This document shows, piece by piece, positions 1-32,000 of a stretch of 32,000 nt of DNA. The notes under the pieces are model-generated. The model was not told where the DNA came from. It saw only the letters and a program-made list of their open reading frames with translations, and did not search any database. The position numbers were made by a program, and so were the translations under genes. Origin of the DNA: Chloroflexota bacterium (lineage in GTDB: Bacteria > Chloroflexota > Dehalococcoidia > Lucifugimonadales > UBA2962); assembly GCA_003228095.2 (NCBI GenBank), contig QGNM01000014.1:3879-35878 (forward strand). The letters run 5' to 3'. The first letter of the stretch is position 1, and the number at the start of each line of letters is the position of its first letter.

Positions 1-2
1 TT

Positions 3-440
3 GTTGATGCTGCAAAATTTGGCCCTATAGGACATAGGGGCATGTACACAAGTCGCCAAGGGATCGGTGTTTCTGATTATGTAAAAAAAGCGAACGATGA
101 AACATTAATATCAATAATTATAGAAGATGTAGTCGCTATTAATAATTTACCCGAGATATTAGAGACAGATCATATAGATGCCTTTTTTGTTGCACCGGGT
201 GATTTGGCTCAAAGTATGGGTTACACAGGAAAGATTAATCATCCTGAAGTAGTCGCTATCAGAGATAAAGCAATACGGGATATTGTAAAAGCTGGCCGTG
301 TAGCCGGCACAATGGTAGATGATTCTAATCTTGAGCATTATATAGATATTGGGGCTAGGTTTTTGAGCGTTGCGTGGACACCTTGGTTAACATCAGGAGC
401 GCAATCGTACTTAAACAAAGTTAGTGCGGCTCAGGGTTGA
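3..440 (+). CDS. HpcH/HpaI-family aldolase, C-terminal part; the 5' end lies left of the window
   Basis: The frame is open from base 3 with no stop upstream of the ATG at 42, so the ORF-track Met is internal. DAFFVAPGDLAQSMGY matches the conserved GPxDLSxSxG region of HpcH/HpaI aldolases. TGA stop at 438-440. Confidence 0.7.
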   Translation, partial: VDAAKFGPIGHRGMYTSRQGIGVSDYVKKANDETLISIIIEDVVAINNLPEILETDHIDAFFVAPGDLAQSMGYTGKINHPEVVAIRDKAIRDIVKAGRVAGTMVDDSNLEHYIDIGARFLSVAWTPWLTSGAQSYLNKVSAAQG

Positions 441-499
441 ATAAACATCTGTTTATAATTGAGTTAAATTTAAATATTGCGGTGAGTTGACTTATAAAT

Positions 500-1789
500 A
501 TGAAAATTGTGTCATCTAAAATTGAAAATGTATTGCCAAAATCACATATACAGATTTTGAACGCCGCTGTAGAGCTATCTCAGGATATAAACACAGATTT
601 GTATCTGGTCGGCGGGTGCGTCAGAGATATTATGTTAGGAGTATCAGAGGGGAATTTTGATATTGATTTAGCTGGGAGTGATATTGATAGAGATTTTGCC
701 GACCGGTTGGCAGGCAAATTGAAAGGAAAGGTTAAAAGCAGTTCTCTATTTGGAACACATAAACTTTCTGTTCCGGTTGGTTATCAGACTAATATTGAGA
801 TTGATTTGGCTTTATGTCGATCAGAGACATATAAAACTCCGGGCAGTTTACCTGATGTAAGTCCTGGAGATTTATTCCAGGACTTACTCAGGAGGGATTT
901 TTCTGTATCAGCTATGTGCATAGTTCTACGCTCACCTGAAGACCAAGACTGGCAATGGGGTCAACTTATAGACCCACATTCCGGTTATAAAGATCTAAAA
1001 AACGAAGAGCTGAGGATTCTGCATAAAAACAGTTTTGTAGATGACCCAACGCGAATGTTTAGGCTTTTACGTTATTCAGGGAGGCTGGGGTTTGCAATCG
1101 AAGAAGAAACCAAAAAACTATTTGAATCTTCAATGAATTGGGTATCAGTCATTTCGGGGGAACGAATTAGGCATGAACTTGAGAAAATATTTGAAGAGAG
1201 AGACATAGGTGTGATCCTTTCCAACTGCGTAATGACAGGGTTATTACCTGCTTTTTTAACTCAGATTGACTGTAAACATTTGATAAAATTTAAAGAGTTG
1301 GAATATTCTGGTGACTTTAAAAATAATACTGCAGAGTTTTGGTTTGGGATTGTTGGGATGAATGCGAATAAGACTGAGGTTGAATACCTTTCCAAAACGC
1401 TCAATTTAAATTCCAAACAGAGAGAAGTTATAAGAGATTTAAATTCTTTGAATAAACAACTACAAAAACATTCGGCCCAATTAGTATCGGAAGATCCCAA
1501 GCGAAGTGATATATATAAATTTTTAATGAAATATAACGTTATTGCAATCCAAGTTTGTGCGGCTACTACTTCTGATATGTCTATTAAAATTATATTAGAG
1601 ATGTACTTGAGTTCTTTAATGAACAGCCATACAGAATTGAGTGGCGACGATTTAATATCTCTAGGTGTAAGAAAAGGACCTAAGGTTGGTGAACTGTTAA
1701 ATAATTTACTCTATGCTAAATTAGATGGACAACTGCCATCTATTGATAGTGAAATGGATTATATTAAAAACTACCTGCGTAACAATTAA
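500..1789 (+). CDS. cca: CCA-adding tRNA nucleotidyltransferase / poly(A) polymerase family
   Basis: 429 aa. LYLVGGCVRDIMLG and DIDLA are the class II nucleotidyltransferase head motifs. RRDFSVSAM resembles the RRDFTINA motif. Confidence 0.8.
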   Translation: MKIVSSKIENVLPKSHIQILNAAVELSQDINTDLYLVGGCVRDIMLGVSEGNFDIDLAGSDIDRDFADRLAGKLKGKVKSSSLFGTHKLSVPVGYQTNIEIDLALCRSETYKTPGSLPDVSPGDLFQDLLRRDFSVSAMCIVLRSPEDQDWQWGQLIDPHSGYKDLKNEELRILHKNSFVDDPTRMFRLLRYSGRLGFAIEEETKKLFESSMNWVSVISGERIRHELEKIFEERDIGVILSNCVMTGLLPAFLTQIDCKHLIKFKELEYSGDFKNNTAEFWFGIVGMNANKTEVEYLSKTLNLNSKQREVIRDLNSLNKQLQKHSAQLVSEDPKRSDIYKFLMKYNVIAIQVCAATTSDMSIKIILEMYLSSLMNSHTELSGDDLISLGVRKGPKVGELLNNLLYAKLDGQLPSIDSEMDYIKNYLRNN

Positions 1790-1796
1790 ATTACGG

Positions 1797-3185
1797 TTAA
1801 ATCATTTTAGCTGGATCCAAAATCGTATCAATTTTTGACGGATCTAAATCAGTTTCTTCTAATGTAACTTCCCGGATTGTTTTACCTGTCTTTTGAGCTT
1901 TTTTAGCTATTGCTGCGGCTTTATCATATCCGATGATTGGTACTAATGTTGTAACTATTGCTAAACCTTTCTCAACCATTTCAGGCCCACGTTGTGTAGG
2001 CGTTATACCATCCACGCATTGCGTAGCTAAATTCTTTAGCGAATTTGATAATAATTCTATTGACTGTAATAAATTAAATGCGGCTACGGGCATCATAACG
2101 TTTAATTCAAAATTCCCAGATTGACCAGCAATAGAAACAGTTACGTCGTTACCAATTACCTGAGCAGCTACCATTGCGGTTGATTCAGCAATGACAGGAT
2201 TTACCTTCCCAGGCATAATTGAACTCCCAGGTTGTACTTCTGGTAACTCTATCTCTCCGAACCCAGCCCTAGGACCTGAGCCAAGCCATCTTATGTCATT
2301 CGATATTTTCATTATGCTGACTGCTAATGTTTTTAAGGCACCACTCATATGCACCACTGCGTCTAGCGTGCTTTGGCTTTGAAAGTGATTGTCAGTTTCT
2401 CTGATTCCATGTCCGGTCCATTGAGAAAGGTAGGTGCATACTCGCTCAGCAAATTTATTATGTGTGTTTATACCGGTACCTACTGCGGTACCACCTAGAG
2501 CAACTTCAGACAATCCATTTAAACCATCCTTTATTCGAGAATTAGATCGTTGCATTTGTCCTGCAAAACCTAGGAATTCTTGTCCCAAAGTGATTGGTGT
2601 TGCGTCCTGAAGATGAGTTCGTCCAGTTTTTATAATATCTTTAAATTCATCCGACTTTTGTCTGAGACTATTTTCTAATTGCTCAATTGAAGGTATTAGT
2701 TCATTTATAATGCTATCGATTGCCGATATGTGAATAGCTGTTGGAATAACATCGTTAGAGGATTGCCCCATATTCACATGATCATTTGGGTGCACTGGTA
2801 CTTTTGAGCCAACAGTGCCGCCTAGTGATTCTATAGATAAATTTGCAATTACTTCGTTTACATTCATATTTGTAGATGTTCCTGATCCAGTCTGGAAAAT
2901 ATCTACTACGAATTGGTCATCATAATCACCGTCGATCACTTTTTGGGCGGAATCAGATATTGTGTTGGCAATTTCTTTATCAATAAGACCAAGATCTAAA
3001 TTTGTCAAAGCGGCAGCTTTTTTTATCTGAGCAAGAGACTTAATGAATACTCTTTGGAATTTGAGTGAACTAATAGGAAAATTTACTACGGCCCTCATCG
3101 TATTCGCTCCGTAGTAGGCGGTTGAAGGAACTTCAAATGATCCCATTGAATCTTTTTCAATTCTGGTATTACTGTTTTGACTCAT
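1797..3185 (-). CDS. fumC: Class II fumarate hydratase / aspartate ammonia-lyase superfamily enzyme; most motifs are fumarase-like
   Basis: 462 aa. Fumarase C-like motifs: QTGSGTSTNMNVNEVIAN, SSNDVIPTA, GRTHLQDATPITLGQE, and the SS-loop GSSIMPGKVNP. The residues after the SS-loop (VIAE) and the N-terminal AYYG are aspartase-like. Confidence 0.7.
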   Translation of the reverse strand: MSQNSNTRIEKDSMGSFEVPSTAYYGANTMRAVVNFPISSLKFQRVFIKSLAQIKKAAALTNLDLGLIDKEIANTISDSAQKVIDGDYDDQFVVDIFQTGSGTSTNMNVNEVIANLSIESLGGTVGSKVPVHPNDHVNMGQSSNDVIPTAIHISAIDSIINELIPSIEQLENSLRQKSDEFKDIIKTGRTHLQDATPITLGQEFLGFAGQMQRSNSRIKDGLNGLSEVALGGTAVGTGINTHNKFAERVCTYLSQWTGHGIRETDNHFQSQSTLDAVVHMSGALKTLAVSIMKISNDIRWLGSGPRAGFGEIELPEVQPGSSIMPGKVNPVIAESTAMVAAQVIGNDVTVSIAGQSGNFELNVMMPVAAFNLLQSIELLSNSLKNLATQCVDGITPTQRGPEMVEKGLAIVTTLVPIIGYDKAAAIAKKAQKTGKTIREVTLEETDLDPSKIDTILDPAKMI

Positions 3186-3279
3186 TCATAACTCCGCATT
3201 TATTAAAGTTTATTTTGACTTTACTAATCAATTGAGATTGCCTGATGTTTTTGTCACTATAGCATTTGGGTTATCAGGT

Positions 3280-3288
3280 TGCTAGAAT
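3280..3288 (+). promoter_or_regulatory. Candidate extended -10 promoter element (TGcTAGAAT) for ltaE
   Basis: TGCTAGAATCG is located about 42 bp upstream of the ltaE ATG, in the divergent fumC/ltaE gap. Confidence 0.35.
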
Positions 3289-3329
3289 CGTTTATGCTAC
3301 ATTCTATTATGTAAATTAGGAGAAATCGA

Positions 3330-4427
3330 ATGGGATCAGGATATTCCGAAGCCAAAGAAAACAAAAAGACGCAAGTAAACAATTCAACTAGGATTGTTGA
3401 TCTTCGCAGTGATACATTCACTCAGCCTTCTCCAGAAATGAGAGAAGCGATATATAAAGCAGAATTAGGAGATGATGTATTTGGGGAAGACCCTACCGTT
3501 AACAGATTGGAGAAAATGGCAGCTGAGATTTTTGAAATGGAAGATGCTACCTTCGTTGCTAGTGGAACAATGGGTAATATAGCCGCTGCTATGACACATT
3601 GCACTCGCGGTGATGAAATGATCGTTGGAGAAAAATCACATATGTACAATGCAGAGGCTGGGGCAGCGTCTGCATTGGGTGGTATTTCGGTTCAGTCTAT
3701 TGCTAATGATAGTCGAGGAATGATTGATCTTGATGAGCTTAGATCTAAAATTAGACCTGACAACATACACTATCCGCCGACCCGCCTTATTGGTATCGAA
3801 AACACCGCTAATCATTGTGGTGGAAATGCACTTACTGCAGAAGAGGTTCAATCCATTGTTGCTGTAGCTAAAGAAAGAGATGTCAAGGTTCATGTTGATG
3901 GGGCACGAATATTCAATGCATCTGTCGCTCTTGAAACGCCTGTTTCTCAATTAGTTGCTGGAGCAGATACAGCCTCTTTTTGTTTGTCTAAAGGTTTGTC
4001 GTGCCCAGTGGGGTCTGTTTTGGTGGGCAGTCACGAAGATATTGAAGTAGCACGCCGTTGGAGAAAAGCAATGGGTGGTGGAATGAGGCAAGTTGGAATA
4101 ATTGCTGCTGCAGGTATTGTCGCATTAGAAACAATGGTTTCTAGATTGGCAGAAGATCATACAAATGCTAGAAAACTTGCTGTTGGTCTATCTAATATAG
4201 AAGGAATTACTTGTGACCCTGATTCGTATCCAACCAATTTAGTTTTTTGTGATGTAATCGCAAAAAATCCTAGTGAAATTCTTCAAAAGATGGATGAACA
4301 AGGTGTTAAAGCATTGTCACTGCCGGGTGGTTGGAGATTGGTGACTCATTATGGAATTACTTCTGGTGACATAGATTATGCTTTAGATATAATTACAAAT
4401 GTCTTTAAAGAACACGCATCTTTTTAA
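3330..4427 (+). CDS. ltaE: Low-specificity L-threonine aldolase (PLP-dependent)
   Basis: 365 aa. DLRSDTFTQPSPEMREAI, GDDVFGEDPTVNRLE and the PLP-lysine context SFCLSKGLSCPVGS are typical of the family. AGGAG Shine-Dalgarno lies about 9 nt upstream of the ATG. Confidence 0.8.
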   Translation: MGSGYSEAKENKKTQVNNSTRIVDLRSDTFTQPSPEMREAIYKAELGDDVFGEDPTVNRLEKMAAEIFEMEDATFVASGTMGNIAAAMTHCTRGDEMIVGEKSHMYNAEAGAASALGGISVQSIANDSRGMIDLDELRSKIRPDNIHYPPTRLIGIENTANHCGGNALTAEEVQSIVAVAKERDVKVHVDGARIFNASVALETPVSQLVAGADTASFCLSKGLSCPVGSVLVGSHEDIEVARRWRKAMGGGMRQVGIIAAAGIVALETMVSRLAEDHTNARKLAVGLSNIEGITCDPDSYPTNLVFCDVIAKNPSEILQKMDEQGVKALSLPGGWRLVTHYGITSGDIDYALDIITNVFKEHASF

Positions 4428-4496
4428 TTAGGATTTTAAACGAGAGGTGTCAGGCAAAATGCAAACAATAATAAGCCTCTCAGAATCTCCTCTCAG

Positions 4497-5720
4497 ATGC
4501 TTTTACTAGAAAACCCTGGATTCAGGCGTCTTTGGATAAGTTCGCTTTTCAGTGATGTTCTTACAGTTACATTAGTTATGTGTTCTGGGTTAGTGGTTTT
4601 AGAAATTTCCGACTCAGCTTTTTGGGTTGGAGCAGTATTCGGCTTTAATGGAGCAGCCTTAACGATTTGTAGTTTTATAGGCGGACTGTTAGCAGATCGT
4701 TTTTATAGGCGGAGATATACTCTGGTTGCAATTGCAATTCTTATTGATATGGTAGGGGTTCTGTTAATCGCTATATTAATTTCGGTTGATAAGATAATGG
4801 TTTGGCATGTCATATTTGCAGCAGTTTTGAATGGAATAGCAATTTCAATAAGAATGCCATCCCGTAACGCGCTTACTTTAGATTTGGTAGGAAAAGAAAA
4901 ACTAGTAAACGCTAGTGCCGCAAATCTTGTTAGTTGGCAAATAACTGCTATAGCATCTCCATTAATTATCGGATCAATAATAGTTAACTACGGCATGTCT
5001 TGGGCCTATTTTTTAATGGTAATCGCTGGGTGTCTTGCATTTATATCGGCACTTACTTTGAATAGTTCTTATGTTTCTTACGCAAAACTGGATAATAGTC
5101 AAAATGACGACAATGCTCGTTCATTAATAGAAGGATTCAGATATGTCTTATCTGTGCCTGGAGTAAGGTCTTTATTACTTCTTGCCGTCGTTGCTGAATC
5201 ATTTGTCTGGTCACATGAATCCATCTTAGCCGTGATGGCTACTAGAGTTTTGAATGTAGACGCATTCGGCTACGCATCTTTGCTTTCAGTTGGAGCTGTT
5301 GGTGCTTTAATTAGCTTAGTATTCATATCCTTTTCTAAACAACTTGCTCCGCGAGTTTTGTTGCTTGTTTTGACTTTAGGGCTATTTTCTATATCACTTT
5401 TACTATTTTCTTTGTCATCGTGGTTCCCGGTTTCTTTAATTCTTATAGCGATCGCGTATGCATTCGCTATGGGATATGAAACAATGATATCTGCTCTTTT
5501 GCAACTTGTTGTTCCCGATGGAATGAGAGGTAGGGTTTTAAGCTTTCAGACTTCCACCTGGGGATTCACTGGATTAGCGGGGCTTTATATGGGCGCCATA
5601 GCAGGCGCATTTAGCGCCGCAATTGCAATTGGTATAGGTGCCTTAGTTGTATTAATATATTTGGCCATTAATTTTAAGCAGCTTCTTAAGTTAGATGTTG
5701 TTGTAGAAGAAGGCAGTTAA
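4497..5720 (+). CDS. MFS-type transporter, substrate unknown
   Basis: 407 aa, hydrophobic throughout with about 12 predicted helices. The N-terminus NPGFRRLWISSLFSD resembles the MFS_3 (EntS-like) start. This is the first ATG after an in-frame TAA at 4473. Confidence 0.7.
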   Translation: MLLLENPGFRRLWISSLFSDVLTVTLVMCSGLVVLEISDSAFWVGAVFGFNGAALTICSFIGGLLADRFYRRRYTLVAIAILIDMVGVLLIAILISVDKIMVWHVIFAAVLNGIAISIRMPSRNALTLDLVGKEKLVNASAANLVSWQITAIASPLIIGSIIVNYGMSWAYFLMVIAGCLAFISALTLNSSYVSYAKLDNSQNDDNARSLIEGFRYVLSVPGVRSLLLLAVVAESFVWSHESILAVMATRVLNVDAFGYASLLSVGAVGALISLVFISFSKQLAPRVLLLVLTLGLFSISLLLFSLSSWFPVSLILIAIAYAFAMGYETMISALLQLVVPDGMRGRVLSFQTSTWGFTGLAGLYMGAIAGAFSAAIAIGIGALVVLIYLAINFKQLLKLDVVVEEGS

Positions 5721-5763
5721 TAAAGTAGGTTTTGGAGATCGAAAAAATAAAAACAATCAAAAT

Positions 5764-7095
5764 CTATTTTTTATTGTTTTTATTCCATCTTTCATTATGC
5801 CATCGCTGTATCTTTATTTCGTAACCTTGATCCGATGGCGTGTAATAAACATGATCTTTTATTTTATTAGGCCGATTTTGCATTGAAGCAAAGTGGTTAT
5901 CGTAGTTATGTGAGTATTTATATCCCTCTCCATATCCCTCATCTTCCATTAACTCGGTAACTGGGTTGCGTAGATGTAATGGGACTACTTCATTTGGCGT
6001 TAGTGATGCATCTTCTAAAGCAAAATCAATTGCTTTATAAGCTGAGTTGCTTTTAGGAGCTGTGGCTAGGTAAATAGTTGCCTCAGATAATGGAATTCTT
6101 GCTTCAGGCATGCCGATGAAATGCGTAGCCTGATATGCTGCGATAGATATTGATAGAGCTCTAGGATCAGCTAGCCCTACATCTTCTGCGGCAAGAATTA
6201 CTATTCTCCGAGCTATGAAAAGAGGATCTTCCCCTGCGTCAATCATTCGTGCTAACCAATAGATAGATGAGTCTGGATCTGAACCACGAACAGATTTAAT
6301 AAAGGCCGATATCAAGTCATAGTGTTGGTCGCCTTTTTTATCATATGAGGGGATGCTTCTTTGCATTACGTCTTGGATTACTTGTAAAGTGATATTTCTA
6401 TGTCCCGATTCATCAATATCGATAGATGCAACTGCGAGTTCAATTGTATTTAATGCTATGCGAGCGTCACCACCAGAAAGCGAAATAAGTGAACCCATGA
6501 CACTGGGTTCAATCATGGCATTAAATTCGCCTATGCCATGCTCGGTATCATTTATAGCCCGATTTAAAATTGATTCCATATGGTCTTCATCGATTGGCTT
6601 TAATTTAAATACTCTACTTCTAGACAGTAAAGGTCCAGTTATTTCAAAGGACGGATTTTCAGTTGTGGCACCAATTAGTGTGATTGCTCCAGATTCTACG
6701 TGCGGCAGTATTACATCTTGTTGAGATTTGTTGAATCGATGGATTTCATCGATAAATACAATTGTTTTTTGCCCAGTCATACCAAGTAATTCTTCTGCGT
6801 CCCTTATCGCTGTGCGCAATTCAGACACCCCTGATACAGCTGCACTTATATGTATAAATTTGGATTTTGTAATTCGTGAAATTAATAGGGATAGTGTAGT
6901 TTTTCCTGATCCGGGAGGTCCCCAGAATATCATGGAAAAAATTTGATCGGAATCAACGATTTTTCGTAAAGCTCGCTCTGGTCCTAATAAATGTTCTTGT
7001 CCAAAAAATTCTTGGAATGAACGAGGACGCATTCTTGTGGATAGTGGGGCGGTCGCTTTTAAAATGTTATCGCTATTTTGCTTAAAAAGGTTCAT
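5764..7095 (-). CDS. rarA: Replication-associated recombination protein A (MgsA/RarA AAA+ ATPase)
   Basis: 443 aa. Walker A is GPPGSGKTTL and Walker B is VFIDEIHRFNK. The C-terminal MgsA signature is ISAFIKSVRGSDPDSSIYWLARMIDAGEDP. Confidence 0.9.
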   Translation of the reverse strand: MNLFKQNSDNILKATAPLSTRMRPRSFQEFFGQEHLLGPERALRKIVDSDQIFSMIFWGPPGSGKTTLSLLISRITKSKFIHISAAVSGVSELRTAIRDAEELLGMTGQKTIVFIDEIHRFNKSQQDVILPHVESGAITLIGATTENPSFEITGPLLSRSRVFKLKPIDEDHMESILNRAINDTEHGIGEFNAMIEPSVMGSLISLSGGDARIALNTIELAVASIDIDESGHRNITLQVIQDVMQRSIPSYDKKGDQHYDLISAFIKSVRGSDPDSSIYWLARMIDAGEDPLFIARRIVILAAEDVGLADPRALSISIAAYQATHFIGMPEARIPLSEATIYLATAPKSNSAYKAIDFALEDASLTPNEVVPLHLRNPVTELMEDEGYGEGYKYSHNYDNHFASMQNRPNKIKDHVYYTPSDQGYEIKIQRWHNERWNKNNKK

Positions 7096-7125
7096 TCAGT
7101 TTAATTCCCAAGGCTCCTTTGAGAT

Positions 7126-8484
7126 TTATATTGTTATATTCTTAAGAGCTTCAATAACGATATGGTCTTGTGCAGGCAATACAGTCCTTGCATCGAGAAT
7201 TACCCGGTCTGCTTCGATCCTTGAAATGATCGGTGTCTCATATATTCGTAGACTATATGAGATCTTACTTGCTGATGAGTTTATTGGCTTTATTGCAAGA
7301 GCATAAGTATCTAGTACTTCTCCAGGCAAACTACCCCCACCAACCGTACTGTGACTTTTGATTACCTTACCTTCAATATGAGTTTCTCTTAGCCAAGTAT
7401 TTATTCTTTCCTTTATTCCTGTCAAGTCAGCGGAGATCATATTCCATATTGGTATTTTTGTCAGGGGCTCATTAGATAGATAGTGTAGTAGGGTTGAATG
7501 AAGAGCTGTTAAATTAAGTTTATCTATCCTTAAAGCTCTCGTTATTGGATGCTCTGACAATTGATCTATGAAAATCTTTTTACCAAGAATTATTCCGCTT
7601 TGTGGACCACCTAAAAGTTTGTCGCCAGAAAAGAAAGTCAGGTCCGCCCCATCTGAAATACTTTTTTGTACAGTAGGTTCAGATCCTAGTCCGAACTGTG
7701 CTGTGTCAATAAATGATCCGCTACCTAAATCATTCAGTACGGGTATATTGTAATTATTCCCAAGGTTCACTAATTCCTGAACCGATGGATTATGAGTAAA
7801 TCCGATTTTTTGAAAATTGCTAGTATGGACTATTAAAATCGCTCCTGTATTATCTGTTATTGCATTTTGATAGTCAGATATATATGTCCGGTTAGTTGTA
7901 CCCACCTCTATCAAATGTGCCCCACTTTGTTCTAGTAACTCCGGTATTCTAAAATTTCCTCCGATTTCTACGGATTCACCTTTGGAAATGATTACTTCTT
8001 TTCCTTTTGCCAAAGCAGTTAAACATAGTAAGGCAGCCGCGGCATTATTGTTAACTACTAATGCTGATTCACTACCTGTAAGTTGTTTTATTAAGGCTTT
8101 TACATGTCTTTGTCGATCACTTCTCCGTGAAGTGATTGGGTCGTATTCGAGATCAGTGTAAACGCCGGCACTAGTGCTGAGTGCGTATATTGTCTGGTCG
8201 CTTAATGGAGCACGTCCAAAATTTGTATGTAAAATAACTCCGGAGGCGTTTACTAGAGGTGCAGGTTGAATAATCCATTTTTCCGATATGAACATTTGTA
8301 TATCTTGGATTATTTTTTTAAATGAAGGAGCTTGTTTACCTGCATTGATATCGTGTCTTATGGATTGTAAGTGCTGTTGGACAAGTTTAACTACACTGTC
8401 ACGTGCATAAGATGTCAACAGAGTTTTAATAGAAGGGTCGTTTAAAACTCGATCGATACTGGGTATGTTCTTGAAATCATTCAT
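7126..8484 (-). CDS. selA: L-seryl-tRNA(Sec) selenium transferase (selenocysteine synthase)
   Basis: 452 aa and collinear with E. coli SelA motifs: IPSIDRVL, GVILHTNFGRAPL, VVNNNAAAALL, SKGESVEIGGNFRIPE, EVGTTNRT, VHTSNF, and FSGDKLLGGPQSGII (PLP lysine). Confidence 0.9.
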   Translation of the reverse strand: MNDFKNIPSIDRVLNDPSIKTLLTSYARDSVVKLVQQHLQSIRHDINAGKQAPSFKKIIQDIQMFISEKWIIQPAPLVNASGVILHTNFGRAPLSDQTIYALSTSAGVYTDLEYDPITSRRSDRQRHVKALIKQLTGSESALVVNNNAAAALLCLTALAKGKEVIISKGESVEIGGNFRIPELLEQSGAHLIEVGTTNRTYISDYQNAITDNTGAILIVHTSNFQKIGFTHNPSVQELVNLGNNYNIPVLNDLGSGSFIDTAQFGLGSEPTVQKSISDGADLTFFSGDKLLGGPQSGIILGKKIFIDQLSEHPITRALRIDKLNLTALHSTLLHYLSNEPLTKIPIWNMISADLTGIKERINTWLRETHIEGKVIKSHSTVGGGSLPGEVLDTYALAIKPINSSASKISYSLRIYETPIISRIEADRVILDARTVLPAQDHIVIEALKNITI

Positions 8485-8608
8485 TGTGGATTGTGGCGAC
8501 TTTATTCATACAATAACATATATGTTTGACTGAAGTAGACAATGGTTTTATGAACTTAGAATCCCTTTCCTTGTTTAATATTAAATTTTTTATAAATCAC
8601 TAGTTAAA

Positions 8609-8637
8609 TTGACCCTTGTCGACCCCATTGTTAGAAT
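8609..8637 (+). promoter_or_regulatory. Candidate sigma70-type promoter for the coaE operon
   Basis: TTGACC (8609-8614), a 17-nt spacer, then TAGAAT (8632-8637) preceded by TG at 8629-8630 (extended -10). It lies 22 bp upstream of the coaE ATG. Confidence 0.45.
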
Positions 8638-8658
8638 TGCGACTTGGTATTATAACTG

Positions 8659-9273
8659 ATGATTATTATTGGACTTACAGGAGGGATTGGCACAGGTAAA
8701 TCGACGACCTCGCGATTTTTATCTGATCTAGGTGCTGTAGTATTAGATGCTGATTCTTTAGGACATGAAACATATAAGAAGGGAACAGGGTTATACAGGG
8801 ACCTTATAAAAGCGTTTGGACAGGATATTCTGGACTCAAATGGTGAGATAAATAGGTCTGAATTAGCTGAAATTGTATTTACTGATGAAAATCTATTAAT
8901 TAAATTGAACTCAATGGTTCATCCTCATATAAAACAGTCCATAGAAAGAACAATTGATAAACTTGATAAACAAGAAATAAACATGGTAGTTATAGATGCA
9001 GCTATACTTGTAGAAGCAGGGTGGAGAAATTTAGTTGATGAATTATGGGTGGTAACTGCGGAGAGAAAAACTATAAAGCAACGTTTATCTCATAAATTAA
9101 AAAATAATATGGATAGCGCATTAAAACGTTCAAAGTTTCAAATGCCCCAGTCAGAACTCAAAGCTAAAGCAGATCTAGTTATTGATAACGAAGGATCAAT
9201 CAGAGCTTTAAGAGAACGTGTTACCCTTTTATTTAACGAACGTATAGATTTAGCCAGGGAGAGTAATAAGTAA
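8659..9273 (+). CDS. coaE: Dephospho-CoA kinase
   Basis: 204 aa. [15 protein letters not shown]-loop at the extreme N-terminus, and DADSLGHE, are typical of CoaE. Confidence 0.9.
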
Positions 9274-9275
9274 AC

Positions 9276-10181
9276 ATGGCGACCAAAACTTCAAATTCGA
9301 CAAAGACTTTATATCAGAGTTACGTAATTGAGGAGTATCATCTTAAGAAAGAACCTTATTATGTTCCTGTGGGAGATGAAATACAGCTTTTTGAAGCTGC
9401 ATATTCACAACGTATTCCGGTGATCTTTAAGGGACCTACAGGCGTAGGTAAGACAAGGTTTGTTGAATATATGTCCTGGAAACTTGGGGTTAATTTGACA
9501 AAGGTAAAGAAAGAAGAGAAACCTGGCGAAGAGCGACAACAAGATAACCTTCCATTGGTCACTATAGCGTGCCATGAAGATCTTACGGCATCAGACCTAG
9601 TCGGTAGATATCTTTTAGAAGGCGATCGCACTGTGTGGATCGATGGTCCACTGACCAGAGCCGTAAAAGCTGGTGGAATATGTTATCTAGATGAGGTGGT
9701 AGAAGCCAGGAAAGACACTACTGTACTGATACATCCATTAACGGATCACAGAAGAATGTTGCCGGTAGAAAAGAAAGGTGAATTAATAGAGGCTGCGGAT
9801 GGATTCCTTTTGGTTTTATCATACAATCCTGGATATCAGAGCGCTTTGAAAGATTTGAAACATAGTACTCGTCAGAGATTTGTATCTATAGAATTTAATC
9901 CTCCCCCAAGAGAAATTGAAGCACAGATAGTTTCACATGAAGCTAATATTGATATTGATATGGCAATGAGGCTAGCTCAGCTAGGAGAAAAAATTCGCAA
10001 TTTAAAGGAACACGGTTTAGGAGAAGGTGCAAGTACAAGATTGCTAATATATGCAGGTAAATTAATGGCAGCAGGTATTAAGCCTAGACGCGCGTGCCAG
10101 GTTGCAGTTAATTGGTCAGTTACTGATGATCACTCGCTACAAAATAGCATTGAAGAAGTCACTGCATCAATTTTCGAGTAA
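9276..10181 (+). CDS. CbbQ/NirQ/NorQ/GpvN-family MoxR-type AAA+ ATPase
   Basis: 301 aa. [35 protein letters not shown] (Walker A), [33 protein letters not shown] and [11 protein letters not shown] track the CbbQ/NorQ family closely. The start is 2 nt after the coaE stop. Confidence 0.85.
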
Positions 10182-10752
10182 TGAGCTAATAGGATCAACT
10201 TTTATTTCAACGAGTGCTGGAAATACACGATGTTTGTCGAAAAAGTATAAACCCGCGGCTGTTATAGCCTTGATATACCCTAAGAACGGAGAACATAATC
10301 TCCTTTTGACAAAAAGAAGTAATGCTTTAGAGCTTCATCCTGGCGAAATTTCTTTTCCTGGAGGACGTGAAAATACGACAGACCTGGATTTAAAAGATAC
10401 AGCTTTAAGAGAATGCGAAGAAGAAGTTGGCATCCATCGGGATCAAATAAAGATCATTAGTGAGTTGGGATCTTTTATAACTAATTCTAATTTTGAGATT
10501 TTTGCTTTTATTGCGACATCGACTCGGGAAATAGAATTTCGCATCAATAGAGACGAGGTAGCACAGATAATAGAATTTCCATTATCTAAGCTGACGAAGG
10601 CTAAATGTATCAGAGATGACCTTTGGGTTGTTAATGGAAAAACAAGATATAAACCCTCCTTTGGATATAAAGGACATTTAATATTTGGTGCTACAGCTAG
10701 AATACTCGATTGTTTGGTGCAAACATTACCTAATACGCCATATAATTCATAA
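10126..10752 (+). CDS. Nudix hydrolase, CoA pyrophosphatase (NudL/Nudt7-like) subfamily; start uncertain
   Basis: [22 protein letters not shown] fits the CoA-Nudix signature ([LM][LF]TxR[SA]x3[RK]x3Gx3FPGG) with one deviation (E for R/K). It is followed by the Nudix box [24 protein letters not shown]. In-frame start candidates are TTG 10102 (ORF track), ATG 10126 and TTG 10234. The first two overlap the upstream gene. Confidence 0.75.
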
Positions 10753-10821
10753 TGATTGGCAACATAGCTGTTTTAGATTTGTTAAATTAATTAATATTGT
10801 TGAAGAAAGTGATATTTGTAG

Positions 10822-13800
10822 TTGAATAATAAGCGAACAACACAGTTAAATAAAAAACTTAAAACTTTCCCCCCTGACGTCAAAGATGAATTTACAAAAG
10901 CGAAACCACATCTTGAGGAATACCTGACTCAACAACAATTATATGAATGGGTTGATTCTGGAATAAAAATTGCATCTCAAAGTAACAATGCTTGGGATAT
11001 CAGTGTGAACATGTTTAGAGTCAGCCCAATTATTATCGGTTCGTTAAAACCAGATGATTTTATGAAGTGGCTAGAAGCAGGCACAAATTTAGCTATTAAG
11101 CACCCTATGCTTGGCACGGCATTCTTTTCTTCAAGTCCTTCATTGGTTCAAGGCATGTCTTCAACGAATATTACAGACTGGGCAAGTTTGGGTGCACAAT
11201 TATATAAAGACACTTGGAAATCAGGGACACTTTCAAATCGTTTTTTTGAGTCAAGCGCTGATTTACTTGAACAGCTTAGTTTTGAAGAATTGACTCGATT
11301 TGTAAGTTTTCTAGATATTGTAGCTAAACATTCTTATGATTTGAGTTCTGAATGCTTGACGTTAGCTCTTCGTTTATTCCCTTTGGTTGGGGAAGACAAA
11401 GGGAGGTTTATATCGCTGTCGCTAAATCTTGTTGAAACGGGCTGGAGACAGTTAAAAGCATTTTATGATGCGAGCTTGAAGGCTTTACCTCGGGTGGATC
11501 GATTACAAAGGAAACGATTCCTTGATTTATCTGAGCGATTACATCTTGAAGGCATAATCAATATGCCCAATACCATTTTGGAAATTTCACAAGCTTTACA
11601 GCTAATAGAGAAACGGGATCATTGTAAATTATTGGATATAGCAGAGCCATTATTAGATCTGCATCCAAGTTCTTTTTCAGAGTTTATAAAAAGTTCTCCA
11701 ATTGTGCTTGCTAAAGTATCTTTTGATAAATTGGATGCTTGGTGTGAAGAAGGTAAAACCTTATTGAAAACAAACCCCGATGGGGGAATGGCTTTTTTTA
11801 AAATTGAATCTTCTCGGTCTGAAAAATTCCTGGAAGAGATTTCATCGGCAGTCGAGTTTCAAACAATAAGTAACGTCATAGAGCTTTACTGTAGAGCTTT
11901 AGCCGGAGAAGAAATTGACTTGGCTGACTCTCGTGACTTGGTGGAAAAAAATATTGGATGGGTAGCAGCTGATTCTCCTACTACCGAAGGCTCTACAGTA
12001 TATTTACCAGAAACAGTAGATAGGTATTCAAAAAAATCTGAAAACTTTTTGTGGTATAAAGTTGTATCCACTCATCAAGTCGGCAGAATGGAATTTGGAA
12101 GTTTTCGGTTCAGATTTGATAAACCTTCAACTCGTTTTGAAAATACTAGAAACTCATTGGAGCTTAAATCTACTGAAGGCACAAATTCTAATATATCGGC
12201 TACTACAGATATCCAGAAGTTTTTCAACTTTTTTGAGGACCGTCAATTAAGCTCAGACATTTTTTCAGTGATTGAAGATGGCAGAGTTGACGCCAAAGTA
12301 AAAGATGATTACAAAGGGATTAGTAAAGGATATGTTTCTATCCAATTGGATGCGCTTAAAGTTCGCCCAAATACACAGGATTTAAATGCTCGTGAAGCTT
12401 TACTTGAATTACTAGTCCAAATTAGTCTGGGACAGAAAAAATCAATATCAGTTCCCAAAAATTATAAAGAAGAAGCATTGGCAATTGTAAAAATTGCTCG
12501 CCATGCAATGGATTCAAGAAGTAGTGTCGAAGATACGTCTGAAGCTACGGTTAGGATATATGCAATCCTGATAGAAGTATCCAATGAAACAGTCGATGAA
12601 GATGATTGGGATCCATTGGATTTTGAGGAAGACGAATCAGAGGGAGACAATTTTTCTGATCCTGAAGGATTGAAAGAGACTCTAGATTCTATGGGTAATT
12701 CTGCAGGAGATGACCCGGCTGATACTCAAGAAGATAAATATAATTCACCTCAAGAAGTTGATTACAGAGGGGAATTCAAGCCTGAGCTGACACAATTGTT
12801 AGAAAAACTTCGTGAACAAGGTCAATATAAAGATGGGGGAAATGACACTGACTCAATAACTCAAGAAATGATGGATCAATTCGCAAAGAATTCAGTCGAG
12901 TTAAGCCAAGAATTAAATGATGGAGCCAGCGGCATAACTAGTGATGAAATAGTTGAGAACATGTTGAAAGAAGTCGGCCTAAAAAAACCAGAATCACTTG
13001 AAGGCGGCCAAGGACCTTTGGTACATGTGGATGAAACCGGAGGTGAGTTGGAATCAGATGAACCTGAAACATTTGTATACGATGAATGGGATTTTAGGGC
13101 AGGAGATTATAAGCCACGATGGTGCATTGTAAGACAGAAATACATGGCTGAAGGAGAAGACTCATATTATGGAAGTATCGTCCAAAGCTATGGGAATTTA
13201 ATTCTTCAGGTTAGACGTCAATTTGAGTTATTAGTTCCAGAAACAATGCGTAAGGAACGTAGGCTTCAAGATGGAGAGGATATAGACATCGATGACGTGA
13301 TTGAAACCATGATTGATATCAAGTCCGGATCAAGCCCAAATGAAAAAATGTATTGGAGACGTAATAAAGTTCACAGGGATGTAGCGGTAGTATTCTTACT
13401 TGATACCAGTGCATCCACAGCTGAAGCCATAGATGATTCTAAATCAAATAGCGATCAATGGAATGCCCCAGAGGATCCAGTGGAGTATATGTTATGGTTA
13501 AGATCCCGTAGAGGTGAAGGTACTAAACGTACATATAAAAGGATAATAGATCTTGAAAAAGAGGCTCTAATCCTCTTAATAAATGCTATCGAAGCTATAG
13601 GAGATACCTATGGTATATACGGATTTTCTGGTTATGGTAGAGAGAATGTTGAGTTTTATACTATCAAAGATGTCGATGAATTGTTTTCTGATAGAGTTAA
13701 ACGCCGGATCGATCGTATAGCTCCATTGCATGCAACAAGGATGGGCCCAGCAATTAGACACTCAACATCCAAATTGGAATCGATAGATGCAAGGACTAAA

Positions 13801-14064
13801 TTATTATTTATGATTAGTGATGGTAGACCTCAAGACCGAGGCTATAGTAGGGAAGGAGTTGAAAAAGAGTATGCCGTACATGACACCAGAATGGCTTTAG
13901 ATGAAGCTAAAAATAAAGGCATTAATACTTTTTGTTTGACAGTTGATCGTAATGGACATGACTACCTTAAAACTATGATGTCTGATATGGGTTATGAGGT
14001 TTTAGACGACATATATACCTTGCCACATAGATTATTATACCTATATCGAAAGTTAACCACTTAA
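10822..14064 (+). CDS. Large VWA-domain protein, CbbO/NorD-like partner of the CbbQ/NorQ ATPase
   Basis: 1080 aa. The C-terminal part carries the NorD/CbbO-type YDEWDF motif followed by a VWA domain with MIDAS VVFLLDTSAST and later MISDGRPQD. The roughly 750 N-terminal residues are not recognisable to me. TTG start as in the ORF track; the first in-frame ATG is about 60 codons further in. Confidence 0.7.
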   Translation: MNNKRTTQLNKKLKTFPPDVKDEFTKAKPHLEEYLTQQQLYEWVDSGIKIASQSNNAWDISVNMFRVSPIIIGSLKPDDFMKWLEAGTNLAIKHPMLGTAFFSSSPSLVQGMSSTNITDWASLGAQLYKDTWKSGTLSNRFFESSADLLEQLSFEELTRFVSFLDIVAKHSYDLSSECLTLALRLFPLVGEDKGRFISLSLNLVETGWRQLKAFYDASLKALPRVDRLQRKRFLDLSERLHLEGIINMPNTILEISQALQLIEKRDHCKLLDIAEPLLDLHPSSFSEFIKSSPIVLAKVSFDKLDAWCEEGKTLLKTNPDGGMAFFKIESSRSEKFLEEISSAVEFQTISNVIELYCRALAGEEIDLADSRDLVEKNIGWVAADSPTTEGSTVYLPETVDRYSKKSENFLWYKVVSTHQVGRMEFGSFRFRFDKPSTRFENTRNSLELKSTEGTNSNISATTDIQKFFNFFEDRQLSSDIFSVIEDGRVDAKVKDDYKGISKGYVSIQLDALKVRPNTQDLNAREALLELLVQISLGQKKSISVPKNYKEEALAIVKIARHAMDSRSSVEDTSEATVRIYAILIEVSNETVDEDDWDPLDFEEDESEGDNFSDPEGLKETLDSMGNSAGDDPADTQEDKYNSPQEVDYRGEFKPELTQLLEKLREQGQYKDGGNDTDSITQEMMDQFAKNSVELSQELNDGASGITSDEIVENMLKEVGLKKPESLEGGQGPLVHVDETGGELESDEPETFVYDEWDFRAGDYKPRWCIVRQKYMAEGEDSYYGSIVQSYGNLILQVRRQFELLVPETMRKERRLQDGEDIDIDDVIETMIDIKSGSSPNEKMYWRRNKVHRDVAVVFLLDTSASTAEAIDDSKSNSDQWNAPEDPVEYMLWLRSRRGEGTKRTYKRIIDLEKEALILLINAIEAIGDTYGIYGFSGYGRENVEFYTIKDVDELFSDRVKRRIDRIAPLHATRMGPAIRHSTSKLESIDARTKLLFMISDGRPQDRGYSREGVEKEYAVHDTRMALDEAKNKGINTFCLTVDRNGHDYLKTMMSDMGYEVLDDIYTLPHRLLYLYRKLTT

Positions 14065-14084
14065 AATATTAATAGCAAATAAGG

Positions 14085-15122
14085 TCAGTCGAGATTATCA
14101 TAATCTGATCGTCGCATTGGTATTTCAAAGTATGGAGGATTTTCATCTAAGGCGAATATACCTTCAATCCATTCCTTAGGAATGAATAACAGCGGCTGTG
14201 ATAGTTCGCCTTCTTCGGTTCTAGCATAATAGCCTGATCCATCTTCTAGTTTATTTCCAATTCTCCATATAATTCCGTCCTCATATTCTGTACCTCTTGA
14301 GCTTACACCGGCAAACCTTAGGGTTAAAGCTGTTGATCTCTCGTAGATACCATAAGGGGTGAAATCATCAATATGAGTCTCAATTACCTTTTGTCCATTA
14401 GGACCTTTTAAAAGTGGTATTCCTTGGCTTAGCCAAATGTCCATTTTTAAAGAGGCAAATTTTGTATCTAATCCATGCCTTTGTACAGTCCATTCATTAT
14501 CACGTATTTTAAATTGGAGCCAACTATTGTCTCCACCATGATATTCGCTTTTTATGACGCTTAATTCATATAAATCATCTGGATTCCTAGCAATAAACCA
14601 TTTTGGTAGAGGAGGGTCTGTCGCGAGTTTTTGCAACACTTGCCCCCAGGTTGATGAAATCAAAAATAATTGTTGATATCCTTCTACTTGCCCGTAATGA
14701 TGCTTCCCGTCAGTGGTTACATTACCTAAATATACTGTTATGTCGCGTCCATCCACAAGTTTGATTCTAACTTTAGTTCGTGGATTATCTAATCCATATT
14801 GGGTTGGGTTATCTACGCTTTCTTTAAGCAATCTGCGTGTTCTTGGCCCAGTTAGTATTAACACCATACCCCCCCATCTTTCTCGGCGAGGAGTTATGCC
14901 TGTTAATCCTTCGAACTGCCATCTTCGTTCGTCATCTCTTACAAATTTGACAGTTTCATTCAAAACTTGAACTTCTATAATATCTATGTCTGATTCATTG
15001 ACTTGATAAAACCAAGGAGCTTTTTCTTCTTTTAACTCCTCAACTTTGAATGGATTTATCCATACTACGACACCAATTATTGTGCCGATTACAATAAGTA
15101 TTAATGTTGCCCATAAATTCAT
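14085..15122 (-). CDS. Membrane-anchored protein, DUF4340-like, accessory to the GldG-type ABC module
   Basis: 345 aa with an N-terminal TM helix (LWATLILIVIGTIIGVVVWI). Its position directly downstream of a GldG-like gene is the usual DUF4340 context. The family call is from context and general appearance, not a motif match. Confidence 0.5.
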   Translation of the reverse strand: MNLWATLILIVIGTIIGVVVWINPFKVEELKEEKAPWFYQVNESDIDIIEVQVLNETVKFVRDDERRWQFEGLTGITPRRERWGGMVLILTGPRTRRLLKESVDNPTQYGLDNPRTKVRIKLVDGRDITVYLGNVTTDGKHHYGQVEGYQQLFLISSTWGQVLQKLATDPPLPKWFIARNPDDLYELSVIKSEYHGGDNSWLQFKIRDNEWTVQRHGLDTKFASLKMDIWLSQGIPLLKGPNGQKVIETHIDDFTPYGIYERSTALTLRFAGVSSRGTEYEDGIIWRIGNKLEDGSGYYARTEEGELSQPLLFIPKEWIEGIFALDENPPYFEIPMRRSDYDNLD

Positions 15123-15138
15123 ATGCGTATGGTTCCTA

Positions 15139-16836
15139 TTACCTTCTGCGCCACCATATCCATGACGCCATAATTAATAATAGAATAGGAGGCAGGAACC
15201 AACTTGACCATTGGATAAAGTCTCGTTGATTTGATGTTAAAACCAATTCTCTAACTGGAAAAACCTTTGGTCGTATGGATATGAGATCATAATCGTCAGT
15301 TAAGAAATTAACTGAATTTAAAAACAGGTCTGAATTATCTCTACTTGTATAAAACTCATTTGAGATGAAATCAGAATCTCCAAATGCCACAATTTTGGTT
15401 AATGGCATGTTGTTCTGGCATCTAACCGGAATAGCTTCTATTTTGGCACAAGCTTCTAATGCAGAACTTACCGGAAAAGGTCCGGGTAAATCTAATTCAG
15501 GATCTGGTCTTGGATTGTCAACGTTAGTTTCAAGCCAACTAGCTTGAGTTGTCATAGCTAGAGGGACAAATCTTGTTTGAGGTGGAATATCTTCAGCCAG
15601 AACTGTTGATCCAATAGCCGTTGCTCCAGGAAAGAAAACAACATCAATTTGAGATGTTATACCTAATCCACTTAATTCTGTGCTAATAAATTGTCCATTA
15701 GCTCTCTGCATTAAAGGGGTTAGTACATGCCCTGCAACAGAACTTCCTGCATCAGCTAGAGTGTCAGTATAAGTTTTTATTCCCCATTCTGAAATAAGAT
15801 CTCTAAATGATTGAGGGCTGTTAGGGTCTAGCATAATGATTAATCGACCTCCGGAACTCAGGTAGTCATCTAAAGCATTATATTCCTGTTTGTCTAATTC
15901 TTGTGTTGGTCCGGCGATCACCAAAGCAGCGGCATCATCAGGTACTTGGCTTAATTGCATTAGATTTAACGCTTGAACTGAGTAGTTGTCTCTGAGAAGA
16001 CCTTCCAAAGCAAGGTCAAAACCAAGTGGTTCTATAAGTCCGGTTGCAATGTCTCTTGTAGAAGAGCGTTCTTTATGACCAGTGAGGATATAAACCTTTT
16101 TTGTTTCCACTCCAGTGACGACAAGTACGGAAGTTAAAAGTTGCTGTTCGGATGCTGGAAAAGCGGCTTGAAAGGTCCCAACCTCCATGTTTTCTATAAC
16201 AATTGCCGGAAATTGAGTTACGTTATAAGTCAGCGCAACTGATCGGTTGAGCTCAGGATCTACGAACCTATATGAGAAGTTCGGGCTGTTTCGAGAAAAT
16301 TCATTTAAAATATCCTCAACCTGTTGTCTTCTAAAATCACCATCTACTAAAAAGGCATTTGCTCGTATTTCTACATCGAGGTTTTCTAAGATTTGCACAG
16401 TTTGTGGAGCCAGGCTGAAAAATCTTGTATATGTAACATCAAATCGTTGGAAATTTCGGAAAAACAAAAAGTTAAGCAATGCGACTATGATGAAAAAAGC
16501 TAACGTCATAACCAATATGTTGGCGCCAATCCGTGCTTGTCTCCCTACCAGAAACATTGCTATGCCTTTTGGAGATAATATTAATGCTATGAGTAAAAGC
16601 AACAACCCAATAATCAGTACCGTCAGTGAGAAATCTTGTATATCTTTAATTGCTAGAAATAGAATGCCGCCTGCTATTATTGCAATAAAGCCGACTATGC
16701 CACAAATCGAACTCCAAAATGGAGAGGACTTTAATTGAGATTTAAATGCTTCTAAAAGAGTTTCCTCGGATGGTACAATCTCGTTTTGTTCAGCCACTTT
16801 AGCGCCACCTCCTAGTTTCAAGAGAGCGTACAGCAA
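15139..16836 (-). CDS. GldG-like ABC-transporter auxiliary protein (ABC-type uncharacterised transport system)
   Basis: 565 aa. N-terminal TM helices, a large soluble domain, and a C-terminal TM helix ending in a basic tail (WFLPPILLLIMASWIWWRRR). It sits downstream of the ABC-2 permease. An in-frame GTG at 16797 would remove the 38-nt overlap. Confidence 0.65.
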   Translation of the reverse strand: MLYALLKLGGGAKVAEQNEIVPSEETLLEAFKSQLKSSPFWSSICGIVGFIAIIAGGILFLAIKDIQDFSLTVLIIGLLLLLIALILSPKGIAMFLVGRQARIGANILVMTLAFFIIVALLNFLFFRNFQRFDVTYTRFFSLAPQTVQILENLDVEIRANAFLVDGDFRRQQVEDILNEFSRNSPNFSYRFVDPELNRSVALTYNVTQFPAIVIENMEVGTFQAAFPASEQQLLTSVLVVTGVETKKVYILTGHKERSSTRDIATGLIEPLGFDLALEGLLRDNYSVQALNLMQLSQVPDDAAALVIAGPTQELDKQEYNALDDYLSSGGRLIIMLDPNSPQSFRDLISEWGIKTYTDTLADAGSSVAGHVLTPLMQRANGQFISTELSGLGITSQIDVVFFPGATAIGSTVLAEDIPPQTRFVPLAMTTQASWLETNVDNPRPDPELDLPGPFPVSSALEACAKIEAIPVRCQNNMPLTKIVAFGDSDFISNEFYTSRDNSDLFLNSVNFLTDDYDLISIRPKVFPVRELVLTSNQRDFIQWSSWFLPPILLLIMASWIWWRRR

Positions 16837-17533
16837 GGAATAAGAAGACCGCTATAATACTCAAGTAGTAGACAATGTGACTAGTATCTACAACACCACG
16901 AGCAAAATCTCCGAAGTGAGTTCTCATTGAAATTTCGAGTATGATATCTCCGGTTACACCGCCTAATCTAGTGCCAAGTGTATCAATAAATGTCAGTATT
17001 AATAATGTACCCATGCCCAAAACGGCTGAAACAATTTGATTACTGGTTAGTGAGGAAGCTAACATTCCAATAGCCAGAGCAGCAGCTCCGTAAAGAATCA
17101 TTCCTAGATAAGCACTCATTACAGGCCCACTGTCGGGTTCCCCAAAAGCATAAATCATTATTACGTAATACAAAGTGGCTGCTAGGGTAGCAATCAATGT
17201 AACTAAACTCGCTATATATTTGCCAATCACCACCTCCCAGTCTTTAACTGGTGAAGTAAATAAAAGTTCAAAGGTGCCTAACTTTTGCTCTTCAGCAAGA
17301 AGTCTCATAGTCAATAAGGGAGCTAATAAGATGTAGAAAATACTTGATGGAACAACAAAAGATCTTACTGTTGCCTCTGGATTTGTACCGATAACATTAA
17401 GTATAAAAGTTATCCCAGCAAACATCACAAACATAGCGGATACCACGTAAGCAGTTGGTGTTTGGAAATATATCTTTAATTCTTTCCATGCAATTGTTAA
17501 TGTATTATTCACTCTGAGATACCTCTCCAACAC
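16799..17533 (-). CDS. ABC-2 type transporter permease (GldF-like)
   Basis: 244 aa with six hydrophobic segments. It overlaps the upstream ATPase gene, suggesting translational coupling. Confidence 0.7.
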   Translation of the reverse strand: MLERYLRVNNTLTIAWKELKIYFQTPTAYVVSAMFVMFAGITFILNVIGTNPEATVRSFVVPSSIFYILLAPLLTMRLLAEEQKLGTFELLFTSPVKDWEVVIGKYIASLVTLIATLAATLYYVIMIYAFGEPDSGPVMSAYLGMILYGAAALAIGMLASSLTSNQIVSAVLGMGTLLILTFIDTLGTRLGGVTGDIILEISMRTHFGDFARGVVDTSHIVYYLSIIAVFLFLAVRSLETRRWR

Positions 17534-18497
17534 TCATGTTTCCTGTTTTATTTGTATCATTTTCAGTAGTTGTTAATCGTAGGAATATTTCTTCCAAGGA
17601 CATGCCTACTGCTTCTAGCCTCAATAAATCCCATTTATTGTTAACTATAGAAGAAGCTAGGTCGGATCTAATTTCTAAGCCCCTCGTCGCCTCAATTTCA
17701 AAACTACTGTATCCTTTGTCAGAGAGTGAAGATTTACGATTTACGGACTCTACTCCTGACACTTTTTCTAGAGCTGACACGATTTCGCGAGTTGGCCCCT
17801 TCACGTCTAGCTCTACTCTCTCTGTGCCACGAAGTCGAGTAGCCAGGTTTTCAGGTTTGTCTACAGCTACTATCTGCCCTTCATGAATTATGATTACTCG
17901 CTCACATATCATGCTGACTTCTGGCAGAATATGGGTCGACACGATTAATGTGTGTTCCCCGCCTAAACTTTTTATCAATTCCCGCGTTTCAACCACTTGT
18001 ATAGGATCTATCCCAATAGTTGGCTCGTCTAAGATAAGTACATCTGGTTCATGTATGATTGATTGTGCTATCCCTACTCTTTGTCTGAACCCTTTAGATA
18101 ATTTTGATATAAAAGTGTCAAAATACTCTTCTAACCTGCATATTTGCACAACTGCATCAACTCTTTTATGTAAACGTTCTCTTTTTAAACCTCGAATCTT
18201 CCCCATAAATTCCAAGTAATCAGATACTGTCATGTCAGTATATAGTGGGACGGTTTCAGGCAGGTATCCAATGTGCCTACGAGCTTCCAGGGAGTTTGTT
18301 AGGATGTCGTTTCCTGCAACTGTGCATGTTCCTTCAGTTGGAGGCATGAACCCAGTAATAATTTTCATGGTAGTGGATTTGCCTGATCCATTTGGGCCTA
18401 AAAACCCCAATATCTCGCCTTTTTCTACCCGAAAACTAATGTCCGTCACTGCAGGGTAATTACCGTAATATTTAGTTATAGAATCAAGTTCAATCAT
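17505..18497 (-). CDS. ABC transporter ATP-binding protein (GldA-like, ABC-2 subfamily)
   Basis: 330 aa. Walker A GPNGSGKST, signature LSKGFRQR, Walker B VLILDEPTIGIDP, and H-loop STHIL. Confidence 0.9.
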   Translation of the reverse strand: MIELDSITKYYGNYPAVTDISFRVEKGEILGFLGPNGSGKSTTMKIITGFMPPTEGTCTVAGNDILTNSLEARRHIGYLPETVPLYTDMTVSDYLEFMGKIRGLKRERLHKRVDAVVQICRLEEYFDTFISKLSKGFRQRVGIAQSIIHEPDVLILDEPTIGIDPIQVVETRELIKSLGGEHTLIVSTHILPEVSMICERVIIIHEGQIVAVDKPENLATRLRGTERVELDVKGPTREIVSALEKVSGVESVNRKSSLSDKGYSSFEIEATRGLEIRSDLASSIVNNKWDLLRLEAVGMSLEEIFLRLTTTENDTNKTGNMSVGEVSQSE

Positions 18498-18557
18498 AAT
18501 TTTATTAAATCAAAGTATTTGTGTGGAATTATAAGAAGGTGTGTGGACTGTAATAAA

Positions 18558-18578
18558 TCACAGTTGAATCAATTGTGA
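18558..18578. promoter_or_regulatory. 21-bp near-perfect palindrome (candidate operator) in the divergent ABC / speH intergenic region
   Basis: TCACAgTTGAaTCAAtTGTGA, with 9 of 10 symmetric pairs complementary. It is preceded by two TGTGTGGA direct repeats at 18520-18527 and 18540-18547, spaced 20 bp apart. Confidence 0.3.
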
Positions 18579-18749
18579 CTTAGTTGAATATTATACCAAG
18601 CTGGTCTTACCAACAATATAAAATCAGTGTTCGTTAAGTCTGATTTCAAAATAATCGGTTTTAAAGTTCTGTATTGAGGCCAAATCACCTCGATGTTATG
18701 CTTAAACAGGATAGAACTTTAAAATTCTCATGTAAATAGAGGCTAATAA

Positions 18750-19211
18750 TTGCATTTGATAATCGATGGATATAAGGCAGATTTTAAAAAACTCAGTGAT
18801 AAAACAGTCGTGTACGATTTTTTGAATATGCTTCCAGAAGAAATTAAAATGACAAAATTAATTGAACCGCAAGTCTACTTGTACAAAGGAAACAAAAAAG
18901 AAGACTGGGGCGTTTCAGGATTTGTATTAATTGCAGAAAGTCATATCAGCGTACATACTTTTCCTGATCGTGAATATATAAACATCGATATATTTTCCTG
19001 TAAAAAATTCGATAGTTATAAATCTGAAAAACAGGCGAAAGACTTTTTTAATATAGGGAAAATCAAATCGGTGACTTTAGAACGAGGGATTGATTTCGAT
19101 GATCCTCAAGAGTTGAAGGAAGATATGGAAAGTAGCCGGGTTAATTTAACGGCCCAAACGATTAAATTTCTAGGTGTAGATGAAGAGAGTAGTAGAGAAA
19201 CACATGACTAA
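18750..19211 (+). CDS. speH: S-adenosylmethionine decarboxylase proenzyme (pyruvoyl-dependent, class 1 SpeH/SpeD type)
   Basis: 153 aa. VSGFVLIAESHISVHTFPD contains the ES self-cleavage site, and YINIDIFSC follows as in Bacillus SpeD. TTG start with GAGG 8 nt upstream. Confidence 0.85.
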   Translation: MHLIIDGYKADFKKLSDKTVVYDFLNMLPEEIKMTKLIEPQVYLYKGNKKEDWGVSGFVLIAESHISVHTFPDREYINIDIFSCKKFDSYKSEKQAKDFFNIGKIKSVTLERGIDFDDPQELKEDMESSRVNLTAQTIKFLGVDEESSRETHD

Positions 19212-20058
19212 TTTTCTTAATTACGCCCCTTATGAAGTTGATTTAGATACTGCAAAAGTAGTACTTATACCAGTGCCATATGATGGCACTACCTCATATA
19301 TCACAGGGACAAGGAATGGTCCTGAGGCGATACTACGGGCATCGGCACAACTTGAAGATTACGATTTGGAACTTGACTCAGATGCTTCATCTCAAGGTAT
19401 ATATACCACTTCTAGTTTGCCAATTGTTGCCGATGGGCCTAAACAAATGATTGATTCAGTCGAGAATGAAGTCAGCAAATACATACATAAAGACAAGATT
19501 GTCGGAGTTTTAGGGGGGGAGCATAGTATAAGTCTGGGTGTTGTGAGGGCTTTTAAGAAAACGTACCCTAATCTATCAGTACTTTATTTAGATGCTCATA
19601 GTGATATGAGGCAAAGTTACCAGGGGAGTCTTTTTAGTCATGGGTGCACGGCTAGAAGGATTATGGAACACGCGCCTATTACTTTAGCAGGTATTCGAAG
19701 TTTATCTCAGGAAGAAAAAGAATTCATTTCGTTGTCGTCGATACCTATTTTCCCTTGGCCACACGATTTTCATTCCAACGTAGATTGGACAAATAAAATA
19801 GTAAACACGTTAAAGCCTGATGTTTATGTGTCGATAGACTTGGATGTTTTGGATCCATCTATCATGCCCGCAGTTGGTAACCCAGAACCTGGAGGAATTA
19901 GTTGGCTAGAATTGCTTTCGTTGTTAAGGGTGATATCAGAAACGAGGAACATAGTCGGGTTTGATGTGGTGGAATTAACCCCTGGACATGAGACGGAAAG
20001 TTGCTCCTATTTGGCGGCTAAATTGGTGTACAAATTGATAAGCTATGTTGTTTTATGA
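19180..20058 (+). CDS. speB: Agmatinase / ureohydrolase (arginase family)
   Basis: 292 aa. Mn-ligand motifs are GGEHSIS, LDAHSDM and SIDLDVLDP. The ATG at 19180 has AGGTG upstream. An alternative ATG at 19204 overlaps the speH stop as ATGACTAA. Confidence 0.8.
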   Translation: MKRVVEKHMTNFLNYAPYEVDLDTAKVVLIPVPYDGTTSYITGTRNGPEAILRASAQLEDYDLELDSDASSQGIYTTSSLPIVADGPKQMIDSVENEVSKYIHKDKIVGVLGGEHSISLGVVRAFKKTYPNLSVLYLDAHSDMRQSYQGSLFSHGCTARRIMEHAPITLAGIRSLSQEEKEFISLSSIPIFPWPHDFHSNVDWTNKIVNTLKPDVYVSIDLDVLDPSIMPAVGNPEPGGISWLELLSLLRVISETRNIVGFDVVELTPGHETESCSYLAAKLVYKLISYVVL

Positions 20059-20090
20059 TTTAAATATGTAGTTCATTGATAATTGTCACA

Positions 20091-20099
20091 TGCTAGAAT
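20091..20099 (+). promoter_or_regulatory. Candidate extended -10 promoter element (TGcTAGAAT) for the cysteine desulfurase gene
   Basis: TGCTAGAATCG lies 16 bp upstream of the ATG at 20115. The same 11-mer occurs at 3280-3290 upstream of ltaE. Confidence 0.35.
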
Positions 20100-20114
20100 C
20101 GGTTACGTAATTTT

Positions 20115-21311
20115 ATGAATATTCCAAACACAGAACTTATTTATTTTGATCATGCTGCTACGACTCCATTGGAACCCAAAGTGTTCGAAGCCATGAAACC
20201 ATATTTTTTCGATAATTATGGAAACCCTGCAAGTTTGTATACTTTAGCTCAACAATCTCGGGAGGCAGTTGATGTTGCGAGAGATAAAGTTGCTAGTGTT
20301 TTGAATTGTAAAACCAGTGAAATTGTTTTTACTAGCGGAGGCACTGAGTCAGATAATGCGGCAGTAAAAGGTACAGCGGTTGCTTTAAAAAATGTAGGCA
20401 ATCATATTTTAACTACCTCCATAGAACATCATGCTGTTTTGCATTCATGTCAGCAGCTAGAGCAAATGGGATTTAATGTTACATATTTACCCGTGGATGA
20501 ATTCGGAAAAGTCTCACTTACAGATGTTGAGAATGCGATAACTTCAAAAACTATATTGGTTAGCATAATCATGGCAAATAACGAGATAGGGACGATTCAG
20601 CGAATTTCTGATATATCTAAGGTAATTAAACAAAAAGCAAGTTTTTACAATACAACGATACCTTTTCACACGGACGCTGTGCAAGCAGCAGGTTATTTAG
20701 ACTTAGATGTTCAGAAGTTAGGAGTTGACTTGTTAAGTTTGTCTGCACATAAGTTTTATGGACCTAAAGGAGTGGGGGCGCTTTTTATTAGAAGAGGCAT
20801 ACCGTTTGAACCTCAACAAGCCGGGGGTGGGCAGGAACGAGAGAGACGATCAGGCACACTGAATGTGCCAGGAATTGTTGGTTTAGGCTATGCTTTAGAA
20901 TTGGCTGAGAGCCGTATGGACACTTCTGTTGCGCACTGTTTGGATTTACGAGACAAGTTGATAAAAGAATTGATTGCAAATATACCAGCAACGAAATTGA
21001 ATGGACATCCTGTTGATAGACTTGCTAATAATGTAAATGTTTCTTTCGGTGGAGTGGATGGAGAGCCAATTCTTTTAGGAATGGATTTTGCGGGGATCTT
21101 TGTATCTAGTGGAAGTGCTTGTTCCTCGTCATCACTCGAACCTTCTCATGTTTTACTATCGATTGGTCTTAATGCAGAGGAAGCTAGGGGGAGTTTAAGA
21201 TTTACCCTGGGGTTGAATAATACAGACCAGGAAGTAGAAAAAACTTTGAAAATTCTGGCGGATCTTGTAAAAAAGTTAAGAGAAATGTCTTTCACTCCAG
21301 GAGTGCACTAA
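20115..21311 (+). CDS. Cysteine desulfurase, NifS/IscS-like (class V aminotransferase)
   Basis: 398 aa. [25 protein letters not shown] (PLP lysine) and the active-site loop SSGSACSS indicate a type I desulfurase. Confidence 0.85.
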
Positions 21312-21312
21312 A

Positions 21313-21819
21313 TTGTTAAAATTAATAGTTCTTTCCACAGTAATGTTACTGTTTTTATTGTCTGGCTGTGGCGATAATGATACAAAAGTATTTGCTAAAA
21401 AAGGTAGAAACATACAGATTGTGTATGAAGAGCCAGTTATCGTTAAGAAACTTTTATTTGGCTCTGATGGTAACACTGCTTTACTGGAAGTAGATGATCC
21501 TAGTACTAGAATCGCAGCAGTTAAATTCACAATAGTTAATCAGCAAATTAATATTCTAAAACTTAGTATAGGCACAGATTCAGTTTTTATTGGAAATGGG
21601 ACTAAAGCTATAAGGATTCCTGCTTTATCTCCAACTGAAAATGCAACTGTCCCAGGTAGCTCTGATGGCATCGAAACATTCTCCCCTGTTTTATGGGGTG
21701 ATTTTGAAGTAGAAATGGGATACCAAGCATCGGGATGGATTTTCTTCGAGGTTCCTACAGGCCTAGAGCTCACTACTATATGGTGGCGAGCAGCTGACGA
21801 AATTATAGGAAGATTTTGA
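21313..21819 (+). CDS. Putative lipoprotein, function unknown (possibly DUF4352-like)
   Basis: 168 aa. Signal peptide MLKLIVLSTVMLLFLLSGC with lipobox LSGC. The C-terminal GWIFFEVP resembles DUF4352, recalled from memory and tentative. TTG start 1 nt after the upstream stop. Confidence 0.55.
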   Translation: MLKLIVLSTVMLLFLLSGCGDNDTKVFAKKGRNIQIVYEEPVIVKKLLFGSDGNTALLEVDDPSTRIAAVKFTIVNQQINILKLSIGTDSVFIGNGTKAIRIPALSPTENATVPGSSDGIETFSPVLWGDFEVEMGYQASGWIFFEVPTGLELTTIWWRAADEIIGRF

Positions 21820-21838
21820 GTATATTATTTTTCAAAAA

Positions 21839-21913
21839 TGATTTACTCTATACTAATATGGCAATAACAAAATTTGTTAAAAGACATATGTGATTTACTC
21901 TATATTAATTTGG
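21839..21913 (+). repeat. Two copies of a 23-bp direct repeat upstream of trxA
   Basis: TGATTTACTCTATACTAATATGG (21839-21861) and TGATTTACTCTATATTAATTTGG (21891-21913) are identical at 21 of 23 positions and offset by 52 bp. Confidence 0.6.
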
Positions 21914-21993
21914 TTATTTGATTACATGAAAAGTAATTGATTTAATTGAAACACTAGCCAACGCATCAAAAATAAATTGAAACGAGGAATATA

Positions 21994-22332
21994 ATGGCCA
22001 CCATCAACGTGAGTGACACGACGTTCGAATCTGAGGTTATCTCATCAGAGCAACCTGTTATGGTTGATTTCTGGGCTGAGTGGTGTGGTCCATGTAAAAT
22101 AGTGGCTCCTTTAGTTGAAGAACTTTCAGAGGAATATAAAGGCCAAGTGAAGTTCACCAAGGTTGATATTGATGAAAACCCTGAAATGGCACAGAAGTAT
22201 GGTGTAAGAGGCATCCCAACGCTTCTTATTTTTAACGGAGGATCTCCAGTAGATCAATTAGTAGGAGCACTGCCAAAGAAAACCATAAAAGACAAGTTAG
22301 ACAGTGTTTTAAATAACATTAATGGATCTTGA
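21994..22332 (+). CDS. trxA: Thioredoxin
   Basis: 112 aa. It has the WAEWCGPCK active site and the GIPTLLIF cis-Pro loop. GAGGA Shine-Dalgarno is upstream. Confidence 0.92.
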   Translation: MATINVSDTTFESEVISSEQPVMVDFWAEWCGPCKIVAPLVEELSEEYKGQVKFTKVDIDENPEMAQKYGVRGIPTLLIFNGGSPVDQLVGALPKKTIKDKLDSVLNNINGS

Positions 22333-22385
22333 AGTTTATAAATCTCAATAAGTTCATGTATGACTAGGTAGTCTTGGCTATGCAT

Positions 22386-22480
22386 GGGAGTGGATGGGTC
22401 CCGGTGGACCTCTCGATCTTCAAAATCGTTGGTTCCGGCCCTTCGGCCGGAACGGTGGGTTCGACTCCCTCGCACTCCCG
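22386..22480 (+). tRNA. selC: tRNA-Sec (anticodon UCA)
   Basis: Hand fold. Acceptor GGGAGTG(G) pairs with (G)CACTCCC, followed by discriminator G. The D-stem is 6 bp (GGGTCC/GGACCT) with a 4-nt loop. The anticodon loop is CTTCAAA (TCA at 22420-22422). The variable arm is 9 bp (GTTCCGGCC-CTTC-GGCCGGAAC). The T-arm GGGTTCGACTCCC is identical to E. coli selC in the loop. Length is about 95 nt and CCA is not encoded. A few non-Watson-Crick positions remain in my fold. Confidence 0.85.
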
Positions 22481-22495
22481 CCGTCACTCCTTTAT

Positions 22496-23311
22496 TTACT
22501 GTGCAATGACACCGCCATCAATTATTAATTCTGCACCAGTTACATATGAAGATTCATCTGATGCAAGAAATAATATACCCATCGCTATTTCTTCAGCATC
22601 TGCAAACCTTCCAAGGGGTATTTGAGACACCCGATCCGATAGTATTTCAGGATTCGTAAACAATTCAGTTGTGAGAGGCGTTTTGGTAAATCCGGGATGG
22701 ATCGAATTGACCCTTATGTTTTCTTTTGAATATTGTACTGCTGCAGCTTTGGTTAATTGCCTAACGGCGCCTTTTGCTGCTTGATATGAAGTCACAGTGT
22801 GTGTTCCAACTATGCCATGTATTGATGATACATTGATTATTGATCCACCTAACCCGTTTCTCATTAATGGAATTCCATGCTTCATTCCTAATAACACTCC
22901 CTGGGCATGGACTTTGAGTTGTGACTGCAGTCCATCAACAGTTATATGTTCCACCATCAGAGCCTCTTCAGAATTGCGAGCTGAAGTTAAAGATGGATCG
23001 TAATTTGGGACGCCAGTCCCTGCGTTATTTACTAAAATATCCAATTTTCCTTCTACTGAAGCTATGGATTTATATACTGACACCCATTCATCTTCGTCTG
23101 TCACATCTAAGTGTAAGTATCGAGCATGCCCTCCTATTTCGTTTATCTGGTTGGCAGTTTTCTGACCCATTTCATCATTAATATCTCCGATTAATACTTT
23201 TGCTCCTTCTTTGGCGCATATTCGTGCTGCTGCACCTCCGATTCCGTTTATTTCACCTGATAATCCTGTGGCTCCACCGGTAATTAATATAACTTTGTTG
23301 TTTAATCGCAT
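22496..23311 (-). CDS. Short-chain dehydrogenase/reductase (SDR), substrate unknown
   Basis: 271 aa. Motifs are NNAG, the S...YxxxK catalytic set (SSIHG..., SYQAAKG), and PG...T. The N-terminal glycine motif is interrupted: TGGATGLSGEINGIGGAAA. Confidence 0.8.
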   Translation of the reverse strand: MRLNNKVILITGGATGLSGEINGIGGAAARICAKEGAKVLIGDINDEMGQKTANQINEIGGHARYLHLDVTDEDEWVSVYKSIASVEGKLDILVNNAGTGVPNYDPSLTSARNSEEALMVEHITVDGLQSQLKVHAQGVLLGMKHGIPLMRNGLGGSIINVSSIHGIVGTHTVTSYQAAKGAVRQLTKAAAVQYSKENIRVNSIHPGFTKTPLTTELFTNPEILSDRVSQIPLGRFADAEEIAMGILFLASDESSYVTGAELIIDGGVIAQ

Positions 23312-23363
23312 GGTATTCTGTGCTCATATTGTTTTAATATTACTTTCGTTAATGATGTTAACG

Positions 23364-23377
23364 CTTAGAATTCTAAG
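23364..23377. promoter_or_regulatory. Perfect 14-bp palindrome carrying TAGAAT on both strands (candidate overlapping divergent -10 elements)
   Basis: CTTAGAATTCTAAG. TAGAAT reads at 23366-23371 on the + strand toward the LLM gene. It reads at 23375-23370 on the - strand toward the SDR gene. Adjacent hairpin CGTTAA-TGATG-TTAACG at 23347-23363. Confidence 0.3.
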
Positions 23378-23454
23378 TTTATTTTTATTATGATGAACTA
23401 TTTGATCGTTAAAGTCTATATTTAAAACCTTGCAAATATTTTAAGGAACTTTAT

Positions 23455-24606
23455 ATGAAATTTGGCCTTATGTACGAGACTCAAAGTCCTTTGGTTGACG
23501 GTGAAGTTGATGAAAAAGCACTCATTGAAAATACGATTGAGCAATGGGTTTTAGCAGATGAACTCGGGTACGATTATATATGGCTTGTTGAACATCATTT
23601 TCTGGACACATTTTCGGTATCGTCAAGTCCAGATATCCTTTACGGTGCAGCTAGTCGGTTAACTAAAAATATTCGATTAGGGTTTGGCGTCGTAGTTTTA
23701 CCTCAACATCATCCAGTTAGAATTGCTGAAAAAATAGCTATGGTTGATCAGTTGTCAAATGGGCGAGTGGACTTTGGGACTGGTAGAGGAGGAGCCTATG
23801 AACAAGTAGGATTAAATGTAGATCCTCGTTTAAGTCGATCTATGTGGGAAGAAGCGATTAATATGATTCCAAAAATGTGGGAAAAAGGTGAGTTTTCCTG
23901 GGAAGGAAAACATTGGAACATACCTCCCAGAAACGTTATACCTAAGCCTTTTCAAAAACCACACCCTCCGATGTGGCTGGCTGGTATGCAACCTGAAACA
24001 TATCGTATTGCTGCTGAAAAAGGGCTAGGGGTTTTATCACTATCGACTGGAGCTCCAGCTGAAATGGCACCATATATTAAGGAATATAAAAATAATATAC
24101 GTAATGCAAATCCAGTGGGAAATTTTGTTAACGATCAGTGGGCACACTTAGCGATATCTCATTGCGGGGTTGATGATAAGTTAGCTAAGGATACAGCAGT
24201 AAATGCATTGAAGAGTTTTTTTGGACCTGATCGCCCATATACTATGGGAGAAGGCGACATATACAAACAACTGATAAAAGCATGGGGCGGAGTTCCAGAT
24301 CATCTTAGGAACCAGTTTAAATGGGTGCTTAAAGAAGAAGAAAGCGTAACTGATTCTATAGAGGTTACAGAGACGTCAGTTAAACCATCTGGCATAGACC
24401 ATTTTGATAGCGAGACACTTTCCGATAGAGGTGTAATAATTGCAGGAGACCCAGATTCCTGTATAAAGGGAGTGAAAATCCACCAAGAAGCTGGAGAAGA
24501 TCAGGTTTTACTGCTTATGCAGTTAGATACTATACCTCATGAAGAAGTAATTAGTTCTATTAAAACCTTTGGAACAGAAGTTATGCCGGAGTTCAAGTCA
24601 GATTAA
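23455..24606 (+). CDS. LLM-class (luciferase-like) flavin-dependent oxidoreductase
   Basis: 383 aa. The MKFGLMYE start, YDYIWLVEHHF and SNGRVDFGTGRG are typical of the bacterial luciferase-like monooxygenase family. Confidence 0.75.
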   Translation: MKFGLMYETQSPLVDGEVDEKALIENTIEQWVLADELGYDYIWLVEHHFLDTFSVSSSPDILYGAASRLTKNIRLGFGVVVLPQHHPVRIAEKIAMVDQLSNGRVDFGTGRGGAYEQVGLNVDPRLSRSMWEEAINMIPKMWEKGEFSWEGKHWNIPPRNVIPKPFQKPHPPMWLAGMQPETYRIAAEKGLGVLSLSTGAPAEMAPYIKEYKNNIRNANPVGNFVNDQWAHLAISHCGVDDKLAKDTAVNALKSFFGPDRPYTMGEGDIYKQLIKAWGGVPDHLRNQFKWVLKEEESVTDSIEVTETSVKPSGIDHFDSETLSDRGVIIAGDPDSCIKGVKIHQEAGEDQVLLLMQLDTIPHEEVISSIKTFGTEVMPEFKSD

Positions 24607-24621
24607 TAAACTGGGGAGTCT

Positions 24622-24888
24622 ATGATAAAACCGTCTATTCAACATTGGATAATAAATATCATTGATAATCCACTATCATGGAGCATAGTTGGATTTATTG
24701 CGGGATTGTTATTGGGAGCTAATCTCATATCTATGTGGATCATGCTTTTAGCTTTGATACTATACCTTGGTTTACTTCGATATCATCGAGTAGCTAATCC
24801 ACGAACTGAAACTAAGTTATTTGCGACTGGTCCTGGGTTTTTAATTTGCTGGGTGTTCGGGCTTATAGTACACGGTTGGGTTTTTTAA
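24622..24888 (+). CDS. Small membrane protein, two predicted TM helices, unknown function
   Basis: 88 aa. GGGGAG Shine-Dalgarno lies 6 nt upstream, and the gene is 15 nt after the LLM stop. The hydrophobic segments are WSIVGFIAGLLLGANLISMWIMLLALILYLGLL and GFLICWVFGLIVHGWVF. Confidence 0.5.
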   Translation: MIKPSIQHWIINIIDNPLSWSIVGFIAGLLLGANLISMWIMLLALILYLGLLRYHRVANPRTETKLFATGPGFLICWVFGLIVHGWVF

Positions 24889-24907
24889 CTTACACTATTG
24901 CAATTAA

Positions 24908-26056
24908 TCAGACTTGCGACATTCTAGATCCTAAGAGTATCGATCTCATTATTTCCTCGCTAGCTTTTGATATTAATTCATACGCATTATCTGATGATTC
25001 TTGTAATGTCATTGGGCTGTTAGTAATAGAAAACACCGCATCTATTCCATGTTTGTGAACTAGTTCATAATTTGTGCCCAAGGAACCAGATAAGCCCACG
25101 ACCGGTATGTTTTTAGCTTTACTGGCTTTAGCAACGCCAATTGGTGCTTTCGAAAAGACCGTTTGAAAATCAATTTGACCTTCACCAGTGATAACTAAAT
25201 CGGCATTCTCTAGCTTTTGATCAAAATCCACAGTATCTAATACTATGTCGACACCTTTTTTTAGTGAGGCATTTAAAAATGCAAACATACCACCCCCTAG
25301 TCCTCCCGCAGCGCCTGCTCCGGGCATATGCTTTATTTGCTTGTTCAGGTCTCTATTAACTACATCAGAAAAATGTTGTAAAGCGTTATCTAGGACAGTA
25401 ATCATTTCTTTTGATGCCCCTTTTTGCGGTCCGTACACTGCAGATGCTCCTTCAGGGCCGCACATCGGGTTGTCGACATCACATGCCACTTTAAATATGC
25501 TTTCTTTGACTCTGGGATCTATTCTAGACATATCAATGGAGTCTAGGTGCTTAAGGTTAAATCCTCCAAAGTCAATTTCCTTTCCCGACGCATTTAACAA
25601 TCTTACTCCCAAAGCTTGAGCCAATCCCGCACCTGCATCATTAGTTGCGCTTCCACCGATACCAACTATAAATTCTCTGTAACCTTTGTCCATTGCCTTT
25701 GAAATTAGTTCTCCTAATCCAAATGTTGTGGCTTTGTAAGGATCTAGATCCTTTGGGTTTATCAGGGCAAGGCCGGATGTCCGAGCCATTTCAAGTATTG
25801 CAGTGTTCTTATTTGACAGAGCGCCCCAATCTGCTTTGATTTTTGACCCAAATGGTCCTGATATAGTTTCAGAAACAATATCTCCGCCCATTACGTCTAT
25901 TAAAGTTTCTAACGTGCCATCGCCTCCATCAGCTATAGGAAGTAATATAGTTTCAGAATCTGGCAAAACAATCTTAACTCCAGCTTCGATAGCTTTAGCT
26001 GCATTCATGCCTGATATGCTTCCTTTAAAAGCTTGTGGAGCGATTATAATTTTCAT
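24908..26056 (-). CDS. Glycerate kinase (GlxK/GarK family)
   Basis: 382 aa. MKIIIAPQAFKGSISG, PIADGGDGT and ITGEGQIDFQTVFSKAPIGVA match the glycerate kinase family. Confidence 0.85.
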   Translation of the reverse strand: MKIIIAPQAFKGSISGMNAAKAIEAGVKIVLPDSETILLPIADGGDGTLETLIDVMGGDIVSETISGPFGSKIKADWGALSNKNTAILEMARTSGLALINPKDLDPYKATTFGLGELISKAMDKGYREFIVGIGGSATNDAGAGLAQALGVRLLNASGKEIDFGGFNLKHLDSIDMSRIDPRVKESIFKVACDVDNPMCGPEGASAVYGPQKGASKEMITVLDNALQHFSDVVNRDLNKQIKHMPGAGAAGGLGGGMFAFLNASLKKGVDIVLDTVDFDQKLENADLVITGEGQIDFQTVFSKAPIGVAKASKAKNIPVVGLSGSLGTNYELVHKHGIDAVFSITNSPMTLQESSDNAYELISKASEEIMRSILLGSRMSQV

Positions 26057-26057
26057 T

Positions 26058-28622
26058 TTATTTTTGCTTTAAGTATGACCAGCTAGAGAGATCTGTTTTA
26101 TTATATTCAATCCAGTCGATATTATTTTTAATCGTTTCTTTTGTTTGCAACAGGGCAAGCTCAGCAGCTGGAACAGGATTAGCTTTGAAAAACTCGTCTA
26201 TATCTTCTAGCGATGCATTATCAGTAAAACCTGAAAGAGATTGGATCATATACATAAGGCCAAATCCACCTTCTCCATATCTCCTGTCGAGTTCTTTCCA
26301 ATTTTCTTTTATAAATCTCCATGCCAACTTGCGCCCGATATGAGTTCCGGATGACTGTACTATAACGCTAATAGCTTCATGAGTCCTCACTTTATCTGAT
26401 AATGTCATACGCAATGTTTTCTCAATGAACTCAGAATCCTGAAATTGGGTGAGCCCAGATAGTAACCTAACCTTTTCTTCCTGTAGATTAGATTTTGAAT
26501 GTAAATCCCAGAAAGTATCGTACAGTGTTTTGTCTCCTTGTTTTGCTGCTAATACATAAATTGCTTTACGTAAATTTGCAGGTATTTGATTACCAGTAGC
26601 TAATGAATTATTTAGTTCATGCCTGGCTTTTCCTAGAACTTCTAGGTCTTCAAACTGACCTGCTGATAACAATATTTGTGACCGCAATAAAGAAGTTAGA
26701 TGATCATCATTTCTATTTGTATTCCAACCAATGGAAGATTGAATATCTTTTAATATATGCCTGCAGTATTCAGTGAAATCATCATAGTACTCTTGTTGAT
26801 AAATAAGGTTTTGGATGTAACGAAGACCATATAGCAGTTCAGACCATACTGGTTGGCTGGTTTCATTTGTGTACGCCTCACACTGTAAAAGGAAGGTGCT
26901 TGCTGGGGCTAATCTTGCTTGAACCATAGCGAAAGTATCACTGATAAGACCTAAGCGATCAGCAGGCCCTAAATGCTTTTGCTCAACCGCTTTATTCAAT
27001 AAACACAACTCAGTTTGTGGGTATAGGACTCTGTAGAATCCAGTCTGCTCAATATTAAATTTTAACCATTTATTTGGAGTAATCTTAGGGATTGTAATTT
27101 TCCGTGATTGTTCCTCTAGTAAATGCATTTTAGTTTTACCGTCGCTATCTATAACATTTATAGGAGTCGGCCAAATTTCATTAGAATCTTCGCTAGTAAG
27201 GCTCTGGGTATACGTGAATCGTTTTTGACTAACTAAAATTTCATGGATATCTTTTGACCTGTCGATTTCCAATTCGAGATATGGGTAGCCTGCATTTTTA
27301 ATCCAAGCCGCCATGATTTTGCTTACAGGCTTCCCTGATTCGATTTCTAGACATTTCCATAAATCGTTGGTGGACGCGTTGTCATGTTGGAATTTATTAA
27401 GGTAGCTATTAATTCCTTTCCTGAATGTGTTTTCGCCAAGAAAGTTTTCTAACATCCTTATTATTGATGCGCCTTTACTATAACTAATTGCATCGAATAG
27501 CTGGCCTATTTCATTTGGATTTTGTACTTCTTGCTCTATTGGGTGTGAGTTTAATAGACCGTCTAATCTAAGGGCAGAACCAGTGTCGTAAACTAAAAAT
27601 TGTGTCCACTTTTGCCATTCAGGGTAAATTGAATTTATAGTTTTATCTCCCATCCAAGATGCGAAACTTTCATTCAGCCATAGATCGTTCCACCATCGCA
27701 TTGTAACTAAGTCTCCAAACCACATATGGGCCATTTCATGAGCTATTATTTCCGCTACTAGTTGTCGCGTTGCAGCAGAGCTGTTTGATGGGTCGAAGAG
27801 CAAAGCTGGTTCTCGATATGTTATACATCCCCAATTCTCCATTGCCCCTGCTGCAAAATCTGGTATTGCCACATGATCTAACTTGGGTAAAGGATATTTA
27901 ATGCCAAAATAATTTTCTAAATACTGCAAAATTTTTATTGCGACATCTAATGCATATTCGCCTTTATTTTCTGAGCCTTCGGTTGCCCAAACTCTAACTA
28001 GAGTGCCGTTCTCAGCAGTTTTTTCTATGCAGTTGATTTGTCCGACAACTAGTGCCACTACATAAGTTGACATTATCGGTGTTTTTTCAAACCATATGGT
28101 TTTTGTACCATCATTATTTTTACGTTCTTTTTTCTCAGGCATGTTGGAAATTGCTCTGTGATTTTCTTGGATGGTAACCGAGAGTGAGAACGTCGCTTTT
28201 ACACTGGGGTCATCAAAACATGGAAAAGCTCTTCGGGCGTCAGTAGGTTCGAATTGTGTGGAAGCTAGCTTGTTTTCCTCACCTTTGCTGTCTTTATATT
28301 TACTTATATAGAAACCTCTAAGTCGATCATTCAGTATTCCAGAGAAGGTAATTTTTAGCATTCCATTGCCGGAGTTAATTTGTTGTGCAGAGAGAAAAGT
28401 TACAGTTTCATTGTCCTTGTCATACTTAGCCGTTAAATGAAAAACCCTATTGTTTTGCTCAATAGATGCACTCGACACATCTAGGTCTACAGAATCTATA
28501 ACAATAGAGTCTGTATCTTGAAGCACATCTAAATAAACTCTAACTTCTCCAGAAAATTTATCATTATTAAGGTCAGGTGCTAGAGAGATGTCATAATGGC
28601 TGGGTTTAAATTTGGGGTTCAA
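26058..28622 (-). CDS. pepN: M1-family aminopeptidase N
   Basis: 854 aa. It has the GAMENWG exopeptidase motif and HEMAHMWFGDLVTMRWWNDLWLNESFA (HExxH-18-E zinc site), with an ERAP1-like helical C-terminal domain. Confidence 0.85.
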   Translation of the reverse strand: MNPKFKPSHYDISLAPDLNNDKFSGEVRVYLDVLQDTDSIVIDSVDLDVSSASIEQNNRVFHLTAKYDKDNETVTFLSAQQINSGNGMLKITFSGILNDRLRGFYISKYKDSKGEENKLASTQFEPTDARRAFPCFDDPSVKATFSLSVTIQENHRAISNMPEKKERKNNDGTKTIWFEKTPIMSTYVVALVVGQINCIEKTAENGTLVRVWATEGSENKGEYALDVAIKILQYLENYFGIKYPLPKLDHVAIPDFAAGAMENWGCITYREPALLFDPSNSSAATRQLVAEIIAHEMAHMWFGDLVTMRWWNDLWLNESFASWMGDKTINSIYPEWQKWTQFLVYDTGSALRLDGLLNSHPIEQEVQNPNEIGQLFDAISYSKGASIIRMLENFLGENTFRKGINSYLNKFQHDNASTNDLWKCLEIESGKPVSKIMAAWIKNAGYPYLELEIDRSKDIHEILVSQKRFTYTQSLTSEDSNEIWPTPINVIDSDGKTKMHLLEEQSRKITIPKITPNKWLKFNIEQTGFYRVLYPQTELCLLNKAVEQKHLGPADRLGLISDTFAMVQARLAPASTFLLQCEAYTNETSQPVWSELLYGLRYIQNLIYQQEYYDDFTEYCRHILKDIQSSIGWNTNRNDDHLTSLLRSQILLSAGQFEDLEVLGKARHELNNSLATGNQIPANLRKAIYVLAAKQGDKTLYDTFWDLHSKSNLQEEKVRLLSGLTQFQDSEFIEKTLRMTLSDKVRTHEAISVIVQSSGTHIGRKLAWRFIKENWKELDRRYGEGGFGLMYMIQSLSGFTDNASLEDIDEFFKANPVPAAELALLQTKETIKNNIDWIEYNKTDLSSWSYLKQK

Positions 28623-29227
28623 GATGTAGTCTCGTTGATAATATTAAAAACTCGTTTATTTGTGGACCTTTTTGCTTTTGAAATGATCTTCTCTACTTCT
28701 TTTATCGTTTGTTCAATGTGACCTTCTTTATTGTAAACGATGAACTCAAAATTCCGAGCTTGATTAATTTCACTCACCGCTGTATCCAATCTTACTTTCA
28801 GGGCTTGCTTTGATTCAGTCATCCTTTTATTTAGTCGATTTTCCAGATCGTTATTAGATTCTGGCATTATAAATATTGAAAGAGCAGATGGCTCAAGTTT
28901 CATTATAGTGCGAGATCCTTGAACATCGGTCTTTATTAAAGCATCCTGCCCCCGTGACAATGCAGACGTTACTTGATCTTTAGGTACTCCATATTGATAA
29001 CCATAGACAGTTGCGTGTTCTAAAAACTCATTTTTATTTATCATATGATCAAATTTTTTGTCGTCTATAAAAATGTAGTCTTTGCCATCAATTTCCCCCG
29101 GCCTGATGCTTCTAGTGGTTGCTGTTACAGTGACATTAATGGAGCTACAATTCTCGCGAAGTTTATTGATAATTGAGTCTTTACCTACCCCTGAAGGACC
29201 GGATATTAATACGATTAAAGAGTTCAC
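28619..29227 (-). CDS. gmk: Guanylate kinase
   Basis: 202 aa. It has the P-loop ISGPSGVGKDS and ATTRSIRPGEIDGKDYIFI. A 4-nt ATGA-type overlap joins it to pepN. Confidence 0.9.
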   Translation of the reverse strand: MNSLIVLISGPSGVGKDSIINKLRENCSSINVTVTATTRSIRPGEIDGKDYIFIDDKKFDHMINKNEFLEHATVYGYQYGVPKDQVTSALSRGQDALIKTDVQGSRTIMKLEPSALSIFIMPESNNDLENRLNKRMTESKQALKVRLDTAVSEINQARNFEFIVYNKEGHIEQTIKEVEKIISKAKRSTNKRVFNIINETTS

Positions 29228-29276
29228 TTATTTGACCTGTATGAGTTATACAATTCGGTTTTCATTATTAATAAAT

Positions 29277-30602
29277 TCAGCTAACATTATTGGCTGGTTT
29301 GATAGTAAGGTTTGATAATTGTTGCCAGAAATCGGGGTATGAAATCATATTGGCATCAGCTCTATTTATCTCAGTTACTCCAGAGGATAACAACCCTGCG
29401 ATTCCCATTGTCATAGCTATTCTGTGATCATCAAATGAATCTACACGTGCCCCAATTAGTTTCTTGGTCCCGTTTATTATAATTCCATCACTTGATTCTT
29501 TGATATCTGCACCTAACTTCGAAAGTCCATCGACGGTTGCAGAAATTCTATCTGATTCTTTTACTCTAAGTTCCCCAGCATCTTTTATGATAGTTTTACC
29601 GTTAGCAAAGCATGCCGCTAAGGACAAAATAGGGATTTCATCGATAACCTTTGGTATTAATTCGCCTTCGATAATAATTCCATTCAGGTCACTTGATTGT
29701 ATTTTAATATCACCGTAAGGTTCCCCCGCTTCTTCGTTAATATTAGACAATTTTATGTTTGCCCCCATCATTCTTAATGCCTCAATCACTCCTGTTCGAG
29801 AAGGATTCAGTCCAACTTTCTTAAGGATTATTGACGCGTTTGAATGACATGATGCTAAAACCATCCAAAAAGCCGCTCCGCTAATATCTCCTGGTACAAG
29901 AATGTCTAGAGCAGATAGATTTGACGGTTTAATTTTGATTGATAAGTTATCAATGGTTATGTCAGCTCCCATTGCTTTTAGCATTCTTTCAGTATGGTCT
30001 CTAGAGAATTCAGGCTGGATTATAGTCGTGGCCCCTGATGCTTTGAGCCCGGCTATCATAATACAGGATTTAACTTGTGCTGAAGCTATAGGCATTATGT
30101 ACTCTATGCCTGATAAATTTCCTCCATATATTTTAATGGGTGCAAAGGAACTATTATTCGCTCCTGTTATTTGAGCGCCCATTTTTCTGAGTGGGTTAAT
30201 GATCCGATCCATCGGCCTATTCTGAAGTGAATTGTCCCCAGTTATGGTAGATTCAAAAGGTTGGGTTGCGAGTAAACCAGATACTAATCGAAACGTAGTT
30301 CCGCTATTTCCAGCATCAAGTATTTTTTCTGGATTTGATAGGTTATGTATCCCTTGACCTTTTACAAGGAATGTATCATCTTCATGTTGAGAATCATCAG
30401 TTTGAATTTTTTGTATATTGATGCCTAATCCAGTTAAGCAATTGAGCATAGCCTTTCTGTCATCGCCCTGGCAAAAATTAGATACGGTGGCAGATCCATC
30501 GCTGATTGAATTTAACAGCATGGCTCGATGAGATATGGATTTATCTCCAGGGAGTGAGATTGTGCCTTGTACTTTCTGAGCTTTTCTTACGGATTTAATC
30601 AA
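29277..30602 (-). CDS. aroA: 3-phosphoshikimate 1-carboxyvinyltransferase (EPSP synthase)
   Basis: 441 aa. LPGDKSISHRAMLL, GNSGTTFRL, LRVKESDR and DHRIAMTMGIAG are present. Confidence 0.9.
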   Translation of the reverse strand: MIKSVRKAQKVQGTISLPGDKSISHRAMLLNSISDGSATVSNFCQGDDRKAMLNCLTGLGINIQKIQTDDSQHEDDTFLVKGQGIHNLSNPEKILDAGNSGTTFRLVSGLLATQPFESTITGDNSLQNRPMDRIINPLRKMGAQITGANNSSFAPIKIYGGNLSGIEYIMPIASAQVKSCIMIAGLKASGATTIIQPEFSRDHTERMLKAMGADITIDNLSIKIKPSNLSALDILVPGDISGAAFWMVLASCHSNASIILKKVGLNPSRTGVIEALRMMGANIKLSNINEEAGEPYGDIKIQSSDLNGIIIEGELIPKVIDEIPILSLAACFANGKTIIKDAGELRVKESDRISATVDGLSKLGADIKESSDGIIINGTKKLIGARVDSFDDHRIAMTMGIAGLLSSGVTEINRADANMISYPDFWQQLSNLTIKPANNVS

Positions 30603-30604
30603 TA

Positions 30605-31606
30605 TTAACTTTTTCTAAAGTACTTCCAGTTCTTTCGCGACTTGTCTGTCATTTTTCGATACCTATCCATCATGTAAGTTCCTACCATCATTTCAGCCAT
30701 TGTTTCTTTCGCATTAGGCAGACTCGTCGTTTGCTTATCGTCTGGATGCAAAGTTCCTGCTTCCCACTTTGCTCTTTGCTCCCATGCAGTTATAAATGAT
30801 TCAAAAAGTTTGTCTTTATCATCAACAAACTGCTTTCTAAAGTCGTATAGTGATGTAATCATTTCGTCAATCCAATGAATGGTATCTTCGGGATTTAATT
30901 CAGCAGCCAAGCTATTTTCTTCTGGGTCTTTGTCAGCGAGTTGAGTCATTGCATTGAATTCAGGTGTTGATAGCTTAGACATTTCAGGCCAAGCTCTACT
31001 ACGAGATGCTGCAATAATTAAAGCCGATGAAATAACATTGGGCAAAAATGCCATTGCAGAACTATAGCTATCGTGTTCTGCTGAATCCAAGAAATATGGC
31101 TGAGAACCACATTGTTTAACGAGCCAAGTAAGCGTTTGTATTCCTTCGGGAGGGGTATGTTTGTCAGTGACTATGCAGTAGGGAGATCCTGATATTGCTT
31201 CGGCACTTGAGTCTTTTATGCTCCATAAATTTGTTTTTGACACTGGCCTGCCTGCAACAAAGTTTACCGAAGAGGGTAAAAACTGATTAGCCCATTTAAT
31301 AATCGGTTGTTTTAGTGGGCCTGTATCGGTTATTGTTGCACCAGAATCAAAATGAGTAGAAAGATTTTCTAATAAATCCTTAGTATAATGTAACGGTGCG
31401 TCAAGTATGATGATTTCAGCACCGGTGACACATTTTCTGGCACTATTTTCAGTGGCATCTACAGCGCCTATCTTTTTAGCTAATTTTAAATTACCAGGCT
31501 CTGCTCCAGCAGCGGTTATATGGAATTCGTTTTTATGATTCTTCTTTAAGGATAGTGCTATGCACATTCCGATCGGATTAATACCGAGTATAGCTATCTT
31601 AGTCAT
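30605..31606 (-). CDS. tyrA: Prephenate/arogenate dehydrogenase family protein
   Basis: 333 aa. The N-terminal Rossmann motif IAILGINPIG is an atypical GxNxxG. SAEHDSYSSAMAFLPNVISSAL matches the conserved HD...SHLPH region. It sits directly upstream of aroA and has a C-terminal extension of about 60 aa. Confidence 0.7.
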   Translation of the reverse strand: MTKIAILGINPIGMCIALSLKKNHKNEFHITAAGAEPGNLKLAKKIGAVDATENSARKCVTGAEIIILDAPLHYTKDLLENLSTHFDSGATITDTGPLKQPIIKWANQFLPSSVNFVAGRPVSKTNLWSIKDSSAEAISGSPYCIVTDKHTPPEGIQTLTWLVKQCGSQPYFLDSAEHDSYSSAMAFLPNVISSALIIAASRSRAWPEMSKLSTPEFNAMTQLADKDPEENSLAAELNPEDTIHWIDEMITSLYDFRKQFVDDKDKLFESFITAWEQRAKWEAGTLHPDDKQTTSLPNAKETMAEMMVGTYMMDRYRKMTDKSRKNWKYFRKS

Positions 31607-31760
31607 AATAATATTTTCTTTACAACACCGTTATTAAATTCTATTCATACATTATAGAAAGATATTTCTTTCGGGGGAAAGCCTTATCTTATCGGTATTA
31701 GACAGGTGTTCAATGCCTATATTTTATTTAAACAAAGGTTGAAGAATTAACTACTTAAAT

Positions 31761-32000
31761 TTAATTTGCCCCACAACCGCATGCACCACTACCACAACCC
31801 CCAGCGCTAGATGTTTCTTCTGTAGTCTGGGCACTTGCAGGATCAACCGATGGGTTGGATCCACCACCACAACCGCATGCACCACTACCACAACCCCCAG
31901 CGCTAGATGTTTCTTCTGTAGTCTGGGCACTTGCAGGATCAACCGATGGGTTGGATCCACCACCGCACCCACATCCACCACTACCACAACCCCCAGCGCT
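31761..32000 (-). CDS. 3' end of a gene encoding a repetitive Gly/Cys/Ser-rich protein or peptide precursor; the 5' end lies right of the window
   Basis: The minus-strand frame ends at TAA (31763-31761) and is open to base 32000. It reads ...SAGGCGSGGCGCGGGSNPSVDPASAQTTEETS SAGGCGSGACGCGGGSNPSVDPASAQTTEETS SAGGCGSGACGCGAN*. Third codon positions in this frame are about 25% G/C per 32-codon unit, matching the AT-rich genome. The ORF-track frame gives about 59%. Confidence 0.55.
   Translation of the reverse strand, partial: SAGGCGSGGCGCGGGSNPSVDPASAQTTEETSSAGGCGSGACGCGGGSNPSVDPASAQTTEETSSAGGCGSGACGCGAN
31771..32000. repeat. 96-bp tandem repeat: two perfect copies plus a diverged partial third copy, truncated by the window edge
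   Basis: 31771-31866 and 31867-31962 are identical base for base. 31963-32000 is a variant (CCGCACCCACATCC versus CCACAACCGCATGC). Local GC is far above the window average. Confidence 0.95.

Follow-up and report, generated by a model that had tools for sequence, protein, structure and literature searches.

The window analysed here, a stretch of 32,000 nucleotides from a Chloroflexota bacterium, ends within a tandem repeat that is followed, in the direction of transcription, by a short spacer and by tyrA, aroA and gmk (Table 1). Tandem Repeats Finder reports the repeat as one array with a period of 96, 97% matches and a score of 432. The units at 31771-31866 and 31867-31962 differ at none of their 96 positions, the partial third unit is changed at 4 of 38 nt, and the longest exact self-match of the repeat at a lag of 96 is 98 nt. 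GC content is 0.56 in the repeat segment and 0.38 in the window as a whole. By codon position, the GC of the tail encoded by the repeat is 0.60/0.82/0.28, and the third-position value of 0.28 matches those of tyrA (0.32), aroA (0.30) and the N-terminal domain encoded by the same gene (0.27). These results bear out the preliminary description of this DNA, which had reported a 96-bp tandem repeat with two identical units, a GC-rich segment with AT-rich third positions and a 32-aa cassette structure.

On the minus strand the repeat translates as SAGGCGSGGCGCGGGS NPSVDPASAQTTEETS SAGGCGSGACGCGGGS NPSVDPASAQTTEETS SAGGCGSGACGCGAN*. Since four of its six frames are open, openness by itself is no proof of coding. 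We recovered the full gene from public contigs that read through the repeat and match the window without a difference in its last 240 nt. These contigs join the Gly/Cys/Ser frame to a PF01521 domain; the frame is therefore real, as had been proposed, and the 78-aa valine-rich ORF had rightly been taken for a shadow of it. A proline-rich gene on the plus strand was considered and rejected: the plus frames are open, but the ORF of the carrier gene described below covers the region. Valine-rich or arginine-rich runs stand in place of part of the Gly/Cys tail in some database entries (P0062 and P0027), which look frameshifted. No terminator-like site was found in the spacer between the carrier gene and tyrA, and a promoter scan of this spacer returned one weak promoter-like site, no more than shuffled sequence did. 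The only Rfam match in the window is a tRNA-Sec.

Table 1. Features at the right-hand end of the window (positions in the window).
Feature	Position	Strand	Remarks
96-bp tandem repeat array, DNA level	31771..32000	.	2.4 copies here; the full contigs that match best have 3 modules
A-type Fe-S carrier gene, last 79 codons (Gly/Cys/Ser C-terminal tail)	31764..32000	-	240-nt identity to L001, L004 and L008; 5' part lies past the window end
TAA stop of the carrier gene	31761..31763	-	...CGCGAN*
Last 32-aa module, GGSNPSVDPASAQTTEETSSAGGCGSGACGCG	31770..31865	-	followed by terminal Ala-Asn codons, 31764-31769
Penultimate 32-aa module	31866..31961	-	one synonymous base apart from the last module in this register
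3' part of an earlier module, SAGGCGSGGCGCG	31962..32000	-	cut at the window end; GGC variant of the Cys block
78-aa Val-rich ORF	31751..31987	-	shadow frame, no gene; true frame fixed by PF01521 continuity in L001
Spacer between carrier gene and tyrA	31607..31760	.	154 nt; intergenic
tyrA (prephenate dehydrogenase)	30605..31606	-	conserved downstream neighbour; then aroA, gmk

The full ORF has 217 codons in three read-through contigs (L001, L004 and L008) and 185 or 249 codons in other assemblies, and it starts with a TTG preceded by GAGG. Residues 8-112 of the L001 ORF match PF01521 (62.5 bits, cutoff 26.3; 5e-17) and TIGR00049 (90.5 bits, cutoff 58.8), and the canonical ligand cysteines are all present as Cys42, Cys109 and Cys111 (C-x66-C-x-C). 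Cys42, in SGCGGG, aligns with GGCSG of AQ_1857 and HI1723, while Cys109 and Cys111 fall on the CGC of the PDB homologues; the PDB sequence matches are Aquifex AQ_1857 (6.5e-21), HI1723, E. coli IscA, the T. elongatus [2Fe-2S] IscA and SufA. An AF2 model built on P0001, which is 94% identical to the L001 protein, superposes on E. coli IscA (1r94_A; target-normalised TM 0.86, rmsd 1.8 Å) and also on the SufA/holo-IscA structures 2d2a and 1x0g. Its pLDDT is 75-89 per 10-residue block over residues 11-100, with 85-89 at residues 11-40 and 51-90, and lies below 50 at residues 107-217, where the model predicts a disordered tail. The repeats are thus almost certainly the 3' end of an A-type Fe-S carrier (ATC; IscA/SufA/ErpA/HesB) gene from marine SAR202/Dehalococcoidia (Chloroflexota), and the nearest genomes are the Chloroflexota MAG NAT137 (89%) and a SAR202 ALOHA MAG (81%). 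Judged by its equivalog scores, all of which are under cutoff (ErpA 75.9 against 117, SufA 58.9 against 136, IscA 57.5 against 150), the protein is a family member to which no named subfamily can be assigned.

In the best-matching contigs the protein consists of an ATC domain of about 105 aa, a GGGG-CGC extension with its CGC at residues 118-120, and three tandem 32-aa modules. Thirteen cysteines follow the NPN motif of the 217-aa protein, and 11 of them lie past the canonical CxC. Canonical A-type carriers are single-domain proteins of about 105-125 aa with three invariant cysteines. The present protein is like IscA, SufA, ErpA and HesB in having a domain that scores above the curated cutoffs, the three ligand cysteines and a fold that overlies E. 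coli IscA, SufA and T. elongatus holo-IscA; canonical ATCs, however, stop a few residues past the CxC (for example ...CGCGESF), whereas this one continues for about 105 residues with its 11 extra cysteines. The preliminary description had conceded that its reading would fall if the full-length gene encoded a large ordinary protein with the units as an interdomain linker. The protein is indeed ordinary, but it is small rather than large and the units form its C-terminal tail. The whole protein has 217 aa, in which neither a signal peptide nor a second domain was detected, and a linker of a large secreted protein could be rejected.

Across Dehalococcoidia the carrier gene belongs to the syntenic core, and it looks single-copy. 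Of 80 species loci, 48 keep the order carrier-tyrA-aroA-gmk; counted singly in the same loci, the downstream genes include tyrA in 48 cases, gmk in 46 and aroA in 36, and S1 lies upstream in 18. The 9 kb upstream of the gene in L001 carry genes for 5S rRNA, S1, ClpC, LarC, EF-Tu, L33, SecE, NusG, L11 and L1.

The modules have the 32-aa consensus GGS[KN]P[PS]VDPAS-x9-GGCGSG[GA]CGCG, in which a spacer rich in proline, acidic and hydroxyl residues precedes a C-G-S-G-x-C-G-C block with three cysteines; the protein ends in ...CGCGAN. In L001 the module that the window end truncates reads GGSKPSADPASVENTGETSSAGGCGSGGCGCG in full. Within each gene the modules are homogenised, and proteins of ≥90% identity have between one and four of them; both features point to unequal recombination or replication slippage acting on the 96-bp unit. 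Across 20 distinct modules the GCGSG.CGCG block is invariant and the middle nine residues vary freely. Between modules 1 and 2 of L001, the spacer carries six nonsynonymous changes and one synonymous change, and the Cys block carries three synonymous changes, which keep Cys, Gly and Cys, together with one Gly/Ala change. We read these patterns in the sequence as suggesting that the tail is selected and not noise.

Gly/Cys tails are present in all 120 best homologues and in all but 2 of the 76 species loci with a readable tail, the exceptions being an Actinomycetota protein and a tail that ends after CGCGGGG. Among the 120 best homologues the tails span 19-115 aa, contain 3-13 cysteines and end in GCGGH in 59 cases, and the GGGG-CGC extension is common to all Chloroflexota relatives examined. 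The canonical Cys1 is absent from 114 of the 120 best relatives (Chloroflexota/Dehalococcoidia), a further departure from the ATC norm; the clade of the window retains it, and the tail is therefore not needed to complete the ligand set there. Modules of a separate origin, built of a spacer plus GGCxCGGGGCG, occur in other lineages (L029, L058, L078, L015 and P0022), and several of these carry a terminal His or spacers rich in His. When the 106-aa tail was used as query, a word-index search returned two ATCs of the same clade and nothing else; an exhaustive phmmer search of 1.84 billion representatives with the 79 residues encoded in the window picked up P0002 alone, although HMMER composition correction may hide looser Gly/Cys tails. 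The module was thus found in no other protein context by these searches. Gly/Cys-tailed ATCs were likewise not described in the literature that we covered, including ATC phylogenomics papers; this coverage is incomplete and such an absence is no proof.

Across the family, the conserved motif for cluster binding is the pair of cysteines at the C-terminus (PMC7144353). We propose that the CxC of an ATC, carried on a flexible arm, would ligate, in the dimer, either iron or a cluster of the [2Fe-2S] or [4Fe-4S] type, and that the modules may duplicate this ligand set along a longer, beads-on-a-string arm. The added thiolate sites could then serve to bind Fe or Fe-S clusters, retain them or pass them on, which might give the carrier a higher capacity or reach when it takes clusters from a scaffold and gives them to apo-proteins. 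That the modules supply further sets of cysteine ligands, on a flexible arm, for Fe or Fe-S is plausible, if a little short of probable; taken jointly, the identity of the carrier and a Fe/Fe-S-ligating function of its tail form a reading that we consider moderately probable. Several points weigh against this function. The clade of the window, with Cys1 retained, has no need of the tail for a full ligand set, we know of no established Fe-S motif of the form C-x4-C-x-C, and CxC runs are equally typical of metallothioneins. The extremely variable length and copy number of the tail are a counterpoint to a Fe/Fe-S arm and, with the frameshifted database entries, argue for weak constraint on module number.

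Parallels exist in other proteins. SlyD, like HypB and HspA, bears a disordered C-terminal extension of variable length, rich in metal-ligating residues and glycine, on a chaperone-type host; SlyD extensions are 2-50 residues long, are rich in His and Cys and bind several ions per chain, among Ni2+, Zn2+ and Co2+, with up to 7 Ni in E. coli (PMC10653786). The tail described here is likewise variable in length, rich in ligand residues and, by prediction, disordered. SlyD tails, however, sit on another host fold, are dominated by His and are aperiodic, whereas the present tail uses Cys and Gly only, in exact 32-aa modules that continue a Fe-S ligand motif, and its metal binding is putative. NfuA combines an A-type domain with a second, C-terminal cysteine-based cluster-binding element (PMC2682760), and the ATC part of the carrier has a weak NfuA match in NCBIfam. 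The addition in NfuA is a folded Nfu domain with a CxxC, attached to a degenerate ATC domain; here, an intact ATC domain is followed by a disordered repeat.

The alternative that survives best, although we think it somewhat unlikely, is that the tail has expanded as low-complexity sequence in a largely neutral way and that only its proximal CxC(GGGG)CxC is functional. Versions of 153, 185, 217 and 249 aa, with one to four modules, fall into one 90%-identity cluster, their copy number being uncertain where it comes from short reads; the 185-, 217- and 249-aa versions, with two to four modules, have an identical N-terminal domain, and L006 (two modules) and L001 (three modules) are 100% identical over 6.4 kb upstream. 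GGN/TGY-rich DNA and a 96-bp unit would slip or recombine easily, lengthening or shortening tails without consequence, and the 19-115 aa range of homologue tails, the predicted disorder and the apparently frameshifted Arg-rich or Val-rich tails of P0027, P0030, P0062, P0075 and P0105 are all consistent with this. Neutrality sits poorly, however, with a Cys block that stays invariant in 20 distinct modules while the spacers vary, and that changes synonymously where the spacers change nonsynonymously. The distal terminus, CGCGG[HA] or CGCGAN, is also conserved, the design of a spacer plus a Cys block has arisen independently in several lineages, and no homologue has gone back to a plain CxC ending, one Actinomycetota protein excepted.

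It is unlikely, in our view, that the tail instead stores or buffers a metal other than in Fe-S form (Ni, Zn, Co or Cu), or relays sulfur by carrying persulfide from a desulfurase. CxC motifs in a disordered Gly-rich tail do resemble metallothionein and SlyD tails, sister lineages have the His-rich spacers and terminal His noted above, and an IscS/NifS-type cysteine desulfurase is encoded in the window 10 kb from the carrier gene. The tail is, however, joined straight to the cluster-ligating CxC of a Fe-S carrier and copies that motif, and the modules of the window clade lack His. A further pointer is a LarC (Ni_insertion) gene 4.4 kb upstream, but a functional link with it was rejected because ClpC, S1 and the 5S rRNA gene intervene and LarC is upstream of the carrier in only 11 of 80 loci. 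Bacterial metallothioneins share the CxC in a Gly-rich, low-complexity context but are free-standing small proteins, whereas this repeat is fused to an ATC domain; no Pfam metallothionein match was obtained, PF01521 being the only significant Pfam match. The preliminary description had listed a metallothionein-like or thiolate-cluster repeat as a second choice, and this came close to the Fe/Fe-S ligand arm favoured here, in which metal binding is likewise putative.

Its first choice was a multi-core RiPP precursor, in which the ATC domain would now have to act as a large leader, much as Nif11- or NHLP-derived leaders do, and the Gly/Cys/Ser cassettes as heterocyclised, excised cores; this is highly improbable. 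Identical Gly/Cys/Ser-rich cassettes with spacers do resemble TOMM cores and those of PatE, a likeness of composition and layout only, and housekeeping protein families have given rise to leaders before. The cassettes, however, are preceded not by a leader peptide but by a complete ATC domain that retains its ligand cysteines and fold, in a gene syntenic with tyrA-aroA-gmk across a bacterial class, and the module is confined to this ATC clade among 1.84 billion representatives. The NHLP, Nif11 and heterocycloanthracin models gave no NCBIfam match at E ≤ 1, and the only RiPP-type line, TQQ, was noise (E = 0.78). By Pfam content, YcaO, McbBCD, radical-SAM, PatA/G, LanM and C39-ABC genes are absent from the ~9 kb upstream in L001 and the 31.7 kb downstream. 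A precursor like those of TOMMs, microcin B17 or heterocycloanthracin would be accompanied by a leader and by a nearby cyclodehydratase (YcaO or McbBCD) and dehydrogenase; one like PatE would be accompanied by a PatA/PatG protease, a PatD heterocyclase and recognition sequences, and here the spacers are variable, with no conserved sites besides KPPVDPAS. The partner genes that had been expected beyond the window are replaced upstream by the rRNA, ribosomal, SecE/NusG and other genes listed above, and the lack of modification, protease and export genes within 9 kb upstream and 31.7 kb downstream is an outcome that the preliminary description had itself named as telling against its reading. ATC identity, clade-wide tails, synteny and the absence of RiPP genes nearby thus leave the precursor reading unsupported: the module-tailed carrier is a housekeeping protein in an undescribed form and no precursor of an antibiotic peptide.

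That the repeat itself is an assembly artefact, a caution also raised beforehand, deserves scarcely any credence: the window does stop within the repeat, 5 of the 10 retrieved public contigs also start inside it (L002, L003, L005, L009 and L010), and module number does differ between assemblies, but independent contigs from ENA, JGI and Logan data match the window at every repeat base that they hold (240 nt without a mismatch in five contigs, L001-L004 and L008, and 40-51 nt in L005, L009 and L010), the 98-nt self-match is shorter than the k of 141 of the read-through contigs, and orthologues further removed carry one- and two-module versions of their own. Of these contigs, L002 and L003 come from Arctic Ocean metagenomes.

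Extending the Fe/Fe-S ligand arm to the whole group, we raise the more doubtful possibility that Chloroflexota ATCs are a distinct, undescribed subtype in which ligation has moved to the Gly/Cys arm, and that each SAR202 module ligates a Fe/Fe-S centre, making the protein a multi-cluster carrier or iron buffer whose capacity is set by a polymorphism of one to four modules in ocean populations. For annotation, the locus teaches that Gly/Cys-rich repeats should not be taken as RiPP cores without their context, and that such a repeat disrupts short-read assemblies and yields shadow or frameshifted ORFs in databases. A whole bacterial class departs from the ATC rule, with Gly/Cys tails in the relatives examined and Cys1 mostly lost, and in SAR202, an abundant deep-ocean group, the ligand motif has become a polymorphic tandem array. 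Were the modules to bind clusters or iron, constructs with zero to four of them would offer Fe-S biochemists a simple test system, and the array would be a natural experiment in tuning the capacity and reach of a carrier, possibly to iron scarcity.

The Gly/Cys/Ser cassettes at the right-hand end of the window belong to an iron-sulfur carrier, whose C-terminal tail they form; they do not make up a free peptide. The tyrA protein adjoining the repeat is present on 22 public contigs, and three tyrA-bearing contigs (L001, L004 and L008) span the whole repeat, match the last 240 nt of the window identically and show 0-1 mismatches over the 1.4-9 kb compared beyond it. Through them, the extension and full ORF recovery proposed in the preliminary description were achieved: in all three, the carrier ORF has 217 codons and a TTG start preceded by GAGG. 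PF01521 Fe-S_biosyn (62.5 bits) and TIGR00049 (90.5 bits against a cutoff of 58.8) both cover residues 8-112, while the ErpA, SufA and IscA models rank next, each under its own equivalog cutoff. Sequence matches in the PDB are A-type carriers only, namely Aquifex AQ_1857 (6.5e-21), HI1723, E. coli IscA, the T. elongatus [2Fe-2S] IscA and SufA, and Cys42, Cys109 and Cys111 line up with the ligand cysteines of these homologues. An AlphaFold model made for homologue P0001, which is 94% identical to the carrier, has a pLDDT of 75-89 per 10-residue block over residues 11-100 (most blocks 85-89) and matches E. coli IscA with a target-normalised TM of 0.86 and an rmsd of 1.8 Å; residues 107-217 fall below 50 and are predicted to be disordered. 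The protein is a genuine member of the A-type carrier (ATC) family with an unusual tail architecture.

The 96-bp array is the single long-period array detected in the window by Tandem Repeats Finder, the five other rows having periods of 6-9 and scores of 30-36. Its two complete units are mutually identical, as first described, and the incomplete third one departs from them at 4 of 38 bases. GC content is 0.56 in the repeat segment versus 0.38 in the window, and the tail frame has GC1/GC2/GC3 of 0.60/0.82/0.28, which confirms AT-rich third positions within the GC spike, close to those of tyrA (0.32) and aroA (0.30). Openness by itself is insufficient to fix the tail frame, since the segment is open in four of the six frames. 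Continuity with the PF01521 domain in the read-through contigs establishes that the minus-strand Gly/Cys/Ser frame is correct and that the 78-aa valine-rich ORF is a shadow frame, both as previously proposed.

Beyond ...NPNQPATGG-C-A-C, the protein continues with GGGG-C-G-C-G, three 32-aa modules and a terminal AN. The module consensus is GGS[KN]P[PS]VDPAS-x9-GGCGSG[GA]CGCG; a comparison of 20 distinct modules, drawn from 15 close relatives, shows the GCGSG.CGCG block to be invariant and the middle nine residues to be freely variable. Between modules 1 and 2 of L001, the spacer carries six nonsynonymous changes and one synonymous change, whereas the Cys block carries three synonymous changes (Cys, Gly and Cys kept) and one Gly/Ala change. 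This contrast in the sequences indicates purifying selection on the tail cysteines in the carrier frame. That the tail is instead a nearly neutral, low-complexity product of slippage is conceivable, though we consider it unlikely. Among 1.84 billion representatives, searched exhaustively, the 32-aa module turned up only in the same clade's ATC, and a word-index search with the tail likewise gave no other module context.

The organism belongs to SAR202/Dehalococcoidia, its nearest genomes being Chloroflexota MAG NAT137 (89%) and a SAR202 ALOHA MAG (81%). Gly/Cys tails occur in all 120 best protein matches (median length 38.5 aa, maximum 115; 3-13 Cys, 59% Gly), 59 of which end in GCGGH, and, with two exceptions, in the 76 species loci with a readable tail. 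These two are L088, an Actinomycetota protein with a canonical ending, and L028, whose tail ends after CGCGGGG; no full form is shorter than NPNxxGGCACGGGGCGC(G/S)GG. The canonical first ligand cysteine (Cys42 here) is absent in 114 of the 120 closest A-type carriers (Chloroflexota/Dehalococcoidia), where the loop PGPGGALQY or PGANGGFQY stands in place of GGCSG (P0007-P0120; loci L013-L090), and all 114 have at least three Cys in the Gly/Cys tail. Among these 120, it is limited to the window's clade (P0001-P0006), inside SSGCGGG or SGSGGCGSGGGG. Spacer-plus-Cys-block repeats in other lineages (L029, L058, L078, L015 and P0022), some with His-rich spacers, originated separately. Downstream of the carrier gene lie tyrA (48/80 species loci), gmk (46/80) and aroA (36/80), and this synteny identifies a vertically inherited core gene.

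IscA structures place the two-Cys motif on a flexible segment at the C-terminus; this segment lacks order in the apo form and, in 1x0g, ligates the cluster across the dimer. The present tail, also predicted to be disordered, begins at the two-Cys motif and repeats it in modules with conserved cysteines. This motif is the conserved cluster-binding element of A-type carriers (PMC7144353). The likeliest reading is that the modules supply extra sets of thiolate ligands on a long flexible arm, which would hold or hand on iron or Fe-S clusters. Functionally, the closest counterparts are the SlyD extensions, which are rich in His and Cys, differ in length and take up several Ni, Zn or Co ions (PMC10653786). 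A role of the tail in buffering other metals or relaying persulfide is somewhat more doubtful than neutrality.

Module number varies. One 90%-identity cluster contains versions of 153, 185, 217 and 249 aa (1-4 modules), of which the last three share an identical N-terminal domain, and unit order is altered in one three-module version. L006 (two modules) and L001 (three) are 100% identical across 6.4 kb upstream. Orthologues further away carry a single module (L011, L012, P0004) or a pair of self-similar modules whose spacer sequence is their own (P0002, P0003, P0133), a pattern suggesting that expansion recurred or that the modules evolved in concert. At lag 96, no exact self-match is longer than 98 nt, so the array is resolvable at k=141 and not by smaller k; for this reason the window and 5 of the 10 contigs retrieved with tyrA (L002, L003, L005, L009, L010) break inside it. 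Short-read assemblies systematically break at the repeat, which is nevertheless real, an assembly artefact being highly improbable; the window genome has at least 2.4 modules, most likely three. Arg-rich or Val-rich tails in the database homologues P0027, P0030, P0062, P0075 and P0105 resemble frameshifted translations of Gly/Cys-coding DNA, and P0023, with 224 aa, is chimeric and has an unrelated N-terminus. Errors in sequencing, assembly or gene calling seem to stem from the low-complexity tail.

The preliminary description raised a possible multi-core peptide precursor, a RiPP reading in which any partner genes would lie beyond the window. NHLP, Nif11 and heterocycloanthracin models gave no match to the carrier, and neither the 9 kb beyond the window nor the 31.7 kb inside it encodes YcaO, McbBCD, radical-SAM, PatA/G protease or C39 exporter proteins. 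The former, upstream of the carrier, holds 5S rRNA, S1, ClpC, LarC, EF-Tu, L33, SecE, NusG, L11 and L1; the latter holds tyrA, aroA, gmk, M1 peptidase, glycerate kinase, luciferase-like oxidoreductase, SDR, thioredoxin, agmatinase, SAM decarboxylase, ABC-2 transporter, CoaE, MgsA, MFS transporter, beta-eliminating lyase, fumarase and CCA-adding enzyme. With the carrier domain intact, the synteny class-wide and no such partner genes nearby, a RiPP or antibiotic precursor is scarcely credible. Selenoprotein machinery is encoded in this SAR202 genome, as the tRNA-Sec and SelA genes show; in public contigs, a probably spurious gene call of 77 aa overlaps tRNA-Sec.

Features of the carrier tail and its surroundings (window positions unless a contig is named)
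Feature	Position	Strand	Details
96-bp array	31771-32000		2.4 copies, 97% matches, score 432 (Tandem Repeats Finder, 32-kb window)
Carrier tail translation	31764-32000	-	...SAGGCGSGGCGCGGGS-NPSVDPASAQTTEETS-SAGGCGSGACGCGGGS-NPSVDPASAQTTEETS-SAGGCGSGACGCGAN*
Carrier stop codon	31761-31763	-	
5S rRNA gene	L001 8842-8958	-	Rfam 81.5 bits; ~240 nt upstream of carrier, between S1 and carrier
IscS/NifS-type cysteine desulfurase	20115-21311	+	TIGR03402 513 bits; exceeds NF002806 cutoff; ~10 kb from carrier gene
168-aa lipoprotein-like ORF (LLSGCG)	21313-21819	+	Next after cysteine desulfurase; no family match
tRNA-Sec	22386-22482	+	Rfam 66 bits; ARAGORN anticodon TCA
SelA selenocysteine synthase gene	7126-8484	-	
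CbbQ/NorQ-type AAA+ ATPase	9276-10181	+	Near 1080-aa protein (CbbQ/VWA pair)
NUDIX-domain ORF	10102-10752		Between ATPase and 1080-aa protein
1080-aa protein	10822-14064	+	Weak C-terminal VWA match; no NCBIfam family

In the literature that could be searched, we met no account of A-type carriers with Gly/Cys tails or repeated modules, and public annotations of the homologues read only 'iron-sulfur cluster assembly accessory protein' or 'HesB/IscA family protein'; the tail architecture is undescribed. Ligands have moved onto a Gly/Cys arm throughout the lineage, and the module array of an abundant ocean bacterium is polymorphic; both phenomena are real and can be tested.
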